A stretch of 64,000 nt of DNA from Winogradskyella tangerina (GTDB taxonomy: Bacteria; Bacteroidota; Bacteroidia; Flavobacteriales; Flavobacteriaceae), in the NCBI RefSeq assembly GCF_003260205.1, contig NZ_QERF01000001.1, positions 553,985 to 617,984 of the forward strand. The letters are read 5' to 3'. How positions within the stretch are numbered: the stretch's first letter is position 1; each line of letters starts with the position of its first letter. The translations under genes and the position numbers were made by a program. The notes beneath the pieces are model-generated. The model saw only the letters and a program-made list of their open reading frames with translations. It was not told where the DNA came from and did no database searches. Positions 1-64,000 of this stretch are shown here, one piece after another.

Positions 1-658
1 TGTAACATACAAAGCGCTATGCGATTTGGGAGTTAAGCGCATCCAGACCGTGCAAGAAATGCCCATGGAATTAATGCATAAAGTGTTGGGTAAAAACGGG
101 CTTTCCATTTGGAAAAAAGCTAATGGCATAGATAACAGTCCTGTGATTCAATACCACGAACGCAAGTCGATCTCTACTGAACGCACCTTCGGGCAAGACA
201 CTACAAATATTCATAAGCTCAAAGGCTTGGTAATTGCCATGGCCGAAAATTTGGCTTATCAACTGCGACGTGGCAACAAGTTAACGGCTTGTGTGACTTT
301 TAAAATTCGTTATTCTGATTTTCAAACCTATACGCAGCAGCAACGCATTCCTTATAGTGCTATGGATCATACTATTATTCCTGTGGTGCTCGGACTGTTC
401 AAAAAACTGTACAACCGTAGATTGTTAGTCCGGCTTATTGGTGTAAAATTTAGTCATTTGGTAGAAGGTGGTCACCAGATCAATCTCTTCGAAGACAACG
501 AAATGCACCTCAATTTAGCACAGGCTATGGATAAAATGCGCGAACGTTATGGCGACCGTGCGGTGATGTGTGCAGCAGGTATGGAAGCTAAAACCATTAG
601 CCGTTGGAATCCTTTTACCGGTGAGCCTCCGCCACTGTTAGCCAATAGGCATCAATAG
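1..658 (+). CDS. dinB: DNA polymerase IV (Y-family, DinB), C-terminal part; 5' end lies outside the window
   Basis: The frame is open from nt 2 to the stop at 658. The C-terminal little-finger region (LIGVKFSHL...NLFED) matches DinB/UmuC-family polymerases. Confidence 0.7.
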   Translation, partial: VTYKALCDLGVKRIQTVQEMPMELMHKVLGKNGLSIWKKANGIDNSPVIQYHERKSISTERTFGQDTTNIHKLKGLVIAMAENLAYQLRRGNKLTACVTFKIRYSDFQTYTQQQRIPYSAMDHTIIPVVLGLFKKLYNRRLLVRLIGVKFSHLVEGGHQINLFEDNEMHLNLAQAMDKMRERYGDRAVMCAAGMEAKTISRWNPFTGEPPPLLANRHQ

Positions 659-681
659 CTGAAAAATTAGTACTTTTAGGT

Positions 682-1413
682 ATGTGTTATTCTACCGCAT
701 TACGCAAACAACGGGAGCAGATTGAAAAAAAACTGAGAGACCGGATCAACTCAACATTTCATCCTGAAATACAATTTGAGCCCTATTTTCATCTCAACGG
801 ATTTACACACGGCAATTTGCAGATCATTAAAATGGACGAACCTGAAACCATTTACAATGCCAGCTGGGGATTGGTGCCCGACTGGGCTAATCACAATCCC
901 GAGGCATTCCTTAAAAAGAGTAACACTTTGAATGCACGTGGCGAAAGTATTTTTGAAAAAGCCTCGTTTAGAGATAGCGCTGAGGATAAACGCTGCTTAA
1001 TTTTAGCCGACGGTTTCTTTGAACCTCATCACGAAAATGGTGTTGCCATTCCCTATTTCTGTTACCAGCCAACGGAGGTAGATAAAGATGGGCAATTATT
1101 TCTGTTTGCCGGATTATATAACGAGTTAGATAAGGACCACTACACAGCTACCATACTCACTACAGAAGCCAATGAGTTCTTTGCAGAAGTTCATAATAAA
1201 CGCAAGCGCATGCCACTAGTTTTAGACCAACATTATTATGAGGACTGGTTAGATCATGGAATGAGCGAGCAAGAACTCAATGAAATTATTGCCACCGGAA
1301 TGAGTTCTATTCCTTTTAAAGCGCATCCCGTAAGCAGAGATCTTTATAAAAAAGGCATTGACACCAATCGCCCTTATATTGTTGAAGAAGTACAAAAAGA
1401 TACTTTATTCTGA
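682..1413 (+). CDS. SOS-response-associated peptidase (SRAP/YedK, abasic-site processing)
   Basis: It begins with Met-Cys (MCYSTAL), where Cys2 is the nucleophile. The WGLVPDW, NARGES and CLILADGFFE motifs are typical of SRAP/DUF159. Confidence 0.8.
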   Translation: MCYSTALRKQREQIEKKLRDRINSTFHPEIQFEPYFHLNGFTHGNLQIIKMDEPETIYNASWGLVPDWANHNPEAFLKKSNTLNARGESIFEKASFRDSAEDKRCLILADGFFEPHHENGVAIPYFCYQPTEVDKDGQLFLFAGLYNELDKDHYTATILTTEANEFFAEVHNKRKRMPLVLDQHYYEDWLDHGMSEQELNEIIATGMSSIPFKAHPVSRDLYKKGIDTNRPYIVEEVQKDTLF

Positions 1414-1431
1414 AATTGGTTTTACCTGCCT

Positions 1432-2589
1432 TTGTATCTTTGGCAAATGCTACCAAAAAAACTCCAAAAAAAACTCGAAGAACGGAAAGCGAATAACGCT
1501 TTCAGGCAACTTGGTAGTACGCATGCACGAGTTGATTTTTCATCAAATGATTATTTAGGCTTTTCAAATTCTGAAGGCATTTTTAACGCTGCACATCAAT
1601 ATTTGATTGATCATAATCTATTGGAAAATGGTGCCACAGGTTCCCGTCTTTTGTCAGGAAATCATACGTTATACTCTGAAATTGAAACTGAACTATGTAA
1701 TTATCACCAAAGTGAAGCTGCTTTAATTTGTAATTCAGGGTATGATGCCAATATCGGACTTTTGTCATCTGTACCGCAACGCGGCGACATTATTTTATAC
1801 GATGAATTGGTTCATGCTTCCATTAGGGATGGTATCCAAATGAGTAATGCCAAAGCCTATAAATTCAAACATAATGATCTTGAAGATCTAGAAATTAAGT
1901 GCCAGGCTCAATGGAGTGATAAGCATAAAGATTCTGAAATATATATCGTTACCGAATCTGTGTTTTCAATGGATGGTGACACGCCAGACTTAATCCGTTT
2001 GGCTAAATTCAGTAAGAAGAATGATGCTCGACTTATAATTGACGAAGCCCATGCCGTTGGTGTGTTTAATTTTGGTTTAGTTCAAGAAATGGGTATAGAA
2101 AAAGATGTATTCGCCCGAATTATAACATTTGGAAAGGCATTGGGAAGTCATGGTGCTGCCATTTTGGGTGCTACCGATTTGAAAAATTATCTCGTAAATT
2201 TTTCACGCCCTTTTATTTATACCACAGCGCTTCCACCACATACTTTAGCTACAGTAAAAATGGCTTATAAAACTCTGAAAGCTTCAGATGAACCACAAAA
2301 GCTTCATGCAAATATTGAATTTTTCAAAAGGCAAATTGAACTTCAAAACCTTTCAAAATTATTTATTGAGAGTCAATCAGCTATCCACTGTTGTATTATT
2401 TCAGGAAATGAAATTGTAAAAGAGGTCGCCCTTCAACTTCAAAATAATGGGTTCGATGTAAAGCCCATTTTATCTCCAACTGTTCCAGCGGGAACCGAAC
2501 GTCTAAGATTCTGTTTACATAGTTATAATTCTGAAGCTGAAATTTCGGAAGTCTTGCGTCTGTTAGCTACCTTTGTAAAATCATCTTAA
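1432..2589 (+). CDS. bioF: 8-amino-7-oxononanoate synthase (class II aminotransferase)
   Basis: It shows the PLP-dependent AONS fold, with GSRLLSGN and a lysine in the FGKALGSHG region. It lies next to bioD and bioA. The true start may be M6 (MLPKK). Confidence 0.8.
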   Translation: MYLWQMLPKKLQKKLEERKANNAFRQLGSTHARVDFSSNDYLGFSNSEGIFNAAHQYLIDHNLLENGATGSRLLSGNHTLYSEIETELCNYHQSEAALICNSGYDANIGLLSSVPQRGDIILYDELVHASIRDGIQMSNAKAYKFKHNDLEDLEIKCQAQWSDKHKDSEIYIVTESVFSMDGDTPDLIRLAKFSKKNDARLIIDEAHAVGVFNFGLVQEMGIEKDVFARIITFGKALGSHGAAILGATDLKNYLVNFSRPFIYTTALPPHTLATVKMAYKTLKASDEPQKLHANIEFFKRQIELQNLSKLFIESQSAIHCCIISGNEIVKEVALQLQNNGFDVKPILSPTVPAGTERLRFCLHSYNSEAEISEVLRLLATFVKSS

Positions 2590-2627
2590 TAATGTTCAGC
2601 TCGACCACTTTAAGTCGTAAATAGATT

Positions 2628-3041
2628 ATGAGTGAGACTTTCGTCACTGTTGCTAGATTTCAATATTCATCCGAGGCCCAAATTGTAAAAGGGAGGCTCG
2701 AAGCTGATGGTATCGAAGTATTTCTTAGAGACAATATTACCATAGATACTGATCCTCTGGTGAGTAATGCTATTGGTGGTGTGAAATTGAAAGTCCGCGC
2801 AGAAGACGAAAAGGAAGCAAAAAAAATCCTAAGATCTATAAAGGTTTATGCTGTTGATGACGAAGGCAATCCAATTAGGTGTCCAAATTGTAATAAACAG
2901 GAAGTTGAGATGTATTCTTCAATTGATAGTTTGAAGGCCTTTTTATCATTTATAATTGGAGTGCTAACGACAACCTTGCCTTTTCATGCGCGCTATAAAT
3001 ACGTCTGTGAAAACTGTAAAACCGAATTTCCTATAAAATGA
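2628..3041 (+). CDS. DUF2007-like putative signal-transducing protein with a C-terminal CxxC...CxxC zinc ribbon
   Basis: The N-terminus (VTVARFQYSSEAQIVKGRLEADGIEVFL) matches DUF2007. CPNCN...CENC forms a zinc ribbon. Its stop overlaps the bioD start (ATGA), so the genes are translationally coupled. Confidence 0.55.
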   Translation: MSETFVTVARFQYSSEAQIVKGRLEADGIEVFLRDNITIDTDPLVSNAIGGVKLKVRAEDEKEAKKILRSIKVYAVDDEGNPIRCPNCNKQEVEMYSSIDSLKAFLSFIIGVLTTTLPFHARYKYVCENCKTEFPIK

Positions 3042-3649
3042 AGACCTATTTTGTAACTGGAATATCGACTGATGTCGGAAAAACGATTGCATCTGCCATT
3101 TTGGTTGAAGCTTTAAATGCCGATTACTTTAAACCTGTTCAGGCCGGAGACCTCGACAACAGCGATACGCATAAAGTACAGCGGTTGGTTTCTAATTCGA
3201 AGTCTGTTTTTCATCCCAATAGCTATGCGCTCAAAACACCTATGAGTCCGCATGGTGCGGCTGAAATAGATGGACTTCAGATCGACACAAAGCAAATCAA
3301 ACGGCCAATAACTAAAAATAATCTTGTAATAGAAGGTGCTGGTGGTTTGTTAGTGCCATTGAATGATTCAGAAACTATTTTGGATCTTATTCAACCTTCA
3401 GATAAAGTTATCGTGGTATCGCGTCATTATTTAGGAAGTATCAATCACAGCCTATTAACCATTAAGGCTCTACAGAATAAGGGTTTTGATGTTTCTTTGG
3501 TTTACAGTGGCGATGAACACCCGTCAACAGAATCGATTATTGAAAAAATGACAGGCGTTAAGGTGATTGGTAGAATTAATAATGAGCCCTATTTTGATCA
3601 GAATGTCATCACGGAATATGCCCATAAGTTTAAAGAAAAATTAAAATAA
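3038..3649 (+). CDS. bioD: dethiobiotin synthase
   Basis: It has the MKTYFVTGISTDVGKT P-loop and the overall BioD architecture. Confidence 0.9.
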   Translation: MKTYFVTGISTDVGKTIASAILVEALNADYFKPVQAGDLDNSDTHKVQRLVSNSKSVFHPNSYALKTPMSPHGAAEIDGLQIDTKQIKRPITKNNLVIEGAGGLLVPLNDSETILDLIQPSDKVIVVSRHYLGSINHSLLTIKALQNKGFDVSLVYSGDEHPSTESIIEKMTGVKVIGRINNEPYFDQNVITEYAHKFKEKLK

Positions 3650-3925
3650 CAAATACCAATTATAGATATTTTCTTGGTATAAAGAATAATTAGAAATCAA
3701 TGCTACGCATTGAACATTGAAATGCAGAATATAAAATTCAAATCGTTAAAAATTTTTGAAGCCTTGGAAAAAATTTAGATTTGAATTTTGGTTTTCATTC
3801 TGAATGAAGAATGAAAAATTCCTTATTTCAATTTGATTTTTTGGTTCGTTTTGTATCAAGACAAAATGAACTATTTAAAATTAAAAAATGAAATGCTGAA
3901 ACACATTCAGCACGACAAGAAAAAC

Positions 3926-5191
3926 ATGAGTTTAAAAGACCGCGATAAAAAACACCTCTGGCATCCGCTAAAACAACACCAAACACATCCTGATAGTTTG
4001 GCGATCGTAAAAGCAAAAGGATGCATACTTACCGACGAAGACGGCAACGATTATATTGATGCCATCTCATCCTGGTATACGAGCATGTTTGGGCATTGTC
4101 ATCCTTACATTACAAATAAGGTTAGCCAGCAAATGCAGCAGCTCGATCAGATTATGTTCAGTGATTTTACTCATGAACCTGCTGTTAAACTTTCAGAAGC
4201 ACTAATAGACATCCTACCTGAAGGGCAAAACCGAATTTTCTTCAATGACAACGGTTCTACAGCCGTGGAAGCTGCTATTAAAATGGCGCTACAATATTAC
4301 TTTAATAAGGGTGAAAAACGCAGCACTTTTATTGCTTTTGAAAACGGATTTCATGGTGATACCTTCGGAGCGATGTCGGTTTCTGGATTGTCGGTGTATA
4401 ATGGCCCTTTTGAAAATTTCCTGATGAAAATCCATCGGATTCCTGTACCCGACGGAAAGAATACTTCAGAAATATTATCAAAGATTGAGAGGATTATTTC
4501 TTCTGAATCGATTGCCGGATTTGTATATGAACCCTTGGTGCAAGGTGCCGCAGGAATGAAAATTCATAGTGCGGAAGGGCTTAATGACATTCTGAAATTC
4601 TTCAAAAAACACAACATCTTAACTATTGCTGATGAAGTGATGACTGGCTTTGGTAAAACGGGGAAGAATTTTGCATCGGAATATATAGACACAAAACCAG
4701 ATATTATTTGTCTGAGCAAAGCACTTACAGCTGGTTTGGTTCCTATGGCAATTACCTCTTGTACGGAAGCTATCTATAAGGCGTTTCTTGGCGATACTAT
4801 TGGTAAGGGTTTTATGCATTGCCATACCTATTCTGCAAATCCGGTTGCCTGTGCCGCAGCTTTAGCCACGATCGATCTGCTACAATCAGAAGAGATTCAG
4901 AAGAACATTAGGCACATTTCAGAATCTCATAAAATGTTTCAAAAGAAAATAGAAGAACACCCAAAAGTAAAATCAGTTCGAAATCTTGGGGTTATACTTG
5001 CCATTGACCTCAACACCACTGCTAATCGCTACGGTGATCTTCGCGATAAACTATTGGCCTTCTTCATGGAAAATGGTGTGTTTTTAAGACCGCTAGGGAA
5101 CACAATTTATATTCAGCCACCTTATGTAATTAAGGATGAGGAATTACACAAAATTTACGACGTGATCCAAGACGCCTTACTCACCCTCTAA
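3926..5191 (+). CDS. bioA: adenosylmethionine-8-amino-7-oxononanoate aminotransferase
   Basis: It is a class III PLP aminotransferase. The lysine motif falls in DEVMTGFGKTG, and the N-terminus reads HLWHP. The ORF opens at 3833, but MSLKDR at 3926 fits BioA N-termini better. Confidence 0.85.
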   Translation: MSLKDRDKKHLWHPLKQHQTHPDSLAIVKAKGCILTDEDGNDYIDAISSWYTSMFGHCHPYITNKVSQQMQQLDQIMFSDFTHEPAVKLSEALIDILPEGQNRIFFNDNGSTAVEAAIKMALQYYFNKGEKRSTFIAFENGFHGDTFGAMSVSGLSVYNGPFENFLMKIHRIPVPDGKNTSEILSKIERIISSESIAGFVYEPLVQGAAGMKIHSAEGLNDILKFFKKHNILTIADEVMTGFGKTGKNFASEYIDTKPDIICLSKALTAGLVPMAITSCTEAIYKAFLGDTIGKGFMHCHTYSANPVACAAALATIDLLQSEEIQKNIRHISESHKMFQKKIEEHPKVKSVRNLGVILAIDLNTTANRYGDLRDKLLAFFMENGVFLRPLGNTIYIQPPYVIKDEELHKIYDVIQDALLTL

Positions 5192-5257
5192 ATCCTCCTC
5201 TAAAAGATTGATCTTTTCTTTAGTATCTTTAAGTTGAACATAGAGCGCATTGTAATC

Positions 5258-5479
5258 CTAATCACCATAATCTTTTGTCGCTATTACAACAATTCTTGCT
5301 TCACCTTTTGGGCCCTTGATTGGAATTCTAAAATTTGTTTCACCGTCATCACCATTCAGACTAATATTTCCCTGCATAATTCCATCGCTTTCAATAGGTT
5401 CTCCTAGCAAATCAATAACTTCTTCATTAGAAATAGTTTGTTCCATGGCATATTTATAAGGGGTTGAAGAAGTAAACAT
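5258..5479 (-). CDS. hypothetical small protein; possibly the C-terminal part of a frameshifted membrane protein
   Basis: It is a 73-aa ORF. A hydrophobic stretch (LVGGGCLTLIIIAVVFFGSLIFGV) is encoded in-frame immediately upstream. It has no in-frame start, and an MTKKLV start lies in another frame. Confidence 0.3.
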   Translation of the reverse strand: MFTSSTPYKYAMEQTISNEEVIDLLGEPIESDGIMQGNISLNGDDGETNFRIPIKGPKGEARIVVIATKDYGD

Positions 5480-5711
5480 TTTAGTTACTCCAAAGATGAG
5501 ACTTCCAAAAAATACAACGGCTATGATAATTAGCGTAAGACATCCGCCACCAACTAGCCAGCACCAATTTCGGGCAAACCAACTTTTTTGTCATTGTTCT
5601 TACATTTTTTTGATCGGTTTTAATAACTAAGTAATTCAATCATTGAATATGTTATAAATTAATGATAAAATGAATAAAGTTCATTTCAAAAATAGCCTTT
5701 AAACACTACTT

Positions 5712-6881
5712 TTGTTTCAAACAAAATATCCATTGAATCAACCCATTTCTATAACGGCAATTGCTTCCATTTCTCCCTTAGGAAATTCTAATGAGATGAT
5801 CTGGAATAATTACCTGTCTAACGCGCATTTCTTCAGCTTAAAAGAAGGAAAGTTAGTGGCTCAAATACCTTCTGAAATAAAGGATCAAATTCGAGAACTT
5901 AGAACATCGAATGCTAAATACAAACAACTCGATGATACCGTATTGTTTGCCATTTTTGCTGCGCGAAATGCCACTAAAGCTGCAGGTTGGAATTCTGATT
6001 CTAACTTCGGAATTAATATCGGTTCGTCTCGTGGTGCCACTTCCTTATTTGAAAAATACCACGAGCGTTTTTTAGAAAAGCAAAAGGCTGAAACATTAAG
6101 TTCACCAACCACAACTTTAGGTAATATCTCGTCCTGGGTAGCACACGATTTGCAATCTCAAGGCCCAGAGATTTCGCATTCTATAACCTGCTCCACAGCT
6201 TTGCACGCTTTGCTAAACGGAATTGCCTGGCTCAATGCTGGGATGTGCGATAAATTTTTGGTCGGCGGAAGTGAAGCACCGTTAACACCATTCACTATTG
6301 CGCAAATGCAAGCCTTGAAAATTTATGCTCGAGGAACAAATACTTCAGATAATTTTCCATGCAAAGCTTTAGATCTTCAAAAAACCGAAAACACCATGAT
6401 CCTTTCTGAGGCAGCTGCTATGGCCTGTTTAGAAAAGGGTATTCAGGATAATGCATTGGCTCAAATAATTGGTATAGGTTATGGCACCGAACTCTTAGAA
6501 CATAATGCTTCTTTGTCTACAAATGCCGAATGTTTTCAACGTTCTATGGCGATGGCGCTTGGTGATACAAATCCTGATGAAATTGATGTCATCATCACAC
6601 ATACTCCGGGCACCATTAAAGGCGATTTAGCAGAATATAATGCGATTAAAGCGATTTTTTGTAACAAAATTCCTGCTTTGACTACTAACAAAATACAAGT
6701 GGGTCACAGTCTTGGAGCATCCGGAATGCTCAGCCTTGAAATGGCCGTACTTATGCTTAACCATCAAATGTTTATTGACATTCCTTATTTGGATCAACCG
6801 ATTCCAAAAAAGATTTCAAAAATAATGATTAATGCCGTCGGATTTGGTGGTAATGCTGTGTCTGTTATTCTCTCAAAATGA
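5712..6881 (+). CDS. beta-ketoacyl-ACP synthase family protein (FabB/F-like KAS) within the biotin cluster
   Basis: The active-site Cys is in HSITCSTALHAL. The His motifs are ITHTPGT and QVGHSLGASG. It is 389 aa with a thiolase fold. Confidence 0.75.
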   Translation: MFQTKYPLNQPISITAIASISPLGNSNEMIWNNYLSNAHFFSLKEGKLVAQIPSEIKDQIRELRTSNAKYKQLDDTVLFAIFAARNATKAAGWNSDSNFGINIGSSRGATSLFEKYHERFLEKQKAETLSSPTTTLGNISSWVAHDLQSQGPEISHSITCSTALHALLNGIAWLNAGMCDKFLVGGSEAPLTPFTIAQMQALKIYARGTNTSDNFPCKALDLQKTENTMILSEAAAMACLEKGIQDNALAQIIGIGYGTELLEHNASLSTNAECFQRSMAMALGDTNPDEIDVIITHTPGTIKGDLAEYNAIKAIFCNKIPALTTNKIQVGHSLGASGMLSLEMAVLMLNHQMFIDIPYLDQPIPKKISKIMINAVGFGGNAVSVILSK

Positions 6882-6927
6882 TTTAATTTAGAAGAGAATT
6901 TAGTGTTTAACCGTTAATTCCAATATT

Positions 6928-7569
6928 ATGTTAGACTGGTTTTCAAATTTAGAATTACTACCCAAAATTTATTGGTCAGTAGCTTTAGTAGGTTCTTTAG
7001 TATTTGTCGTTGTAATGATCATGGCTTTTGTCGGTGGTGATGCCGACGATTTAGGCGATGTAGATTCTGATATCGATAGTGATGCGGGAGCCGGATTTCA
7101 GTTTATCAGTTTCAAAAATTTAGTAGGCTTTTTCACAATTTTTGGCTGGAGTGGTATCGCATGTCTCGACGCCGGATTATCAAAACCACTAACCATTGTA
7201 ATCTCAATTGCATGTGGATTATTAATGATGGTCATTATGGCAACCATGTTTTATTTCATAAGTAAATTGAGCGATAGTGGTACACTAAATTATGATAATG
7301 CCCTCGACGCTGTTGGTGAAGTTTATTTAACCATTGGTGCCGATCGCAGTAGCATGGGAAAAGTTAGTGTAAATGTTCAAGGAACTGTGAGAGAACTCGA
7401 TGCCTTAACCGATTCATTAACAGAATTAAAATCGGGCACTATTATTAAGGTTGTTGATGTCACTTCAAACGGAATTCTCATTGTAGACCACACCCGAAAA
7501 CCAATAGAACCCACAGCTCAAACTAAAGAATTAGAAGAAGGTGGAGATCACTTACTTAGTAACGAATAA
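6928..7569 (+). CDS. NfeD/YqiJ-like membrane protein (OB-fold), flotillin partner
   Basis: It has N-terminal TM segments, an acidic DxD-rich loop, more TM segments, and a C-terminal beta-rich OB-like region (GKVSVNVQGT...IIKVVDV). It sits immediately upstream of the flotillin gene. Confidence 0.6.
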   Translation: MLDWFSNLELLPKIYWSVALVGSLVFVVVMIMAFVGGDADDLGDVDSDIDSDAGAGFQFISFKNLVGFFTIFGWSGIACLDAGLSKPLTIVISIACGLLMMVIMATMFYFISKLSDSGTLNYDNALDAVGEVYLTIGADRSSMGKVSVNVQGTVRELDALTDSLTELKSGTIIKVVDVTSNGILIVDHTRKPIEPTAQTKELEEGGDHLLSNE

Positions 7570-7609
7570 AATATAAATCAATAAAAATTAATCTTTAAAC
7601 CTTAAAATC

Positions 7610-9022
7610 ATGAATTTACTTATTCAACCAGACTTAGAGGGTTTCGGAGGACCAATGCTCCTCATATTTGTCGCCCTTTTTATAGTTCTCACTTTAATCA
7701 TTTTAATTAAACGCTACAAACGTTGTCCGTCAGACCGAATTCTTGTAGTCTATGGTAAAGTTGGTGGTGGAAAGTCTGCTAAATGTATTCATGGTGGTGC
7801 AGCTTTTATCATGCCAGTAATTCAAGATTATGAATATTTAGACCTTACACCAATCTCTATCGAGGTCAATCTGGTTAATGCCTTATCAAAACAGAACATT
7901 CGTGTTAATGTTCCGTCGCGATTCACTATTGGTGTTTCTACAGAGCCTGGTGTAATGCAAAATGCTGCTGAGCGTTTGTTAGGTCTTGGATTACAAGATA
8001 TTCAAGAGTTAGCAAAAGAGATCATCTTCGGACAATTACGTTTGGTTGTTGCTTCAATGGATATTGAGGAAATTAACTCGGATCGCGATAAATTCTTAAC
8101 CAATATCTCGCAGTCGGTAGAATCAGAATTAAAGAAAGTTGGTCTTAAATTGATCAACGTAAACATAACCGATATTGTAGACGAATCTGGTTATATCGAA
8201 GCACTTGGTAAAGAAGCTGCAGCGCACGCTATCAACGCCGCTCGTAAATCGGTTGCTGAGAAAAACAGAGATGGTGCCATTGGTGAAGCTAATGCGGTAC
8301 AAGATGAAAAAACACAAGTAGCTGCTGCAAATGCTAAAGCTGTTGAAGGTGAAAATACCGCGAAAATTTCGGTGGCAAATTCAGACTCTCTGCGTCGTCA
8401 GCGCGAAGCTGAAGCTGAGCGCGTGGCTATTGCTTCTGAAAAAGTTCAGGCTGCAAAAGCTTTGGAAGAGTCTTATGCTGCTGAGCAACAAGCGGAGGTT
8501 GCCAGAGCTGAACGCGAAAGATCATCTCAAATGGCAGACGTTATCGTTCCTACAGAAATCGCTAAAAAGAAAGCTGAGATCGATGCTGAAGCCGAAGCCG
8601 AGCGTATAAGAAGACGCGCAAGAGGTGAGGCGGATGCGATTTTATTCAAAGCACAAGCAGAAGCAAAAGGTTTATATGAAGTCTTAACCAAGCAAGCTGC
8701 TGGTTTAGATGAGATCGTGAAAGCAGCTGGTAACAATTCAAAAGATGCTGTTCTTCTATTAATCGCCGATAAATTACCTGAGTTAGTTAAAACTCAAGCT
8801 GAAGCGATTAAGAATATCAAGATTGATAAGGTTACCGTTTGGGAGAATGGCAATGGTGGTGATGGTAAGTCTTCTACATCAAACTTTATTTCAGGAATGT
8901 ATAAGGCTGTACCACCATTACAAGAGATGTTTAATATGGCCGGTATGGATTTACCTGAGTACTTAAAAGGTAAAGACAAAAAGGAAATTGATGCGGATAA
9001 CGCAGAAATTGACAACGCTTAA
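7610..9022 (+). CDS. flotillin-like SPFH/Band-7 protein (YqiK-like)
   Basis: It has an N-terminal TM segment, an SPFH domain, then a long Ala/Glu-rich coiled coil (AEAERVAIA..., EAEAERIRRRARGEADA). Confidence 0.85.
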   Translation: MNLLIQPDLEGFGGPMLLIFVALFIVLTLIILIKRYKRCPSDRILVVYGKVGGGKSAKCIHGGAAFIMPVIQDYEYLDLTPISIEVNLVNALSKQNIRVNVPSRFTIGVSTEPGVMQNAAERLLGLGLQDIQELAKEIIFGQLRLVVASMDIEEINSDRDKFLTNISQSVESELKKVGLKLINVNITDIVDESGYIEALGKEAAAHAINAARKSVAEKNRDGAIGEANAVQDEKTQVAAANAKAVEGENTAKISVANSDSLRRQREAEAERVAIASEKVQAAKALEESYAAEQQAEVARAERERSSQMADVIVPTEIAKKKAEIDAEAEAERIRRRARGEADAILFKAQAEAKGLYEVLTKQAAGLDEIVKAAGNNSKDAVLLLIADKLPELVKTQAEAIKNIKIDKVTVWENGNGGDGKSSTSNFISGMYKAVPPLQEMFNMAGMDLPEYLKGKDKKEIDADNAEIDNA

Positions 9023-9030
9023 AACAATAA

Positions 9031-9058
9031 AAGCCCATTAATTATAATGGGCTTTTTA
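9031..9058 (+). terminator. rho-independent terminator after the flotillin gene
   Basis: AAGCCCATTA / TAATGGGCTT is a perfect 10-bp stem with a 4-nt loop, followed by a T-run. Confidence 0.7.
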
Positions 9059-9070
9059 ATACTTCTAATA

Positions 9071-9547
9071 ATGAAGAAATTCACATACACAAGACCATTA
9101 CCTTGGTGGGAGTTAATTTTAGGTTATGCCGCAATGGCCTTAGGCCTGTATTTATTAGTCACCAGCCTAGGTGGGTTTTTACTCATTGGAATGGGAATTT
9201 ATTTCTTATTAAAAGAAGGCTTTGAGATCAATTTCAATGAAATGACCTATAGAAAAATCAAATCTATTTTCGGTATAAATTTTGGACTTTCGAAGCCCTT
9301 ACCAGAAAATATTGAATACATATCTGTTTTTAAAACAACTGAAACAACTACACTCAGAGCAAGGAGTGCTGAAGCCAATGTTACCAACGATATTATTAAG
9401 CTCAATTTGTTCTACAACAGGAACCAAAAAATTGAAGCATATGTAACTTATGATCGTGATGATGCCTTTAAAAAGGCCCATGAATTGGCATCTTTATTAA
9501 ATGTTGATATTTTAGACGCCACAGAACGAGAATCTAAATGGTTATAA
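9071..9547 (+). CDS. hypothetical membrane protein
   Basis: It has two predicted TM helices near the N-terminus. The ORF opens at 9047 inside the upstream terminator hairpin, so the MKKFTYT start at 9071 is preferred. Confidence 0.45.
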   Translation: MKKFTYTRPLPWWELILGYAAMALGLYLLVTSLGGFLLIGMGIYFLLKEGFEINFNEMTYRKIKSIFGINFGLSKPLPENIEYISVFKTTETTTLRARSAEANVTNDIIKLNLFYNRNQKIEAYVTYDRDDAFKKAHELASLLNVDILDATERESKWL

Positions 9548-9578
9548 CTATTTTTGTTTCTCTAAGACATTAATTTTT

Positions 9579-10673
9579 ATGAGCGAAGTTAGACACAACT
9601 GGACCAAAGAAGAAATTCTAGATATATACAACAAACCCTTAATGGAACTGCTTTATGAAGCAGCCACAATACACAGAAAACACCACGACCCAAATACGGT
9701 ACAAGTAAGTACATTACTCTCCATCAAAACTGGTGGATGCCCCGAAGATTGCGGATATTGTCCACAGGCGGCTCGTTATCATACCGATATTGAGGGCAAT
9801 GACCTTATGAGTGTTCAGCAAGTTAAAGCACAGGCATTAAGAGCAAAGTCTTCAGGAAGCTCTAGAGTTTGTATGGGTGCTGCTTGGCGTAATGTAAAGG
9901 ACGGTCCGGAATTCGATCAGGTTTTAGAAATGGTTCGTACCATCAATAAGCTCGATATGGAAGTGTGTTGTACTCTGGGAATGGTTACTGAAAATCAGGC
10001 AAAGCGACTAGCCGAAGCTGGTTTATATGCTTACAATCATAACTTAGACTCTTCCGAAGAATATTATAAAGAAGTTATTTCTACTCGTGGTTTTGAAGAC
10101 CGATTAGAAACCATAGATAACGTTCGAAAAACAAATGTAACCGTATGCTCTGGTGGAATTATCGGTATGGGTGAAAAGGTTGAAGACCGCGCCGGAATGT
10201 TAGTTGCGCTATCTACATTAAATCCACAGCCCGAATCTGTACCAATTAACGCTTTAGTTGCTGTTGAAGGCACGCCTTTAGAAGATCAGGAACCCGTTTC
10301 CATTTGGGATATGGTGCGCATGGTAGCAACAACACGTATTGTTATTCCTGAAACGCAAGTCCGTCTTAGCGCCGGTAGAACACAAATGACACGCGAAGGC
10401 CAAGCCATGTGCTTTTTTGCTGGAGCCAATTCAATTTTTGCCGGCGATAAATTATTAACCACTCCAAATCCTGATGTAAATGAGGATATGGAAATGTTTA
10501 AGTTGCTAGGTTTGAATCCACAGAAACCCTTCATCAAAAAAATGCAACCACAGACTGTTGAAGCTGAAGATTCTAAATATCAGGATTTAGGTGAAAAACC
10601 AAAATGGACCAGACCAGACCACAAAATAGACCGCAACGAAGAGGCCAAACAAAAAGCAAAAGCCCTGAAGTAA
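9579..10673 (+). CDS. bioB: biotin synthase (radical SAM)
   Basis: It has CPEDCGYCPQ (the CxxxCxxC radical-SAM cluster) and the YNHNLDSS motif, plus a C-terminal extension of about 40 aa. Confidence 0.95.
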   Translation: MSEVRHNWTKEEILDIYNKPLMELLYEAATIHRKHHDPNTVQVSTLLSIKTGGCPEDCGYCPQAARYHTDIEGNDLMSVQQVKAQALRAKSSGSSRVCMGAAWRNVKDGPEFDQVLEMVRTINKLDMEVCCTLGMVTENQAKRLAEAGLYAYNHNLDSSEEYYKEVISTRGFEDRLETIDNVRKTNVTVCSGGIIGMGEKVEDRAGMLVALSTLNPQPESVPINALVAVEGTPLEDQEPVSIWDMVRMVATTRIVIPETQVRLSAGRTQMTREGQAMCFFAGANSIFAGDKLLTTPNPDVNEDMEMFKLLGLNPQKPFIKKMQPQTVEAEDSKYQDLGEKPKWTRPDHKIDRNEEAKQKAKALK

Positions 10674-10739
10674 ATCCGCTTAACAATATCTAAACTTTAG
10701 TAACGTTTTATTAACTTTGACATTCAAAAGTTTTAACCG

Positions 10740-11600
10740 TTGCAACTGAACCTCCAAGATATACCTCGTGTTGAAACCATCACGAAGGCCGATTTTATAA
10801 AGCATTATTTCAAGCCGCAAAAACCTGTGGTTATTGAGCGCTTTATTGAAGACTGGCCCGCCTATTCCAAATGGAGTTTAGACTACATGAAAGAGGTTGC
10901 GGGCGACAAAACAGTGCCGCTTTATGATGATAGGCCCGTAGACTACAAGGAAGGTTTTAACGAGGCGCATGCCACTATGAAAATGAGTGACTATGTGGAT
11001 TTGCTGAAGCGTGAACCCACAAAATTCAGAATCTTTCTTTGGAATATATTAAAGGAAGTACCGCAACTTCAAAAAGACTTTAGTTACCCCGATTTTGGTT
11101 TAAGATTAATGAAAGGCTTACCCATGTTGTTTTTTGGAGGAACCGATTCGTACACCTTTATGCACTACGATATTGATTTGGCAAACATTTTCCATTTTCA
11201 TTTTGAAGGCAAAAAACAATGCATTCTATTCGATCAAAAACAGAATAAGTATCTATATAAAATACCACATTCATTAATTACCCGTGAAGACATTGATTTT
11301 CATAATCCAGATTTCGAAAAATGGCCCGCGTTAAAACATGCTAAAGGGTGGATTTGCAATCTCAATCATGGTGAAGTTTTGTATATGCCTGAAGGCTATT
11401 GGCACTATATGCGCTACATAACTCCGGGGTTTTCAATGAGTTTAAGAGCCATTGCCAGAAATCCGAAGAATTTTACCAAGGCTTTATATAACATTTTCCT
11501 CATGCGAAATTATGACAATTTAATGCGCCGCATAAGAGGTCAAAAATGGATCGATTGGAAAAATGAAAAAGCATTAACCAACACCAACCGCTTCGTATAA
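10740..11600 (+). CDS. cupin-like/JmjC-domain protein
   Basis: The pattern WSLDYM...FLWNIL...FMHYDIDLANIFHFHFEGKK...GEVLYMPEGYWHY fits a JmjC/cupin-4 fold. TTG is the likely start. Confidence 0.55.
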   Translation: MQLNLQDIPRVETITKADFIKHYFKPQKPVVIERFIEDWPAYSKWSLDYMKEVAGDKTVPLYDDRPVDYKEGFNEAHATMKMSDYVDLLKREPTKFRIFLWNILKEVPQLQKDFSYPDFGLRLMKGLPMLFFGGTDSYTFMHYDIDLANIFHFHFEGKKQCILFDQKQNKYLYKIPHSLITREDIDFHNPDFEKWPALKHAKGWICNLNHGEVLYMPEGYWHYMRYITPGFSMSLRAIARNPKNFTKALYNIFLMRNYDNLMRRIRGQKWIDWKNEKALTNTNRFV

Positions 11601-11642
11601 TTTTCTTACAGCCGTAAGTATTCAATTCGTATATTTGCCCGC

Positions 11643-12152
11643 ATGAATAAAATTTTTAACATGAAAAATATTGTATTTGTAGTCTTCGTTTTGATCTTTA
11701 GTTTTGGTAATTCTCAAGCGTTTAAAGGTAAGGGAGATCAAAAATTTCAGGTAGGAGCAAACTTTCAAGATGAAGCCACAGGAATTAATATTACCTATGA
11801 TTACGGATTAGGTGATAATATCTCAATCGGAGTTTCTTCTTCTTATGCCTTAGGCGTTGATGACCGTCTCGATGCTGATTTTGGTGATCGCTTTGATCTA
11901 AAAGCAAGATTCAACGCAAACATAGGAAGCGTTCTAAATATTGATGAGAATTTCGATTTTTATCCTGGTCTAAGTTTAAGTCTAAAAAATTTCGGTGGTC
12001 ATGTTGGTGCCCGATATTTCTTTTCTGAAGGCTTCGGAATTTACACCGAAGCAGCATTTCCTTTAGCTAAATACAGTGATGACAAATCTGACGTGGGTTA
12101 CTATATTTATAATCAATTCACCATTAATATTGGCGCAAGTTTCAACCTATAA
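11643..12152 (+). CDS. secreted hypothetical protein (signal peptide, beta-rich; possible OM beta-barrel)
   Basis: It has an N-terminal signal peptide (VFVVFVLIFSFGNSQA) and alternating aromatic/Gly beta-strand patterns ending in F-x-L. Confidence 0.45.
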   Translation: MNKIFNMKNIVFVVFVLIFSFGNSQAFKGKGDQKFQVGANFQDEATGINITYDYGLGDNISIGVSSSYALGVDDRLDADFGDRFDLKARFNANIGSVLNIDENFDFYPGLSLSLKNFGGHVGARYFFSEGFGIYTEAAFPLAKYSDDKSDVGYYIYNQFTINIGASFNL

Positions 12153-12170
12153 CCAATATTCATTAAAATT

Positions 12171-12206
12171 ATAAAGCCTTTTCAAAAGTTGAAAAGGCTT
12201 TTTTTA
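12171..12206. terminator. bidirectional rho-independent terminator between convergent genes
   Basis: AAGCCTTTTCAA / TTGAAAAGGCTT is a 12-bp perfect stem flanked by an A-run and a T-run. Confidence 0.7.
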
Positions 12207-12674
12207 TAAGTACTTGTTCATTTTTTCGTAAATAAGATGCGACTCCCAACCTCTGTACAGTAAATAATCGGCAACTTTTTTCTTCTTCTTGTATATATTT
12301 TTCTCGGTGACTTGATGAATCCGCATTTGAATGAGTTCGTCTAAAACACTGTCATATTCGGCATCATCAATCTCTTGCATGGCAACGTTAATGGCATATT
12401 TAGAGATTTCCCGAAACTTCAATTCTCTTAACAATCTCATTTTGCCCCATTTCTTAATTCTGAATTTACCTCTAACAAAGGCTTTTGCAAAGCGTTCTTC
12501 GTTCAAATAATTTTGTTCAATAAGAGAAACTATGATTTTGTCGATTGCTTCCGGAATCATTTTCATTTCCTTCAGCTTCACCTTTACCTCTTTATGACAT
12601 CTTTCTTGATAAGCACAGTAATTTTCGAGGATCTTTTGCGCTTCATCGACAGTATAGGTTTTTTGTAGGTTCAC
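12204..12674 (-). CDS. recX: recombination regulator RecX
   Basis: It has three-helix repeat modules (YCAYQERC...AKAFVRGKF...YLLYRGW) and is RecX-sized. Confidence 0.75.
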   Translation of the reverse strand: MNLQKTYTVDEAQKILENYCAYQERCHKEVKVKLKEMKMIPEAIDKIIVSLIEQNYLNEERFAKAFVRGKFRIKKWGKMRLLRELKFREISKYAINVAMQEIDDAEYDSVLDELIQMRIHQVTEKNIYKKKKKVADYLLYRGWESHLIYEKMNKYL

Positions 12675-12781
12675 GGCGGCAAATATAACATTTTAATAAT
12701 ACTTTAGTATGTCTAACTTACTGTGAGTTAGGTAATTTTAGTATATATTTGCCTTAAATTTTTTTGGTTAATCCTATCCCT

Positions 12782-15700
12782 ATGAAGAAGAACTACCTCT
12801 CCCTCCTACTTATACTTTTTGTATCTTTTAAAACCTTTGGTCAATCTGATGTTATTATCAGTCAGTATATAGAAACTAATTCTGGAACAACACCAAAGGG
12901 AATCGAGATATTTAATGTCTCTGGTGCCGCAATAACATTTACACCGACAAATAATCTAGAAGTCTTTCAAGGAACAAATGGAGGAGCGTGCACAGGTACT
13001 GCATTGGTTGATATAACTTCGGGTACTCTAGGAATTGATGAAGTTTGGGTTATAGGAACTTCAGACTTGACCTCCGATGCAATTACGAATGGCACAGATT
13101 TATCAGGAACTACGGATTACAATTTTTCATTTAATGGTGATGATGCCCTTAGGGTGACTTTAGGTGGTGTAGTTCAAGATATGTTTGGCGAATGTGGTAC
13201 AGATCCTGGTTCTGCTTGGTCAGGGAGTGGCGTTGCTACAAACAATAACAACCTACAAATAAAAAATGGGATTTGCGATGGAGATATTGATGGTTGGACT
13301 GATCCTAGTGTCAGATTTGATCAGATTGCAAATGGTTCTGATATGACAGGGTTTGGTAATGCTCCGGCTTCTTGTTCTTCAAGTAATACTTCGGTTGAAT
13401 TCGTTAGTACCTCTTCCACATTGGCTGAAAACGGAACTTTTATTGATATCTGTGTAGGGATAACAAATCCATCAGCTACAAACGCTACAACAGTTGAAAT
13501 CTCTCTCGATGGAAGTTCATCTGCAACTAATGGTACCGATTACGATGACGGTGCAGGCGTGGCCATAAGTTTCCCCGTAACCCTTACCTTTCCAGCAGGA
13601 AGTTCAGCAAATCAGTGCCTTACAATACACGCTGAGAACGACGCTATTATTGAAGGTGACGAAAACCTAGTACTTGATCTCACAAATGCTAATGGTGGAG
13701 ATACTGCAGCTTTAGGTACAGACGTACAGCATATACTTACTATAGATGACGATGACGATACCTTTCCTGCGGATGTGGTAATCACAGAAATAATGTACAA
13801 CACACAAGGAACAGATGACGAATGGATTGAAATTTGTAATATTTCTGGTACGGCACAAGTACTGAATGGTTACAGTATTGAGGTCGATAATATTGTAGAA
13901 TATACGTTTCCATCAAGTGGAGTAATTATTGCTGATGGTGATTGTATTACAGTAGCTTTAGGAACAGATGGAGACGGTACATTTAATGACGGTATCGATA
14001 CTTCTAGTTCAGGATATTGTCCCTTTGTTCCCGACTATGGAATTAGTCTAACACCTGCAAACTCAGGACAGCTTCCAAATAGTACAGCTTTGATAGAGAT
14101 CGTTGCTTCAGACGGCACATCAGTGGTGGATAATGTTACTTATGACAATAGCGATGGGGCTGATGGAAATGGCGAATCTTTACACGTTATTGACGCTTCG
14201 CAAGACAATTCAGATACAGGAACAAACTGGCAAGAAGTTCTTAACGGCGGATCATATACTGGTAATACTCTAATTTCACCATGTACACCAGCAGGTCCTG
14301 AAATTAATTTAGAAGGCACAACATCTGGTTTCCCTGATATTACTGATGGTGATACAACACCAAGTACTCTTGATGGTACTAATTTTGGTGGAGTAGTTAT
14401 CGGTGGAACAAGTACCAACACATTCAGAATTGAGAACTTTGCTGGTACTACAGATTTAACAATAACAAGTGTTACTGTATCAAGTGGTGATACCGGAGAT
14501 TTTTCAATAACACTACTCCCTTCTTCTCCAATAGCCGCTTTAGGATCGAGTAATTTTGATGTAGAATTTAGCCCAACAGCTGTAGGCACAAGAACAGCTG
14601 TTATTGAGATCGTAAATAACGACAGTGACGAAAACCCATATACATTTATAGTAACAGGAAATGGCCTATGTGCAGCTAGCACCATTACAGCCTTACCAAA
14701 TTCTGGTCCGGTTGGAACGATTGTCACGGTAACGGGCACAAACCTTTCAACGGCCACAGCTTCGTTTAATGGTGTTGCCGCAACCGTGAATAATATCTCG
14801 GCGACAGAAATGGAAGTGATTGTCCCTGCTGGTGCTAGTTCAGGGAACTTAGAAATTACTGATGATCTTGGTTGTCCTGGCACTACACCATTTACGGTAA
14901 TTGAATCGCAGATTTCAAGTTGTGAAGGTTCTGGTGGCACAACACCTACAGATTTATTTATTTCTGAAGTTACCGATGCAAACACTGGTGGATTAACCTA
15001 CGTTGAAATTTACAATGGTACAGGTGCTACAGTAAATCTTTCTAGCTATAGCATTCAATTTTTTAATAACGGTAATGCCACTGAAAATGGTGGTTCTATC
15101 ACTTTAGCCAATGTCAACCTAGCTTCAGATGATACTTATATTCTCGCGGTAAGCCAAGGTGCCTCATGTACTGGAGTTACCGGAGGTGATGGCTCATTGG
15201 CAGATCAAACAGGATCTGGTGGAATTAATTTTGTTGCAAATGGTGACGATCACATACGATTATACGATGGTAGTACACATGTAGATTCTTGGGGTGAATA
15301 TTTATCTGATACGTGGGCTGATGCCTTAGGTATTGGTTCTGAAGGTGTTGTTTTTACGCGCGATAATGACGCAGCCAATCTTCCAAGTACTACGTTCAAT
15401 TTAGCAGATTGGACCTATGTTGATTGGGCTTCTTGTGCAGATAATGACTATTCAAATATTGGCACCTATGATTTTTCGACCGGTACACCACCGACAGTAA
15501 ATTCAATTTCAGATCAGTCTACGGCTTGTAATGAAACTACGATTACAGTTTCAGCTACAGAGGGTGCCTCTGGTGGAAATACACTTAACTATGTATGGTA
15601 TTTATACAATCCGGCACAATCTGCTTCAGGATGGCAAGTTATTTCAAACGGAGGTATTTATACCACTAGTGCAACTTCGCCTAACCTAGTTATTTCAGAT

Positions 15701-17602
15701 GCTGCAAGTGTTAGCGACTTTCAATTTTATTGTGAAGTACGTGAAGATGATGCTAGTTGTTACTCGGCCTCAGACGCCATTCAAATCACTGTAAGTACAG
15801 CAACTTGGGATGGTACTAACTGGACCTGGAACGATAGTACAGCAATGAATACTGTACCAACCACTTCAGCAAATGTTATAATTAACGGAGATTACGACAC
15901 AGCCAATGGTGGTGCTGAAATCAGTTTTGAGGCATGTGAATGTCTTGTAAATTCGGGTACTTTGACGATTGATGACAACACCTATGTGTTAGTTGAAAAT
16001 GATCTTACTGTTGATGGAAACATTGTGGTTAAAAAGGATGGTGCCTTCGTACAGGTTAATGATGCAGCTATCGTTGATGGTGATGTTTTAACTGATAAAA
16101 CTAAAATTAGTGTTGAGAAAGAAACAGCGCCATTAGCATCACAGTTAGAATACACTTATTGGAGTTCGCCTGTAGTAGGAGAAGTTATTAGTGATGGCCT
16201 TTTTGAAGCCAACCCAAATAGAATTTATTACTTCAACGGTCAGAACTTTAGAGATTCTACGGAAGAAACCAACAATGATAACACCACTGCTACTGGACAA
16301 GACGATATAGATGATGATGGTAACGACTGGCAATTTGCAGTTGGAAGTACAGTGATGTCTCCTGGTGTAGGATATGCTGCAACGCATAGCCCAACAGGAT
16401 TTGTCCCCTCAAGATATCTGTATACATTTGAAGGTGCTTTTAATAACGGGGTGATCAACGTACCTATCTATAGAGATGACGCAGAATTATTGGATAACAA
16501 CTGGAACTTCATCGGTAACCCTTACCCATCTGCTATTGATGCTGATCTGTTCTTAGCAGCCAATGCCAGCATCGATCAAACTGTTGGAGCTACGAATGGA
16601 GCAATCTTTTTCTGGTCGCACAATACAGCAGCTAACGGTAACACTAACGGTAACGAAGAATTAAATTATTCACAGAGTGATTATGCGATAATCAATGGCT
16701 CTGGGGAAACAGCCGGTGGTGACAATGTTATACCTACACGTCATATTCCTTCTGGGCAAGGATTCTTTGTTTCAATGGATAATGCTGCTACTTCAACTTC
16801 TGCTGGTGGAACCATTCAAACCACAGATGTTGTCTTCAATAATAGTATGAGGCTAATAGGTAACAACAGCCAATTCTTTAGAAATGCTAATCCATTCAAC
16901 AAATTATGGTTGAATTTGACTTCAGATAACGGCGTGTTTAATCAAACATTGATTGCCTATGTAGATGGTGCTTCGGACGAAGATGATGGCATGTATTACG
17001 ATGCTCGCAAGAATCAATCTTCAGATTTATATTCTGGAATCTACACCACGTTAGATGCCTCAACTGATGATAAGTTTGCTATTCAGGGGAAACATCCAAA
17101 TAGCTTAGATATGGATGAAGTTATTCAACTTGGATTTAATACGGTCATAGACGAAGCTACTATTTACACCATTGCAATTCATAATGTTGAAGGTCAGTTT
17201 ATGACTGATAATGACATCTTTATCATCGATTATGAATTGAATACCATTCATAATTTAAAACAATCAGATTATAGCTTCACTTCAGAAGTTGGAGAATTTA
17301 ATGATCGTTTCGATATCGTATTTAGAGCTAATGCACTCTCCATTGACGACAACACTATAAGCTCGAATGACCTCTCAATAACAGAGCTCTCCAATGGTGA
17401 TGTAAGAATAAAAGTCAACGAGGCCTTAACGATTGAGGCTGTAGAAATTCTAGACCTATTAGGTAGACGAATTTATAGTCTGAAAGGTTCAAGCGCTTCC
17501 GAAGTTTATGATTTATCGAAATTAAGTAATGCGGCCTACATTGCTAAGGTGACACTTTCGAACGGACAAATCATAAGTAAAAAAGCCATTAAGCAACAAT
17601 AG
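12782..17602 (+). CDS. giant secreted adhesin-like protein: lamin-tail domains (x3), Calx-beta, IPT/TIG, and a T9SS C-terminal sorting domain
   Basis: It has a signal peptide (MKKNYLSLLLILFVSF). The LTD motifs are VVITEIMYNTQGTDDEWIEICN and LFISEVTD...YVEIYN. The Calx-beta block is FVSTSS...VLDLTNANGG. The IPT block is ITALPNSGPVGTIVTVTGTNL. The C-terminus (IEAVEILDLLGRRIY...ISKKAIKQQ) is a T9SS CTD. Confidence 0.8.
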   Translation: MKKNYLSLLLILFVSFKTFGQSDVIISQYIETNSGTTPKGIEIFNVSGAAITFTPTNNLEVFQGTNGGACTGTALVDITSGTLGIDEVWVIGTSDLTSDAITNGTDLSGTTDYNFSFNGDDALRVTLGGVVQDMFGECGTDPGSAWSGSGVATNNNNLQIKNGICDGDIDGWTDPSVRFDQIANGSDMTGFGNAPASCSSSNTSVEFVSTSSTLAENGTFIDICVGITNPSATNATTVEISLDGSSSATNGTDYDDGAGVAISFPVTLTFPAGSSANQCLTIHAENDAIIEGDENLVLDLTNANGGDTAALGTDVQHILTIDDDDDTFPADVVITEIMYNTQGTDDEWIEICNISGTAQVLNGYSIEVDNIVEYTFPSSGVIIADGDCITVALGTDGDGTFNDGIDTSSSGYCPFVPDYGISLTPANSGQLPNSTALIEIVASDGTSVVDNVTYDNSDGADGNGESLHVIDASQDNSDTGTNWQEVLNGGSYTGNTLISPCTPAGPEINLEGTTSGFPDITDGDTTPSTLDGTNFGGVVIGGTSTNTFRIENFAGTTDLTITSVTVSSGDTGDFSITLLPSSPIAALGSSNFDVEFSPTAVGTRTAVIEIVNNDSDENPYTFIVTGNGLCAASTITALPNSGPVGTIVTVTGTNLSTATASFNGVAATVNNISATEMEVIVPAGASSGNLEITDDLGCPGTTPFTVIESQISSCEGSGGTTPTDLFISEVTDANTGGLTYVEIYNGTGATVNLSSYSIQFFNNGNATENGGSITLANVNLASDDTYILAVSQGASCTGVTGGDGSLADQTGSGGINFVANGDDHIRLYDGSTHVDSWGEYLSDTWADALGIGSEGVVFTRDNDAANLPSTTFNLADWTYVDWASCADNDYSNIGTYDFSTGTPPTVNSISDQSTACNETTITVSATEGASGGNTLNYVWYLYNPAQSASGWQVISNGGIYTTSATSPNLVISDAASVSDFQFYCEVREDDASCYSASDAIQITVSTATWDGTNWTWNDSTAMNTVPTTSANVIINGDYDTANGGAEISFEACECLVNSGTLTIDDNTYVLVENDLTVDGNIVVKKDGAFVQVNDAAIVDGDVLTDKTKISVEKETAPLASQLEYTYWSSPVVGEVISDGLFEANPNRIYYFNGQNFRDSTEETNNDNTTATGQDDIDDDGNDWQFAVGSTVMSPGVGYAATHSPTGFVPSRYLYTFEGAFNNGVINVPIYRDDAELLDNNWNFIGNPYPSAIDADLFLAANASIDQTVGATNGAIFFWSHNTAANGNTNGNEELNYSQSDYAIINGSGETAGGDNVIPTRHIPSGQGFFVSMDNAATSTSAGGTIQTTDVVFNNSMRLIGNNSQFFRNANPFNKLWLNLTSDNGVFNQTLIAYVDGASDEDDGMYYDARKNQSSDLYSGIYTTLDASTDDKFAIQGKHPNSLDMDEVIQLGFNTVIDEATIYTIAIHNVEGQFMTDNDIFIIDYELNTIHNLKQSDYSFTSEVGEFNDRFDIVFRANALSIDDNTISSNDLSITELSNGDVRIKVNEALTIEAVEILDLLGRRIYSLKGSSASEVYDLSKLSNAAYIAKVTLSNGQIISKKAIKQQ

Positions 17603-17626
17603 ATCACTTTTGAAACAAAATTATTG

Positions 17627-17657
17627 AAGGGCTTAGTTAATTCTAAGCCTTTTTTTA
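17627..17657. terminator. bidirectional terminator between the LTD-adhesin and TonB-receptor genes
   Basis: The hairpin AAGGGCTTAG..CTAAGCCT is followed by a T7 run. Confidence 0.6.
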
Positions 17658-20090
17658 TAATGAATATTTAAGTGCTAAAATTAAGTTTCTACCTGCTGCT
17701 GAAATGCCTGAAGAATAAGGTCGGTAGCGTTGATCAGTAATATTTTCTAAGCTGGCAGTGATGGTCCAATTCGAATTCCAAAATAGTTGTGCCCTCAAAT
17801 TTAGGGTATACCAAGATGGTGAATATGGATTACCATTTGCATCAGAAGCATATAAATAATCTTTTGAAAGTTCTGATGGTGCCAACTGATTAAACGACAG
17901 CTCGTTGTTATAAATTAAAAAGGCATCAATAAGCCACTTATCTTTTTTCCATACTAAATGTGTTCTTCCAAAATTAGGCGCCACATGTCTTACAGGAACC
18001 TCTACACCTTCATTGTCTTCGGTACCTCCAATAATATTGTATTGTGAACGCAGTTTAAAGTATTCTGAAAAATTGATCTCTGCGCCAACTTCAAAACCAT
18101 AGATCCACGCGCGCGATGCATTCTGTATAGCTTGTACAGTGCTCAATTCCCCATCATAGATAATTTCTGTCTGACCATTCAATTCAAAATCTCTGCGTAT
18201 TAAGGCATTATCTAAAAACGTGTAGTAGGTCGCCATATCGAGTATGACTTTGTTTTCAAAATTTAATTTTAACCCCAGCTCACCACCATAGGCATATTCA
18301 GCCTTCAAATTATTATTTGGCACCACAACAGAGCCAGGTTCAGAATCGAACACCTTACCTAAATCATCAATATTTGGCGCTCTAAATGCTGTTGAAGCAT
18401 TTAATTTCCATTGGATGGTTTTATTGGGCGACCAGGTTATACCGGCCGTACCGGTTAGTGCCCCTGTGTTTACTTCGGAATCGTTAAATGGTAAATTTAA
18501 AAAGGCGTTATTCTCAGTGAAATCTGCCTTGGCAATTACGTGATTGTAACGCAGACCAGATTGAAACACGAATTTTGAATTTGGCTTGTATTTAAAACTC
18601 GTGTAAGCCGCGACAGACTGCCATGTTGAACCATCTGGATAACGAGTAACATTCTGAGCTACAGTATTTGTTTCTATATTTTCTTCTTGTCCTTCAGAGC
18701 CAACTGTATTGTAGAGATACTCTAAACCGTAAAATACACTGGTTTTTGGGGTAAGTTTCTTCTCGAGATCTAGATTAAATGAAAGTACATCTACATTTTC
18801 TTCTCTAACCTCGCGTAATGGTGATTGAAAATCTCTACCCCTACGGCTCTCCTTAAAATTCTGATATGCTACAGTAGCCTTTATCTTATCATATAAATTT
18901 GAACTACTGCTTGTCTTAGTAACCTGAGCATTCCCCATAAACCATTGCTGCGGACCATATTCCCACTCTGCAGAGCGCAAAGTTTCACCACGTGGTCTTA
19001 TTAATCGATCGTATCTAGGATAATCTGACGTTGTTGTAAAGTATACTCCAAAGTCGAAAAACAAATTATCTGATGGTTCATAATGCACCTTTTGCATTAA
19101 GTTTAATTGACTATAACCTGTTGGGACTTGCACTTGAGGATCATCGTTTGGTACAATAATATCTTGTCCATTCTGACGAATCACATACTCTGGTCTCAGA
19201 TAATCATCCGGCCCATGACTACCCATTCTAAGATCATCAAAATCGGTGAAGCTAACGTTGGTTAAAAACGCCCATTTTTTATACCCAAGATTAAGATCGA
19301 AATGCGCTGTTTTTTCCATATTGGCCGTACTATAACGCAACAGTGCATTGCCGTCTAAAAGCAATTCATCCTTATACGACAATTGTGGTTTTTTAGTATA
19401 AAAACTCATCACACCTCCAATAGCATCACTTCCATATACAACAGAACCAGCACCTAAGGTTACTTCGGTACTTTGCACAGATAAGGGGTCTATAGAGATA
19501 ACATTTTGAATATTCCCGCCTCGAAAAATGGCATTGTTCATTCTTACACCATCAACAGTTATAAGTAATCGGTTGGTCGAAAATCCCCGAATCATTGGGC
19601 TTCCACCACCCATTTGACTTTTTTGAATGAAAATATTTCCTGAATTATTTAAAAGGTCAGCACTGGTTTGAGGATTTGCTAATGTGATATCCTTGGCGTT
19701 AATACTTACGATGGTCTGAGGGATATCTTGCTTGCTTTGTTCAAACTTTGAAACAGAAATCACAATTTGATCGAGCCCTTCTACTTTTGGTGTTAGGTAT
19801 ATGAGGTAGTTATTCTCTGCAATTTCAAACTTTCGAAGCTGAAATTTCTCGTATAACAAATTTTGAAAGAAGATGATTTCGCGCGCATTGAATTTATCGA
19901 GATTCGCCTGACCGAGACTGTCCGTAACTACATATTTTGTTTTTTTCAGATTATATAAGGCGACACTCGGGATTGGCCTATTATCTCCTTGATCTAAAAC
20001 AGTAATAGTTTGGGAAAACGACAGCTGTAAAAAAAGAAACAAAACAACACTAAAAATGATATTATACTTCACTTTTATGCACATCTTCAT
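17655..20090 (-). CDS. TonB-dependent receptor with an N-terminal carboxypeptidase-regulatory-like domain
   Basis: It has a signal peptide, a CarbopepD_reg-like N-terminus (ITVLDQGDNRPIPSVALYN), a plug (DIPQTIVSI...SADLLNN...IRGF), and a long beta-barrel. Confidence 0.8.
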   Translation of the reverse strand: MKMCIKVKYNIIFSVVLFLFLQLSFSQTITVLDQGDNRPIPSVALYNLKKTKYVVTDSLGQANLDKFNAREIIFFQNLLYEKFQLRKFEIAENNYLIYLTPKVEGLDQIVISVSKFEQSKQDIPQTIVSINAKDITLANPQTSADLLNNSGNIFIQKSQMGGGSPMIRGFSTNRLLITVDGVRMNNAIFRGGNIQNVISIDPLSVQSTEVTLGAGSVVYGSDAIGGVMSFYTKKPQLSYKDELLLDGNALLRYSTANMEKTAHFDLNLGYKKWAFLTNVSFTDFDDLRMGSHGPDDYLRPEYVIRQNGQDIIVPNDDPQVQVPTGYSQLNLMQKVHYEPSDNLFFDFGVYFTTTSDYPRYDRLIRPRGETLRSAEWEYGPQQWFMGNAQVTKTSSSSNLYDKIKATVAYQNFKESRRGRDFQSPLREVREENVDVLSFNLDLEKKLTPKTSVFYGLEYLYNTVGSEGQEENIETNTVAQNVTRYPDGSTWQSVAAYTSFKYKPNSKFVFQSGLRYNHVIAKADFTENNAFLNLPFNDSEVNTGALTGTAGITWSPNKTIQWKLNASTAFRAPNIDDLGKVFDSEPGSVVVPNNNLKAEYAYGGELGLKLNFENKVILDMATYYTFLDNALIRRDFELNGQTEIIYDGELSTVQAIQNASRAWIYGFEVGAEINFSEYFKLRSQYNIIGGTEDNEGVEVPVRHVAPNFGRTHLVWKKDKWLIDAFLIYNNELSFNQLAPSELSKDYLYASDANGNPYSPSWYTLNLRAQLFWNSNWTITASLENITDQRYRPYSSGISAAGRNLILALKYSL

Positions 20091-20114
20091 TAAAATCTCT
20101 TCGTAAAAAATAGC

Positions 20115-20834
20115 CTAATGAAATACATCATTAAGCACTTGCAATGATTTAGGTTTTTTAAAACCATCCAAATGTAACTCAAAATAATACAATAACATAT
20201 TTAAAAACTCTTGTCTTTGTTTTGAGCTAATCTTTATACTACTAAGTGCATCAAAATTTATGCCCAACAATTGTTTTAACAATGTTAAATTTTGACCGCT
20301 AACCGAATACATACTGGTGGCGGTTTCTTCAAAAATGCCAGATTCTAAATTAAAAAAAGGATATTCTGTGTTGAGATATTCAGGTTGAAAACCCAGATAT
20401 CGCGTTAGCTTCAAAAGAAATAATAAATGAAAATTTGAGTATTGTTCTTCACTATCTAAATACTGAAGTGCTGTTTCTATATAGTTGAAAAGCGCTTCAT
20501 TTTGTTCTTCTTCTCTAAGTACAGCTGCAAGAATTTCAGACAGAAACATTACTATGGCACTTTTGTAAATATTACTATATAAACTACGGTAGATATAATT
20601 CGGTTTAACCTCTTTAATAGATTGAAGTTGTCTATTGGGTTTAAAGTTTTCTTCGATCTGAAGTTGTGATAAAGCCTGAAAATATACCGTTTTTGTATGA
20701 CTCTTTTTCGACTTTAAAACGCCTCTTAGAATATAACTCACAACACCTCTTTGCTGCGTATAACACTTTACAATGAGATCGTTATCCTTGTATTTTAGCT
20801 TAGACAGGACAATACTATTGTTTTTTGTGAGCAT
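20115..20834 (-). CDS. recO: DNA repair protein RecO
   Basis: It has an N-terminal OB fold (IVLSKLKYKDNDLIVKCYT...GVVSYIL) and RecO-like length and helical C-terminus. Confidence 0.8.
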   Translation of the reverse strand: MLTKNNSIVLSKLKYKDNDLIVKCYTQQRGVVSYILRGVLKSKKSHTKTVYFQALSQLQIEENFKPNRQLQSIKEVKPNYIYRSLYSNIYKSAIVMFLSEILAAVLREEEQNEALFNYIETALQYLDSEEQYSNFHLLFLLKLTRYLGFQPEYLNTEYPFFNLESGIFEETATSMYSVSGQNLTLLKQLLGINFDALSSIKISSKQRQEFLNMLLYYFELHLDGFKKPKSLQVLNDVFH

Positions 20835-20836
20835 AT

Positions 20837-23230
20837 CTAACGAACAATTAGAACCTTAAGGACTTTGGTTTCAAACGAATCTAAATCTGAGATCATTACC
20901 AAATAAACTCCGGTCCTCACAACGGAGTTTGCAAGATTTTTACCATTCCAGATCGCTGTTCCGCCATCAATAGCAAAATTATAATTGGCTGAAGACGATC
21001 TTTGGTTGACATTAGACTGTGCTTCGGCTACCAGATTACCTTCTACGTCTGTGATCTTTATATTCACCCTATCCGTAAGGCCGCTAATTTTAACACCTTT
21101 GTTTATGTCATTTAGATCGTTAAACCCGAGTATATTATATTCTGGTCGAACCGGATTTGGATACACAAAAGCGTTTTCGAGTGTTTCTTCGGGCTTAGAC
21201 CCACCCGCACGAAATGCGAGCATTCCTCTGATGGTAGCAATGTAAACGATTCCGTTATCTGCATCTATGGATATGTCGTTAATTCGATTGGAAGGCAAAG
21301 GCGAATTATCGGTCGTAAAATGAAAAATAGTGTTCTGACCATCGGGTGAAAAATAAAAAACGCCTGAATCTACAGTTCCAACCCATTTGTTATTAGACCC
21401 ATCTACTTCAATATCAGTAATGGTTTGTCCTTCTAACAATTCTTTAGGGATACCATCTTCAAGAATGATAATAGAACTTAGAGTAGGATTTGGGTCATCG
21501 TAAAAACCTGAAGTATTGAATAAAACCCTCAAGCCAGAAAAAGTTCCTACCCAAAGTTGATTTCTATTGTCTATGGCTAAGGAAGTGACCCTTGGAAAAG
21601 GTAGATTTTGTTCTTCAGACACTATATTTCGAAGTGGGTTATTCCCGATAGATTCGTTATAAGCATATAGTCCGTTTAAATAACCGCCAATCCACTTGGT
21701 ACCATTATTATCAATGGCTATATCAAAAAACCCAAATTCATCCGTTAAGGCATCTTCAATAATTGTTGAAAAATCATAACCTTGCCAACCTCCTGAATTA
21801 GGGTCATATGATTTTAATGGGTTTGGTGCCCTTGCTGTCATAGACCACAGTACGCCGTTTCTGTCGAAAATAGAGGCTGAAACTCTTATGCTTACAAAGT
21901 CTGGTGCACCTGGTACAACTAAAGACTCTAGCCCACTATTTGTTTGATTGTATAGAATGGTAGGTTCAAAATCATTGATCTCTAATATGCCACTTTGAAA
22001 CGAACTCACAAAAACCTGATTTGGGTTAAAAGGGTTCACTGAAATTTCTGATAGATTTCGCGCCCCGAAAACACTATCAAATGGGATGCTCTCCCAAACT
22101 TCATCTCTTAAATAACTTAAACCTCTTGATCGTGTTGGCGCCGGATTTAAAGATTCGCTATAATCCCCGAAGCTTGCCCAAACTGTTCCCGTTTCGGCAT
22201 TTAATCTAAACACTTCATTAAATAGAGGCCCATTTGGTTTTATTTCCTGATATTCAGCTGCTCCTAATGTGGAGGTCGTTAACACCCCTAATTCCGTGGT
22301 TCCGATATAAATATTATTCCCAAAAAGTGTTGCTGAAGTGAAATTTGTATCGAAATCTGGGGTTGGCTGATAACTATTGGTTAATACTAAATTTTCATCG
22401 TAAACATATACATTATCTGCAGTAGACACTATAAAGTTAGATCCTGAAATCTCCGTATCATTTGGCAATTGTGGAATATTAAACAAAAAGGTTGCATTAT
22501 TGCCATCTACTTCGAGTAAGTCTGAATTAAATCTAATGGTATAAATTAGATTTGACAAGGCATCTACTGAGAAAAAATTACCGTCCAAAATAGTCTGCCA
22601 TTGCATAAAGTCGATAAGATTTGGATTATCTAAATCTGCTTTTTTAAGACCATTCCCGTCAGAGCATGCAGCAAATATTTCGTTATTAAGGACAGTCACC
22701 TGATTTACGACAACCTGCGCACCACCATTACCTAGAAAATAGGTGTCACCGAATTCTAAACGTTCTAAATCATAAACTGAAACCCCAAATCCTGTTGAGA
22801 TATAAATGAATCCTTCATTTTCAAAAAAGTGGTTAATACGTTTACGAGCAGGTGTGATATTGTCTTTTTCAAGTATGTCAACAACTGAAAGTACTGAGGC
22901 ATCAGATTCAAAATATAGTTCTATGAGTCCTGTTTCGTATCCTATTAATAGTAATTGGAATTCTGCACTGTAATGAATGGTTGTAATTTGTTCACCTGAA
23001 AGACCTTCAATTGTTGTGATGGTATTTAAATCTCCGGTATTGGTATCATATTCAAAAATGGCATTCTGAGCTGCTGCATAAATTTTATTATCACCAGCCA
23101 CAACATCTACAATATCATTATAAGAGTAATGCGCTTGCCATAAGGATGAGAAATCTTGAGCATTACCCTTCAAATAAAATAAAAAGGTCAACGAAAATAG
23201 CCAGACCTTAAATGCCGTTTTGTTCATCAA
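20837..23230 (-). CDS. two-propeller secreted protein with a T9SS C-terminal domain (PorZ-like)
   Basis: It has a signal peptide, two-component-regulator propeller-type repeats (NKWVGT, QLWVGT, GVFYFS), and a C-terminal T9SS sorting domain (VYPNPVRPEY...YLVMISD...KVLIVR). Confidence 0.5.
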   Translation of the reverse strand: MMNKTAFKVWLFSLTFLFYLKGNAQDFSSLWQAHYSYNDIVDVVAGDNKIYAAAQNAIFEYDTNTGDLNTITTIEGLSGEQITTIHYSAEFQLLLIGYETGLIELYFESDASVLSVVDILEKDNITPARKRINHFFENEGFIYISTGFGVSVYDLERLEFGDTYFLGNGGAQVVVNQVTVLNNEIFAACSDGNGLKKADLDNPNLIDFMQWQTILDGNFFSVDALSNLIYTIRFNSDLLEVDGNNATFLFNIPQLPNDTEISGSNFIVSTADNVYVYDENLVLTNSYQPTPDFDTNFTSATLFGNNIYIGTTELGVLTTSTLGAAEYQEIKPNGPLFNEVFRLNAETGTVWASFGDYSESLNPAPTRSRGLSYLRDEVWESIPFDSVFGARNLSEISVNPFNPNQVFVSSFQSGILEINDFEPTILYNQTNSGLESLVVPGAPDFVSIRVSASIFDRNGVLWSMTARAPNPLKSYDPNSGGWQGYDFSTIIEDALTDEFGFFDIAIDNNGTKWIGGYLNGLYAYNESIGNNPLRNIVSEEQNLPFPRVTSLAIDNRNQLWVGTFSGLRVLFNTSGFYDDPNPTLSSIIILEDGIPKELLEGQTITDIEVDGSNNKWVGTVDSGVFYFSPDGQNTIFHFTTDNSPLPSNRINDISIDADNGIVYIATIRGMLAFRAGGSKPEETLENAFVYPNPVRPEYNILGFNDLNDINKGVKISGLTDRVNIKITDVEGNLVAEAQSNVNQRSSSANYNFAIDGGTAIWNGKNLANSVVRTGVYLVMISDLDSFETKVLKVLIVR

Positions 23231-23295
23231 AAGATTTGTTTTATCAAATATATTAATAGTAACGATAATATAGCTTCATTAATATACTAACTGCA

Positions 23296-23323
23296 TAAAA
23301 AAACCCTCATAAAATGAGGGCCT
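23296..23323 (-). terminator. rho-independent terminator of gdhA
   Basis: On the minus strand the hairpin CCCTCATTTTATGAGGG is followed by a U-run. Confidence 0.7.
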
Positions 23324-23346
23324 TTATTGTTATTCTGTTGGATGTA

Positions 23347-24690
23347 CTATACAACACCTTGAGCTAACATGGCATCCGCAACTTTAACGAAACCTGCAAT
23401 GTTAGCACCAGTAATATAATCTACTGTACCATCATCATTTTTACCATATTGTACACAAGCGTCATGGATATCAGACATGATATCTTTAAGTCGTGCATCA
23501 ACTTCTTCTCTTGTCCAACTTAGACGTAAGGAGTTTTGACTCATTTCTAATCCGGAAGTTGCCACACCACCAGCGTTAGATGCCTTTCCAGGTGCAAATA
23601 ATATTTTTGCTTTTTGGAACTCATGAATAGCTTCTGGAGTAGATGGCATATTAGCACCTTCAGACACACAAATACAGCCATTTGCAATTAATTGCTTTGC
23701 TTCATCGCCATTAAGTTCATTTTGCGTTGCACATGGTAAGGCAATATCGCAATTTACTGACCATGGGCGTTCTCCAGCGACGTATGTTGCGTTTGGATAT
23801 TTTTCAACATACTCTTTAATACGTCCTCTTCTAACATTTTTGAGATCCATTACAAATTGTAACTTTTCAGTATCAATGCCTTCTTCATCAAAAATGTAAC
23901 CACCAGAATCTGATAAAGTAAGTACTGTTGCTCCTAATTCGATAGCCTTTTCAGCAGCATACTGTGCTACATTACCAGAACCAGATATCACAACTTTCTT
24001 ACCTTCAAAAGAATCATTTCTTGTTTTTAGCATATTTTCGGCAAAATAAACATTTCCATATCCTGTAGCTTCTGGTCTAATTAATGAACCACCCCAAGAT
24101 TGTCCTTTTCCTGTCAACACACCAGTAAATGTGTTATTCAATTTCTTATACATTCCGAACATAAAACCGATTTCTCTGGCACCAACACCTATATCACCAG
24201 CAGGGACGTCTGTATTATGCCCGATATGTCGGTATAATTCCGTCATGAACGCATGGCAAAAGCGCATTACTTCATTATCGGATTTACCTTTAGGATCAAA
24301 GTCAGATCCACCTTTTCCACCACCCATTGGAAGGGTAGTTAAACTGTTTTTGAATACCTGTTCGAAAGCCAAAAACTTAAGAATACTAGCATTCACCGTT
24401 GGATGGAAACGCAATCCTCCTTTGTAAGGACCAATAGCAGAGTTCATCTGTACTCTGTAACCTCTATTAACTTGAATTTCTCCAGAATCGTCTACCCAGC
24501 TTACTCTGAACGATATTAAACGCTCTGGTTCTACCATTCTTAATAGAATATTTTTACCGTGATAAATATCGTGCTTAACGATATAAGGGATAACTGTTTC
24601 AGCTACCTCTTGAACAGCCTGTAAGAATTCAGGTTCGTGTCCATTTCGCTTTTTTACTTCATCTAAAAAAGCATCAATTTTATCTTTCAT
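23347..24690 (-). CDS. gdhA: NADP-specific glutamate dehydrogenase
   Basis: The pattern GGGKGG...GSGNVAQYAAEK...Rossmann fold and the catalytic-Lys region (KGGLRFHP) fit hexameric GDH. The start is taken at MKDKID. Confidence 0.9.
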   Translation of the reverse strand: MKDKIDAFLDEVKKRNGHEPEFLQAVQEVAETVIPYIVKHDIYHGKNILLRMVEPERLISFRVSWVDDSGEIQVNRGYRVQMNSAIGPYKGGLRFHPTVNASILKFLAFEQVFKNSLTTLPMGGGKGGSDFDPKGKSDNEVMRFCHAFMTELYRHIGHNTDVPAGDIGVGAREIGFMFGMYKKLNNTFTGVLTGKGQSWGGSLIRPEATGYGNVYFAENMLKTRNDSFEGKKVVISGSGNVAQYAAEKAIELGATVLTLSDSGGYIFDEEGIDTEKLQFVMDLKNVRRGRIKEYVEKYPNATYVAGERPWSVNCDIALPCATQNELNGDEAKQLIANGCICVSEGANMPSTPEAIHEFQKAKILFAPGKASNAGGVATSGLEMSQNSLRLSWTREEVDARLKDIMSDIHDACVQYGKNDDGTVDYITGANIAGFVKVADAMLAQGVV

Positions 24691-24910
24691 ATAAAAAATT
24701 GTTAAGAAATTGTGATTTACAGGGTGCAAAGATACATTATCTGTAAAAATTACGGCTTATTTTTTTTATATTCTCAATTATTTTTTGAATATTTCAGAAT
24801 TGCAGTAAAATTCTTCTCCCTAATAAGAAATATGCATTTTATCCGTTTTATTTGGTAGTTCGTCGAGTTTTTATATATTTGTTCGGCGACAGCTTAATCG
24901 TATTTATTAT

Positions 24911-25714
24911 ATGGGAATACATGTTAGAAAATTACTTTTTGGGTTTGTATTAGTCTTTTCAATGCAAAACTCGTTTGCCCAATTGGGTTTCTCGCACGAA
25001 ATAGGAGCATTTGTTGGTGCTGTTGCATTTCAGTCGGATTTTGGTGTTAGAAGTGATTTTGAGACTAATTCCGGTAATACTGGTGTAGCTGTAGGAATAG
25101 TTCACTACATCAATTTTGCTTATCGTGCAGACTGTAACTGTTATACTACAGATACGTATTTCAATGATCATTTTAAGCTAAGGAGTGAAATTTCCTGGAA
25201 TAAAACCACGCTTAATCATTTCGGAAAGTGGGTAGATGATGCCAGAACAAGTGATAATGCAGACCGATTAAGAGCCCATACAGGTGAAGCGCAAAATTGG
25301 GATGTTGGGATGCAGTTAGAATATTTCCCGAGAAGTATTAGAGCTTTTTCGGCAGGTGCTTATTCTTTTGCGCCTTTTGTTGCTCTCGGAGCGCATTATG
25401 TGTCGTTTAACCCTTCTGTTGAAACCACTTATGGGGATGGTAACATTTTAAACAACAACAATTTTTATAGTTTTTGGAATGACGCCTCAGGCGGCGATCC
25501 ATTTATTAGTCCAGATTCAGGTTCTACATGGTCTGTGGTAAGTAGCATAGGTACAAGATATAAACTTACTATACTTTCAGACTTGTTTGTAGAGCTTAGA
25601 TGGCAATACTATTTTGATGATTTTGTAGATGGATTAAATCACAAGTTATCATCAAATAAAGCAAATGATTGGAATTTATGGCTCAATTTCGGATATATCT
25701 ATTATCTCGATTAA
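24911..25714 (+). CDS. secreted hypothetical outer-membrane beta-barrel-like protein
   Basis: It has a signal peptide ending AQ, Gly/aromatic-rich alternating strands, and a terminal aromatic (YYLD). Confidence 0.4.
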   Translation: MGIHVRKLLFGFVLVFSMQNSFAQLGFSHEIGAFVGAVAFQSDFGVRSDFETNSGNTGVAVGIVHYINFAYRADCNCYTTDTYFNDHFKLRSEISWNKTTLNHFGKWVDDARTSDNADRLRAHTGEAQNWDVGMQLEYFPRSIRAFSAGAYSFAPFVALGAHYVSFNPSVETTYGDGNILNNNNFYSFWNDASGGDPFISPDSGSTWSVVSSIGTRYKLTILSDLFVELRWQYYFDDFVDGLNHKLSSNKANDWNLWLNFGYIYYLD

Positions 25715-25729
25715 GATCATAAACAACGC

Positions 25730-25765
25730 AAAAAAAAGACCGAATCTCGCGATTCGGTCTTTTTA
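25730..25765. terminator. bidirectional rho-independent terminator
   Basis: AGACCGAATC...GATTCGGTCT is a perfect stem flanked by A8 and T5. Confidence 0.7.
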
Positions 25766-25770
25766 TTTAT

Positions 25771-26910
25771 CTATCCTATGGCTTGTTTCAGATCTTCGAT
25801 TAAGTCCTCTTCATCTTCAATGCCTACACTCAACCTAATTAAAGAATCGACAACACCCGTTTTTTCTCTTTCTTCCTTCGGAATACTCGCATGCGTCATA
25901 CTCGCCGGATGCCCAGCTAATGATTCTACACCACCAAGTGATTCTGCGAGGGTAAATATTTTTAAGTTTTCAACTATTTTAATAGCCTCATCATAGTTGT
26001 TCCCTTTAGTAGTAAATGATACCATACCTCCAAAATCATTCATTTGAGATTTTGCTACTTCATGGTTAGGGTGACTTTCAAATCCTGGCCAATAAACCTT
26101 TTCAATCTTCGGATGACTTGCTAAATATTCTGCAACTGCTCTGCCATTTTCACAATGTCTTTGCATTCTAATATGCAAAGTTTTAATTCCTCTTAGAACC
26201 AAAAACGAATCCTGCGGACCACATACAGCTCCGCTTGCGTTTTGAATAAAATATAGTTTATCAGCTAAGTCTTTATCCCTTACAACTAAGGCTCCCATAA
26301 CAACATCGCTATGACCGCCTAAGTATTTAGTTGCTGAATGCATCACTATATCTGCACCAAGATCTAAGGGTTGTTGCAAATATGGTGTAGCAAATGTATT
26401 ATCAACCGCTAGCAAGACATTGTTCTTTTGAGCAATTTTCGAAACTGCCTTTACGTCGATTACATTCATCATTGGGTTAGTTGGTGTCTCTACCCAAATG
26501 AGTTTTGTGTCTGGCGTGATATACTCTTCAATTTTATTCGCGTTTTCCATGCCAATAAAATGAAACTTGATCCCAAAATCTTCATATATTTTGGTGAACA
26601 ACCTATAGGTACCACCATATAAATCATTTGTAGACACCACCTCATCACCGGGTTGTAACAACTTAATTACCGCATCGATCGCGGCCAAACCTGAACCGAA
26701 CGCCAATCCGTAATTTCCATTTTCTATGCTTGCAAAAGACTTTTCTAAGGCATTGCGTGTAGGATTATGAGTTCTTGAATATTCATATCCCTTATGACCT
26801 CCTGGCGTCGATTGTGCATAGGTTGACGTTTGATAAATTGGTGGCATTACAGATCCATAAGCCGGATCGTGTTCCTGACCACCATGTATGGTTTTTGTAT
26901 TGAATTTCAT
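25771..26910 (-). CDS. PLP-dependent trans-sulfuration enzyme (cystathionine gamma-synthase/beta-lyase/gamma-lyase family)
   Basis: The N-terminus (TKTIHGGQ...PIYQTSTY) and the PLP-lysine region (SATKYLGGHSD) fit the Cys/Met-metabolism PLP family. Confidence 0.85.
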   Translation of the reverse strand: MKFNTKTIHGGQEHDPAYGSVMPPIYQTSTYAQSTPGGHKGYEYSRTHNPTRNALEKSFASIENGNYGLAFGSGLAAIDAVIKLLQPGDEVVSTNDLYGGTYRLFTKIYEDFGIKFHFIGMENANKIEEYITPDTKLIWVETPTNPMMNVIDVKAVSKIAQKNNVLLAVDNTFATPYLQQPLDLGADIVMHSATKYLGGHSDVVMGALVVRDKDLADKLYFIQNASGAVCGPQDSFLVLRGIKTLHIRMQRHCENGRAVAEYLASHPKIEKVYWPGFESHPNHEVAKSQMNDFGGMVSFTTKGNNYDEAIKIVENLKIFTLAESLGGVESLAGHPASMTHASIPKEEREKTGVVDSLIRLSVGIEDEEDLIEDLKQAIG

Positions 26911-27055
26911 AATTTGAATAATTAAAATGCCTTAGACGTCTTTCAGATTTAAACTTTACAAAAAGGCAATTTTGAAGCAACAAATTTAACGTATAATTCG
27001 TTGTATTCAAACCAGTGAATTACCTTTATGGTAACCTTCTTAAAATCTTTTACTT

Positions 27056-27775
27056 GTGAAACGTTTTACATCACTAATTTTAATAATCACATGTCTGATG
27101 GCTTGTGAAACTGAAACTAAACCTATAGAATTTCAAACTGTATCAATCGAAAATACATATAATTCGGATATTTCTGTAAATATTGATAAGGCCTCAGGAA
27201 ATAGTGCATTGAGCGAACAGATTAATTCAAATATTGAAAAATGTATTGTTACATCTTTAAGTGATTCATTGAACAATGAAAGCCTGGAAACACTATTGAA
27301 TTCGTTTGATAAAGACTACATTGAATTTAAGAATGACTTTCCTGAATCTGCAGAACCTGTTTGGGAATTGCATATAGAAACGGAGGCGACCTATCAATCA
27401 GAATCGGTTATAAGCATTGCTGTAAGCACCTACGATTTTCAGGGCGGTGCACACGGAAACGATAAGATCACCTTTCTAAATTTAGATGCAAAAACTGGAA
27501 AACAATTAGCGTTTAGTGACCTCATTGAAGATTCTGAAGAATTCAAAAATCTGGCGCAAACTCATTTTATTAAATCACTCGAAGATGAGGATGAAGGGTC
27601 TAGTATGGAAGACTTTTTCTTCGGAAAATCTTTTCAACTTCCAGAAAATATCGGGTTTAGCGATGATGGATTAGTGATGCTATATAACATTTATGAAATT
27701 GCATCTTATGCTCAGGGTTACACTGAGTTTGTAATTCCTTTTGAAGAGGTAAAATCCTTTCTTAAGCTTTATTGA
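27056..27775 (+). CDS. DUF3298/DUF4163 lipoprotein (RsiV-like)
   Basis: It has a lipobox (LMAC) and the motif DFQGGAHGN characteristic of DUF3298. Confidence 0.6.
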   Translation: MKRFTSLILIITCLMACETETKPIEFQTVSIENTYNSDISVNIDKASGNSALSEQINSNIEKCIVTSLSDSLNNESLETLLNSFDKDYIEFKNDFPESAEPVWELHIETEATYQSESVISIAVSTYDFQGGAHGNDKITFLNLDAKTGKQLAFSDLIEDSEEFKNLAQTHFIKSLEDEDEGSSMEDFFFGKSFQLPENIGFSDDGLVMLYNIYEIASYAQGYTEFVIPFEEVKSFLKLY

Positions 27776-29019
27776 TCTGCTTTTTTTGTTAAGCGTTTTA
27801 TTATCGGACCAACCGTTAATCCTTGTCCCAATATCGAAACAACAACTACAATATAGGTAATGACTAAAAAGAGTTCTCTATGCATTTCTTTGCTGAGGCT
27901 TAACGCAAGGGCAATAGAGATACCTCCTCTGAGTCCTCCCCAGGTCATAATCAAATCTGTTTTAGGGACAAAGTCTGACCGTTTCGCAAAGAATTTAACG
28001 GGCATCCAAAGTGATAAATATCTGCACATCAAAACTATTGGAATGGCTAGTAAACCGGCATAAATAAACTTACCTTCAAGAGTTAAAACGAGCATTTCCA
28101 TACCGATCATTATGAAAAGAATAGTATTTAGAAGAACATCTATCAACTCCCAAAACTTGTCGACGTAAGTCTCTGTAGTCTCAGACATAGCAGTCTGACG
28201 CACAGTATCGTTGCCAACAATTAACCCCGCCGTAACCATAGCTAATGGCGCCGATAAGTGTAAATGGTGTGCAACCATGGTACCTCCCATAACTGCTGAA
28301 ATGGTTAAAATAACTTCAATTTCATAGTTGTCTATCGACTTCATTAATCGATATGTAACCCAACCTAAGAACAAACCTAATGCTATACCACCAATAACTT
28401 CTTCTCCAAACAAGGCTGCAATTTCCGAGAATTCTACGGGTGCATTTGGTTTCTCGGCAATTTTAAATATGGTCAGAAATACAACAACACCCACACCATC
28501 ATTAAATAGTGATTCGCCTACAATTTTGGTTTCTAATTTTTTAGGTGCGCCAGCTTTTTTCAGAATTCCTAGTACAGCTATAGGATCTGTAGGTGAAATT
28601 AACGCCCCAAAAAGCAAACAATTTATAAGGGTAACTTCTAGACCTAACCAACCTAAAACATAAAACATGATAATCCCAACAAGAAATGTAGACACTATTA
28701 CGCCGAGTGTAGCAAATGCAAGTATCGGACCTCTCTGCACCTTCAATTGATCAAAATTAGTGTGTAAAGCCCCTGCAAATAGCAGGAAACTCAACATTAT
28801 ATCGAGCAATACTGTTTCAAAATCTATACTATTAATAAACGCTTTTTCGCGGAGTAACAAGGTATCGTCAAACTGTGCTATACCAAGAATAACTATTGTA
28901 AAAACTATAGTAATGAGCATTAATCCTATGGTAATTGGTAGTTTTAGAAAGCGGACATTGATATAACCGAAAACAGCAGAAAGTACAATTAAAACTGATG
29001 CAATAGAGTAATAATCCAT
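27769..29019 (-). CDS. Na+/H+ antiporter, CPA1 (NhaP-type)
   Basis: It has about 11 TM helices and the ESLFNDGVGVV / TDPIAV motifs. Confidence 0.85.
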   Translation of the reverse strand: MDYYSIASVLIVLSAVFGYINVRFLKLPITIGLMLITIVFTIVILGIAQFDDTLLLREKAFINSIDFETVLLDIMLSFLLFAGALHTNFDQLKVQRGPILAFATLGVIVSTFLVGIIMFYVLGWLGLEVTLINCLLFGALISPTDPIAVLGILKKAGAPKKLETKIVGESLFNDGVGVVVFLTIFKIAEKPNAPVEFSEIAALFGEEVIGGIALGLFLGWVTYRLMKSIDNYEIEVILTISAVMGGTMVAHHLHLSAPLAMVTAGLIVGNDTVRQTAMSETTETYVDKFWELIDVLLNTILFIMIGMEMLVLTLEGKFIYAGLLAIPIVLMCRYLSLWMPVKFFAKRSDFVPKTDLIMTWGGLRGGISIALALSLSKEMHRELFLVITYIVVVVSILGQGLTVGPIIKRLTKKADQ

Positions 29020-29101
29020 AGGCTTATATTTTTCTTAAATGTAACTATTTTTCGTTTGAAATACGGTTACTTTGCAGTCTTAAATCCAATCAAATTTTAA
29101 T

Positions 29102-29455
29102 ATGTCTAAAATTTATTATTTGAGCACGTGCAACACGTGCATGAGAATTATTGATGAACTTAATCTACCTCAAGATTTTGAGCTGCAGGATATTAAAAAT
29201 GATCCTTTAACACCTGACCAAATTGAGAAGATGAGAGCATTAACTGACAGCTATGAAAGTCTGTTTAGCAAACGTGCGAGATTATACAAAGAGCTCGATC
29301 TTAAAAACAAAACACTTTCTGAAGACGATTATAAAGACTATATTCTTGAACATTATACTTTTTTGAAACGTCCTGTAATTCTATATAACGACCAGATCTT
29401 TATAGGTAATGCTAAAAAGACCGTAGAAGCTGCAAAACAAGCGATACATGAATAG
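29102..29455 (+). CDS. ArsC/Spx-family thioredoxin-fold protein
   Basis: It has the N-terminal YLSTCNTC (CxxC-like) motif of the arsenate reductase/Spx fold and is 117 aa. Confidence 0.65.
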   Translation: MSKIYYLSTCNTCMRIIDELNLPQDFELQDIKNDPLTPDQIEKMRALTDSYESLFSKRARLYKELDLKNKTLSEDDYKDYILEHYTFLKRPVILYNDQIFIGNAKKTVEAAKQAIHE

Positions 29456-30341
29456 TAGAGCCTTTGCCATTTTTGCTTTGTTTATGGTCCAGCTGCTTTA
29501 TGGGCTTAATTACACATTTGCCAAAGTGGTAATGAATGAAAACTACATTAAACCTTTCGCTTTTGTGGTGTTAAGAGTTGGTGGAGCAGCCGTTTTATTT
29601 TGGATATTTAGTATCTGGTTTCCGAAGGAAAAAATTGACCGGAAAGACTACTTCAGGTTTTTTGCTGCAGCCGTTTTTGGTGTGGTGATCAACATGCTTT
29701 TGTTTCTAAAAGGATTAGAACTCACGTCGCCAATTCATGCGTCGGCCATTGTTACAATTACACCTGTTATTATTCTGGTACTTTCAGCATTGATCTTAAA
29801 AGAAAAAGTCACTGCACTTAAGGTAATTGGTATTTTTCTTGCGCTTTGCGGTGCTTTGGTATTAACCATTTATGGCAAATCTACTCGTGCTGCTGATAAT
29901 ATTGTGTTAGGGAATATGTTTATATTCATTAACGCCATTTCTTATAGTATTTACATTATCTTAATTAAACAGCTAACGGCCAAATACCATCCCTTTACTT
30001 TTATAAAGTGGTTATTCCTTTTTGGCTTTTTTATGGTAATACCGTTTGGATATAATCAATTATACGAAATCCAATGGGAAACCTTTACCCCTTATGTATC
30101 ATTCTCTGTAGGCTTTGTAATTATTGGTGCAACCTTTGCGACTTATATATTGAATCCGTACGCATTAAGTAAATTGAAGGCCTCAACAGTTGGTGTATTT
30201 ATATATTTACAACCCGTAATTGCTGGTTTATTTGCCATTGTTATGGGCGTAGATGCAATCGATGTTATAAAGGTTATAGCCATGATGTTAATTTTCACGG
30301 GAGTCTATATTGTTTCGATAAAACCCAAAAAAGCACAATAG
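29448..30341 (+). CDS. EamA/DMT-family transporter
   Basis: It has ten TM segments in two EamA repeats. Confidence 0.8.
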   Translation: MNSRAFAIFALFMVQLLYGLNYTFAKVVMNENYIKPFAFVVLRVGGAAVLFWIFSIWFPKEKIDRKDYFRFFAAAVFGVVINMLLFLKGLELTSPIHASAIVTITPVIILVLSALILKEKVTALKVIGIFLALCGALVLTIYGKSTRAADNIVLGNMFIFINAISYSIYIILIKQLTAKYHPFTFIKWLFLFGFFMVIPFGYNQLYEIQWETFTPYVSFSVGFVIIGATFATYILNPYALSKLKASTVGVFIYLQPVIAGLFAIVMGVDAIDVIKVIAMMLIFTGVYIVSIKPKKAQ

Positions 30342-30342
30342 T

Positions 30343-31473
30343 TTGGCGCTAACTTCTGAAATATTTCAAGTTGTAGATGACATTCCAAAATCGTATTGGG
30401 AAACACTCAATTGCACCTCCAATATTTACTATTCTCCCGAATTTTTAAAAACATTCGAACTTGCGAATACCGATATAGAATTCAATTATATATTCATTCT
30501 AAAAGATAAAGAACCCGTTGCCTTTGCCAATACTCAACTGGTAACCATAGGCATAGAAACCATCACTAAAAACATTAGGATGTCTCCTAGAATAAGGCGC
30601 ATCGTAAACAACATGTTCTGTAAAAACAGCATTAAGGTATTGTTCTGCGGGAATGTTTTTTTAAGTGGTGAATATGGCACTTTTCTGAAGGAAGGCGAAC
30701 CAAAAGTTGAAACGTTTGGTGCGATTGCAAAAGCTGTTAAGAAGTTGTACAGGTGTCGACGACTTCACACTATCTTTATCAAAGATTTTGAAAACGAATC
30801 GCTCTATATCACCGATCATTTAAAATCCTTTGACTACGCGTCAATGCATGTAGAACCTAACATGATTATTTATCTGAAGCCCGAATGGCAATCCTTCAGC
30901 GATTATACCGACGCTCTAAAATCTAAATACAGAGTAAAAGCTAACCGTGCCGATGCGAAAAGTGAAGCATTAGAGTCCAAAATATTTACAGTTGAAGACA
31001 TTAAAAAGCATAAAAACGAACTTCAGGCCTTATACCAAAACACCATAGATAATGCCGATTTTAACGCGCAGATCTTAAATCTCGACACCTATATTCATCT
31101 TAAAAACACCTTCAAGGAAAAATTTATTGTGAAAGGATACTTCTTAAGCGGCCAGCTTGTAGGGTTTCTGTCGGCCATGCAAAATGGAAGTAATCTCGAT
31201 GCACATTTTATTGGTATCGACTATGAAAACAATAAAGAATATGGTATTTATCCTAGAATTCTGAACGATTATGTACGAATAGGGATTGCTACAGAATCGA
31301 AGCAAATTAACCTAGGTCGCACTGCTTCAGAAATTAAAAGCACCTTAGGTGCCCAGCCAAAAACATTAACCTGTTATTGCAAACACAAGCATTTCCTTCC
31401 GAATCAGATTTTGAAACCTTTCGTGAAGAATGTTCAAATAAAATCGTTTAAACAGCACCAACCATTTAAGTGA
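30343..31473 (+). CDS. GNAT-fold/FemAB-like acyltransferase family protein (hypothetical)
   Basis: It is about 376 aa with a GNAT-like C-terminal half. Its start overlaps the end of the upstream gene. The call is tentative. Confidence 0.4.
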   Translation: MALTSEIFQVVDDIPKSYWETLNCTSNIYYSPEFLKTFELANTDIEFNYIFILKDKEPVAFANTQLVTIGIETITKNIRMSPRIRRIVNNMFCKNSIKVLFCGNVFLSGEYGTFLKEGEPKVETFGAIAKAVKKLYRCRRLHTIFIKDFENESLYITDHLKSFDYASMHVEPNMIIYLKPEWQSFSDYTDALKSKYRVKANRADAKSEALESKIFTVEDIKKHKNELQALYQNTIDNADFNAQILNLDTYIHLKNTFKEKFIVKGYFLSGQLVGFLSAMQNGSNLDAHFIGIDYENNKEYGIYPRILNDYVRIGIATESKQINLGRTASEIKSTLGAQPKTLTCYCKHKHFLPNQILKPFVKNVQIKSFKQHQPFK

Positions 31474-31476
31474 TTG

Positions 31477-31956
31477 CTAAATTTCAATTGGCTTCGGCCT
31501 TACACCATGCTTGCGCGTATCTGCTTTGGTTAAAATCTTAAAATCTTCAGATTTCGGGAATTTATCTGCCAATTCTAATAACGGAGCTGGCAAAGCAGTA
31601 AGCTTACGAGCTGTGAGGTCAATCCATCCGCCCTGCATTTCGCAGTAAGCAAGATGATCTCCTTTTTCATTGTAGAAATTATGTTTGAACATAAAAAGCA
31701 TACCATCTTCGCTTAATCCAGAAACCTCAATAGTGACCGTTATTGGTGCACCTATGAACGATTCTTTAAAATAATACATATGCTCATAAAATACTACCGG
31801 ACCAACATTATGCTTTCTAATTTCGGGCATTGAAAATCCGTGATTACCAAAAAATGACATTCGTGCATGACTCATAAAATTGGTATATGCCGAATTTGCC
31901 AAATGCCCATTCGCATCGACATCGCTCCAACGGATCTCAAATTGTTTTTTGTACAT
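31477..31956 (-). CDS. acyl-CoA thioesterase (4HBT/hotdog fold)
   Basis: It has RWSDVDANGHL and the hotdog-fold signature. Confidence 0.75.
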   Translation of the reverse strand: MYKKQFEIRWSDVDANGHLANSAYTNFMSHARMSFFGNHGFSMPEIRKHNVGPVVFYEHMYYFKESFIGAPITVTIEVSGLSEDGMLFMFKHNFYNEKGDHLAYCEMQGGWIDLTARKLTALPAPLLELADKFPKSEDFKILTKADTRKHGVRPKPIEI

Positions 31957-32060
31957 ACTTCAAACTGATTAATGAAAAACAAAGTTAGAAAAAATATTAT
32001 GCGCGCATAGTAAATAGCTATTATTTAACTTTGATTTAATGCCAGTTCAATTTTGTACCT

Positions 32061-32945
32061 TTGCCCAACTTTAATCGCATCGTATTAATGATACAATCAA
32101 TGACAGGTTACGGGAAATCTGTATTACAGCTTCCTACCAAAAAAATATCTATTGAATTAAAATCTCTTAACAGCAAAAACCTGGATGTTAATGCCAGAAT
32201 GCCATCAACCTACCGCGCAAAAGAACTCGATATAAGAAAAGATATCGCCAAACAGCTTGTTCGTGGTAAAGTAGATTTTTCACTCTATGTTGAAATTACC
32301 GGTGAAGAGACCTCATCAAAAATAAATAAGACTGTTGTACAGGAATATATTAAACAACTTAAAGGTGTAGTTGACGGTGATGCTACTGAATTACTAAAAA
32401 TGGCAATCCGTCTTCCTGATGCAGTAACCACAGAACGCGACGATATTGACGAAGAAGAATGGGGTTTAATTGCTAATGGTATTAATGAAGCAATTTCAAA
32501 AATTGTTGCTTACAGAAAGGATGAAGGGGCTATTTTAAAACAAGACTTCATTAACAGAATTGGCACATTAAAACAGCTTCTTGAAGCGGTAATTGTTATG
32601 GATCCTGAGCGAATCGATGGCGTTAGAGCACGACTCGAGAAAGGCATTTCTGAAATCAAAGAAAAAGTTGACGAGAATCGTTTTGAGCAAGAACTTGTTT
32701 ATTACATAGAAAAATTTGATATCACTGAAGAGAAAGTACGATTAGATAATCATCTCGATTATTTTATCAAAGCACTAAATTCTGATGATTCGAATGGCAA
32801 AAAACTAGGCTTTATTTCACAGGAAATAGGAAGAGAAATCAACACCATTGGCTCTAAATCTAATTATGCACCAATGCAGAAATTAGTCGTTCAAATGAAA
32901 GACGAGCTCGAAAAGATTAAAGAACAATTACTGAACGTACTTTAA
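32061..32945 (+). CDS. yicC: YicC-family stress-induced protein
   Basis: MTGYGK is near the N-terminus, which matches the YicC N- and C-terminal domains. It lies upstream of gmk, the usual synteny. Confidence 0.8.
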   Translation: MPNFNRIVLMIQSMTGYGKSVLQLPTKKISIELKSLNSKNLDVNARMPSTYRAKELDIRKDIAKQLVRGKVDFSLYVEITGEETSSKINKTVVQEYIKQLKGVVDGDATELLKMAIRLPDAVTTERDDIDEEEWGLIANGINEAISKIVAYRKDEGAILKQDFINRIGTLKQLLEAVIVMDPERIDGVRARLEKGISEIKEKVDENRFEQELVYYIEKFDITEEKVRLDNHLDYFIKALNSDDSNGKKLGFISQEIGREINTIGSKSNYAPMQKLVVQMKDELEKIKEQLLNVL

Positions 32946-32958
32946 AAATATCAACTGC

Positions 32959-33546
32959 GTGCTAAAAGATTCAAAAAAACAAGGTAAACTTATCGTATTC
33001 TCAGCACCTTCAGGCTCGGGAAAAACAACAATAGTTCGGCATTTATTAAAACAGGAAGAGCTTAATTTAGAATTTTCAATTTCTGCAACCTCTAGAGATA
33101 AGCGTGGCAACGAACAACACGGCAAAGACTATTATTATTTGTCGCTCAAAGAGTTTAAGAATAAGATAAAAGCCGACGAATTTTTAGAATGGGAAGAGGT
33201 CTACAGAGATAATTTTTATGGCACCTTGAAGGCCGAAGTTGAACGTATCTGGGCCAAAGGCAAGCATGTAATTTTTGATATCGACGTTTCTGGTGGACTT
33301 CGTATTAAACGTAAATTCCCGGAACAAACTCTAGCGGTTTTCGTAAAGCCACCAGACCTCAACGAATTGGTGCGTCGTTTGAAAGACCGCGGAGAGGAAA
33401 GTGAAGATAAAATAAGTATGCGCGTGGCAAAAGCACCTGCAGAATTGGCAACGGCGCCACTATTTGATGTGGTTGTGGTAAACTCTGATTTAGATACCGC
33501 CTTAAAAAATGCATATGAACTTGTTTCTGATTTTATAAATAGTTAA
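32959..33546 (+). CDS. gmk: guanylate kinase
   Basis: It has the P-loop GPSGSGKTT and the guanylate kinase fold. Confidence 0.9.
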   Translation: MLKDSKKQGKLIVFSAPSGSGKTTIVRHLLKQEELNLEFSISATSRDKRGNEQHGKDYYYLSLKEFKNKIKADEFLEWEEVYRDNFYGTLKAEVERIWAKGKHVIFDIDVSGGLRIKRKFPEQTLAVFVKPPDLNELVRRLKDRGEESEDKISMRVAKAPAELATAPLFDVVVVNSDLDTALKNAYELVSDFINS

Positions 33547-33548
33547 TC

Positions 33549-34139
33549 ATGAAAGTCGGACTTTATTTTGGCACGTTTAATCCTATTCATGTTGGGCATT
33601 TAACCATTGCTAATCACCTAGCAGAACATAGTGAGCTAGATCAGATTTGGTTTGTGGTTACACCTCAAAGTCCGTTCAAGAAAAAGAATAATATGCTCGA
33701 TGATCATCAACGTCTGGAAATGGTTTATCTGGCAACAAAAGACTACACCAAATTACGACCAAGTGATATTGAATTTAAGCTTAAACAGCCTAATTACACT
33801 ATCGATACTCTAACTTATTTATACGAGAAATATCCGCAACATCAATTCTCACTCATTATGGGTGAAGACAATCTGAAAAGTTTTCACAAGTGGAAAAACT
33901 ACGAGCTAATTATCGAAGAACACGACATTTATGTCTATCCAAGGTTGTCTGAGGGAAAAATTGACACGAGATTTAACGACCATCCTCGAATATTTAACAT
34001 TTCTGCTCCAATAATGGAGCTATCTTCAACGTTTATTAGAAACGAGATCAAAGCAGGTAGGAATGTTCGTCCAATGTTACCCGATAATGTGTGGCATTAT
34101 ATAGACGAAATGAATTTTTACAAACAATTTAAAAGTTAA
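33549..34139 (+). CDS. nadD: nicotinate-nucleotide adenylyltransferase
   Basis: It has GTFNPIHVGH (the HxGH nucleotidyltransferase motif). Confidence 0.9.
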   Translation: MKVGLYFGTFNPIHVGHLTIANHLAEHSELDQIWFVVTPQSPFKKKNNMLDDHQRLEMVYLATKDYTKLRPSDIEFKLKQPNYTIDTLTYLYEKYPQHQFSLIMGEDNLKSFHKWKNYELIIEEHDIYVYPRLSEGKIDTRFNDHPRIFNISAPIMELSSTFIRNEIKAGRNVRPMLPDNVWHYIDEMNFYKQFKS

Positions 34140-34205
34140 CAGCTATTAGCTTTTATATTCTTTCGAGAATAATTATTTTTAACTAGAAAAAAGATTGAAA
34201 AAGAT

Positions 34206-34544
34206 ATGACATTTACAATAGTTTTTTTGTCCGCTATAATTGCCCTCATTATTTCAAAAACAACCTCCATCGTAAAAAGAAATAACCTGAGTGCTTCTAG
34301 TGAAAAGCGCGTCTTAATTGCTGGTGTCCTCCTTACACTTTTTCTTTTAACTAACGTTACTTTACCATATCCTGAATCACTTTATTGGTTCATTGGCCTA
34401 AGTGTGGTTTTTGTGAGTTTTATTTTAACCTTTAGTGTTCTTAAACAAGAGCTAAAGCGATTCCTTAACCTAAAACTCCAAGATAAAATTGTAAATGTTT
34501 TGTTTTATAGTTTACTGCTAGTTGTAACCAACATCTACCTTTAA
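34206..34544 (+). CDS. hypothetical small membrane protein
   Basis: It has three or four TM helices and no recognisable motif. Confidence 0.4.
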   Translation: MTFTIVFLSAIIALIISKTTSIVKRNNLSASSEKRVLIAGVLLTLFLLTNVTLPYPESLYWFIGLSVVFVSFILTFSVLKQELKRFLNLKLQDKIVNVLFYSLLLVVTNIYL

Positions 34545-34900
34545 AAATGATAGAACGCATCTTCTAGATGTTCTATCTTAATTCCGTCCTTATTTTTTAC
34601 AATGGCAATAATGTCAAAACGTACTTCTACGTCTAAATCATTTGCAGTTATATATTCGTCGATAACCTTAACTAAATTTCGAATTTGTTTTGGTTTAACA
34701 AATTCCTGAGGATGTCCAAAATCTGTGGATGAACGCGTTTTCACCTCAATCACAGCTAAAACTTCACGCTTCTGAGCAATAATATCTATTTCAGCTTTTT
34801 GAAAACGATAATTTTGTTCTAAAATGTCGTATTTATTTTCAATTAAATAATCTATTGCTAGTTGCTCACCTTTTTTACCTAATTCATTATGCTGTGCCAT
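34541..34900 (-). CDS. yraN: YraN-family endonuclease (UPF0102)
   Basis: KGEQLAIDYL...EIDIIA...VIEVK shows a PD-(D/E)xK signature. Confidence 0.8.
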   Translation of the reverse strand: MAQHNELGKKGEQLAIDYLIENKYDILEQNYRFQKAEIDIIAQKREVLAVIEVKTRSSTDFGHPQEFVKPKQIRNLVKVIDEYITANDLDVEVRFDIIAIVKNKDGIKIEHLEDAFYHF

Positions 34901-34936
34901 GATTCAAAATTTAGAAAAATGTAGTACATTTAAATA

Positions 34937-36148
34937 GTGAATGTAATCGCCGTAACAATCAGTTTAATATTCGACTATCCTTTCAACTATAATGAATATA
35001 GCTCGCTGCTATTGCTCTTTTTTTTCCACGGCATGGTGTTCTCATTTTTATTGCTTCGGAATGGAATTATTCACAACAACAGAGCTAGTAAGTGGTTAAG
35101 CTTACTACTATTTCTGTGGGCCATGTATTTAATTCCTTATATGCTTGGCTACGCCGGATGGTACACAAGGGGTCTTAAAAGAGCAATAATGTTCTTTGTT
35201 CCGTTTATGCAGGTGCTTTTAATCGGTCCGGTTGTATATTTCTACACCAAAAGTTTACTAAACTCTAGCTTTAGGTTATCTAAAAAAGATTATCTCCATT
35301 TTATACCTGCCATTTTATATGCTATTTACAGCTTGGTGGTTTTTGTAACGGATAAACTCATTTTAGATGAGTACTACTTCTATGCAGACCAGAAAGATAA
35401 AGATCTGGCGGACTGGTATCAGATGGCGGGATTAATTTCTATGGTTTATTATCTCATAATTAGTCTACGATATTATTTCAACTATAAAAGGTTGCTTTTT
35501 GAAAAAGTAAGTTATGCCGAATCTATATTATTTGTATGGATAAGAAATTTTATGATTGCCTTTTTAGGCCTACTTGTACTTAGGGTATTGTTTTTCATTT
35601 TCGATAAAGACTGGGGCAATTTTGGCAGTCAGTTCTGGTATTACTTAGCCTTTTCAGTGGTTTTTTATTACATCGCTATTACTGGTTACAGCAATATCAT
35701 TAAGCAAATTACACTTGAAGGCGAAAAACTAAAAGTAGTAAACGTATTTGTTGATGAGGAAGTTGAATCCCCTGAAACCAAGGATGAGCTAAAAGAGCTC
35801 GATAAGGACCATGCTATCTGGAAATCAAAACTATCCGACCTAATGAAGGATAAACGACTCTTCGAAAACCCGAGACTTACACTTTCTGATGTTGCCCAAG
35901 AATTGAACATCACTACAAAAACAGTTTCTTCAGCTGTTAATTCTGGTTTTAATATGAATTTTAATGATTTTATTAATCATTATAGAATTGAGGCTGTTAA
36001 AGATAAACTGAACAAAGGCGAACACAATAGTACCACATTATTAGGGATTGCTCTAGACTCGGGATTTAACAGTAAAGCCACTTTTAATAGAGCATTTAAA
36101 AAAAGCACCTCCTTATCGCCTAAGGATTATATTGAAAAATTATCTTAA
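34937..36148 (+). CDS. membrane-anchored AraC-family transcriptional regulator
   Basis: It has a multi-TM N-terminal half and a C-terminal AraC HTH (LSDVAQELNITTKTVSSAVN...YRIEAVKDKL...GFNSKATFNRAFKK). Confidence 0.7.
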   Translation: MNVIAVTISLIFDYPFNYNEYSSLLLLFFFHGMVFSFLLLRNGIIHNNRASKWLSLLLFLWAMYLIPYMLGYAGWYTRGLKRAIMFFVPFMQVLLIGPVVYFYTKSLLNSSFRLSKKDYLHFIPAILYAIYSLVVFVTDKLILDEYYFYADQKDKDLADWYQMAGLISMVYYLIISLRYYFNYKRLLFEKVSYAESILFVWIRNFMIAFLGLLVLRVLFFIFDKDWGNFGSQFWYYLAFSVVFYYIAITGYSNIIKQITLEGEKLKVVNVFVDEEVESPETKDELKELDKDHAIWKSKLSDLMKDKRLFENPRLTLSDVAQELNITTKTVSSAVNSGFNMNFNDFINHYRIEAVKDKLNKGEHNSTTLLGIALDSGFNSKATFNRAFKKSTSLSPKDYIEKLS

Positions 36149-36224
36149 AACAGGTCTCAAATCAAGATTTGAAGCGTTTGGTGTTGTAATTTCATAGAGA
36201 TTTGTGGAAAATAATAATAAGACC

Positions 36225-38375
36225 ATGAAAACATTCGCCACCCTTTTTGCAGTAGTCATATCATTCGGACTGCATGCACAAGACCTTTCCAAACAATTTA
36301 AAGATATCGATTCTATAATTGAATCTAAGATCAAAAAAGATCATCCAGGGCTTATGGTCGGTATCGTAAAAGATGGAAATATCATCTATGAAAAATACCA
36401 CGGTCTGGCTAATCTCTCATTCAAAATAAAAATGGATGAAAACACAAGATCGAACATAGCTTCTACGGCGAAACAGTTTACGGCTTTAATGATTTTGAAA
36501 TTATCATTAGAAGGAAAACTAGATTTAGAAGATGACATTCGTAAATATATGCCCAACTTATATCCACAAGTAAAAGAGGAAATCAAGATTAGGCATCTTA
36601 TAAATCATACCGCAGGTATAAGGGATTATGTGGGCTTAATGGATATGCAAGGTGAAGCATTTTGGAAGCGCGTTGGTCTGAATAATAATGATATCATAGA
36701 ACTAACAGAAAACCAACAAGAACTGGCTTTTAAACCAGGAACTGACTATTCATATAGCAATTCGGGTTATGTAGTTTTAGCGAAAATTATTGAAAACGTT
36801 ACGGATGAAAAGTTCACCGATTATTCAAAAAAATTCTTCGAAGAACTAGGCATGAATAACACCGCCTTCATTGAGGGTTATATGCGCGTTATACCAAATA
36901 GAGCAGAACCTTATGCAGATTGGGGAAGTGGCGTTTGGTTTCAATCACCAACGGTCACCAAAACAGCGGGTGAAGGATTTTTATACACAACATTAAAAGA
37001 CCAACTCATTTATGAACAAGCTGTGCAAAACGCAGAAAAAAAGAATAACGAGTTATTGATTAAAAGTCAGAAAGCCATTCCTAATAGTGAAATTACAACC
37101 TATGGTTACGGCTTAAGGCTTTTCAATTGGTATTGGGGTGAACGTGCCTCAGTGCATCATGATGGAGGAACTAATGGTTATAATTCGCAAACTGTGAGGT
37201 TCACAGACGATAAGCTCACCGTTTTTGTAATGAGTAATAACGGCAATATCGGTAGCGACGTCATCGCTGATGAAGTTGCAAACGTTTTACTTCCAAAAAT
37301 AGAAGTGAAGAAAAATACAACATACGATAGTCGATATTATGACACTGCGAATACCTCGACGCAACAACAAGTAATAGGACAGTATATTTCTTCAAAAGGC
37401 ACATTGATCAGGATTGTTGAAGTAGAAGGAAAGACCTACTACAAAAGAGGCGGAAACGTCACTATAGAATTAATTCCAGAAAGTAAAAATCAGTTTTATC
37501 CTTCTTATAATTCTGAAGAAAAAATTGTGTTTTATAAAGATGAAATGATCCTATTTGAACCATCGGGAGAGACTAAAATTTTTGAAAGAAGTACAGCATT
37601 ACCAGCTACATTGTCCGATTTGAAAAATTTCGTTGGAAGATACGATAGTGCTGAATTAGATATGAGTTTCGAACTTAGACTCACTGAAGACAACGAACTT
37701 AAGATCAAATTTTCGAACAGAGAAGACGAACGCGATGTTACAGCTCTAAACCGAGATGAATTACTTTCACGCAATTTTATTTTGAAAGTAGAAAGAGATC
37801 AATTTGATAGGCCTGCCGATATATTGGTTACACTCGGAAGAGCAGCAAATAATCGATTCAAAAAGAAAACCAACCTGAAATTTCAGCCGCAAATTCCAAC
37901 AGAAGGTGGTACAATTCAAGTAACTACTATTGGTTCTCGCGAAGGTGATAATTCAGATATATTACTCACTAAAAACTACCTAAACGGTAACGAAATTTGG
38001 AATAAACGATTTGGTGGAAAGAGCTATGACAAAGCAAGTTCAATTGTTGCAACACCAGATGGTTATCTTATTGTTGGATCAACGAGTTCTTATGGTAATG
38101 GCAATTATGACATGTATGTTATAAAAACCGATAAGGATGGTAAAAAGGAATGGCAAAATACCTACGGTGATTTTTATAATGAATACGGTTATACCGCCGA
38201 GGTTACCGACAAAGGTTATGTAATTAAAGGAACAATTCAGAAATGTACTTCTAATTCTGACGTCTTTAATAGAACCTGCACAACCAATGTGTGGTTTGTA
38301 TCCATAGATGACGACGGTAAAGAAATATCTAATGAAATTCTAGACGAAATTAAGAAAGAAGGTCATGAAGGATAA
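36225..38375 (+). CDS. serine hydrolase (beta-lactamase/transpeptidase-like) with a C-terminal beta-propeller-like repeat region
   Basis: It has a signal peptide, an SxxK motif (STAKQF), YSYSN, and the HHDGGTNGY region. The C-terminal region of about 200 aa has repetitive YG/GY-rich strands. Confidence 0.75.
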   Translation: MKTFATLFAVVISFGLHAQDLSKQFKDIDSIIESKIKKDHPGLMVGIVKDGNIIYEKYHGLANLSFKIKMDENTRSNIASTAKQFTALMILKLSLEGKLDLEDDIRKYMPNLYPQVKEEIKIRHLINHTAGIRDYVGLMDMQGEAFWKRVGLNNNDIIELTENQQELAFKPGTDYSYSNSGYVVLAKIIENVTDEKFTDYSKKFFEELGMNNTAFIEGYMRVIPNRAEPYADWGSGVWFQSPTVTKTAGEGFLYTTLKDQLIYEQAVQNAEKKNNELLIKSQKAIPNSEITTYGYGLRLFNWYWGERASVHHDGGTNGYNSQTVRFTDDKLTVFVMSNNGNIGSDVIADEVANVLLPKIEVKKNTTYDSRYYDTANTSTQQQVIGQYISSKGTLIRIVEVEGKTYYKRGGNVTIELIPESKNQFYPSYNSEEKIVFYKDEMILFEPSGETKIFERSTALPATLSDLKNFVGRYDSAELDMSFELRLTEDNELKIKFSNREDERDVTALNRDELLSRNFILKVERDQFDRPADILVTLGRAANNRFKKKTNLKFQPQIPTEGGTIQVTTIGSREGDNSDILLTKNYLNGNEIWNKRFGGKSYDKASSIVATPDGYLIVGSTSSYGNGNYDMYVIKTDKDGKKEWQNTYGDFYNEYGYTAEVTDKGYVIKGTIQKCTSNSDVFNRTCTTNVWFVSIDDDGKEISNEILDEIKKEGHEG

Positions 38376-40041
38376 TTTATATGCTATCACAAAGGCATTA
38401 GTGCTTTGCGTGGTATACATAACCTTAGACTCTTGTAAATCTAAACCTTCACAACTAAGTAATCTTCAAATTCAACGTTTAGATTCCATTGCTACTATAG
38501 ATGTCCCTAAGGACGCTCCTGGTGTAGCCGTGGGAATAGTACTGAATGGAGAAATCGTTTATGAAAAGTACGCGGGTTATGCCAATCTTGAAGACAGCCT
38601 GTTAATAGAAAAGAATTCAAGGTTTAATATTGCGTCTAACGGAAAACAGTTTACAGCATTAGCCATACTAGAACTTATTGAAAATGGTAAACTTAAACTT
38701 GAAGATGATATCAGAACGTTCTTCCCTGAGCTTTATCCAGCTGTAAAAGACAAGATCACTGTAGCGCATTTACTAAATCATTCAAGTGGTATTAGAGATG
38801 TCTATGATCTTTGGTCACTTCAAGGGCTTACCTGGTGGGAACATACCTTTGATAATAACGATGTACTAGAACTTTTAAAAAAGCAAACTGAACTCAACTT
38901 TGTACCTGGTTCAAAATACGCCTACAGTAATTCAAATTATATGCTTCTTGCTGAGATCGTGGCTATTGTTTCAGAAAGTAGCTTCGTTGATTACACCAAT
39001 AAAATGTTTTCCGATCTTAATATGCCTAATACCTCATTTGTTGCAGACCACACGGCTATTAAAGGCCCGATAGCTGAACCCTATTTTAACTTCGATACTT
39101 GGTTTAATTATGATTGGATTTGGAATGCCCATGGTGATGGAAATATCTTCTCAACCCTTGAAGATCAATTGGAATTTGAAAAAATTCTTCAGACTAAAAA
39201 AAACCAAAGATTTTCAAAAAAGGTATTGATTCAGAGTCAGTCATTAATTCCTAATTCCACCATCGAAAATTATGGCTATGGAGTTGAATTTATGGAGCAT
39301 CAAAATATTCCTTACAAATATCACGGTGGTTCCACAGGTGCCTGGAAGGCGATAACAGCCCGATTTGAAAATCAGAAGTTTTCTATTGTTACACTCACCA
39401 ATAGCGGAAAGACGGATCCTATGACACAGACTTTAAATAGTGCTAATGTTCTGCTCGAATTAAATCCTGATACTAACGACATAAAATTACAGCCAGATTC
39501 GATCGGACCTTATGTTGAGATTGATGCCATTACAGGTATGTACGAGATTGAAGGTTATATATGGGAATTTGTAGTGAGAGACGAAGAACTATTTTTGCTT
39601 AGAACAGGTCGGAATGATACGAAATTGATACGTGAAGCCGATAATGTGTTTCAGCAATGGAATGATGCGCCATTTAAGCAAGAATTCACCAAAAATGAAA
39701 AAGGTGAAATGCAGGTTACAGCCTATTACCCTAATACGCCGACTTTTACATTAACACGAAGAAATACTGACTTTTCAGATTTTGATTTCAAGGCCCTAGA
39801 CGGTAAATATATTAATGAAGAGACTGGTGTTACCTTCGAAATAAATTATCAGACAGGTCTGAAATACAGCATCAAAAATGCAGCAGATGATATGACAGCG
39901 ATATTATTATCAACTGAAAAATTAGTCATTAACGATTACGGCTACAGTTTAATAATAGGTATGGAAAAAGAGGATGATACGCATGACTTATTTTTAACTT
40001 CTGGAAGGATTCAGAATGTACGATTTTCAAAAGTTGAATAG
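38365..40041 (+). CDS. serine hydrolase (beta-lactamase family), paralog of the upstream gene
   Basis: It has SNGKQF (SxxK), YAYSN and HGGSTGAW. It overlaps the upstream paralog by 11 nt. Confidence 0.75.
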   Translation: MKDNLYAITKALVLCVVYITLDSCKSKPSQLSNLQIQRLDSIATIDVPKDAPGVAVGIVLNGEIVYEKYAGYANLEDSLLIEKNSRFNIASNGKQFTALAILELIENGKLKLEDDIRTFFPELYPAVKDKITVAHLLNHSSGIRDVYDLWSLQGLTWWEHTFDNNDVLELLKKQTELNFVPGSKYAYSNSNYMLLAEIVAIVSESSFVDYTNKMFSDLNMPNTSFVADHTAIKGPIAEPYFNFDTWFNYDWIWNAHGDGNIFSTLEDQLEFEKILQTKKNQRFSKKVLIQSQSLIPNSTIENYGYGVEFMEHQNIPYKYHGGSTGAWKAITARFENQKFSIVTLTNSGKTDPMTQTLNSANVLLELNPDTNDIKLQPDSIGPYVEIDAITGMYEIEGYIWEFVVRDEELFLLRTGRNDTKLIREADNVFQQWNDAPFKQEFTKNEKGEMQVTAYYPNTPTFTLTRRNTDFSDFDFKALDGKYINEETGVTFEINYQTGLKYSIKNAADDMTAILLSTEKLVINDYGYSLIIGMEKEDDTHDLFLTSGRIQNVRFSKVE

Positions 40042-40073
40042 TTCTTGAAGACTAATCTAAGGATGCTTGCTTT

Positions 40074-41123
40074 TTAATTAAACTTTAAAGTGGACCCACG
40101 TTTATTAACCTTCAACTCGATTGTTCTTCCCAAAACCAAGGCTCTGTTATCATCTTCATGACCAGCCGGCATATTGAAGGCAATCGGGAAATCATATTCG
40201 GCTAAAGCATCAAGAATTAATTGCTCAATTGATGTTCCCCAGAGGGTTGTGTTTTTCCTGAGTTTTGACATGTCGCCAACGATCAAACCCTTCAGATTAT
40301 CAAAATAACCTGCGCGTTTCATGCTTTGTAGCATGCGGTCTATATGGTATTTATACTCTCCGATCTCTTCAATAAATAAGATCTTGCCACTTGTATCGAT
40401 ACTTTCATCAGAACCCAACATGGTATGTAACATGGTTAAGTTACCACCAACCAGCATACCTTCGGCCTCACCAATTCGGTTATAATCTGAAGCTTCTAAA
40501 GAATAATCAGTTGGGGTTCCAAAAATCGCAGATTTAAAGGTATCAACAGAAGCTTGTATTTCACTAAGTTTTTCTGTTAAGCTAACACACATTAAAGCAT
40601 GAATAGATTCAAACCCCTGGTTATGCAATTGATTATGGAGCGCTGTAATATCACTGAAACCAATGACCCATTTAGGATGTTCTTTGAATTTGGTATAATC
40701 TAATTTATCTAAAATCCGAACTGTTCCATAGCCACCTCTGGCACACCAAATAGCACTTATTTTAGGGTCATCCATCGCATTTTGAAAATCTTCACAGCGT
40801 TCCTCGTCAGTGCCAGCAAAGTGGTTGGCCTTGCTAAACACATGTGGCCCAACTACCGCATATAATCCCCAACTCTCCAATAATTCAACGGCTTGTTGTA
40901 CTTCACGTTCTCGGTTTTTTAGAATTCCAGAAGGTGCTACGATTGCCACAGTATCACCGGCTTTTAAATAAGGTGGTTGAATTAAACCTAATGTCATTTC
41001 GGTAGAATTATCAATTTCACTTTGAGCATAACCTCGGTTAATTATCCCAATATTAAGTGTAAGGATCAATGAAAAAACGAGACTTCTCAAAATCATAAAA
41101 AACAGCTTTTTGTAAATGTACAT
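40074..41123 (-). CDS. LD-carboxypeptidase (peptidase S66, LdcA/MccF-like)
   Basis: It has VIGFSDITALH (Ser nucleophile) and catalytic His/Glu in the C-terminal domain. Confidence 0.8.
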   Translation of the reverse strand: MYIYKKLFFMILRSLVFSLILTLNIGIINRGYAQSEIDNSTEMTLGLIQPPYLKAGDTVAIVAPSGILKNREREVQQAVELLESWGLYAVVGPHVFSKANHFAGTDEERCEDFQNAMDDPKISAIWCARGGYGTVRILDKLDYTKFKEHPKWVIGFSDITALHNQLHNQGFESIHALMCVSLTEKLSEIQASVDTFKSAIFGTPTDYSLEASDYNRIGEAEGMLVGGNLTMLHTMLGSDESIDTSGKILFIEEIGEYKYHIDRMLQSMKRAGYFDNLKGLIVGDMSKLRKNTTLWGTSIEQLILDALAEYDFPIAFNMPAGHEDDNRALVLGRTIELKVNKRGSTLKFN

Positions 41124-41179
41124 TTTTTTTAGAACTGTTTTTATATTGTGTACTTTTGTAGCTTCAAATTATTGAAATC

Positions 41180-43234
41180 ATGTCTAAACGATATACCATA
41201 ACAGCAGCCTTACCCTATACCAATGGCCCTATTCATATTGGTCACTTGGCTGGTGTTTATGTACCCGCAGATATTTACTCGAGATATTTAAGATTAACAG
41301 GAAATGATGTTGCCTTTATTTGTGGTAGTGACGAGCATGGTGTGCCTATTACCTTAAAAGCAAAAAAGGAAGGGGTTACACCACAGGATATTGTAGATAA
41401 ATATCATGCAATTATTAAAGCTTCTTTTGAGGAATTCGGTATTTCGTTCGACAATTATTCGCGTACCTCGGCGAAAATTCATCATGAAACTGCATCTGAG
41501 TTTTTTAAAACACTTTATGACAAAAATGAATTTGTAGAAGAAGTCTCGGAGCAATTGTACGATGAGGAAGCTAATCAGTTTTTGGCCGATCGTTTTGTGA
41601 TTGGCACCTGCCCAAAATGTGGTTATGAAGAAGCCTATGGCGACCAATGCGAAAACTGCGGAACCAGTCATAATGCTACAGACCTCATAAATCCTAAGTC
41701 GGCTATAACTGGTAATACACCAACATTAAAGAAAACCAAGCATTGGTTTTTACCATTAAACAAACACGAAGAATTTCTAACAGAATGGATTCTTAAAGGC
41801 CACAAAAAAGATTGGAAACCTAATGTATATGGACAAGTAAAATCTTGGATAGATGATGGTTTACGCCCAAGAGCGGTAACACGAGATTTAGATTGGGGAA
41901 TTCCGGTTCCTGTTGAAGGTGGTGAAGGCAAAGTCCTTTATGTTTGGTTTGATGCTCCCATTGGTTACATCTCCTCAACCATAGAATGGGCGGAGCGCGA
42001 AGGTAAAAATTGGGAAGATTACTGGAAGGATGAAAATACGACACTCGTACACTTTATTGGTAAGGATAACATTGTTTTTCACTGTATCATTTTCCCATCC
42101 ATGCTAAAAGCCGAAGGGACTTACATTTTACCAGAAAACGTACCTGCCAACGAATTTCTGAACCTAGAAGGAAATAAATTATCGACATCTAAAAATTGGG
42201 CGGTTTGGCTACCAGATTACCTTAATGATTTCCCGAATCAACAAGATGTGTTGCGATATGCCTTAACGGCAAATGCTCCTGAAACCAAAGACAACGATTT
42301 TACTTGGAAAGATTTTCAGGCAAGAAATAATAATGAGCTCGTTGCCATTTTTGGTAATTTCATTAACCGTGTAGTGGTTTTAACCAATAAATACTATGAT
42401 GGTGTAGTTCCGGAGCCTTCGGAATATTCGCAAGTAGATTCAGAAACTTTAACTGAGTTACAGGCTTATCCAGCTGTATTGGCTAGCTCTATTGAACGTT
42501 ACCGCTTTAGAGAAGGAAGTCAGGAGCTAATGAACCTCGCACGTTTAGGCAACAAATATTTAGCAGACGAAGAACCTTGGAAAACCATCAAAACGGATGA
42601 AGATCGTACTAAAACTGTAATGTTTGTTGCGCTTCAAATTGCAACGGCTTTATCGGTTTTATGCGAACCATTTTTACCATTTACATCAAATAAATTGAAG
42701 GGTATTCTGAGGTCAGAAGACCATTCTTGGGATGATATTCCGAAAAAGGATATTCTATTACCGGCAGGACATACCATTCAAACTGGAAAGCCTGAGTTAC
42801 TGTTTTCAAAAATTGAAGATTCAGATATTCAAAAACAACTCGATAAATTAGAAGCCAATAAAAAAGCAAATGAGGCTGCCAACAAAAGTGTAGAACCACA
42901 AAAAGAGGAAATCACCTTTGACGATTTTACCAAACTCGATCTCAGAGTGGGTACGATCTTAGAAGCCGAGAAAATGCCCAAGACCAAAAAGCTACTTGTA
43001 CTAAAAGTAGACACAGGAATTGATGTACGCACCATTGTTTCTGGTATCGCTGAAAGTTTTAAACCTGAAGAGGTTATAGGAAAACGTGTTACCGTATTAG
43101 TAAACTTAGCACCTCGTAAATTAAGAGGTGTTGAAAGCCAGGGAATGATCTTAATGACCGAAGATAAAAATGGCGACTTAGTTTTTGTCAATCCCAGTAT
43201 TGACGGGGTCAATAATGGCTTAAAGATTAGTTAA
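41180..43234 (+). CDS. metG: methionine--tRNA ligase
   Basis: It has HIGH (PIHIGHLAG), KMSKS-like KLSTSK, a zinc knuckle ([18 protein letters not shown]), and a C-terminal EMAP/tRNA-binding domain. Confidence 0.95.
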
Positions 43235-43288
43235 AACTATAGGTTTATGGTATGGTTTTTGATAACTTTATATGAAAAAGCTATCATC

Positions 43289-45679
43289 ATGACTAAAACT
43301 CTACCTTCTATTGCTAAAATTTTCTTTATTTTTTTAATTTTCTCCGCTTGGGGCTTTTCACAAAGTGCTGAAGACATTGTGGATGACTATTCAGATTACA
43401 CTGAAGCACCACGAGAAGTGGCCTACGCCCATCTTAACAAATCAACCTATGTTGAAGGTGAAATGTTAGGCTTTACTGCCTACATTTTCGACAAATTTAC
43501 CAAAGAGCCAGCAAAAATGACTAAGAATCTTTATTGCACAATTAGCGATGAAGAAGGCAACGTTTTAAAGAAAAAACTGCTTAGAGTCAAAGATGCTGTA
43601 ACTTCAAATATTTTTGAAATAGACAGCTCTTTAGCCACAGGTACATATACCTTTAAGGCTTATACCAACTGGATGAAAAACTTCAGAGAGTCTAATCATT
43701 ACGAACAGACTTTTAAAGTTATTGATGCTGATAATTTGCAAGAAATCAAACCTATAAAGCCTGAAGATATAAATATAGATCTTCAAATTTTGGGCGAAGG
43801 TGGTCGTATATCATATAATCTTAATAACGTCGTAGGGATTATTGCAAAAAATCAATTTGGTCTAGGAATCAGTGGTGTTTCTGGTCGCATTGTTGATGCT
43901 AATAATAGTATTGTGTCTGATTTCAAACTGAATGAGGTCGGACTGGCAAAAACAATTCTCAATCCAGATCCAAAGGAAAAATACTTTGTTGAAATTGATG
44001 TATTAGACAAAGTAATAAAGAAGGAAATTAAAGACATTAAACCAATGGGGCTGTCAATGACCTTAAATGCCCTAAACAACAGTGCTACCATTAAGATTGA
44101 AGCCAATGATCTTTTCTACGAGAAATTTGGAGATCAAATTTTGAAATTGGCCTTACACGATGGAAGCGAAATAAAGATCACTGAATTTCAATTGAATGAG
44201 GATGGCTCCATCATATTTAATTACCCGATAAAAGAGCTATTTTCAGGTATTAACATCTTCACGGTTTTTACTGAAGATAACAAGCCATTATTAGAGCGTC
44301 TTCACTTTAATAAGAACGGTATTGATATGGCTAAAATTGAAAAAGTAGAAGTCAAAAAGAAGAAAGACAGTTTAGACATTAATTTAAAATTGAATAGTTT
44401 CAATTTTTCAAAATGGTCTAATGTGAGTATTTCTGTGCTCCCGAGCGCAACAAAATCGTACAATCACCATAATAATCTTCTATCACAATTATACATTCAA
44501 CCTTATGTAAATGGCTTTATTGAAAATGCATCTCAGTATTTTACCAACACAAGAGAAAGCAGCTACAATCTCGATCTTTTACTTTTAACTCAGGGTTGGA
44601 GTAGCTACAATTGGAATGACGTATTCAATTACAATGATCAATTTATTTATCCTTTTGAACGTGGCATTGACATTGTTGGAAATATAAACGGAGACAATCC
44701 AGGAACTTATGTGATCTATCCGATGCAAAACTCTAGTACGAGACTATTCGATATAAAAGAAGGTGAAAAGGTCTTTACTGTGAAAGAAACCTACCCTATG
44801 GATAAAGACATGCTGCAGGTAGGCTATATCGATCTGAAAAATAAAGGATTTACAAAAAAAGCTGCGCTTTCAGCGCAATATTTCCCTTCTGCATTTCCAG
44901 ATTTTGATAAGACATATAAAACTCCAACAGAGGTATTTTCGTCTCAAATGCCTTCGCTAAAAGACATAAAACTAGATAAGTCTTGGCTGCGTGGAGAGGT
45001 TCTTGATGAAGTAACCATTGAAGGAGAAAATGATTACACACGTGCCGAAGAATTAAAAAATAAGGTTGTGAATTCGCGAGTTGCAATTCCTGATGATCGT
45101 ATAAAATTGAGAAACCTCAGATTAGATATTTATCTACAGCGTTTAGGCTTTGTGACTCAGTTCGATTATTTCTCAGGGACTTTAAGCATCAACAACCCAA
45201 GAGTAAACTGGGGAACCACTGTGCCTCTAGTCTATCTAGATAATGCACTTTTAACATCGCCAGGTAGTGTTTCTGATTTTAGTGTTCTTACCTTCATTTT
45301 TATGCAAGATGTCGATTACATAGAGTACGAATTGTACGGTGTAGGTGGCGGTATTAGAGGAAATGCAGGGTTTATTAAAATTTTCACTTCGCCAGAATTT
45401 AAATTGAAGCGCAGTGGGCAGGAAGTTCAAACTTATGAAATCCCGTTAGCTTTCAGTGAGAATAAAGAATTTTATGTGCCAACGTACGGACTATACAATT
45501 CACCATTTTTCAACGAATACGGAACGATTGATTGGACACCTAATGCCACTATTAATAATGACGGAACCATAGATCTCTCGGTTTTAAACACCAAGAACGA
45601 CATTAAACTTTTTGTAGAAGGTATTGTCAATGATAACAATTTTGTATCACAAACTATCACTGTAGAATTACAAGATTAA
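43289..45679 (+). CDS. secreted hypothetical protein with an N-terminal MG2/alpha-2-macroglobulin-like domain (paralog 1)
   Basis: It has a signal peptide and the YAHLNKSTYVEGEMLGFTAYIFD motif. It is 810 aa. It is collinear with the downstream gene with clear pairwise similarity throughout. Confidence 0.5.
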   Translation: MTKTLPSIAKIFFIFLIFSAWGFSQSAEDIVDDYSDYTEAPREVAYAHLNKSTYVEGEMLGFTAYIFDKFTKEPAKMTKNLYCTISDEEGNVLKKKLLRVKDAVTSNIFEIDSSLATGTYTFKAYTNWMKNFRESNHYEQTFKVIDADNLQEIKPIKPEDINIDLQILGEGGRISYNLNNVVGIIAKNQFGLGISGVSGRIVDANNSIVSDFKLNEVGLAKTILNPDPKEKYFVEIDVLDKVIKKEIKDIKPMGLSMTLNALNNSATIKIEANDLFYEKFGDQILKLALHDGSEIKITEFQLNEDGSIIFNYPIKELFSGINIFTVFTEDNKPLLERLHFNKNGIDMAKIEKVEVKKKKDSLDINLKLNSFNFSKWSNVSISVLPSATKSYNHHNNLLSQLYIQPYVNGFIENASQYFTNTRESSYNLDLLLLTQGWSSYNWNDVFNYNDQFIYPFERGIDIVGNINGDNPGTYVIYPMQNSSTRLFDIKEGEKVFTVKETYPMDKDMLQVGYIDLKNKGFTKKAALSAQYFPSAFPDFDKTYKTPTEVFSSQMPSLKDIKLDKSWLRGEVLDEVTIEGENDYTRAEELKNKVVNSRVAIPDDRIKLRNLRLDIYLQRLGFVTQFDYFSGTLSINNPRVNWGTTVPLVYLDNALLTSPGSVSDFSVLTFIFMQDVDYIEYELYGVGGGIRGNAGFIKIFTSPEFKLKRSGQEVQTYEIPLAFSENKEFYVPTYGLYNSPFFNEYGTIDWTPNATINNDGTIDLSVLNTKNDIKLFVEGIVNDNNFVSQTITVELQD

Positions 45680-45684
45680 GTGGT

Positions 45685-48090
45685 ATGAAAAATATTCTTT
45701 TTGCTTTAATTAGTCTTACGGCTGGTATAGGAGCGTCATCTCTAAACGCGCAGAAAAAGCTCAATCCAATTGACGCCTATGAAACTTATGCTGAAGCGCC
45801 TCGAGAGGTAGCTTATGTACACCTTAATAAATCGACTTATATCAAAGGTGAAATGATCGGATTTACCGCTTATGTATTTGATAAATACACTAAGGAACCG
45901 TCTCAGCTTACTACAAATCTGTATTGTATCATTTCTAATAGTCAAGGCCAAACCGTTAAGAAAAAACTCATTAAGGTGAATCAAGGTGTTGCTTCGAACG
46001 TTTTTGATATAGATAGTACACTTTCAGATGGCATATTTACCTTCAAAGCGTATACCAATTGGATGCGCAATTTTGATGAACAAAACCACTTTGAACAAAC
46101 GTTCAAGGTTATTAATTCTGAAAAAGTAGACCTCATAAAACCTGTAAGTAATAAAGATATTAAAGTTGATCTTCAAGTTTTAGGCGAAGGTGGTCATATC
46201 CTTTACGATGTTCCGAATAACCTTGGCATTATTGCCAAAAATCAATTTGGATACGGAATTGCCAATGCCTACGGTTCTATTGTTGACAATACAGGGACCG
46301 TGATGACGGAGTTTCAACTTAATGAGGTCGGACTAGCAAAAGCACTTTTTACACCAGCACCCGATAAAACCTACACGGTTAATCTAGAGTTAAATAACAG
46401 AACAATCAAGCAGCCGATTTCTGGTATAAAGCTGAATGGTCTTATCATGAATTTAGTGCCATCACCAGACAAGATTACCTTATTGTTGCGCACTAATTCT
46501 AGATCACTAGAAAATCTTGCTGATAAATCTTTCAAACTTGGCTTGCACAATGGTCATAAAATGATAACGAATTCAGTGTCTATTAATAATGAAGGCATGG
46601 CAATTATAAGTTATCCTAAAAGTAAATTATTGGCGGGCATGAATATTTTCACGGTTTTCGATGAAAAGAACAATCCAATTCTCGAGCGACTTTATTTCAA
46701 CAAAGAAGGTATTAAACAGCAAAAAGTTTCAGATGTAAAATTCAAAACTTATAACGACAGCCTCGATATATCCTTAGGTATTAAGACTATTGATCCCAGC
46801 AAATTCTCAAATCTAAGTGTTTCTATTTTGCCTTCAGATACAAGATCATATAATCACAACAATAATATTTTGTCGCAATTATATATTCAACCGTATGTAA
46901 AAGGAAGTATTCAAAACGGTGCTCAGTACTTTTCAAACAATAGCAGAGAAACCAACTATAATTTAGATCTTTTACTTCTTACTCAAGGTTGGAGCAGTTA
47001 TGATTGGAATTTAATTTTTACGAGCAAATCAAAGGCATACAATTACTCTTTTGAACGCGGTATAGATATCGTTGCTAATATCAATAATAAGAAGTCTGGC
47101 GCATACATTGTTTATCCGCTCGCCCAAAATAACACGCAATTATTTGATGTTCCGAAGAATGAGAATGCCTTTACGATCAAAACATCATTTCCTAATGAAG
47201 ACGATATTCTAAGAATAGGATACCTCAATACGGTTAAAAAGGAATTTAAGGCCAAACCCTCCTTGTATTTGCAATCTTATCCGGCCGAAATTCCAGAATT
47301 TGATGGCAATATGTCTATCATTACTGAAAATTATACCCTTAATGAGACTTATATAAATCCTAACCAGGTGAACAATGCAAGGGACAATGCGAGCAAGGTC
47401 ACCAAACTCGATGAAGTTTTTCTTGAGGGCAAAATTGATAGGGAAACAGAAATTGAAAAGCTCAAGGAACTAGCAACTTACAAACGATATGATTATGTAA
47501 AGGAGAATATAAAGTTAAGAGGTATGCGACTTGATATTTATTTACAACGGCTCGGATATTATACAGAGTTTGAATATTTCTCGGGATTACTGATCATAGA
47601 AAATCCAAGAGCTAGTGGCAAAGATCCTGTACCTCTGATTTATCTGAACGACGCTCTACTAACTACTCAAGGTAAAGAATCGGACTTCAGTATTTTAACC
47701 TTCATCACTATGGATATGGTAGATTATTTCGAGTATGAACCTTATGGCATAGGCGGCGGATTACGAGGAAGCGCAGGATATATAAAAATATACACAACTC
47801 CAGGCTTGCCCGTCAATAAAAAAAGAGATCTTACCGCTACTTTTGATCTGCCTTTGAGGTTTGATAAGCCCAAGACCTTTTATACGCCAAAATACCAGAC
47901 GTTTAATTCTGATTTTTTCCTTGAGTACGGAACCATCGCATGGCAACCCGACCTCACCGTTGACGAAACAGGTTTAGCTGACTTCAAAATCTTGGATACT
48001 TACACGAGCTCAATTGATCTTTATATTGAAGGAATTGTGAACGATAACGAATATATTTCACAAAGAATAACGATCGAAAAGGCCAATTAA
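45685..48090 (+). CDS. secreted hypothetical protein with an MG2-like domain (paralog 2)
   Basis: YVHLNKSTYIKGEMIGFTAYVFD, LLLLTQGWSSY and ERGIDIV are all shared with the upstream gene, so this is a tandem duplication. Confidence 0.5.
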   Translation: MKNILFALISLTAGIGASSLNAQKKLNPIDAYETYAEAPREVAYVHLNKSTYIKGEMIGFTAYVFDKYTKEPSQLTTNLYCIISNSQGQTVKKKLIKVNQGVASNVFDIDSTLSDGIFTFKAYTNWMRNFDEQNHFEQTFKVINSEKVDLIKPVSNKDIKVDLQVLGEGGHILYDVPNNLGIIAKNQFGYGIANAYGSIVDNTGTVMTEFQLNEVGLAKALFTPAPDKTYTVNLELNNRTIKQPISGIKLNGLIMNLVPSPDKITLLLRTNSRSLENLADKSFKLGLHNGHKMITNSVSINNEGMAIISYPKSKLLAGMNIFTVFDEKNNPILERLYFNKEGIKQQKVSDVKFKTYNDSLDISLGIKTIDPSKFSNLSVSILPSDTRSYNHNNNILSQLYIQPYVKGSIQNGAQYFSNNSRETNYNLDLLLLTQGWSSYDWNLIFTSKSKAYNYSFERGIDIVANINNKKSGAYIVYPLAQNNTQLFDVPKNENAFTIKTSFPNEDDILRIGYLNTVKKEFKAKPSLYLQSYPAEIPEFDGNMSIITENYTLNETYINPNQVNNARDNASKVTKLDEVFLEGKIDRETEIEKLKELATYKRYDYVKENIKLRGMRLDIYLQRLGYYTEFEYFSGLLIIENPRASGKDPVPLIYLNDALLTTQGKESDFSILTFITMDMVDYFEYEPYGIGGGLRGSAGYIKIYTTPGLPVNKKRDLTATFDLPLRFDKPKTFYTPKYQTFNSDFFLEYGTIAWQPDLTVDETGLADFKILDTYTSSIDLYIEGIVNDNEYISQRITIEKAN

Positions 48091-48993
48091 ATGCTCAAAA
48101 TAGCATTCCATCCTATATATAAACACCCACTTCCTGACGGGCATCGGTTTCCTATGGAAAAGTATGAGCTTTTACCAGAGCAGTTACTTCATGAAGGCAC
48201 CTGTGTGGATGCTAATTTTTTTGAACCAGAGAAACCTAATGATAAATTTATTCTGACGGTTCATGAGCCCGACTATTATTACGATCTGGTCAATATTACT
48301 TTAGATCAGCGCGCGGCACGTAAAATTGGTTTTCCGCTAAGTGAAGTTTTGGTAGAACGAGAAGTTATTATTGCCGACGGAACCATTAAAGCCTCAGAAC
48401 ATGCTTTAAAGTATGGAATTGCCATGAATATTGCCGGTGGAACACATCATGCATATACCGATCGCGGTGAAGCCTTCTGTTTGCTCAACGACCAAGCCAT
48501 TGGCGCGCGATACCTTCAGAATAAAGGTGCTGCCAATAAGATCCTAATTGTTGATTTAGATGTTCATCAAGGAAATGGTACGGCTGAAATTTTTCAGGAT
48601 GACGACACCGTGTTTACTTTTTCTATGCATGGTAAGAGCAACTATCCTTTCAAAAAAGAAAAAAGTGATTTGGATATTGCTTTAGACAACGATACCGACG
48701 ATGCCACCTATTTAGCCATTCTGAAGGAAACTTTACCTCAGCTTATAGAACAAGAACAGCCCGATTTTATTTATTATTTGTGTGGTGTAGATGTCATTGC
48801 ATCTGATAAATTAGGAAAGCTGGGATTAACGCTCGAAGGATGTAAAGAACGCGACCGATTTGTACTTCAGACGTGTAAAAATCATAATATCCCTGTAATG
48901 TGTAGCATGGGCGGTGGCTATTCACCCGATATAAAAACCATAGTCGATGCACATGCCAATACCTTCAGGTTGGCTCAAGAAATATTCTTTTAA
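48091..48993 (+). CDS. histone deacetylase-family protein (AcuC/HDAC-like)
   Basis: It has DLDVHQGNGT and HHAYTDRGEAFCLLND, which form the Zn-binding HDAC core. Confidence 0.8.
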   Translation: MLKIAFHPIYKHPLPDGHRFPMEKYELLPEQLLHEGTCVDANFFEPEKPNDKFILTVHEPDYYYDLVNITLDQRAARKIGFPLSEVLVEREVIIADGTIKASEHALKYGIAMNIAGGTHHAYTDRGEAFCLLNDQAIGARYLQNKGAANKILIVDLDVHQGNGTAEIFQDDDTVFTFSMHGKSNYPFKKEKSDLDIALDNDTDDATYLAILKETLPQLIEQEQPDFIYYLCGVDVIASDKLGKLGLTLEGCKERDRFVLQTCKNHNIPVMCSMGGGYSPDIKTIVDAHANTFRLAQEIFF

Positions 48994-49021
48994 AAAAAGC
49001 GCAGATGAATCACCTGCGCTT
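48990..49021 (-). terminator. rho-independent terminator of the SPFH-like gene
   Basis: On the minus strand, the AGCGCAG..CTGCGCT hairpin is followed by a U-run (plus-strand A7). Confidence 0.55.
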
Positions 49022-49033
49022 CTGACTACCCTC

Positions 49034-50140
49034 TTATTTTCCAGAGAAAATCTCCTTCAATTGAGTTACCATATTTCCATTACCTGAGACGGTGATCTCA
49101 CCAATTTTCTCAGCGATCTTTTCAACATATTCCATCTCTTTAAGTTTGTATAACATATCATTCTCCTCCATCAATTTGGCAGTGTTTAACAAACTACGAG
49201 TAGAAGCTGTTTCTTCACGTCTCATAATTACGTTAGCTTGTGCTTTCTTTTGTGCAACTAAAACCTGATTCATGATGTCTTTCATTTCACCTGTTAAAAT
49301 CACATCTCTTATACCGCAATTTAATACGGTAACACCGAGCTTTGATGCACTTGTCTTAACGTCTTGAAATACAGCTTCTGCAATATTATCTTTACGTTCT
49401 AACAATTCATCTAAAGTGTAAGCACCAACATAAGCACGCAATACCAATTGCATTGTAATGTATAATTGCTTTTCATAATCCTTGTTTTCTAAAAGCGCTT
49501 TTTCTACATCAGTAACTTTATACTGTGTATAAAAGTTAATTCTGATAGCTGCTTTGTCCTTAGTTAACAATTCCTGACCTGCAATTTCTAATTGCAACTG
49601 ACGTAAATCGACTTTTGCAATTTTTATTGAAGTATCATTTCTCCAGAAACGGTAAGTACCACCTTTGAGTGTCTTGGTGTAGACATCATCGACTAAAAGT
49701 ACGGCCTTTTCGTAGGCTGCGACTTCAAACGTTCTGATGTACTTACTTACTTCGTAATTGCTAAAGATTGACTTGTCGAGGTTCTCTGTGATGTAGATCT
49801 TACTGAGATCTACACGGATGTAATCACGTTCAATTAAACCCTTCCAGTAGACGAAACGACCAGCCGGCAAAACAGTTTTAAATATGCCTTTTTCATAAAG
49901 CAATACCAATTCACCGTCCTTTACTTCAACAACATCAAGCATAGCAGCTAAAACCTCATCTTTTAATAAGATCTCTAATGCTATTGGCGCTGTAAACATA
50001 GACGCTAAGTCGTACATAAATACACGCTGCTTGTAACCAAGCCAGTGTACTCCTTGGGTAATAACTCTAAGGTAATCACCTCTTTTGAATACTAAACCTA
50101 CGTATCCTGCATTAATTCTTACTCGTAACATTGTTTTCAA
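49034..50140 (-). CDS. SPFH/Band-7 (slipin-like) family protein
   Basis: The C-terminal SPFH-like region (KAAIRINFYTQYKV...GIRDVILTGEMKDIMNQVLVAQKKAQANV) matches the family. No N-terminal TM segment was detected. Confidence 0.55.
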   Translation of the reverse strand: MKTMLRVRINAGYVGLVFKRGDYLRVITQGVHWLGYKQRVFMYDLASMFTAPIALEILLKDEVLAAMLDVVEVKDGELVLLYEKGIFKTVLPAGRFVYWKGLIERDYIRVDLSKIYITENLDKSIFSNYEVSKYIRTFEVAAYEKAVLLVDDVYTKTLKGGTYRFWRNDTSIKIAKVDLRQLQLEIAGQELLTKDKAAIRINFYTQYKVTDVEKALLENKDYEKQLYITMQLVLRAYVGAYTLDELLERKDNIAEAVFQDVKTSASKLGVTVLNCGIRDVILTGEMKDIMNQVLVAQKKAQANVIMRREETASTRSLLNTAKLMEENDMLYKLKEMEYVEKIAEKIGEITVSGNGNMVTQLKEIFSGK

Positions 50141-50588
50141 TTTTTAATTAAACATCATTTTTGCCAACTAAGGCGAAATGGTAATTCATGTAACGGACGG
50201 ATTACCAGCTTCAAACGTTTACCGACGAGTTCAGTAATTATTTGAAGTTTATCTTCATTTTTCCTATTCGATTTAAAAAATAGCAGATCGCAAATCATCT
50301 CATCCATACGGAATAACTAATTGTAAACCCTGCCATGATTAGTGCATTAACTCCTAGTTGAAAACCAGCAAATTTTGCTTCATTATCAACCTTCGATCAA
50401 TGGAGTAATCACTTTGTGAGATTACAGTTTTGCCATTCAGAGTATATCTCAGATTGCTTGTTATTGAACACTAATTGTTACTATTAAAGCCAATCTACAA
50501 TCTACTATTTTGTCATTTTTAAAAAGCAGTATAACGACTGCGTTGCTATCAGTTTTCCAAGTTGATAAGCTTAGGCGGTTTGTAATAA

Positions 50589-50670
50589 CCATCCTGCATT
50601 TTAAGTGCAGTGCTCTAACCAACTGAGCTACAAAGTCTAAAATGGTGACTTTGACAGGAATCGAACCTGT
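50589..50670 (-). other. tRNA-like element A in permuted order
   Basis: The 3' half (50643-50670) has the T-arm ACAGG-TTCGATT-CCTGT, acceptor 3' strand CAAAGTC, discriminator A and CCA. Five nt downstream on the minus strand is the matching 5' half (50589-50637): acceptor GACTTTG, D-arm GCTCAGTTGGTTAGAGC, anticodon arm CTGCA-CTTAAAA-TGCAG (anticodon UAA), and variable loop GATGG. The acceptor strands are exactly complementary. Confidence 0.5.
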
Positions 50671-50678
50671 GCAATTTT

Positions 50679-50764
50679 CCTATTGTTCTGACCTACTGAA
50701 CTACTTCCCCAATTAACGGTATATCTTAGTGGGGAAGGCGGGAATCGAACCCACGACCTATAGA
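50679..50764 (-). other. tRNA-like element B in permuted order
   Basis: The 3' portion (50730-50764) has anticodon-stem strand TCTAT, variable loop AGGTC, T-arm GTGGG-TTCGATT-CCCGC, acceptor CTTCCCC and discriminator A. It precedes a 19-nt linker and then the 5' portion (50679-50710): acceptor GGGGAAG, D-arm GTTC-AGTAGGTCA-GAAC, and ATAGG. Confidence 0.45.
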
Positions 50765-50906
50765 ATCGCGACTATTTTTTGGCTAACAGTCAGAGCCTTC
50801 AAGTCTAGTTGTATATAAAAACATCATACATCTCTGCAACGAATTATACAATAGTGCTATACCGAAACACCCAACAAGACCAGCTTGATACCTTCATTAT
50901 TATTGC

Positions 50907-51109
50907 ACCTCTTATCAGATTCGAACTGATACTCCCACATCGGTGGACAGATTGGCTCTAAATGCGCTTCCCTACTTTTAATCCTGTTAATTTCGGTGCT
51001 TCTGCAAATTCTATTCATTAGCAAGCGCGTCACTAACAACATCATCCAATCACTCCGTGGCTACGATAAGGATCTTTTTCCACAGCTCTTCCCTTTGAGC
51101 TAAAGAGGT
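50907..51109 (-). other. split tRNA-like element E
   Basis: The acceptor 5' strand ACCTCTT plus D-arm GCTC-AAAGGGAA-GAGC lie at 51085-51109. About 150 nt downstream on the minus strand, at 50907-50931, lie the T-arm ATCAG-TTCGAAT-CTGAT and the complementary acceptor 3' strand AAGAGGT. Confidence 0.3.
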
Positions 51110-51471
51110 GTATATTTTAAAAAAGCGTTCTGAGAATACCTCCGCTTTAGAATAAGCTTTCCTAAGATTATAGCCGTAGCCCTTCCTTAGTTTTCCACGC
51201 TCATCTCATTGCTAGAGAATCGCGTACTTATTCGATGCCTAATACATTGTAGCTGTTCGGCAACTTAGACTTGGCCTGCATAGTGGTACTTAGACCACGC
51301 TTTGCAATTACGAGGGTTGGCTCCCTCACCATTAGTAGGCGTCCTCATTGCGAGGCGGCCTATTAGAATGTTCACCGCACAGTAAAGGTTTGCGGCCTTT
51401 ACTGCCCCATATATTGCAATGGGTTTAGGCAACTACTAGCTGCTACAATGTCCGAAGTCTTTCGCTTCTTT

Positions 51472-51546
51472 CTGTTTTTAAATAACAGCGCTTCTACCAA
51501 ATTGAGCTATCCTGAAATACTTATCAGGACTAGGACTCGAACCTAG
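51472..51546 (-). other. tRNA-like element C in permuted order, anticodon loop ATTTAAA (anticodon UUA, ochre-reading)
   Basis: The 3' part (51522-51546) has the T-arm CTAGG-TTCGAGT-CCTAG, acceptor TCCTGAT and discriminator A. Five nt later comes the 5' part (51472-51516): acceptor TTCAGGA, D-arm GCTC-AATTTGGTA-GAAGC, and anticodon arm CTGTT-ATTTAAA-AACAG. Confidence 0.45.
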
Positions 51547-52082
51547 ACTATAAACTTCGACCTAGGAGAAGGGCTTCGGAAATGGCTTCGTAGATTTTTG
51601 CCTACAAAATACCAACCTTCTCCATGCATGTTTCCCAACACACGGTATGTTGAGCTACCGAACGCTTTCGGGTCGGGTACCTCTAATACTGCAACAAGCT
51701 CCGCAAGGCTGGATGACCTACGCGTAACCTATTACTACAACTTTTCCTATTGATGTCTCCATCTCAAGCCTCATTAGCATTGGCTATAAATTCTAACCAG
51801 TCTCGGCGGTCGCCCCTGACTAATCGTAACCTACGTTTGTTGCTTGCTTACCTGCACTATTTTCCGAAGAAAACAGTCTCCACCTACAGTGTCTGTAAGC
51901 AGATTTATCCTTGTTACCAAGTTTATCTGAGGACGATAAGCCGCCCCATCTTACCTTAACCGAAATTAAGGTTTGATGATTTTTTTAGTATGAAATCCGT
52001 TTTTCAGAATTTCATAATATTTCAATGATCGTCATTTAAAACAAACAGACCGATAACTGTATGTTTAAATGTTTTTACTTTA

Positions 52083-52151
52083 ATGTTTATCAAGATTCGA
52101 ACTTGATCCTAGCGGATATACCTCTCGTGCGAGCCATTACACTATAAACAT
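52083..52151 (-). pseudogene. tRNA-like element D, 69 nt, canonical order but with a degenerate anticodon arm
   Basis: The acceptor ATGTTTA/TAAACAT is perfectly paired. The T-arm TCAAG-TTCGAAT-CTTGA is perfect. It has a D-arm-like GTG-TAATGGCTCG-CAC. The 20 nt between the D-arm and T-arm do not fold into an anticodon stem. Confidence 0.4.
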
Positions 52152-52208
52152 CTCAGTAAACAGAGACAAACCAGGTTTGCCTCTGCTTTTGGTCTCCTTT
52201 CTTTTTAT

Positions 52209-52826
52209 TTACAATAAATTGTTTAACCTATTCTGAAACCAACTTTTTTGTTGTTTTTCAGCCTCTTTCTTAGCCTGAGTTTCAGTGGCTTTGTCCTCGT
52301 TAACTTTTGCTTGTCTTTTTTTAGTAACTCGAGACAAAACCCCTTCAACGAAATGAATAAAATCATCATTCAAGGCTAATTGCTTTGCTTCTTTGAGGAC
52401 TTTTTCTGCCTCTTCATACTTGGCTAAGCTTTCGTACAGTTGTCCTTGAGCAAGTGCAATACTGGCTTTACCAACACCTTTAATTGTCTTAGCAAAGTCG
52501 ATCAATTTTTGAGCTTCTTCATAATCTTCATTATTGATCAATACTCTGATATAATCTGGGTAAATATCTACCGCTTCAATATTGCTTGCCAAGGCACGTT
52601 CGAAGTAGGATTTTGCTGTTTCGTAATCTCCTAATTGCTCATAGTGCACTTTTGCCATCAAATGCAAAGCCTTCGTATTTTCTGGGTCGTAAGCCAAGGC
52701 ATAATTCAAGGCTTCAACCGCTTTCTCCAATTCCCATGGGTAAGCTTCAATAACTCTAAACAAATGGGTGTTATATAAATTATTTTCCATCATATTAGTT
52801 ATTGTACTGAATAAATTATTCAGCAA
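52209..52826 (-). CDS. tetratricopeptide-repeat (TPR) protein
   Basis: It has several 34-residue TPR-like helical repeats (AKVHYEQLGDYETAKSYFERAL..., LAQGQLYESLAKYEEAEKVLKEA) and a Lys/Glu-rich C-terminus. Confidence 0.65.
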   Translation of the reverse strand: MLNNLFSTITNMMENNLYNTHLFRVIEAYPWELEKAVEALNYALAYDPENTKALHLMAKVHYEQLGDYETAKSYFERALASNIEAVDIYPDYIRVLINNEDYEEAQKLIDFAKTIKGVGKASIALAQGQLYESLAKYEEAEKVLKEAKQLALNDDFIHFVEGVLSRVTKKRQAKVNEDKATETQAKKEAEKQQKSWFQNRLNNLL

Positions 52827-53721
52827 GTTTGTACTGTTTTAAATGCATCTATTTCTTGAGATGCGCTTAAAACTGTTCAGATCTGGTGATCTCTTATGTT
52901 TAGAAATGTAAAATCCGAAACAGTTAATTTGCTTCGGATCGTAATTTGGAGAGTAATTCTACAAATAAAACCGAAGCCCTATAAATGACTCTTGGTCATT
53001 GCTAAAATGTTTAAATGCTACTGCGTTCGTTAGCATGGCTTTCTTGTTTTTATTATTATTAATTATCGGCAGCTGATATGATCAATTCTGCGGTGCAAAG
53101 ATGAAAACTATTTTTAAATAAACAAATATTTTTTTGTTTTATTTTATTGATTTTCAGTTACTTATGGTTAATTTAGAGCAAGGGTATTCCTGTCCGCTTT
53201 CAGCAGATTATTGAAGGTTTACACAAGCTTCTGTTTTTCAAATGCTTAATCTTCAAAGGCTCTTATTTTATATTTTAAAATCTTGTTTCAAATTATTTGT
53301 AATTTTTTTTACTTCATATATAATTTTATTGGGTAAACGCTCTAGTTTGCAGTCTAAAAACTGCTCTTAAAATAAAAAAGCGCCCAATTTAGTGGACGCT
53401 TTTCAATCTATTTATGTTTTGTAATTACTTTATCTTAGGTAACATTTTAAAAATAGATACAAAGTGTCCTGGCTCGTTGAAATAATTCAATATTATTTCC
53501 TCGATAATCCCACTGTGTTGTCAGTGATCCTGGCGCTTTATGTACTATTATATTTCTCATTTGCATTGCAAATATGCCATATTTAATTTATAAAATCCAA
53601 ATTTTGAGTTGATTGATCTTTAAAACTACTTCAAATTAGATTAAATCTGAATAGGCTACTGTTTCTACAATTAACTCCATTTTAAGGTTTTAGTCACTAT
53701 TTTTGTAAAAAATTTGAAATT

Positions 53722-54240
53722 ATGTTATCGAAAACAATAGAAAACGCATTAAATAAACAAATTCGTATTGAGGCTGAATCTTCTCAAGTGTACTTAGCTA
53801 TGGCTGTTTGGGCTGAAGTTAAAGGTCTTGAAGGTATTTCTAACTTTATGTATGATCAGTCAGATGAAGAACGCGAGCATATGCTTAAGCTTGTAAAATT
53901 TGTGAACGAACGAGGTGGACACGCTCATGTTTCTGAATTGAACGCACCAAATGTATCCTTTAATTCATTCCAGGGGATGTTCGAAAAATTGCTTGAGCAT
54001 GAAATATTTGTATCTGAAAGCATTAATGAATTAGTACACATTTCATTACAGGAAAAAGATTATGCTACGCATAACTTCTTACAATGGTATGTTGCAGAAC
54101 AAATAGAGGAAGAAGCTACCGCCCGAACTATACTAGACAAAGTAAATATGATCGGTGATGATAAAGGTGGTCTTTATTTATTTGATAGAGATATTCAGCA
54201 ATTAGCTGTAGTCTCTGCAGCAGATACACCTGCCGAATAA
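53722..54240 (+). CDS. ftnA: ferritin (non-heme, FtnA-like)
   Basis: The ferroxidase-centre residues E17 (EAESS), E50xxH (EEREHMLK), E94 (EHE) and Q127xxE (EQIEEE) are present, in a four-helix bundle of matching length. Confidence 0.85.
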   Translation: MLSKTIENALNKQIRIEAESSQVYLAMAVWAEVKGLEGISNFMYDQSDEEREHMLKLVKFVNERGGHAHVSELNAPNVSFNSFQGMFEKLLEHEIFVSESINELVHISLQEKDYATHNFLQWYVAEQIEEEATARTILDKVNMIGDDKGGLYLFDRDIQQLAVVSAADTPAE

Positions 54241-54366
54241 GATTTATTTAATCCCAAAAAGAACACTGATATTGGTTAAAAACTAGTATCAGTTTTTTTT
54301 GTTTTTAAATGTTAAAGTTTATTTAGAATAAATTAAAATAACTATTTTTGCGCCATTGTTTCGTAA

Positions 54367-54543
54367 TGAATGGGCAAGAAGAAAGACAAAAAACTAAGAA
54401 AGCAACGTATAAAAGTACTTGAAACATCTGGCTCGGATGGTTTAGGTAAGGTTAAATCTAAATGTTGCAAAAAGTATAAAAAGGCAGAACACAAACGCTG
54501 TAAAAAGTGCCCATGCTTTGATCTTCTGAAAAAAGTGGCCTAA
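54367..54543 (+). CDS. candidate small basic Cys-rich protein (58 aa; absent from the >=60-aa ORF track)
   Basis: ATG at 54367. The sequence is MGKKKDKKLRKQRIKVLETSGSDGLGKVKSKCCKKYKKAEHKRCKKCPCFDLLKKVA, with five Cys in the last 25 residues. A terminator-like hairpin lies upstream, after the ferritin gene. Confidence 0.3.
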
Positions 54544-54635
54544 CTCCAGCTGTGTAACTCCTTTTTAGGCAAAGTGTTGCATTTTATTTTCGTTATCTTT
54601 GTTAGTAAATATTGTTTAATTAATTGCTATGAATT

Positions 54636-56003
54636 ATGAAGAAAACTACGTTTAAAAAGGTTCATCTTATTGCCCTTTTCTTTATTTGCCTGTTTTCAAT
54701 AAGTTTTAGTACAGCACAAGAAACTGAACAGAATGAGGTTCCTGCTTGTATTATGCCAGTACCAACTGATGTCAACAGAGTATACATTCCACCAAGAGAT
54801 GCCGTGCAAGAACGACTTGCTAGTCGTGGCACAAGCTGTTCAAATATTATCGTGAACTACATTAATTTCCCGGTAAACCCATCAAACCCGTCAGAACCAG
54901 GTCCGGAGCAAGTAGCATTTCAATTTGCAGTAGATATATGGGAAACCTTATTAGATTCACCTGTCCCAATCAGGATAGATGCCAACTGGGTTGGTTTAGG
55001 CGCTGGAGTATTAGGTAGTGCGGCACCTGCATATTTTGCTACCGTACCAGGTGGTGCTACAAGTACACTTTATGCCGGTGCTTTGGCAGAATCTATTGTG
55101 GGTTTTGAGCTCAACGGCTTTAATTCTACTGATATTGTTTGTAATTTCAACTCTCAATTTAGTAATTGGTATTTCGGAACAGATGGTAATCCTGCATTTT
55201 TTGAAGTGGATTTTGTGTCTGTAGTATTGCACGAATTAGGTCATGGGCTCGGTGTTGCTGGCTTTGGTATTGAATTGAACGACATGGGATATATTAGAAG
55301 AGATATCAGTGGACAAACTGTTTCAGCAACGTCTAGTTTCCCAAGTATTTGGGATCAGTTCATTGATTCTGAAGATATATTTGCAAATCCGGTTAGTATT
55401 CTCGACGAATCTCAATTTCCAGATCCATCAGCAATAATGTTAGCACAATTTGAAAGTGATAACCTTACCTGTAACAGTCCAATTGCCGTGGCCCAAAATG
55501 GAGGTGTGCCACCAGCTACTCAAGGTGGTATAGAGACTCCTCCTGGATCAGGTAATTTTGAGTTCAGACAAGGTTCTAGTTATAGTCACTGGGACGAGGA
55601 CACCTTCAATGGTACGCCAACAGCACTAATGACGCCATTTTTATCTAACGGTGAGGCCATTCACGATCCTGGTAATGTAACACTCGGCTTTATGGAAGAT
55701 ATGGGCTGGGTATTGTGCCAAGGTTCGTTGAGTACGGAAGATTTTACAGCTAATGAGGTTAAGATCAGTCCAAACCCATTTAGATCACGAATAGATATCT
55801 CTATTGCGAATGGCTTTAATGATACTTATAAAGTAGATTTGATTGATATAAATGGTAGAAATGTACTATCACAAACAAAAACGGCCATTAACGGAGCTTT
55901 AGAAATAGATCGCTTAGAAAACTTAGGTGATGGTCTTTATTTTATAACTATTACCAATCAAAACTCTAATCAGAGTGTAACTACAAAATTGATAAAGAAT
56001 TAA
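54636..56003 (+). CDS. secreted zinc metalloprotease-like protein (HEXXH) with a T9SS C-terminal sorting domain
   Basis: It has a signal peptide, HELGHGLG (HEXXH), and a C-terminal T9SS type-A CTD (KISPNPFRSRIDISIA...GLYFITITNQNSNQSVTTKLIKN). Confidence 0.7.
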   Translation: MKKTTFKKVHLIALFFICLFSISFSTAQETEQNEVPACIMPVPTDVNRVYIPPRDAVQERLASRGTSCSNIIVNYINFPVNPSNPSEPGPEQVAFQFAVDIWETLLDSPVPIRIDANWVGLGAGVLGSAAPAYFATVPGGATSTLYAGALAESIVGFELNGFNSTDIVCNFNSQFSNWYFGTDGNPAFFEVDFVSVVLHELGHGLGVAGFGIELNDMGYIRRDISGQTVSATSSFPSIWDQFIDSEDIFANPVSILDESQFPDPSAIMLAQFESDNLTCNSPIAVAQNGGVPPATQGGIETPPGSGNFEFRQGSSYSHWDEDTFNGTPTALMTPFLSNGEAIHDPGNVTLGFMEDMGWVLCQGSLSTEDFTANEVKISPNPFRSRIDISIANGFNDTYKVDLIDINGRNVLSQTKTAINGALEIDRLENLGDGLYFITITNQNSNQSVTTKLIKN

Positions 56004-56103
56004 GCACAGACTTAATTTCGAATAAACAAAAGAACTTAGCACACATTGTCTAAGTTCTTTTTTTTTTGCGTAAGGATTTTGAACTTTTTCAGACCTAAGA
56101 TTC

Positions 56104-56946
56104 ATGACACACCATTTTAAGGAATTTTCTACCGGAGCACTTTTCAATATAGGAAACACAGAAGATCTTGAATCTTTCAATCAACCAAAGCAGGTTAATC
56201 TTTACACCTTTATATGGGCACAATCACAACCTGTAGAATTGATCATAGACAGCATTCCGATTACGCTTCAACCCAATCATATAATTGCCTTAACTCCTAT
56301 TCAATATTTACAATTTGTTAGTGGTGACGATGTCATAGTATATCAGTTCAACAGAGAGTTCTATTGTATTAAAGATCACGATCAGGAAGTGAGTTGTGTG
56401 GGTATGCTTTTCTTCGGAAATACGAATATCCCGATCATCAATTTGGATGAAAAAGAGCAATATAAATTTAAGATCTTACACGAAGTCTTTATCGATGAGT
56501 TAGAAACAAAAGATAATATTCAGGCTGAAATGCTTCGGATGCTTATGGCCAGATTCATCATAAAAAGCACGCGCCTTTTGAAGGCCAAAGAAGGCATTAT
56601 AGAAACGCCCAAAAGTTCTAAAGTAGATCTACTGCGTTCTTTCAACTTTTTAGTAGAGCAACATTTTAAGGAAGAACACAGTGTTACTTTTTATGCCGAA
56701 AAACTATTCAAATCGCCAAAAACCCTTTCTAATAATTTTGCAAAATTAAATCGTAGTCCACTTCAAATTATTCATCAACGTATTGTGTTAGAAGCTAAAC
56801 GTCTTTTAACATATACAGATAAAAGCGCCAAGGAAATTGCCTATGAAGTCGGATTTGATGATGCCTCGCACCTCAGTAGATTATTCAAAAAATACACTTC
56901 GCAGTCTCCTTCAGAATTCAAAAGAGGCATAAATATCTTAAGTTAG
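56104..56946 (+). CDS. AraC-family transcriptional regulator
   Basis: It has an N-terminal cupin-like ligand domain and a C-terminal double HTH (TFYAEKLFKSPKTLSNNFAK...IAYEVGFDDASHLSRLFKKYT). Confidence 0.8.
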   Translation: MTHHFKEFSTGALFNIGNTEDLESFNQPKQVNLYTFIWAQSQPVELIIDSIPITLQPNHIIALTPIQYLQFVSGDDVIVYQFNREFYCIKDHDQEVSCVGMLFFGNTNIPIINLDEKEQYKFKILHEVFIDELETKDNIQAEMLRMLMARFIIKSTRLLKAKEGIIETPKSSKVDLLRSFNFLVEQHFKEEHSVTFYAEKLFKSPKTLSNNFAKLNRSPLQIIHQRIVLEAKRLLTYTDKSAKEIAYEVGFDDASHLSRLFKKYTSQSPSEFKRGINILS

Positions 56947-56953
56947 GAAATAT

Positions 56954-56982
56954 TGACAAGCCCAAGGGCAAATTCTTCATTC
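56954..56982. promoter_or_regulatory. repeat motif copy 1 (TGACAAGCCCAAGGGCAAATTCTTCATTC) containing the palindrome GCCCAAGGGC
   Basis: It shares 22 of 29 positions with a second copy at 57201-57229. It lies between the AraC gene and the AhpD-like gene. Confidence 0.4.
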
Positions 56983-57200
56983 TTTAGCATCGGTATTGCG
57001 CGCATCTTTGCAGTGTAATATTAAAACAACAAAACGATGAAATTAAAGAACATATCTATTTTCAATCTTATTGAAATATTCAGAAGGAGTCCAAAGCGTA
57101 TTGTAAGCACAATTATTCCGAAAACACATTGTGAGCAAAAACACATTCACGATTACTATTGTGACGCTGAAAAACCACATGTGAACGCCTAAGGAAAAAA

Positions 57201-57229
57201 TGACAAGCCCTAGGGAATAATTAGCATTC
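57201..57229. promoter_or_regulatory. repeat motif copy 2 (TGACAAGCCCTAGGGAATAATTAGCATTC)
   Basis: It is a direct repeat of the 56954 motif and lies about 120 bp upstream of the AhpD-like gene start. Confidence 0.4.
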
Positions 57230-57346
57230 TATTTGATCCCTTTCTGTCGCAACTTTGTACCAACAAAAATTTAAAGCTGAATAAGCATCAGCAACAAATA
57301 AATATTAACAAACCCTGAAATCAATTCAGAATAAAAACAAAAAATT

Positions 57347-57895
57347 ATGAACACATTTAATGTACCAACCAGAGAAAACGTAAGTGCTAACAATCAAGCA
57401 ATTTTCGATAACCTAAATAAAGCACTTGGATTTGTGCCAAATCTATATGCAACTTATGCACATAGTGACACGGCCTTAGAAAACTATTTGAACTTTGCCA
57501 ATGCAAAAACGTCGTTGTCTGCTAAAGAAAAGGAAGTTGTAAACTTAGCGGTTAGCCAAGTCAATGATTGTATCTACTGTTTATCTGCGCATACTGCAAT
57601 TGGAAAAATGAACGGTTTTACCGATGAGCAGATCTTAGAATTAAGAGCTGGATATTCTTCAGTAAACACCAAACTAGACGCTTTAGCAAGATTAGCTAAA
57701 AACGTTACTGAAAACAGAGGCCGCACGGACGAAGCTGTATTAGAGAATTTCTTTAACGCCGGTTATACAAAAGCTAATTTAATCGATACGATTTCTTTAG
57801 TAGGTGATAAAACGATCTCTAACTATATACACAGTACAACACAGGTTCCTGTTGACTTCCCTGTAGCACAACCGCTAGAACCACAAACCGTATAA
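57347..57895 (+). CDS. carboxymuconolactone decarboxylase-family (AhpD-like) protein
   Basis: It has the CxxxH-like motif VNDCIYCLSAHT and AhpD-like all-helical repeats. Confidence 0.75.
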   Translation: MNTFNVPTRENVSANNQAIFDNLNKALGFVPNLYATYAHSDTALENYLNFANAKTSLSAKEKEVVNLAVSQVNDCIYCLSAHTAIGKMNGFTDEQILELRAGYSSVNTKLDALARLAKNVTENRGRTDEAVLENFFNAGYTKANLIDTISLVGDKTISNYIHSTTQVPVDFPVAQPLEPQTV

Positions 57896-58072
57896 ATATT
57901 AAAAGCACGGTCTTAGGGCACCGTGCTCCAAATAGTTAATGTAAGGAGCGCTTTGAATATAATCCCAAACAAACTATCTCACTTACAAAACTTGTGACTT
58001 AAACCTATTAATTAGCCAGATTTAAATTACTTATAATCAAATAAATAAACAATTTTTTTAACATTTAATATC

Positions 58073-58465
58073 ATGAAAAAAATAATTTCAATTCTAGTTA
58101 TCGCATTAAGTTTCACTTTAGCGGGTAACGCACAAGACAGCATGAAAAAAGATGCTATGATGAAAGACTCTAAAGCAACTGTGGTGTCTTTAGAACAAAC
58201 AAAAGGGGAGTTTACCCAAAAAACCTTAACCTTAGCTGAAGGCGATTACATTTTCGAAATTGCTAACAATAATGTCGGTCACCAGGTAGGGTTTGTATTG
58301 GCGCCAAAATCTAACCCAGATGCGCATATCAAAACAGCTTATGTTACAAAGGCTGTAGACAACAACTCAAAAGAAAGTACTAATGTTACCACATTGGCCA
58401 AAGGTGAGTATGTGTATTTCTGTCCGTTGAACCCAACACCACAATACACGCTTATCGTAGAGTAG
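58073..58465 (+). CDS. small secreted hypothetical protein
   Basis: It has a signal peptide (ISILVIALSFTLAGNAQ), a Met/Lys-rich linker, and a beta-rich C-terminus. Confidence 0.45.
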   Translation: MKKIISILVIALSFTLAGNAQDSMKKDAMMKDSKATVVSLEQTKGEFTQKTLTLAEGDYIFEIANNNVGHQVGFVLAPKSNPDAHIKTAYVTKAVDNNSKESTNVTTLAKGEYVYFCPLNPTPQYTLIVE

Positions 58466-58485
58466 TTAATTTAAATTTTATAAAC

Positions 58486-58521
58486 GAAAAAGCGCGGCTC
58501 ATCAGAGCCGCGCTTTTTTTA
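58486..58521. terminator. strong bidirectional rho-independent terminator
   Basis: AGCGCGGCTC-atca-GAGCCGCGCT is a 10-bp GC-rich stem flanked by A5 and T7. Confidence 0.8.
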
Positions 58522-58534
58522 TGGGTCTAAGGTT

Positions 58535-58867
58535 CTACTTCCCTAGCATCAACAATTCGTTACAAACGACTTCCGTGGTGTAGCGTTTAATACCGTCTTT
58601 ATCTTCCCAACTGCGTGTGGTTAGTTTGCCTTCAATGGCTACTTCTTTGCCTTTGGTTACAAACTTTTCAATTATTTCTGCTGTTTTGCCCCAAGCTACA
58701 ATATTGTGCCATTGGGTATCTGTTACTTTTTCTCCTTTAGCATTTTTATAGCTTTCATTTGTAGCTATTGAAAACTTGGCGAGGATTTTACCAGATTCGA
58801 GGTTAATGATTTCGGGATCATTTCCGAGGTGACCAATTAACTGTACTTTGTTTCTTAATGTACTCAT
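58535..58867 (-). CDS. ssb: single-stranded DNA-binding protein (short OB-fold SSB)
   Basis: NKVQLIGHLGNDPE...TDWHNIVAWGKTAE...VAIEGKLTTRSWEDKDG forms an SSB OB-fold. It lacks the acidic C-terminal tail. Confidence 0.75.
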   Translation of the reverse strand: MSTLRNKVQLIGHLGNDPEIINLESGKILAKFSIATNESYKNAKGEKVTDTQWHNIVAWGKTAEIIEKFVTKGKEVAIEGKLTTRSWEDKDGIKRYTTEVVCNELLMLGK

Positions 58868-59037
58868 GTGTTTTAAATTTTAGTGATTAAACAGTCAATA
58901 CTATCGTGTAAATGCTAAAGCCATTAGCACAACAACGACGAGACAAAGATGAGATGGCCAACCTTAATTAATCGGTAGTTACCTATTTAAATTCGTTTGT
59001 AAGTATTTGTAGTCGTTTGTAAATAACTATTGCTTTG

Positions 59038-59045
59038 TGGATAGG
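59038..59045. repeat. target-site duplication, left copy (TGGATAGG)
   Basis: It is identical to the 8-mer at 63432-63439 and lies directly outside the terminal inverted repeat. Confidence 0.7.
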
Positions 59046-59233
59046 GGCAGCTATATACAATAAGGGACAAATTAATCTAGTAATTTTACAAAACGAAAAA
59101 TGTCGTTTTTTTTAATGTGAAGTACGCAATTCATCTGACCGTCTTTCCCTTGCCACCGATTCAGCAATTCGAGATTGGGCATCTTGCCTACCATTCAAGG
59201 TATAACCAGACTATTGCAGTCAAAGAGCGTGGA

Positions 59234-59365
59234 CTATTCGTCCTTTTTGTCCTCTTTAGGTTTAGGGACAGATATTTTTAGAACGTCGTCGAGCGTGCCA
59301 TCTATTGACAGTTTTTCCTCGTACTTTTTAGCACGTTCCTTTTTGTTTTTTTCTTTCTTAGCCAT
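59234..59365 (-). CDS. candidate 43-aa Lys/Glu-rich micro-protein (cargo; stop-start coupled TAAATG with the protease gene)
   Basis: MAKKEKNKKERAKKYEEKLSIDGTLDDVLKISVPKPKEDKKDE. Its ATG follows directly after the protease TAA. It is below the ORF-track length cut-off. Confidence 0.3.
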   Translation of the reverse strand: MAKKEKNKKERAKKYEEKLSIDGTLDDVLKISVPKPKEDKKDE

Positions 59366-59791
59366 TTACCATTCAAGGGTTATTTCTTTTTTGACATAAT
59401 CTAAAGTTATCTTGAACTTTTCAAGAAACATATTAGTGCCTAGAATTGGAGGCAAAGAATTAGACATGATAGTATTCCCTACCACTTCTAGAGTTCTTAA
59501 AACCTTTTTTCGAGTACTGTCTAGTATTTCTATTTTAAAAGGATGTACATAAGTATCTATTTCAGTACCAGAAATACCTCTTGTGCCTTTTTCCTTTTTA
59601 CTTTCATTATCCAGTTTATGTCCAACATTCATTGTAATCATACTTGGAAAAGTACAACAATCTGCACCTGTATCTATCATTGCCAAAGTATGAATTGCCT
59701 TATTTGTATTATAATTTATGATTCTTATGGGTATTTTAGGTCTTAAAATACCATTTTCGCCTTTTCGAAATGGATAAGTGTATTTATTCAA
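59366..59791 (-). CDS. retropepsin-like (clan AA) aspartic peptidase domain protein (cargo)
   Basis: It has the MIDTGADCCTF (D-T-G-A) catalytic motif with downstream hydrophobic-Gly (ILGTNMF). It is 141 aa. Confidence 0.55.
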   Translation of the reverse strand: MNKYTYPFRKGENGILRPKIPIRIINYNTNKAIHTLAMIDTGADCCTFPSMITMNVGHKLDNESKKEKGTRGISGTEIDTYVHPFKIEILDSTRKKVLRTLEVVGNTIMSNSLPPILGTNMFLEKFKITLDYVKKEITLEW

Positions 59792-59970
59792 AAGACAAAA
59801 TTATAATCAACATTTGTTTCAAAATCTAGAATAAAGTCCTCTCCAGATTCTTCTGCCTTTTTTAAAACTTCTTCACCATCAAAACTTTCATAAATAACCT
59901 TGTTAGTTTCTATGTTAATAGCTCTAATTGTAATTAAATTTTCTTGTTTAGATTTTTTGTCATTAGACAT
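59788..59970 (-). CDS. small acidic hypothetical protein (cargo; ATGA overlap with the protease gene)
   Basis: It is a 60-aa ORF, translationally coupled to the downstream gene, with a 13-bp perfect palindrome upstream. Confidence 0.35.
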   Translation of the reverse strand: MSNDKKSKQENLITIRAINIETNKVIYESFDGEEVLKKAEESGEDFILDFETNVDYNFVF

Positions 59971-59987
59971 TGCTCTCGGTTTTAAAA

Positions 59988-60022
59988 AGTGTGCAAAAGT
60001 AACTAAGAATATGTTACTTTTG
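59988..60022. promoter_or_regulatory. perfect 13-bp inverted repeat GTGCAAAAGTAAC-N9-GTTACTTTTGCAC (transposase terminator and/or operator of the cargo operon)
   Basis: It lies between the transposase stop (60069) and the start of the 60-aa ORF (59970). On the minus strand it is followed by ACTTTTT. Confidence 0.45.
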
Positions 60023-60068
60023 CACTAAAGTATGTAATTTAATGATAAATACAATCTACTTTAACTTA

Positions 60069-61010
60069 TTAATATACAGTACTTATTAGTTTCTTATAAC
60101 TTAAAGTACTTTCACTATCTACTAAAAACTTTTCAAATCTTTCTTGACTAGATAAACTTCTAGTATTAAATCTAGCTGCAAATTCATCTAGATAACGTTC
60201 TAAATGCTTTTCGCTAACTTGGTGGTAAATTCCATACAAACCACGCTTTAGTACACTCCAAAAGTTCTCAATCGTATTGGTATGGACTTGTCCATCCACA
60301 TAAATATTCAAAGCGTGTTTTACACTTTCATGGGTGTAATACTTTTTTAGATGATTATATACTGGCGCTTCGTCAGAATAAATCGTTGATCCTTGCGGAA
60401 CGTGTCTCGCTATAAATGCTCCCATATTGCGCAACTCCGAATTAGGGACGTGTTTTAAAACTACATTACCGTTTCGCTCAATGATACCAACAACCGTTTT
60501 CTTAGGCGTATAAGGTTTACCCTCATTGGTAAAGTTTTTATCCTCTAATGAACGGCGTTTGTTAATATGCTTATTCTTTTCACGACCACCAATATAGGCT
60601 TCATCAACTTCTACCATTTTATCCTTTCCCAATACCTGTGGTGCTTTGTCCTTTAGCATTTCTCTAATACGGTGCAAAACAAACCAAGCCGTCTTTTGAG
60701 TAATACCTAAATCTAAAGCTAATTGTACCGAACTGATACCCTTTTTATGAGTTGTGGCTAAGAATATAGCTGCAAACCATATTCTTAACGAGATTTTAGA
60801 GCCATGAAATATAGTACCGACCTTTACAGTAAACTTTTTATAACATTCGCTATTGGCGCATTTATGACCCCTATTGGTTTTATATGTACGCTCACTACCA
60901 CAATGAGGGCAAACAGGTGTTCCGTTCCAACGGATCTGCTCGTAATACTCTATGCAAGTGTTTTCGTCCTTAAAGTAATCTAAAAGCTGTGGTAGAGACT
61001 TGAAATTCAT
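60069..61010 (-). CDS. IS1595-family transposase (ISXO2-like DDE)
   Basis: It has an N-terminal zinc ribbon (CPHCGSERTYKT...HKCANSECYKKF) and a DDE_Tnp_IS1595 core (YIGG...IYSDEAPVYN...ENFWS). Confidence 0.9.
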   Translation of the reverse strand: MNFKSLPQLLDYFKDENTCIEYYEQIRWNGTPVCPHCGSERTYKTNRGHKCANSECYKKFTVKVGTIFHGSKISLRIWFAAIFLATTHKKGISSVQLALDLGITQKTAWFVLHRIREMLKDKAPQVLGKDKMVEVDEAYIGGREKNKHINKRRSLEDKNFTNEGKPYTPKKTVVGIIERNGNVVLKHVPNSELRNMGAFIARHVPQGSTIYSDEAPVYNHLKKYYTHESVKHALNIYVDGQVHTNTIENFWSVLKRGLYGIYHQVSEKHLERYLDEFAARFNTRSLSSQERFEKFLVDSESTLSYKKLISTVY

Positions 61011-61078
61011 TTTATTTTAGGTGTTTGTTGGGACAAATATAATGAAAATATATTAATTGTTGATATTATGTTCACAAA

Positions 61079-61162
61079 AAGTTTGGTAATTTTTCCAAAC
61101 TTTTATGTAAAAGCCTATTTTTGAGTAGTATAATTAAAATTAAGTTTGGTAATTTTTCCAAA
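61079..61162. promoter_or_regulatory. divergent promoter/operator region with two exact 21-bp direct repeats AAGTTTGGTAATTTTTCCAAA (61079-61099 and 61142-61162)
   Basis: Each repeat has inverted ends TTTGG...CCAAA. The two copies are 63 bp apart (six helical turns). The second abuts the ATG of the XRE/ImmA gene. Confidence 0.55.
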
Positions 61163-61164
61163 AC

Positions 61165-62427
61165 ATGAATAGTAACAATAAACATAAAGATGTAGATAAA
61201 TTGCTTAGAGGTCTATTTAATGAGAACACTAAGCTTCAGAACTTTGAACTGATAGAGTTATTTGAACAGCGATTGGCCGATCTTTCAATAACGAAAAATC
61301 AAGCTTGTATTATTTTGGATATTGAACACAAAACTTTGGATAGTGTATTAGATGGTACTTCAAAAAAAATAGATTTTCTAGGTATTTTAAAGCTTTCTTA
61401 CTTTTTAGATATACCTCATAATGATTTTATCGATAAGTACTTCGATTTAACTTTTAAAAACAACAATGAAGATATTGAAATAGTTAAAAAAAGAAGTTTC
61501 ATAGTTAAGAACTTTGATTTACCCCAGCTTAAAAAGTCTGGCTTTATTGACAGCATTAATGATTTTGATGATATAGAGATTAGGCTAAATCAATTTTTTG
61601 GCTATGATACGATATTCGAATTTGGTAAGAATAAATTTACGGCGGCACTAAGTTCAGGTTCAAGAAAAACCAATCAGAAAAGTTTTGACTTTTGGTCAGA
61701 AGCAGTATGTAAGAGTATAGATAAAACTCCTAATCCCCATAAGTATGATAGAGAAGGCTTAATTGAGTTTTTCCCAAGAATAAGAGCGTATTGCTTAGAC
61801 GTTGAAAAAGGATTGATAGCGGTAGCCCAAAAGCTTTTTACTTTGGGTGTCACTTTGATTATAGTTCCTAAATACAATACTGATTTACATTTAAGGGGAG
61901 CAACATTCGTAAGAAATGGCAAGCCCTGTATTGCACTGACAAAATACACTCAATTTTACCCTACCATTTGGTTTACCTTAATACATGAGTGCTACCATGT
62001 TTTGTATGATTGGGAAGTTATAAAAAAAGAGACTTTTCACTTTAGCATTGAGGTAGAAAACCAAGAGGATCAGAATAATTCCAATATTATTAATGGTTAT
62101 GAGATAAATGAAAGTGAAGCTAATTATTTTGCTCGTGAATATTTGTTTTCTAATGAAAAACTAAAATCTGTAACTCCTCTTATAAATGATAAATTGTTCA
62201 TTGAGAGATTTGCTAAAGAAAACCATGTACACCCAAGCTTTATATACAGCTTTTATTTATGGAATAATGGAAGTAAATCAAACTATGGTAAATTCAATAA
62301 GTATTTTCCAAAGGAAAGCTATGATAAACTTCTAAAGAATTTTAGTGTTTACGAGGAATCAAAACACTTACCTGTTAATGAACTTACAAAGAATAGAAAT
62401 AACAACCTTAATTATAATACCCTTTAG
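61165..62427 (+). CDS. XRE-type HTH fused to an ImmA/IrrE-family HEXXH metallopeptidase domain (cargo regulator)
   Basis: The N-terminal HTH is LSITKNQACIILDIEHKTLDSVLDG. Mid-protein is HECYH (HEXXH) within TLIHECYHVLYDWE. It is 420 aa. Confidence 0.6.
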   Translation: MNSNNKHKDVDKLLRGLFNENTKLQNFELIELFEQRLADLSITKNQACIILDIEHKTLDSVLDGTSKKIDFLGILKLSYFLDIPHNDFIDKYFDLTFKNNNEDIEIVKKRSFIVKNFDLPQLKKSGFIDSINDFDDIEIRLNQFFGYDTIFEFGKNKFTAALSSGSRKTNQKSFDFWSEAVCKSIDKTPNPHKYDREGLIEFFPRIRAYCLDVEKGLIAVAQKLFTLGVTLIIVPKYNTDLHLRGATFVRNGKPCIALTKYTQFYPTIWFTLIHECYHVLYDWEVIKKETFHFSIEVENQEDQNNSNIINGYEINESEANYFAREYLFSNEKLKSVTPLINDKLFIERFAKENHVHPSFIYSFYLWNNGSKSNYGKFNKYFPKESYDKLLKNFSVYEESKHLPVNELTKNRNNNLNYNTL

Positions 62428-62432
62428 CACTT

Positions 62433-63020
62433 ATGAAAGAGAAAAAATTAAAGAATGTAATCCAAGCAAACACAAAAGAGTTAAAGGAATTACAAAGAAA
62501 AGAGGAGATACAGACCCTCTTATTCAGAACGGAATCACTACGTCCCCAAAAGGACTATGATAAGGAGTTAGAAAAAATCCAACTCAGAAACGGAACAACA
62601 ACTTCCCTTAAAGAGATTAAAGATTTAATAAATGATATTCCTAGGGAACACGAATCTATGTTCCCTAACGAAAAACCGTTTTTCTCTTTAATGTTTTATT
62701 TAAACGAGTGGAACGATTTAAACCCTCATAACTTTATAAAACCACCAATCTGTGCTAAATGGATAAAACAATATATCTATGGGCGGTTTGATAGAGAAGT
62801 TTTACCTACTTTGTTGAAAAAGGAAAATCCAATAATAGCGGGTTATATTAAGAAATATAAATTGTTCCAGTTTTTAAATGATGATGGGCTGATGTTGCTA
62901 GAGGGTTATATTAATGATGCAATAGAGGTAATGAAAATATCTAAAAATTGGTATGATTTTGAATTAAAGTACACCAAGTTATACACTTTATCGGTACAAT
63001 TGAAGCTTAAACTGAAATAG
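62433..63020 (+). CDS. hypothetical protein (cargo, downstream of XRE/ImmA)
   Basis: It is 195 aa and Lys-rich with no recognisable motif. It lies 6 nt after the upstream stop. Confidence 0.4.
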   Translation: MKEKKLKNVIQANTKELKELQRKEEIQTLLFRTESLRPQKDYDKELEKIQLRNGTTTSLKEIKDLINDIPREHESMFPNEKPFFSLMFYLNEWNDLNPHNFIKPPICAKWIKQYIYGRFDREVLPTLLKKENPIIAGYIKKYKLFQFLNDDGLMLLEGYINDAIEVMKISKNWYDFELKYTKLYTLSVQLKLKLK

Positions 63021-63431
63021 TATGAAAACAATGATGTTTGTAATATAAATATTACTTTGATATACATCTTATCGAATAATTACGAACTTAAATAGATGGT
63101 AATGATATTAAGTAATATCTTTAAGTAGAAAACAAAAAAGCACCCAATAGGATGCTTAAAATACTCTCTCTGAGATAGACTGGAAAAGTGCAAATACACC
63201 GTTCAAAAGTGTGCCGTCTCTCATTAGGATAGGGCTTTTGACTTACAGTCGGAAAACGTCGGTACTCGCAATACTGACGTTTTTTCATTTATAAAAGTAG
63301 TCAAAATGACTACTATCGGCAAATATTTTCGATAAAATGATATCAATTTTAAGGGTTTGTAATATTATTCTTAAAATATTGATGCCATTTTTAGTTTTGA
63401 ACTATCTTGTCCCTTATTGTATATAGCTGCC

Positions 63432-63439
63432 TGGATAGG
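63432..63439. repeat. target-site duplication, right copy (TGGATAGG)
   Basis: It is identical to the 8-mer at 59038-59045. IS1595-family elements make 8-bp TSDs. Confidence 0.7.
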
Positions 63440-63518
63440 ATGATTTGTAGTAATTTTAGTTAAGAAACAACAGGTGCGTTTATTTGCTTGTTGGCGGTAA
63501 TTTAATAAAGGAATTAAA

Positions 63519-63839
63519 TTGATTGATAAGAGTACAATTCTGGAAGTTTTCGAGGACATCCGCCAAAATGGGGAATGGGATATTAATCGGGGATTACTTT
63601 ATGGTTATTTTTTTCTAGACGAAAATCGCCAAAAACTTAAAACTGTTGGGGATAACCTCAAAAAGAAAGGTTACACTTTTGTTGACATTTTCAAAGCGGA
63701 ATCGGAAGAAAATGAAAAAGCGGAAATGTACTATTTGCATATTGAAAAAGTTGAAATTCACTCAGTTGATTCCCTATTTGAAAGGAACTTAGAATTCTAC
63801 AACGTCGCTGAAAAATTTGGAATAAATTCATACGACTGA
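63519..63839 (+). CDS. RraB-like (regulator of ribonuclease activity B family) small protein
   Basis: It has tandem alpha/beta repeats ending with the ...EKFGINSYD motif (compare the RraB C-terminal G-x-YDGW). Confidence 0.45.
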   Translation: MIDKSTILEVFEDIRQNGEWDINRGLLYGYFFLDENRQKLKTVGDNLKKKGYTFVDIFKAESEENEKAEMYYLHIEKVEIHSVDSLFERNLEFYNVAEKFGINSYD

Positions 63840-63907
63840 TTTGATATCGGGGATGTGTATTAAAAAAACTACACACAACAAAGAACTGAGTTAAAAAACA
63901 AGTCTTT

Positions 63908-64000
63908 TTAGCTTAATCTAGATACATAATTTTCATCATAAGGTAATCCTGATTTTGCAATGGCAAATGCTTGTTTCAACAATTTGTTTGCTACTGCGAT
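63908..64000 (-). CDS. 3' end of a minus-strand CDS continuing beyond the window (unknown product)
   Basis: The frame is open to the window edge and ends ...ENYVSRLS*. Confidence 0.25.
   Translation of the reverse strand: MAVANKLLKQAFAIAKSGLPYDENYVSRLS

Follow-up and report, generated by a model that had tools for sequence, protein, structure and literature searches.

The question raised by this locus is what to make of a stretch of about 2.1 kb that appears to be free of genes for proteins and yet holds several tRNA-like elements whose 3′ halves stand ahead of their 5′ halves. The block occupies positions 50141–52208 of the window (by which we mean the whole 64-kb stretch of DNA that was analysed), between an SPFH gene at about 49034–50140 and a gene at 52209–52826, both on the minus strand. 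As the sequence-only reading had claimed, it is ORF-free in the sense that the only ORFs inside it are of 50–69 aa. That reading also described three elements, A, B and C, as having the arrangement of circularly permuted tRNA genes. The elements are real, with remeasured coordinates that agree nearly base for base, and their permuted order, in which the 3′ half precedes the 5′ half and the acceptor strands are complementary, is correct and is conserved with compensatory changes; the identification as tRNA genes fares much worse, for reasons given below. A first sign of the special character of the block is that the T-loop motif GTTCGANTC occurs six times in the 64-kb window against 1.16 occurrences expected (none of 100 shuffles reaches six), and that five of the six copies lie inside the block, all five on the minus strand. 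We consider it probable that the block is an island of four minus-strand noncoding RNA genes, namely the tRNA-like gene T, a GOLLD-family RNA, the tRNA-like RNA E and an RNA of about 615 nt, and that A, B and C are tRNA-shaped domains of the two large RNAs, where they may act as tRNA mimics. The boundaries and co-transcription of these RNAs are deduced from conservation and from a T-run that follows a long-range helix, and scans for the sigma-70 promoter consensus and the Bacteroidetes TTG...TAnnTTTG consensus did not account for the units. A BLAST comparison of the block with 50,697 phage genomes returned no match.

Element A (50594–50670, minus strand) is a tRNA-like domain permuted at the junction of the variable loop and the T-arm. 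It runs from a T-arm (ACAGG/CCTGT) through the acceptor 3′ strand CAAAGTC and ACCA, a 5-nt loop, the acceptor 5′ strand GACTTTG and a D-arm to an anticodon arm, and all four stems (T, acceptor, D and anticodon) covary. Element B (50680–50763, minus strand) is permuted at the anticodon loop: its order is closing stem (CTAT/ATAG), an AGGTC “variable loop”, T-arm, CTTCCCC, a 20-nt loop, GGGGAAG, D-arm and the return of the closing stem, such that the 7-bp acceptor is closed and there is no anticodon loop. In both elements the acceptor pairing is perfect, as had been claimed. Each matches the YrlA model at 32.7 bits, B over model positions 23–85. ARAGORN, the check suggested at the outset, finds no contiguous cloverleaf at A, B or C in their native order; it does call cloverleaves once the halves are re-ordered in silico, giving tRNA-Leu(taa) for A, a tRNA for B when an artificial anticodon loop is supplied, and a tRNA with anticodon tta for C. 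The Rfam “tRNA” match at 50566–50637 covers the 5′ half of A only, without the T-arm.

The unusual fold of A and B is conserved by compensatory changes, and so are the loci in which it occurs. Across the alignments of A and B, 96.0% of 2834 cells are paired against 35–46% when the partners are slid out of register, and compensatory changes are found at 33 of the 41 pairs. The covariation score is 0.481 against 0.181 for shuffled alignments, with none of 500 shuffles as high, although such shuffle statistics are inflated by kinship among the sequences and the slid-partner control is the more meaningful. In B, all seven acceptor pairs covary, with 4–6 pair types each (alignment A1), and the closing stem appears as CTAT/ATAG, CTGT/ACAG or CAAT/ATTG. 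Two permuted modules, again in these positions, are present in 56 of the 74 loci of an independent metagenome set, and 6 of its loci have three. There is variation around this core: some lineages add to B an anticodon arm and a long type-II-style variable arm, and most have an acceptor hairpin of 5–7 bp that is closed by a 4–9 nt loop and lacks CCA. The anticodon triplet of A shows no conservation among orthologs (TAA, CAT, TTT, GTT, GTA, AGG and others). Of the 65 copies of A, 12 have ACC after the acceptor, as do 7 of the 16 copies of C; a CCA end is encoded in only 26 of the 694 tRNA genes of the same loci.

Both A and B lie within the conserved structured RNA of about 615 nt (50275–50890, minus strand), which starts with TATCAAGCTGGTCTTGTTGGGTGTTTC and ends in a long-range helix (50490–50510 with 50275–50299) followed by a T-run. 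It is present in 79 of 80 orthologous Flavobacteriaceae loci by BLAST, and in 79 of 80 when its 5′ motif is used for the search. Its 5′ domain has 33 predicted pairs, 16 of them compensatory, and its 3′ domain 38, of which 29 are compensatory. No Rfam family matches it at E≤10; scans at this threshold exclude ROOL, OLE, tmRNA, RNase P, 6S and Flavo-1 both for this RNA and for E, and we found no description of the 615-nt RNA. Its neighbour is a stomatin-like SPFH/Band_7 gene (49034–50131, minus strand; Pfam Band_7, 9e-29; matched in the PDB by the sequences of stomatin, QmcA and HflK), for which an exact-protein look-up returned no record. Of 54 metagenome loci retrieved independently, 53 have a gene of this type downstream on the same strand, 570–940 nt from the start of the RNA, with protein identities of 43–93%.

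This tight linkage means that the 615-nt RNA could be a cis-acting leader rather than a free RNA, that is, a giant 5′ leader of the SPFH gene serving as attenuator or processing platform, whose tRNA-like domains would be sensors, or sites of RNase P entry, governing the amount of the downstream mRNA. The linkage holds even at 43–57% protein identity, and the terminator-like helix and T-run are conserved and placed about 140 nt ahead of the SPFH start codon, both of which speak for a leader. We nonetheless judge this reading unlikely, if still worth keeping in view. About 615 nt is very long for a structured leader, and the terminator-like end is constitutive in sequence, with no alternative pairing found; the RNA also closes tRNA arrays and has GOLLD and E genes upstream, as would be expected of a stable RNA gene; and the linkage is equally explicable as an RNA–protein partnership, such as that of OLE RNA and its membrane protein (PMC3413148). 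Bolder, and somewhat less likely than not, is the idea that the 615-nt RNA represents an undescribed class of large structured bacterial RNA with two or three permuted tRNA-like domains, which would act with the SPFH protein of the adjacent gene, whether in a ribonucleoprotein or as a leader gated by RNase P. The flavobacterial GOLLD would then be its parallel, with a tethered tRNA mimic inside the cage, and those copies that have a 7-bp acceptor and ACCA might be opened by RNase P into two-piece, possibly CCA-tailed RNAs.

The second large RNA (51124–51971, minus strand, with the 5′ limit approximate) belongs to the GOLLD family (Rfam RF02032), its 3′ domain and linker occupying 51124–51624 and its 5′ domain extending to about 51971. 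The match runs end to end over model positions 1–416 of 416, at 127.3 bits (E=1.7e-34), and the 5′ motif GATAAACTTGGNAACAAGGATAAA is common to this copy and to the phage GOLLD in locus L003. The score is nevertheless below the Rfam gathering score of 150, as are those of a locus in a distant genus (L181, 121.5 bits, E=5.4e-33) and of one phage copy (L044, 138.2 bits), whereas other phage GOLLDs score 207–288 bits against the same model; flavobacterial GOLLD copies thus escape annotation. The segment is a cassette, present or absent as a unit and found in 18 of the 80 orthologous loci, with a BLAST span of about 51112–51950 and an RNA of about 850 nt. Its setting is chromosomal and not evidently that of a prophage.

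Element C (51472–51546, minus strand) lies in the linker between the two GOLLD domains, inside an unaligned insertion of the GOLLD match, and has the order T-arm, TCCTGAT, 6-nt loop, TTCAGGA, D-arm with one extra base, and anticodon arm, with a partial YrlA match of 24.3 bits. The exact acceptor pairing claimed for it did not hold up, as it has six base pairs and a U-U mismatch rather than seven pairs. The copy of C in the window is imperfect in its D-stem as well, which is irregular. C is found in all 17 alignable flavobacterial GOLLD copies, and the phage GOLLD of L044 has such a module at the corresponding place. In its T-stem and acceptor 85% of cells are paired against 38–56% when the partners are slid, and compensatory changes occur at all seven acceptor pairs. 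The anticodon arm is missing in 6 of 16 orthologous copies.

How far such modules extend among other GOLLD RNAs is best judged by the complementarity of the acceptor, which rather than any model score is the discriminating feature of the module. A generic covariance model (R1) returned 347 matches and was useless for a census because every tandem tRNA gene junction scores well, an artefact against which there was already a published warning (PMC4201824). In its place we used an ARAGORN-masked scan with a decoy control, which gave 19 real matches against 8 decoy matches in 113 viral GOLLD loci; the modules are convincing only in L003/L079/L091, L044 and L064, and those of L007 and L097 reach 6 of 7 pairs. 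A search with the pattern GGTTCGANTCC...AAGCAAAAGNC for further module-bearing linkers led to loci without a GOLLD match in Rfam, and a provisional claim of canonical tRNAs in the GOLLD linkers of L195, L203 and L210 was dropped on the same ground. L204 carries a YrlA-like module within a phage tRNA array.

The two remaining genes of the island are tRNA-like in the ordinary order. E is an RNA of about 205 nt (50906–51109, minus strand), and the wide separation of its D-arm and T-arm that had been noticed earlier is real: the acceptor 5′ strand ACCTCTT and the D-arm lie at 51085–51109, and the T-arm and AAGAGGT at 50906–50930. Between acceptor stem, D-arm and T-arm it contains a GUGG/CCAC stem with a 20-nt loop, an inserted domain of about 100 nt and a variable-arm-like hairpin. 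It is very highly conserved in 31 related loci, compensatory changes are seen at 19 of the 50 pairs of its consensus fold, and it matches no Rfam family. The core motif of E has no match in viral contigs and that of the 615-nt RNA has one, which argues against a phage origin for both. T (52081–52152, minus strand) is a degenerate tRNA-His-like gene with a good acceptor stem and T-arm and a shortened anticodon loop. It is the sole “tRNA” that ARAGORN finds in the whole window, where it is called “tRNA-Tyr(ata)”, and it has no Rfam tRNA match at E≤10. Homologs of T occur in 24 related loci, and those in L136, L141 and L146 have an anticodon loop of ordinary form with GTG (His).

In relatives the same locus holds a tight array of 10–19 normal tRNA genes that has been lost from the window genome. 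This array has a fixed chromosomal position across many Flavobacteriaceae genera and always ends at the 615-nt RNA and the SPFH gene, with GOLLD as an optional passenger. The fallback offered in the sequence-only reading, a rearranged tRNA array, is therefore right for the locus, and it might be supposed that A, B and C are non-functional debris left by rearrangement or deletion, the more so as only T, itself a degenerate paralog of tRNA-His, remains of the array in the window and in loci L114 and L115. Comparison with related loci, which had been proposed as the deciding check, does reveal the tRNA arrays, yet the same permuted modules are kept in array-bearing genomes and across genera, and compensatory changes uphold their unusual acceptor pairing. 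We regard decay as very improbable, and the elements as conserved domains.

It is about equally improbable that the modules are bona fide Y RNAs of the YrlA type working with a Ro60/Rsr protein. Over A, B and C no Rfam family scores higher than YrlA, and two phage loci, L003 (37 bits) and L204 (38 bits), have matches of full model length. However, the scores are 24–41 bits against a gathering score of 69, and when full-length matching was examined in the window only model positions 23–85 or 30–81 were covered, at 24–33 bits, that is, the tRNA-like core and no Ro-binding stem. The partial YrlA and permuted-tmRNA matches cover exactly the T-arm, acceptor hairpin and D-arm. Furthermore, there is no TROVE/Rsr domain among the 20 window ORFs scanned, which include all those of 400–560 aa and those within 8 kb, and the modules are internal to RNAs of 615 nt and about 850 nt. 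Least probable of all is the original claim of functional circularly permuted tRNA genes, with transcripts circularised or re-joined and then processed into an aminoacylatable tRNA as in the nucleus of the red alga Cyanidioschyzon merolae: the order of the halves, their complementary acceptor strands, the complete cloverleaves of un-permuted A and C and the ACCA encoded after the acceptor of A speak for it, but the anticodon of A is free to vary, B has no anticodon loop and C often no anticodon arm, the acceptors are mostly closed on stems of 5–6 bp, the flanks are conserved sequence of the host RNAs (not complementary around A, a plain 4-bp stem running on into the host RNA at B, GOLLD linker at C), inspection of alignments A1, A3 and GOLLD for bulge-helix-bulge (BHB) motifs found no leader–trailer helix around any of the three, and bacteria are not known to possess the BHB splicing endonuclease.

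If A, B and C are not translational adaptors, as we infer, it is worth considering what a permuted topology might offer. Each domain is a circular permutation of a tRNA in which the chain enters at the T-arm and the acceptor helix is closed by a loop, the chain leaving after the D-arm in B and after the anticodon arm in A and C. With its domains closed in this way, the host RNA would expose the elbow of a tRNA together with an acceptor-like helix that lacks free ends. By analogy with other tRNA-like structures, the domains may function as tRNA mimics, perhaps offering a grip to RNase P, a tRNA-modifying enzyme or some other partner able to recognise the shape of a tRNA; alternatively, they might serve as rigid elbow modules in RNA tertiary assembly. 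The modules probably originated at the junctions of tandem tRNA genes, in an array such as the one that occupies this locus in relatives.

In those copies that combine a 7-bp acceptor with an ACCA loop, RNase P might cut the loop and leave two pieces held together by the acceptor helix. Two-piece tmRNA and the YrlA RNA of Mycobacterium smegmatis are precedents for such an outcome. The latter, with an acceptor of 7 bp, is a substrate of RNase P in vitro, and in vivo it undergoes cleavage and CCA tailing; YrlA RNAs with shorter stems are not cut (PMC4201824). Such cleavage is possible, if doubtful, for A in the window and for many relatives' copies of C, and it is unlikely for the short closed hairpins. 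Because ACCA and 7-bp acceptors are specific to certain lineages, cleavage by RNase P could not be the conserved role of the modules.

These observations bear on a wider problem, since large ornate bacterial RNAs are rare and the functions of GOLLD, ROOL and OLE are long-standing puzzles. With this locus comes a GOLLD lineage overlooked by current annotation. Its linker appears to hold a tRNA mimic that stays tethered, in place of a tRNA that could be excised, a point of direct relevance to the published proposal of tRNAs enclosed in GOLLD cages. It also offers an RNA of about 615 nt, widespread in marine Flavobacteriaceae, whose built-in tRNA-shaped domains and near-invariant protein neighbour provide a handle for genetics and pull-downs. 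More generally, the permuted tRNA topology is a structural module open to reuse, and in bacteria it is not confined to tmRNA and Y RNAs.

It is informative to set these RNAs beside known systems. Circularly permuted tRNA genes are present in C. merolae and in some archaea. The modules resemble these in that the 3′ half lies upstream, that a cloverleaf forms once the halves are un-permuted and that they probably arose by tandem duplication; they differ in their bacterial host, in having no BHB motif and no conserved anticodon, often no anticodon arm, an acceptor closed by a short loop, and a position embedded in larger RNAs. The 615-nt RNA is similar in size to ROOL (average 581 nt) and adjoins tRNA genes and GOLLD, and its linkage to a protein of membrane-associated type is a trait in common with OLE; it differs from both in having no Rfam match at E≤10 and in its tRNA-like domains, which have not been described for ROOL or OLE. 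With two-piece tmRNA the modules share the sequence of T-arm, acceptor 3′ strand (with CCA), loop and acceptor 5′ strand in one bacterial transcript, although the matches to the permuted-tmRNA and beta-tmRNA models are weak and partial (26.5 bits against a gathering score of 47) and the G3:U70 pair is absent, the acceptor stem of B having G3-C70 and that of A C3-G70.

The closest likeness in topology is to the tRNA-like domain of YrlA (RF02553; PMC4201824), with which B is identical in its order of closing stem, T-arm, acceptor-like hairpin and D-arm, and in which acceptor lengths vary too. The differences are that the Ro-binding helix and motif and an rsr neighbour are lacking, that the domains belong to far larger RNAs, and that A and C retain an anticodon arm, with the variable region as their point of permutation. 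For the larger of the two host RNAs the comparison is with GOLLD (RF02032) itself, in which tRNAs or pseudo-tRNAs are known (PMC12286853; PMC12990946; PMC6582537), and a permuted closed tRNA-like domain in the linker was not found reported in the accessible literature. The flavobacterial RNA matches the GOLLD model from end to end, has the conserved 3′ domain and variable 5′ domain, the length of about 850 nt and the tRNA-gene neighbourhood, and like other GOLLDs carries a tRNA-related insert in its inter-domain linker, but this insert, instead of being an ordinary tRNA or a pseudo-tRNA, is a closed tRNA-like domain in permuted order.

The block at positions 50141–52208 is free of ORFs, as originally described (the longest encodes 69 amino acids), with a minus-strand gene on either side, and its four tRNA-like elements, A, B, C and E, were recovered on the minus strand nearly base for base. 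In A, B and C the 3′ half lies ahead of the 5′ half. Element A (50594–50670, minus) comprises a T-arm (ACAGG-TTCGATT-CCTGT), the acceptor 3′ strand CAAAGTC and then ACCA, a TTTTA loop, the acceptor 5′ strand GACTTTG, a D-arm and an anticodon arm (CTGCA-CTTAAAA-TGCAG). Element B (50680–50763, minus) has a T-arm, CTTCCCC, a 20-nt loop, GGGGAAG and a D-arm, while element C (51472–51546, minus) has a T-arm, TCCTGAT, a 6-nt loop, TTCAGGA, a D-arm and an anticodon arm, with one U-U acceptor pair and an extra base in the D-stem. Against an expectation of 1.16, the window contains six copies of the T-loop motif GTTCGANTC; five of these fall in the block, every one on the minus strand. In their native order A, B and C are not recognised as tRNAs by ARAGORN or Rfam; when the halves are re-ordered as in a normal tRNA, ARAGORN calls full cloverleaves.

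The sequence-only reading held that ordinary tRNA genes at this site in relatives would mark the elements as decayed fragments. This test was only half fulfilled: relatives do carry ordinary tRNA genes here, but the very same genomes keep A, B and C in permuted form. We gathered 80 Flavobacteriaceae loci through the downstream stomatin-like SPFH gene (49034–50131, minus), whose product in the window is 95% identical to its counterpart in a Winogradskyella genome. The block is modular: 79 of the 80 loci have the segment with B and A, 31 have E, 24 have a tRNA-His-like element, T, and 18 have the cassette of the large RNA GOLLD. tRNA genes lie upstream of the RNAs at 73 of the 80 loci, typically as a tight array of 10–19 genes with 3–8-nt spacers; this array has been lost from the window and from loci L114 and L115. 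At four loci (L173, L180, L181, L182) the order is reversed, with E upstream rather than downstream of GOLLD; the two are thus independent cassettes. The surrounding genes are ordinary for a Bacteroidota chromosome (MetRS, ferritin, a T9SS-tailed protein, the SPFH/Band_7 protein and a TPR protein), and the block had no match among phage genomes. Elsewhere in the window are neighbouring ORFs of 810 and 801 amino acids (43247–45679 and 45685–48090, plus), both without any Pfam match, an IS1595-family transposase gene near the window end (60069–61010, minus) and, distant from the RNA island, a second SPFH-family gene resembling flotillin FloT (7610–9022, plus).

The folds of B and A are supported by covariation. 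In an alignment of 75 sequences, we tested a structure comprising the B closing stem, the A anticodon arm, and both T-arms, closed acceptors and D-arms. Of its cells, 96.0% were paired, against 35–46% with the partners slid by 1–3 columns; 33 of 41 pairs showed two-sided changes, and the covariation score was 0.481 against 0.181 for shuffled alignments (0 of 500 as high). All seven B acceptor pairs covary (for example CTTCCCC/GGGGAAG, TCCCGAA/TTCGGGA, CGGGACC/GGTCCCG and CATAAAC/GTTTATG), as does the B closing stem (CTAT/ATAG, CTGT/ACAG, CAAT/ATTG), after which comes AGGTC, a typical tRNA variable loop. B is therefore a tRNA whose permutation point falls in the anticodon loop. A is permuted at the junction of the variable region with the T-arm, with the anticodon arm kept; its loop retains U at tRNA position 33 and a purine at 37, and the ‘anticodon’ varies among orthologs. 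At seven loci (L130, L131, L133, L135, L144, L146, L150) B shows, ahead of the A T-arm, the 5′-half features of a type-II tRNA: the sequence GCGGAAATGGTAGACGC together with an anticodon arm and a long variable arm. The RNA there thus resembles tRNAs strung together, with the acceptor strands of each unit pairing with those of adjacent units and not with each other.

Both modules lie within a structured RNA of about 615 nt (50275–50890, minus), whose conservation begins at TATCAAGCTGGTCTTGTTGGGTGTTTC (50890). It runs from a 5′ domain, where 16 of 33 predicted pairs are compensatory, through B and A to a 3′ domain, where 29 of 38 are; a long-range helix (50490–50510 with 50275–50299) closes the 3′ domain, and a T-run follows. 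Neither this RNA nor E, searched in the window and a Maribacter-like locus, matched any Rfam family at E≤10, and no description of the 615-nt RNA was found in the searchable literature; it is probably a new RNA family. Aquimarina loci L149, L154, L158, L166, L188 and L190 have a third permuted module in this RNA, and in Tenacibaculum loci L164, L169 and L170 module A is succeeded by a variable arm and an additional T-arm that lacks an acceptor. The spacer of about 140 nt from the T-run to the SPFH start codon (50132–50274, minus) is conserved in Winogradskyella as well as in some other genera, in stretches including AAACTTCAAA...TTTGAAGCT and GGTAATCCGTCCGTTAC...ATTACCA...CGCCTTAGTTGGCAAA, and may be a separate small leader structure.

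Scanning metagenomes for the 5′ motif of this 615-nt RNA, a search that did not rely on the SPFH gene, yielded 80 further loci. Where downstream sequence sufficed, an SPFH homolog (43–93% identity) on the same strand started 570–940 nt after the RNA start in 53 of 54. Upstream, at least three tRNAs were present in only 25 of 46 loci, E in 10 and the GOLLD core motif in one. The RNA and SPFH gene thus form the invariant unit, with the tRNA array, GOLLD and E as optional upstream additions. Two permuted modules occupy the same positions in 56 of 74 metagenome loci and three modules occur in six, usually with 5-bp acceptors and short closing loops. The single exception to the SPFH linkage, L194 (a 15.9-kb IMG/VR contig), is also the sole ‘viral’ contig with the motif; the 1.2 kb downstream of the motif contain no SPFH homolog, and upstream tRNAs are absent.

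The GOLLD part of the block (RF02032; 51124 to about 51971, minus) adds a divergent new member to a known family, matched end to end at 51124–51624 in a permissive Rfam scan (127.3 bits, E=1.7e-34, short of the gathering score of 150). Element C lies within the unaligned linker insertion of this match and was found in 17 of 17 alignable flavobacterial GOLLDs. Its pairing holds in 85% of cells, against 38–56% with slid partners, and compensatory changes occur at each of the seven acceptor pairs, though the two distal pairs are weak; the anticodon arm is absent from 6 of 16 orthologous copies. In GOLLD, a permuted domain would remain attached to the linker, from which an ordinary tRNA would be excised; this would fit the published speculation that GOLLD cages enclose linker tRNAs (PMC12286853).

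Outside the Flavobacteriaceae, convincing permuted modules were rare among 113 phage contigs with the GOLLD core motif. One occupies the same place as C in the GOLLD linker of L044; others lie about 220–250 nt past the GOLLD 3′ end (L003/L079/L091, L064, L007, L097), and L204 carries one within a phage tRNA array that lacks GOLLD. A generic covariance model for this census was rejected because tandem-tRNA junctions score equally well. L044, a 93-kb contig, also encodes a full tmRNA (5489–5882, minus; 113 bits) and more than 20 tRNAs, every one with encoded CCA. In L003, a tRNA with a D-loop insertion of about 65 nt directly follows GOLLD (6284–6420, plus), and a leader of about 35 nt that includes a hairpin (AAAATATTGRGAAAACTGAT..TTTCAGTA) recurs ahead of each tRNA or permuted module of the array.

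Element E is an unexplained tRNA-like RNA of about 205 nt in normal tRNA order, its 5′ part (acceptor 5′ strand and D-arm) at 51085–51109 and its 3′ part (T-arm and acceptor 3′ strand) at 50906–50930, both minus and, as reported, about 150 nt apart. Its acceptor stem is invariant; the other parts are a D-arm, a GUGG/CCAC stem capped by a 20-nt loop, an inserted domain of about 100 nt that GAUUGG/CCAAUC pairing closes, a hairpin resembling a variable arm, and a T-arm. Of 50 predicted pairs, 19 are compensatory. T (52081–52152, minus) is a tRNA-His paralog with an anticodon loop shrunk to about 5 nt; it adjoins a normal tRNA-His gene, an arrangement conserved in several genera (for example L123, 4071–4219), and the labels that ARAGORN gives it, Tyr(ata), Phe(aaa) or ‘???’, are wrong.

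The comparisons show that tRNA-like folds with closed acceptors are conserved inside larger conserved RNAs, where they would serve as tRNA mimics or elbow modules rather than adaptors. The idea that RNase P acts on them arises because the acceptors of A and B in the window are 7 bp long, 12 of 65 A copies and 7 of 16 C copies have ACC(A) after the acceptor although only 26 of 694 tRNA genes at these loci end in CCA, and RNase P cuts the YrlA of Mycobacterium smegmatis, which also receives a CCA tail, neither of which happens to YrlAs with shorter stems (PMC4201824). Most lineages, however, have short closed hairpins, and RNase P cleavage therefore cannot be the conserved function.

As for known systems, A, B and C failed the membership tests for circularly permuted tRNA genes, the identity first proposed for them, and those for tmRNA, although they resemble its permuted form. 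The model of YrlA, a bacterial Y RNA (RF02553), matched all three in their tRNA-like core only (permissive Rfam scan). They have no Ro-binding stem, and rsr, the gene of the Ro60 protein, was absent from the 20 window ORFs scanned, which covered all those within 8 kb and all of 400–560 amino acids; they therefore fail the tests for YrlA too. Nonetheless, the topology of B is exactly that of YrlA, and the modules would work like its tRNA-like domain.

Follow-up and report, generated by a model that had tools for sequence, protein, structure and literature searches.

Structure and core genes of the element

The window, the 64-kb stretch of Winogradskyella tangerina DNA analyzed here, contains one copy of an intact passenger-carrying insertion sequence (tIS) of the IS1595 family, which measures 4,386 bp from inverted repeat (IR) to inverted repeat and 4,402 bp with both target-site duplications (Table 1). 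An entry for W. tangerina (P0001) is 100% identical and on a single contig. The termini, GGCAGCTATATACAATAAGGGACAA and its exact reverse complement (25 nt, 100% complementary), are separated by 4,336 nt; with up to 3 mismatches allowed, the 25-mer matches only two sites in the window, both of them element ends, and 0 of 100 dinucleotide-preserving shuffles gave any match. The 8-mer TGGATAGG occurs exactly twice in the window, each copy touching an IR tip. Its count by itself is not significant (two or more matches in 28 of 100 shuffles), and the evidence for a duplication is therefore the exact abutment to both tips. The outer bases differ (CTTTG precedes the left copy and ATGATT follows the right), so the duplication does not belong to any longer native repeat, a possibility raised in an earlier note on this DNA; the perfect 25-bp IRs and the 8-bp duplication described there are both confirmed.

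Table 1. Features of the element and of the adjoining host DNA, with positions in the window.
Feature	Position	Strand	Basis or remark
Flanking host gene (outside element), 110-aa tail-less SSB, constant clade neighbor	58535..58867	-	SSB 2.4e-33
Native landmark (outside element), triple TTACAAACGA-like repeat upstream of ssb	58990..59032	-	first repeat starts 15 nt from duplication
Target-site duplication copy 1, ssb side	59038..59045	.	TGGATAGG, abuts IR directly
Terminal IR, transposase-distal end (IRR with transposase read on +)	59046..59070	+	always faces ssb motif
Conserved 43-aa lysine-rich protein, clade core gene	59234..59365	-	tblastn, ORF clustering, alignment
141-aa retropepsin-like (clan AA) cargo protein, IDTGAD motif	59366..59791	-	motif and sub-threshold profile matches
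60-aa cargo partner of retropepsin-like protein	59788..59970	-	ORF; pair recurs elsewhere
IS1595-family DDE transposase, 313 aa, N-terminal zinc ribbon	60069..61010	-	Pfam, NCBIfam, catalytic signature
Two identical 21-bp palindromic boxes AAGTTTGGTAATTTTTCCAAA, 63 bp apart	61079..61162	.	repeat search; upstream of 420-aa gene
420-aa cargo protein, HTH + M78 (ImmA/IrrE-type, HECYH) metallopeptidase fusion	61165..62427	+	Pfam, PADLOC, homologue names
195-aa P63C-domain cargo protein, constant partner of 420-aa protein	62433..63020	+	P63C 3.8e-8; phrog_2384 1.9e-15
Structured non-coding RNA gene, ~165 nt	63128..63291	-	intrinsic terminator 63138-63157
Terminal IR, transposase-proximal cargo end (IRL)	63407..63431	-	IR comparison
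Target-site duplication copy 2	63432..63439	.	TGGATAGG

The transposase matches DDE_Tnp_IS1595 (PF12762; 1.7e-39, residues 132-282) and Zn_ribbon_IS1595 (PF12760; 1.1e-9), and scores 196.6 bits against NCBIfam NF033547, for which the cut-off is 75. The catalytic signature D..D..(H.N..ENFWS..K) is intact, with VEVDEAY, IYSDEAP, and HTNTIENFWSVLKR invariant in 18 aligned clade transposases, and the signature quoted for ISApl4/IS1016 has the same pattern (PMC12561309). Together with the terminal IRs and the 8-bp duplication, which fit described tIS, the DDE domain, zinc ribbon, and signature uphold the family assignment made earlier. The GGnnnnTAT ends resemble those of the ISNwi1 group, which serves as a lead only. 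Beyond the transposase and a 43-aa core gene, four protein genes and one RNA gene lie between the IRs, and these non-transposition genes bear out its description as passenger-carrying.

The 43-aa protein has a K-rich N-terminus followed by ..KL.I.GTLDDVLKVSVPKPK, and had no match in any profile library searched. Homologues were located by tblastn in related loci and form a 15-member cluster (C1) among the element ORFs; the gene recurs in 15 elements, the most distant of which have 45-47% transposase identity. Because it is conserved across clade elements, it is a core gene and not cargo, which corrects the five cargo ORFs of the earlier note. The invariant core of these elements consists of the IRs, the transposase, and the 43-aa basic protein, while everything else is exchangeable cargo in slots flanking the transposase.

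Cargo modules

The start of the 141-aa gene overlaps the stop of the 60-aa gene by 4 nt, with the same overlap at two related loci (L170/L171), and the pair, which recurs outside tIS, appears to be translationally coupled. All family profile matches of the 141-aa protein fall below cut-off (RVP, E=0.021, 15.5 vs. 20.7 bits; gag-asp_proteas, 14.6 vs. 28.2; TIGR03698, 26.8 vs. 57.35); it also matches the PADLOC profile PDC-M08B (3.8e-5), and only four homologues were found. The retropepsin-like protease of the micro-operon proposed earlier is a putative one, called only from the DTGA motif and sub-threshold profiles.

The 420-aa protein matches Peptidase_M78 at 2.2e-4 (21.4 bits, below the cut-off of 22) and the PADLOC profile PD-Lambda-2_B at 2.2e-20 over residues 103-391, and its homologues are labeled ImmA/IrrE or HigA in their source annotations. 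What had been taken for an XRE/ImmA regulator pair is a single HTH-M78 fusion, whose true partner is the 195-aa P63C protein; the two are kept together at three related loci (L165, L167, and L168). At the same three loci the 21-bp boxes are conserved upstream of the 420-aa homologue, both inside and outside tIS, and they are candidate operators for the HTH domain of this protein. HTH-M78 and P63C constitute a portable module that carries two putative operators of its own and would thereby regulate itself. The cargo modules of the window also occur on an ICE and beside an RM system and an integrase.

The RNA gene was missed in the first reading of the element. It has no match in Rfam, and a 55-aa ORF that overlaps it is not conserved.

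Complete elements of the clade span 2.7-5.4 kb, and the cargo of the relatives includes, by Pfam, SocA/Panacea, MazF/PemK, RelA_SpoT, NYN, Abi_2, Schlafen AlbA_2, SDH/ClpP protease, GNAT, and AAA_14/DUF4143; further recurrent cargo families (C2-C4) have no annotation. Cargo turns over among the relatives, and the slots hold genes of toxin-antitoxin and phage-defense type. The cargo may act in defense or addiction.

Insertion beside a motif upstream of ssb

The host gene next to the element encodes an SSB that comprises the OB fold only and ends in ELLMLGK; characterized flavobacterial SSBs have 140-151 aa and end in DLPF (PMC3991886). The landmark between this gene and the element consists of three helically phased repeats ~10-11 bp apart, just upstream of a TAnnTTTG-like promoter box, and its first TTACAAACGA-like repeat usually lies inside the palindrome TCGTTTACAAACGA. 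At least 20 independent elements have their transposase-distal end 22-23 nt from the conserved TTACAAACGA triple motif, ~150-200 bp upstream of the 110-aa ssb; the spacing between IRR and TTACAAACGA, measured in 15 elements, came to 22-23 nt. Among 44 related genome loci, which were gathered via the transposase or via the motif, so that clade elements at other sites on short contigs are possibly under-sampled, the motif lies 22-23 nt past the IRR in all elements whose transposase is at least 69% identical and whose IRR is included in the locus. The same geometry is seen at L165 and L172. The ssb gene follows the motif, in the same orientation, in all of those elements except L011 and L012. At L012 (Fulvivirga) the element lies between ssb and the motif with its geometry to the motif unchanged, and at L011 the motif is present without ssb; it is therefore the motif, and not ssb itself, that is recognized. 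A perfect 8-bp duplication of its own, differing in sequence, accompanies 18 of 23 candidate pairs (the window and 17 related elements), and tandem elements at L021 and L016 are separated by an identical 8 bp, one site having been used again. Distance and orientation to the landmark are thus fixed while the duplicated bases vary, as in safe-harbor insertion, and the elements show site and orientation specificity in independent insertions.

The motif also occurs widely on its own. Of 120 loci recovered in a metagenome motif scan, 109 were empty, 6 were clearly filled, and 2 had degenerate IRs. A consensus built from 98 distinct empty sites shows a near-invariant motif, and the 8 bp that become duplicated coincide with a low-information stretch next to it; the motif is native sequence. 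One filled locus (L147, duplication AATATACC) and one empty locus (L162, single AATATACC) are 99.7% identical across the junction (2,506 bp), which establishes that the insertion is polymorphic in a relative; the transposase of this relative is 76% identical to that of the window. For the window locus itself the search found no empty allele, the nearest uninterrupted site (L076) being just 77% identical. The mobility claimed in the earlier note is accordingly supported for the clade; the copy in the window may still be active.

These observations bear on whether the constant ssb neighbor could instead reflect one ancient insertion of an ordinary IS1595 tIS without target preference, vertically inherited across Flavobacteriaceae. 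The transposase is conserved across genera, and so is ssb; there is a single copy per genome, and the literature examined does not in general present IS1595 elements as site-specific. An inherited insertion, however, would share one duplication whose copies had drifted apart, and each genome instead has a different, internally perfect one. Transposase identity does not track the hosts (Winogradskyella thalassocola 73%, vs. Gaetbulibacter 87% and Seonamhaeicola 89%), left flanks are unlike between genomes, ~90% of the metagenome motif sites are empty, and the filled/empty pair has nearly identical flanks. A vertically inherited single insertion is contradicted by the duplications, the transposase identities, and the empty sites, and we regard it as very improbable.

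It is also improbable, if less extremely so, that the element is an immobile relic, or that it owes its spread chiefly to homologous recombination of an ssb-linked island and not to transposition, with a transposase that has perhaps been co-opted. The highly conserved neighbor on one side, the mosaic IRs at L003, L007, and L008 (suggestive of recombination between elements), and the single copy per genome would suit such a history, as would the result for known plasmids and phages, where no close relatives were found in the collections searched (all matches <60% identity, the best of those listed 41-44%). The earlier note had proposed that finding the 25-bp sequence only once per genome, with no empty-site allele anywhere, would argue against mobility, a test that does not apply to a clade that is single-copy because its elements home to a single position upstream of ssb; this site and orientation specificity the note had missed. 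Conservation is limited to one flank, which makes double-crossover transfer unavailable, and the intact transposase ORF with conserved catalytic residues, the perfect but differing duplications of ~18 elements, the tandem arrays with the same 8-bp spacer, and the precise filled/empty polymorphism all speak for transposition. We read the window as containing an intact, presumably single-copy tIS whose clade homes in one orientation to a motif upstream of a short ssb, with a probability of roughly 0.8.

In the mechanism we propose, the DDE transposase would act on the 25-bp IRs and make a staggered 8-bp target cut, yielding the TGGATAGG duplication. Insertion is in a single orientation and puts the transposase-distal end 22-23 nt from the three-repeat motif, which itself sits immediately before the promoter of a short ssb paralogue that lacks the tail; the duplicated 8 bp are themselves not conserved. 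This safe-harbor behavior resembles that of Tn7 at attTn7, or of the ISAba32 group at xrs/dif, but is achieved with a single IS1595 transposase. The motif may be read directly by the transposase, through its zinc ribbon/HTH, or by the 43-aa protein; the latter is also found in distant relatives with different targets (L019-L021) and so cannot alone account for the choice of the ssb motif, and no dedicated target-selector protein was found among the proteins of the element.

Alternatively, the palindromic, operator-like TCGTTTACAAACGA repeats could be occupied by a host protein that regulates the short ssb. This protein would tether the transpososome and set a fixed-distance cut, and the transposase would not read the DNA. 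The motif does resemble a transcription-factor site (palindromic, three phased repeats, upstream of a promoter box), the cut site is sequence-neutral, and IS of the ISAba32 group similarly abut XerCD binding sites (bioRxiv 10.1101/2022.12.17.520857). Against this, no such regulator is known or was identified at these loci, and targeting is kept in Fulvivirga, which belongs to a different taxonomic order, and at a motif without ssb, for which direct DNA recognition is the easier explanation. We consider tethering a minority possibility, though one of some substance.

Comparison with known systems and significance

Passenger-carrying IS are already known in the IS1595 family, and according to one account (bioRxiv 10.1101/2021.05.26.445724) tIS are confined to the IS1595 and IS66 families. 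Both tISCpe8 of Clostridium perfringens and MTnSag1 of Streptococcus agalactiae have an IS1595 transposase, 25-bp IRs, an 8-bp duplication, and passenger genes (PMC5704250), and the element shares with them the DDE transposase, the repeat and duplication lengths, and passengers within the IRs. The described tIS carry lincomycin resistance and mobilization functions and are located on plasmids or at a variety of sites, whereas the clade of the window is chromosomal and single-copy, has an extra 43-aa gene, and carries regulator, toxin-antitoxin, or defense-type cargo. Its precise site and orientation specificity is unusual for such elements. As first described, the element was ordinary; its interest lies in that specificity and in the recurrent landing pad.

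The cargo recalls the anti-phage system PD-Lambda-2, in that the 420-aa HTH-M78 protein matches the component B profile. PADLOC detected neither component A nor component C among the proteins of the element, and the constant partner is a P63C protein, so this is a related module and not PD-Lambda-2.

At attTn7, the transposon inserts alongside a conserved gene rather than inside it, in one orientation and with a constant spacing to the recognized sequence. The clade shares with Tn7-like transposons safe-harbor insertion, one site per genome, and variable cargo, which in those transposons is reported to be rich in defense systems (PMC8649781). Tn7-like transposons differ in being much larger and in making a 5-bp duplication, against 2.7-5.4 kb and 8 bp here, and profile searches of the proteins of the element found no TnsA/TnsB/TnsC/D/E, TniQ, or CRISPR module, only the IS1595 transposase and small ORFs. 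In the ISAba32 group (IS1202 family, XerCD sites xrs/dif), too, an IS with a single DDE transposase inserts a short, constant distance away from a conserved protein-binding site, always facing the same way and making a small duplication (bioRxiv 10.1101/2022.12.17.520857). That group has an unrelated transposase family, no cargo, a recombinase site as its landmark where the present clade has an operator-like repeat upstream of ssb, and a 5-bp duplication 5 bp from the site, compared with 8 bp at 15 nt.

On balance we lean toward a broader view, in which an IS1595 tIS clade evolved Tn7-like homing with one transposase and a 43-aa accessory protein, recognizing the operator-like TTACAAACGA repeat ahead of a tail-less ssb. 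At this one location, in Flavobacteriaceae and in some other Bacteroidota, the clade would build small exchangeable, sometimes tandem, islands of toxin-antitoxin/defense modules and a previously undescribed structured RNA. In marine flavobacteria the short ssb has a recurrent landing pad upstream of it, at which defense and toxin-antitoxin cargo turns over, and this site helps to explain and locate accessory-gene hotspots in an ecologically important group. A one-transposase IS whose site and orientation specificity beside a conserved regulatory motif is single-nucleotide is furthermore a compact natural system for the study of DDE target choice, and may offer a small homing integration tool for Bacteroidota, for which few genetic tools exist. 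If recognition lies in the zinc-ribbon/HTH region or in the 43-aa protein, these elements would be among the smallest site-specific DDE integration systems known.

Ends and family of the element

The element (4,386 bp) is bounded by a perfect 25-nt inverted repeat (IR), GGCAGCTATATACAATAAGGGACAA, as an earlier note on this DNA had claimed; this 25-mer has no third copy in the window even at three mismatches, and none is expected by chance. The 8-bp duplication called in the same note, TGGATAGG, occurs exactly twice in the window, both times abutting an IR tip, and it does not lie within a longer native repeat, since the bases beyond the two 8-mers differ. Assignment to the IS1595 family is likewise upheld by the Pfam and NCBIfam profiles (196.6 bits against the NCBIfam IS1595 model, which passes the cut-off of 75), by the catalytic signature (VEVDEAY / IYSDEAP / HTNTIENFWSVLKR), and by the IRs with their 8-bp duplication. 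The signature shows no variation among 18 relatives, and agrees with the pattern that PMC12561309 gives for IS1016/IS1595 transposases. Described IS1595-family transposons with passenger genes (tIS), tISCpe8 and MTnSag1, have 25-bp IRs and 8-bp repeats (PMC5704250), and tIS are said to be restricted to the IS1595 and IS66 families (bioRxiv 10.1101/2021.05.26.445724).

One contig of Winogradskyella tangerina carries an annotated transposase that is 100% identical; homologues number 3,779. Relatives in plasmid and phage collections all fall below 60% identity (best among the matches listed, 41-44%), and no vector for horizontal spread was found there. A sigma-70 promoter scan was uninformative for Bacteroidota.

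Coordinates of features in the window and in related loci
Feature	Locus	Position	Strand	Remarks
ssb	window	58535-58867	-	110 aa, flanking host gene
Inverted motif copy	window	58550-58572		3' end of ssb
Motif (triple repeat)	window	58990-59032	-	upstream of ssb
IRs	window	59046-59070, 63407-63431
Transposase	window	60069-61010	-	313 aa; IS1595 DDE domain (1.7e-39) and IS1595 zinc ribbon
Identical 21-bp palindromic boxes, AAGTTTGGTAATTTTTCCAAA	window	61079-61099, 61142-61162		transposase/HTH-M78 intergenic region
Structured non-coding RNA	window	63128-63291	-	~165 nt, left cargo region
RraB-like gene	window	63519-63839
Structured RNA	L165	8861-9023
Structured RNA	L169	286-451
Structured RNA	L147	5941-6103
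Structured RNA	L009	7515-7677
Structured RNA	L163	1770-1929
Structured RNA	L015, L024, L001
Structured RNA, weaker	L013, L005, L035, L003
Three elements in tandem	L021	3711-6904
Tandem junction	L016	6628-6685
Elements in hairpin loops	L019; L020	6375-9387; 417-3114
Reduced derivative	L040	7883-9976		2.1 kb
Fragmented ssb	L004; L005	10250-13370; 9527-10298

Target site and movement

A transposase-based scan, with one genome per species, yielded 44 loci, and an ssb homologue lies near the transposase in 18 of them (tblastn). In 17 of the 18, ssb is on the same strand, 0.6-1.9 kb downstream of the transposase, usually with a counterpart of the window's 43-aa protein in between. These ssb-linked loci include Gaetbulibacter, Pontimicrobium, Psychroserpens, W. 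thalassocola, Olleya, Tenacibaculum, and several MAGs; tblastn detected neither the remaining ORFs of the window nor its right-hand RraB-like neighbor there. The related elements have conserved IRs (GGCAYCTATATAC-N6-GGGACAA) and, when complete, are 2.7-5.4 kb long, and 17 of them carry their own perfect 8-bp duplication, different in sequence in each.

The flank outside the transposase-distal IR (IRR, facing ssb) is alignable across genera: past IRR, the duplication and ~15 nt precede TTCGTTTACAAACGACTACAAACATTTACAAACGA, behind which a TAnnTTTG-like box and a leader run up to the ssb start. In 15 elements, 22-23 nt separate the IR end from the first TTACAAACGA; the uninterrupted target site of the window would read ...CTTTGTGGATAGGATGATT.... 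Because a Fulvivirga locus (L012) has ssb on the opposite side, pointing away, with the geometry of the element to the TTTACAAACGTTTGT palindrome unchanged, and another locus (L011) has the motif and no ssb, the landmark is the motif, not ssb.

Tandem arrays with 8-bp spacers, as would be expected if insertion took place repeatedly at a single fixed point, occur in L021 (TCCCAAAA spacer both times) and in L016, which has a junction of IRR, 8 bp, and the IR of the transposase-proximal cargo end (IRL), with 8-bp separators TAATTTCA / GAATTTCA; no transposase is detectable in the upstream unit of the latter. Two distant relatives (L019 and L020), with transposases 47-54% identical, sit within C5-N8-G5 hairpins, in the 8-nt loop (CCCCC-TTTGCAAA-GGGGG and CCCCCC-TTAACCAA-AGGGGG, respectively), suggesting a different, structure-type target for this branch, so that specificity has changed within the wider group. 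A target mimicking the IR (TATACAA versus TTTACAAAC) was ruled out, as the IR bases concerned form the variable hexamer, which is unconserved among ssb-targeting elements. In the searchable literature (ISfinder aside), we found neither site-specific IS1595 elements nor ssb-linked IS.

A metagenome scan with TACAAACGACTACAANNNNTTACAA returned at least 120 loci. Among the matches listed (120 loci), 109 have no nearby IR, 6 are clearly filled, and 2 more have degenerate IRs; likewise among the matches listed, 97 loci have an ssb of 104-127 aa (most 110-113 aa) downstream of the motif, with the C-terminus ..ELLMLGK and variable neighbors. Across 98 distinct empty sites the consensus shows a near-invariant motif, with the palindrome TCGTTTACAAACGA as its first unit, and the duplicated 8 bp fall on an A-rich, low-information stretch.

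One metagenome locus (L147) holds a 4,063-bp element with the duplication AATATACC and a transposase 76% identical to that of the window, and a second (L162) is the same region without the element, with a single AATATACC and with flanks that are 99.7% identical over the 2,506 bp spanning the junction. This filled/empty pair is direct evidence of movement for a relative of the window element; at the site of the window element, the best uninterrupted match (L076) has 77% identity and runs continuously over the reconstructed junction. One old insertion passed down vertically is excluded by this pair, by duplications that are unlike between genomes yet perfect within each element, by transposase identity that is out of step with taxonomy, and by the majority of the listed motif sites being empty.

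The product of the target gene consists of the OB fold only, and characterized flavobacterial SSBs have 140-151 aa and end in DLPF (PMC3991886), which makes the target a tail-less ssb paralogue. The 3' end of ssb, which encodes VVCNELL, matches the upstream motif in reverse complement (22 nt at 82%, 21 nt at 81%), so that ssb is bracketed by inverted motif copies; this may be a coincidence, may serve regulation, or may be left over from cassette mobility. In Pontimicrobium aquaticum (L004), and also in L005, the short ssb is in fragments: a piece with the N-terminal residues 1-57, a second ssb that is complete and 61% identical, the remnant of a C-terminus (..KHYVTEVICSELLMLSK), and the C-terminal half of the original gene. 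Interspersed are genes for a Fic/DOC-like protein (198 aa), an HTH protein (152 aa), and a 137-aa protein, and no recombinase was seen; the arrangement looks like a second, different route of cargo stacking at the same gene, with each insert supplying a replacement ssb part. At many empty metagenome sites (L045-L164) a divergent gene starts just 10-25 bp past the insertion point, often encoding a protein of ~115-117 aa starting MET/NRECLECK.. or MKKQCP..., and insertion would part it from the shared intergenic region. Its counterpart in the window is the RraB-like gene.

Core genes, cargo, and structured RNA

Clustering of the element ORFs identified two universal genes, encoding the transposase and the 43-aa lysine-rich protein (pattern ..KL.I.GTLDDVLKVSVPKPK), which is present even at 45-47% transposase identity and has no match in any profile library searched. 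All remaining genes vary, and occupy one of three slots: on the IRL side of the transposase, between it and the 43-aa gene, or past the 43-aa gene. Cargo of the relatives, which carry toxin-antitoxin and defense-type genes, includes SocA/Panacea antitoxins, MazF/PemK, a RelA_SpoT-domain protein, NYN, Abi_2, Schlafen AlbA_2 with HATPase_c_4, an SDH/ClpP-like protease, GNAT, AAA_14/DUF4143, and DUF4760, and several families carry no annotation. Defense-type cargo in IS1595 tIS was not found in the searchable literature (ISfinder aside).

The two IRs of one element usually agree, including the variable hexamer between GGCAYCTATATAC and GGGACAA. Three elements (L003, L007, and L008) have unlike hexamers at their two ends, the transposase-distal end of L008 being of the L010 type, and inter-element recombination reassorting left and right cargo is suggested. 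In the L040 derivative the transposase is reduced to its last ~70 codons, and the direct repeat is 18 bp, not 8 bp (GTCATAATTTTCATTTTT); the junction repeat of L001 reaches 18 bp (GATGCCTTATAAGGGGCA) because the flanks resemble IR tips.

For the window cargo, the earlier note had named an XRE/ImmA pair. The HTH and M78 domains are present, in a single 420-aa fusion with HECYH rather than in two proteins. Its Pfam M78 score is slightly below the cut-off, and it matches PADLOC PD-Lambda-2_B at 2.2e-20; PADLOC found neither component A nor component C of PD-Lambda-2 among the element's proteins, and a literature search on the composition of this system returned nothing relevant. A P63C-domain protein (196-200 aa) always comes after the 420-aa protein: the pairing is seen in L165 (another ssb-site tIS, with perfect IRs and the duplication CAACTATA), in Flagellimonas, where no transposase accompanies it, and in Pedobacter, where it borders a CTnDOT-like conjugative element. 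In L165, L167, and L168 the homologous gene has the 21-bp boxes upstream as well, so that they are part of the cargo module; since they travel with it in all four contexts, the window included, the module is self-contained. It is probably autoregulated, with the boxes as likely operators that could also act on the divergent transposase promoter.

The 60-aa gene shares 4 nt with the 141-aa gene. Only four homologues of this pair are present in the protein collection, and the pair turns up again next to an MmeI-like restriction-modification gene, an HNH gene, and an integrase. The retropepsin-like protease proposed earlier is a candidate assignment for the 141-aa protein, based on its IDTGAD motif, sub-threshold profile matches, and a PADLOC PDC-M08B match at 3.8e-5. 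A 136-aa cargo protein (cluster C6; L001, L004, L009) was rejected as its relative, having the same slot but no DTG motif and no detectable similarity.

The structured RNA is found in the left cargo region of many elements of the clade, though not of all, and can face either way. Its features are, besides a Bacteroidota-type promoter box and a terminator, a 12-bp hairpin and the invariant core AAAGCCCTATCCTAATGAGAGACGGCACAC. Both-sided changes affect 8 of the 12 hairpin pairs; in an alignment of 13 sequences, 84.9% of cells are paired (36-46% in slid controls), and the covariation score is 0.318 (at most 0.124 in controls). The fold z-score is -3.85. Neither the RNA nor the ssb leader has a match in Rfam (E<=1), weak matches at 58405-58529 are terminator-like and due to chance, and no tRNAs were found. 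A 55-aa ORF at 63121-63288 was ruled out as a gene, being unconserved and having a stop at codon 10 in L165. An antisense or guide role is rejected for now, as the longest complementarity to element or target (10 nt) is at chance level, and elements without the RNA, about half of them, target the same site as well.

Homing mechanism and known systems

These elements combine DDE-type ends and duplication with precise homing and modular cargo. We favor direct recognition of the motif, which would be performed by the N-terminal region of the transposase or by the 43-aa protein; that the target is instead chosen through tethering to a host regulator bound at the motif is less likely. Insertion should be nearly neutral, because the ssb motif, promoter box, and leader stay intact, and such near-neutrality, along with one site per genome, accounts for the single-copy state. 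While the element per se is routine, its value lies in the homing behavior, the cargo platform, and the associated RNA. It falls within the IS1595 family and the tIS class, and works like Tn7 at attTn7 and the ISAba32-group IS at xrs/dif (bioRxiv 10.1101/2022.12.17.520857), although it belongs to neither.

Follow-up and report, generated by a model that had tools for sequence, protein, structure and literature searches.

A 420-aa protein that joins a DNA-binding domain of the XRE type to an M78-like zinc protease domain, and a 195-aa P63C-domain protein encoded directly behind it, form a two-gene cassette carried as cargo on an intact IS1595-family transposon of Winogradskyella tangerina. On balance, and with modest confidence, we favor reading this cassette as an autorepressed repressor-protease switch with the P63C protein as its output. 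Positions 61079–63020 of the window (the whole 64-kb stretch of DNA that was analyzed) are the passenger operon of a 4,386-bp mobile element. A literature search, with ISfinder outside its scope, returned no description of this passenger cassette, of its recurrence in IS1- and IS1595-type elements, or of phased operators by a transposase promoter.

That the cassette is carried on an insertion sequence had been proposed in the first-pass annotation, and a search for inverted repeats and target duplications now supplies the boundaries: the element spans 59046–63431, encloses both genes, and is delimited by inverted repeats that match perfectly over 25 bp and by a target duplication of 8 bp (Table 1). 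The terminal repeat is present in just these two copies within the window. Homologous repeats bound two sister elements (L081 and L085), each of which has its own, different target duplication, and are also present in 73 metagenome contigs. The true ends lie ~1 kb past the transposase stop and ~390 nt past the P63C gene; a search for inverted repeats close to the transposase or just past the P63C gene gave nothing convincing, and a tRNA search found none near the transposon. The 313-aa transposase matches DDE_Tnp_IS1595 (E=1.7e-39), Zn_ribbon_IS1595 (E=1.1e-9) and NF033547 (E=4.6e-58). The element shares with the transporter insertion sequences (tIS) described for the families IS1595 and IS1 (Siguier, Gagnevin and Chandler 2009, cited by PMC3129680) a zinc-ribbon DDE transposase, terminal inverted repeats, a target duplication of 8 bp, and cargo genes that have no part in transposition; a literature search on tIS regulators returned nothing relevant. 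The remaining cargo is variable. The 141-aa retropepsin-like protein matches TIGR03698 at E=5e-6, which is below that model's cut-off, and RVP at E=0.021, and its gene is not conserved in the two sister elements, while family searches with the 60-aa ORF that overlaps its start gave no match.

Table 1. Features of the transposon and its passenger cassette (positions in the window)
Feature	Position	Strand	Basis or remark
Left target-site duplication copy, TGGATAGG	59038..59045	.	Same 8-mer stands directly outside both inverted repeats
Left terminal inverted repeat, GGCAGCTATATACAATAAGGGACAA	59046..59070	+	Matches 63407-63431 in reverse complement over all 25 bp
Retropepsin-like (clan AA aspartic protease-like) protein, 141 aa, variable cargo	59366..59791	-	TIGR03698, RVP
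60-aa ORF, variable cargo	59788..59970	-	ORF list; overlaps start of protease-like gene
IS1595-family DDE transposase, 313 aa, N-terminal zinc ribbon	60069..61010	-	Profile matches
Predicted Bacteroidetes-type transposase -7 box, TATATTTG on the minus strand	61034..61041	-	Inference from sequence
Distal operator (predicted), palindrome AAGTTTGG-N8-CCAAACTT	61079..61102	.	Read from sequence; family-wide pattern
Predicted cassette promoter: -33 TTTG (61120-61123), -7 TAAGTTTG (61141-61148)	61120..61148	+	Read from sequence
Proximal operator (predicted), second exact 21-bp copy	61142..61162	.	Overlaps -7 box
Repressor-protease fusion (predicted), 420 aa	61165..62427	+	Domain profiles, fold matches, structure model
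P63C-domain protein, 195 aa	62433..63020	+	PF10546; begins 5 nt past the repressor-protease stop
Conserved non-coding core of transposon backbone	63199..63256	+	Comparison with L085
Terminator-like hairpin (CGTCGGTA / TACTGACG), then T run	63257..63285	+	Sequence comparison
Right terminal inverted repeat	63407..63431	-	Perfect 25-bp partner of 59046-59070
Right target-site duplication copy, TGGATAGG	63432..63439	.	Same 8-mer as left copy

The larger protein is organized as an N-terminal XRE HTH (residues ~25–95), a helical linker, an M78/ImmA-like domain (~215–350) and a helical C-terminal region, and the zinc-peptidase motif HECYH, already pointed out alongside the HTH in the earlier annotation, lies at residues 274–278. 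Across 41 family members H274, E275, H278 and E316 are invariant, a pattern of HExxH followed by a downstream Glu, and the position of E316 suggests that it is the third zinc ligand. The window protein scores 21.4 bits against M78 (PF06114; E=2.2e-4), where the Pfam cut-off is 22; the family is matched at E≤0.01 by 20 of the 41 relatives (best 3.8e-7), and several relatives carry a precomputed PF06114 match. At the N-terminus a five-helix HTH fold of the XRE / Cro-C1 type is recognized. The window protein alone as query returned no PDB match. ImmR (8bny) is the best PDB sequence match for the N-terminal region, and the HTH domains of ImmR, DdrO and CapH rank among the best structural matches. 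An AlphaFold model of the fusion has a mean pLDDT of 85.6. A phage collection searched with the HTH-M78 protein gave no match, and no paper was found for PDB entry 9vzy in the literature search.

In the ImmR/ImmA system of ICEBs1, the DdrO/IrrE system of Deinococcus and the CapH/CapP system of CBASS, an XRE repressor bound to palindromic operators within a promoter region is inactivated by an M78 protease upon a signal. CapP together with CapH is reported to regulate immune operons, and DNA damage or single-stranded DNA is reported as the trigger. Unlike all three systems, the protein described here has both domains in one 420-aa chain. The separate HTH and M78 genes upstream of a defense operon that define CapH/CapP are not found in this cassette, and similarity to capP is weak (PADLOC E=0.0015; PDB E=1).

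The best match of the fusion in a defense library is PD-Lambda-2_B (PADLOC PDLC03982, E=2.2e-20 over residues 103–391, near full length). Its namesake, PD-lambda-2 B, is part of a system that protects E. coli against phages (Vassallo et al. 2022, PMC9519451) and is the closest tested relative; it too is ~400 aa long with an Xre-type HTH, a helical region and an ImmA/IrrE peptidase, and its operon also has a small accessory gene downstream. In that system B is itself toxic when alone and not simply a repressor, which counts against a plain-repressor reading of the present protein; a HigB-like gene A upstream neutralizes B, and gene C, which is needed for defense, is described as a relative of a P4 phage antitoxin (PMC9519451). 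It is possible, if somewhat unlikely in our estimate, that the cassette is a toxin-antitoxin or abortive-infection unit of this general kind, in which the HTH-M78 protein acts as sensor or is itself the harmful part, P63C neutralizes it or is an accessory required for defense, and the transposon is a mere vehicle. The layout is type II-like, with two closely linked genes, the first of them coding for a DNA-binding protein, and palindromes in their promoter, and other cargo of the transposon lineage looks defense-like by eye (an NYN-like gene and a DUF3800-like gene). The cassette is nonetheless not a PD-lambda-2 system. The operon begins with the HTH-M78 gene and has no HigB-like gene A, its upstream neighbor being the divergent IS1595 transposase; its downstream gene encodes a P63C protein that matches neither component C nor any other PADLOC model at E≤1; and the unit rides on a transposon.

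Two exact 21-bp repeats had been noted upstream of the fusion gene, and the sequence AAGTTTGGTAATTTTTCCAAA indeed occurs exactly twice in the window, at 61079–61099 and 61142–61162, with a start-to-start spacing of 63 bp. No further copy was detected in the window even at ≤3 mismatches; 0.04 matches are expected by chance, and none of 100 shuffles contained at least two. While the 21-mers are exact, the sites are better described as dyads of ~24 bp: a longer palindrome has the distal copy as its core, and the proximal copy stops 2 nt short of the ATG at 61165. The distal palindrome is conserved in seven of seven aligned loci, down to 58% protein identity, with diverging flanks, and in one of these comparisons (L003) the site carries a symmetric change, TTTAG/CTAAA. 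More widely, a repeated site matching at least 13 of 16 positions is found in 55 of 79 loci, and the spacing is 62–67 bp in 36 of 40 P63C-type loci and 52–53 bp in 8 of 11 loci that have an alternative ~165-aa partner gene. The conserved dyad-symmetric sites are in helical phase, spaced at whole helical turns. The half-site sequence varies by lineage and tracks the residues of the HTH recognition helix, a co-variation that is confounded by phylogeny. Judged from sequence, this two-site architecture, its dyad symmetry and the co-variation with the recognition helix across ~80 loci support the original reading of the repeats as operators.

Promoter positions can also be predicted. In 47 of 79 loci the motif TAnnTTTG occurs in the 60 nt before the start, most frequently at −35 to −26, compared with 5.6% in shuffles, and on the transposase side the minus strand has a TAnnTTT[GA] box at a distance of 31 nt from the ATG. 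A sigma-70 scan found 9 sites against a mean of 13.4 in shuffled controls, and this scarcity is consistent with promoters of the Bacteroidota type. The distal site of the window is not over the predicted transposase promoter but ~38 nt upstream of its -7 box; an overlap with the predicted core promoter of the transposase is confined to compact IS1-type relatives. The repeats could in principle be duplicated promoter elements or transposase-binding sites, with both genes arbitrary cargo that has no regulatory link to them, as the proximal repeat includes the -7-like box TAAGTTTG and such motifs are abundant in AT-rich Bacteroidota intergenic DNA. We consider this very improbable. The two-site layout is kept in loci that have no transposase, the site sequence follows the lineage of the HTH protein and not that of the transposase, symmetric substitutions occur within the dyads, the spacing is fixed at whole helical turns, and the repeat is unlike the terminal repeats of the transposon.

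From these features we propose how the favored repressor-protease switch would work. The fusion protein most likely binds, as a dimer, two dyad operators whose centers are six helical turns (~63 bp) apart. At the proximal one it would cover the -7 box and transcription start of the cassette's own promoter, so that the operon would repress itself; the distal operator would sit between this promoter and that of the divergent transposase gene. Going by ImmR/ImmA, DdrO/IrrE and CapH/CapP, the protease may be activated by a signal in the cell such as DNA damage, single-stranded DNA or phage infection, and it would then cut the repressor, either within a chain or between subunits. Cleavage would release expression of P63C, the putative output of the switch, and possibly that of the transposase as well.

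The cassette recurs in many related Bacteroidota transposons. Relatives numbered 308 in representative genomes, and the analyses of loci were made on ~80 of the related loci. A P63C homolog lies immediately downstream of the regulator gene, within a few nucleotides, in 57 of 80, which answers the question of partner synteny raised at the outset. In 17 of the ~80 an IS1-family transposase is found immediately upstream, in the same divergent position that the IS1595 transposase holds here; among the IS1-type units with both ends readable (n=11), each is bounded by its own, co-varying inverted repeats, and perfect duplications of 8 bp flank 9 of the 11. Taking both families together, a divergent transposase stands beside the cassette in ~22 of 80 loci, with start codons 110–180 nt apart. 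Such repeated placement beside two related but distinct transposase families might indicate a dedicated control of transposition, in which the repressor-protease silences the transposase pending a signal and P63C binds DNA as an accessory factor of transposition. The distal operator that overlaps the transposase core promoter of compact elements would fit such a role, as would P63C genes that, in other elements, overlap or closely follow IS1595 transposase genes alongside other regulators. We regard this proposal as unlikely. About 70% of the related loci keep the pair with no adjacent transposase, and the cassette can therefore be neither purely a transposition regulator nor obligatorily coupled to transposition. 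In addition, neither the HTH-M78 nor the P63C gene is present in many elements that share the inverted repeats and the preference for insertion near ssb, apparently at a site ~160 nt upstream of it, so the cassette is dispensable for both transposition and target choice. The idea that P63C selects ssb as a target was likewise rejected, because P63C is often absent from ssb-adjacent elements. P63C genes are moreover found in prophages, beside tyrosine integrases.

The persistence of the pair away from transposases, which extends to a conjugative-element-like context, would suit a defense cassette. So would the replacement of P63C, in some loci, by the unrelated ~165-aa gene behind the same regulator family, as is seen with swappable toxins. 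This alternative partner has no detectable homology to P63C (hhalign probability 4%) and no Pfam match.

The product of the downstream gene, which had been labeled unknown, is a P63C-domain protein: it matches PF10546 with 34.3 bits (E=3.8e-8) against a curated cut-off of 26.1, and 36 of 36 relatives match the same family. An NCBIfam search returned noise only, no PDB sequence match was found, and a literature search on P63C or PF10546 found none. P63C is a small helical protein that probably binds nucleic acid. Its genomic company offers a further clue, as in Streptococcus and Brochothrix prophages a P63C gene lies directly downstream of an HTH+S24 repressor gene and upstream of the integrase. 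Lysogeny modules such as those of Streptococcus phage Javan515 and the Brochothrix prophage thus share with the transposon a P63C gene on the same strand as, and directly behind, the self-cleaving repressor of a mobile element, the cleavage here being predicted. They differ from it in that their protease is S24 (LexA-like) and not M78, in that their P63C protein is ~295 aa long with an extra N-terminal domain, compared with 195 aa here, and in that they belong to a phage, which has a tyrosine integrase, and not to a transposon. As P63C occupies the same slot downstream of a cleavable repressor in prophages, the analogy suggests an exclusion, abortive-infection or toxin-like accessory role. Extending it further, the cassette might do for transposons what a lysogeny switch does for phages: a cleavable repressor would silence IS1- and IS1595-type transposons, transposase and P63C would be inducible by DNA damage or phage, and P63C would be a "repressor-slot" effector common to prophages and transposons. 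This broader proposal is speculative, and we think it unlikely.

Control of simple DDE transposons is usually ascribed to the transposase or to a small inhibitor. Here a transposon lineage carries a predicted phage-style cleavable repressor and phased operators beside the transposase promoter, and one cassette has been acquired by two transposase families. Should the proposed protease switch operate, there would be signal-inducible transposons in Bacteroidota, and the widespread P63C domain would gain a testable context, as the product whose expression a cleavable repressor governs in prophages and transposons alike. The pairs of operator and recognition helix would, in addition, be a naturally occurring series in which repressor and operator specificities are matched.

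Downstream of the cassette, the backbone of the transposon contains a conserved 3' core that is 87% identical to L085 across 98 nt, exceeding the coding regions, and that is found too in elements with other cargo. An Rfam scan of 56000–64000 matched no family, with sub-threshold matches only elsewhere, and a small protein encoded in the core was rejected because the reading frame is not conserved. The terminator-like hairpin and T run that follow it in the window recur in L081 and L085, and the stem sequence differs among the three.

The 420-aa HTH-M78 protein, which joins an XRE HTH to an M78/ImmA-IrrE zinc protease in one chain, and the 195-aa P63C (PF10546) protein encoded just downstream form a conserved unit. 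Both reading frames of the first-pass annotation were recovered, separated by 5 nt, and the database records identical to both products come from Winogradskyella tangerina. With a single genome scanned for each species, 308 relatives of the 420-aa protein came up, nearly all labelled Bacteroidota, and in 57 of the 80 loci kept a P63C homologue begins a few nucleotides past the HTH-M78 stop codon. The partner slot is taken in about 18 of the 80 by a ~165-aa protein that is unrelated to P63C (hhalign probability 4%) and has no match in Pfam. This family carries the motif YYKGI...EEKN.FLTRG...G.RG.DSRMG (loci L017, L020, L023, L030, L031, L033, L038, L042, L043, L048, L056, L061, L066, L070-L072 and L074).

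The proposed fusion of an HTH to an HECYH peptidase is settled by family-level matches rather than by the window protein alone, which falls just short of the Peptidase_M78 cut-off (21.4 versus 22 bits) and has no Pfam HTH match when searched alone. Peptidase_M78 is matched by 20 of 41 aligned relatives and HTH_3 or HTH_26 by 9-12; H274, E275, H278 and E316 are invariant across the alignment, and searching with a profile of the family gives matches to 8bny, an ICEBs1-type immunity repressor, and to the N-terminal domain of lambda cI. A fold comparison of the protease domain gave no confident match. In a defence-library search, residues 103-391 match PD-Lambda-2_B (E=2.2e-20), making the protein a homologue of component B of this E. 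coli anti-phage system. The main rival to the switch that we propose below is a toxin-antitoxin or defence logic like that of PD-lambda-2, with the HTH-M78 protein itself as the harmful component; in E. coli, component B is toxic on its own (PMC9519451). The window locus, however, has neither the HigB-like gene A nor a homologue of gene C, so that two defining features of that system are missing.

Upstream of the HTH-M78 gene lie two exact 21-bp repeats whose starts are 63 bp apart, as first annotated, and no further copy occurs in the window even at 3 mismatches (0.04 expected). Between the end of the proximal copy and the ATG there are 2 nt. The distal copy makes up the core of a longer palindrome, which is the only strongly conserved block in a 7-locus alignment reaching down to 58% protein identity; in the related locus L003 it changes symmetrically to TTTAG/CTAAA. 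A repeated element with at least 13 of 16 positions matching is found in the upstream 170 nt of 55 of 79 non-redundant loci, and its spacing depends on the partner gene, being 62-67 bp in 36 of 40 such loci with P63C and 52-53 bp in 8 of 11 with the ~165-aa alternative. Each site is a palindrome of the form xGTA-N4-TACx, with a sequence that varies by lineage, and the half-site is tracked by the residues that open the predicted recognition helix: E(H/N)KTLD accompanies AAGTTT(G/A)G-N8, IEYR(A/T)L accompanies TGTA-N4-TACA, Q(L/P)R accompanies ATGCA-N4-TGCAT, and IETKSF accompanies TTGGTA-N4-TACCAA. This co-variation fits a prediction of direct readout, though it is confounded by shared descent, and the repeats behave as putative cognate operators of the HTH-M78 protein.

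Coordinates of features in the window and in compared loci
Feature	Location	Detail
tRNA-Tyr	52081-52152, minus strand	ARAGORN; anticodon ATA
Flank used for insertion-site data	58535-59045
Left inverted repeat	59046-59070
Inner left repeat and neighbouring bases	59064-59077	GGGACAAATTAATC
Variable cargo, two small genes	59366-59970
IS1595-family transposase gene	begins 61010	divergent from HTH-M78 gene
Repeat-like site	61030-61043	GGGACAAATATAAT
Predicted transposase -7 box	61034-61041
Distal operator	61079-61099	AAGTTTGGTAATTTTTCCAAA
Longer distal palindrome	61079-61102	AAGTTTGG-N8-CCAAACTT
Predicted HTH-M78 -7 box	61141-61148	TAAGTTTG
Proximal operator	61142-61162	AAGTTTGGTAATTTTTCCAAA
HTH-M78 gene	61165-62427	420 aa
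P63C gene	62433-63020	195 aa
Non-coding core and terminator-like hairpin	63199-63285
Right inverted repeat	63407-63431
RraB-like gene	63519-63839	106 aa
Abutting ends	L085 10116-10135; L104 2232-2265; L142 3499-3532; L143 3740-3773
80-93-aa gene (IS1-type)	L022 7917-8159; L025 7820-8062; L068 7862-8143	minus strand

In 47 of 79 loci, compared with 5.6% in shuffles, TAnnTTTG, a -7 box of the Bacteroidetes type, is present no more than 60 nt upstream of the HTH-M78 start, most commonly at -35 to -26, where it overlaps the proximal site. In compact IS1-type elements the distal site begins 19-35 nt from the transposase ATG and must therefore overlap the transposase core promoter; the corresponding distance in the window is 68 nt, and there the site is upstream of the -7 box predicted for the transposase. 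Beyond this anatomy and operator architecture, we infer a mechanism in which the HTH-M78 protein would bind the two in-phase operators and repress its own promoter, and the fused protease, by analogy with ImmR/ImmA, DdrO/IrrE and CapH/CapP, would inactivate the repressor on a signal. It would operate in the manner of the two-protein repressor/M78 switches, but with both parts in a single chain. Inactivation of the repressor would raise P63C and probably the transposase too, at least in compact elements. P63C would be the effector, and the placement of its gene favours a part in exclusion or abortive infection, or a toxin-like one.

P63C genes elsewhere occupy comparable positions. In prophage lysogeny modules (Streptococcus phage Javan515, a Brochothrix prophage) the gene for a ~295-aa P63C protein sits between an HTH+Peptidase_S24 repressor and the integrase on one strand, and in a Riemerella prophage it adjoins an AntA/ANT antirepressor gene. 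A Zobellia IS1595 element has P63C overlapping the transposase gene end, while in other IS1595 elements it follows a small Zn_ribbon_IS1595 protein gene divergent from the transposase. P63C is thus repeatedly placed directly under a mobile element's own regulator, a recurrence of context, not function.

As first annotated, the cassette is carried on an IS: transposase, HTH-M78 and P63C follow in this order between 25-bp perfect or near-perfect inverted repeats, GGCAKCTATATAC-N5-GGGACAA, in the window (the only two copies there) and in the related loci L081 and L085, and the three differ in their outer flanks. The 4,386-bp window element is abutted at both ends by the 8-bp duplication TGGATAGG; because the duplications differ, (T)ATTGCAAT in L081 and CAACTATA in L085, the three look like separate insertions. 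The window element belongs to the passenger-carrying IS1595 transposons, and 'transporter IS' with passengers is a known concept that goes back to the 2009 IS1595-defining paper (Siguier et al. 2009, as cited in PMC3129680). An IS1-family transposase holds the same divergent position in 17 of 80 loci; GGTAGTGTCTCAGTTTGAA and its reverse complement bound the whole unit in at least 11 of these 17, with perfect 8-bp duplications in 9 of the 11, and the two ends co-vary in L025, L035 and L068. L033 has an IS1595-type transposase in this position and L032 a remnant, and in L082-L084 the pair lies without transposase beside conjugative-transfer genes, with DNA homology extending up to the former transposase start. 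That most loci have no transposase, and that the cassette is absent from many elements with the same ends, argues against a second rival, in which the cassette is a dedicated transposition-control module. In the literature searched, whose coverage was incomplete, we found no description of the cassette, of its occurrence in IS1 as well as IS1595 elements, of its operators with their phasing and co-variation, or of a P63C link to cleavable repressors.

Several minor features accompany these elements. The window's variable cargo includes a 141-aa retropepsin-like protein with weak clan AA aspartic protease matches, the start of its gene overlapping the end of a 60-aa ORF; sister elements hold other genes at this position. 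A 58-nt core that is 87% identical to L085, conserved above coding regions and also found in elements with other cargo, matches nothing in Rfam and keeps no reading frame between copies; a hairpin of variable stem sequence and a T run come after it. This core may encode a small RNA or serve as a subterminal binding region. A site that directly precedes the transposase gene resembles the inner left repeat with its neighbouring bases and could be an extra transposase-binding site, or chance. Next to the right inverted repeat, on its inner side, IS1-type elements have a conserved gene of 80-93 aa that converges on P63C; its product (MAKK.KLPAD.NKRAKSIVD...GGKARA..L...R.EIAKKAAAARW) has no Pfam match.

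A fixed position upstream of ssb appears to be the insertion site of this IS1595 lineage (data from the window, L081, L085, L161, L164 and metagenome loci L088-L160). The outside flank was long enough for this comparison at 70 inverted-repeat ends; at 22 of them an ssb gene that reads away from the element starts at a distance of 150-255 nt (median ~161). Target duplications are not the same from genome to genome, so these insertions look independent, and the motif TTTGTAGTCGTTTGTAAA is conserved ~22 nt beyond the element end. In some cases exactly 8 bp separate the end of one element from that of another copy, be it a full end or a remnant, which suggests insertion beside an existing end, or tandem arrays. 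The first gene past the window's right end encodes an RraB-like protein (regulator of ribonuclease activity B; E=2.6e-12), and the tRNA-Tyr elsewhere in the window has an anticodon unusual for tyrosine.
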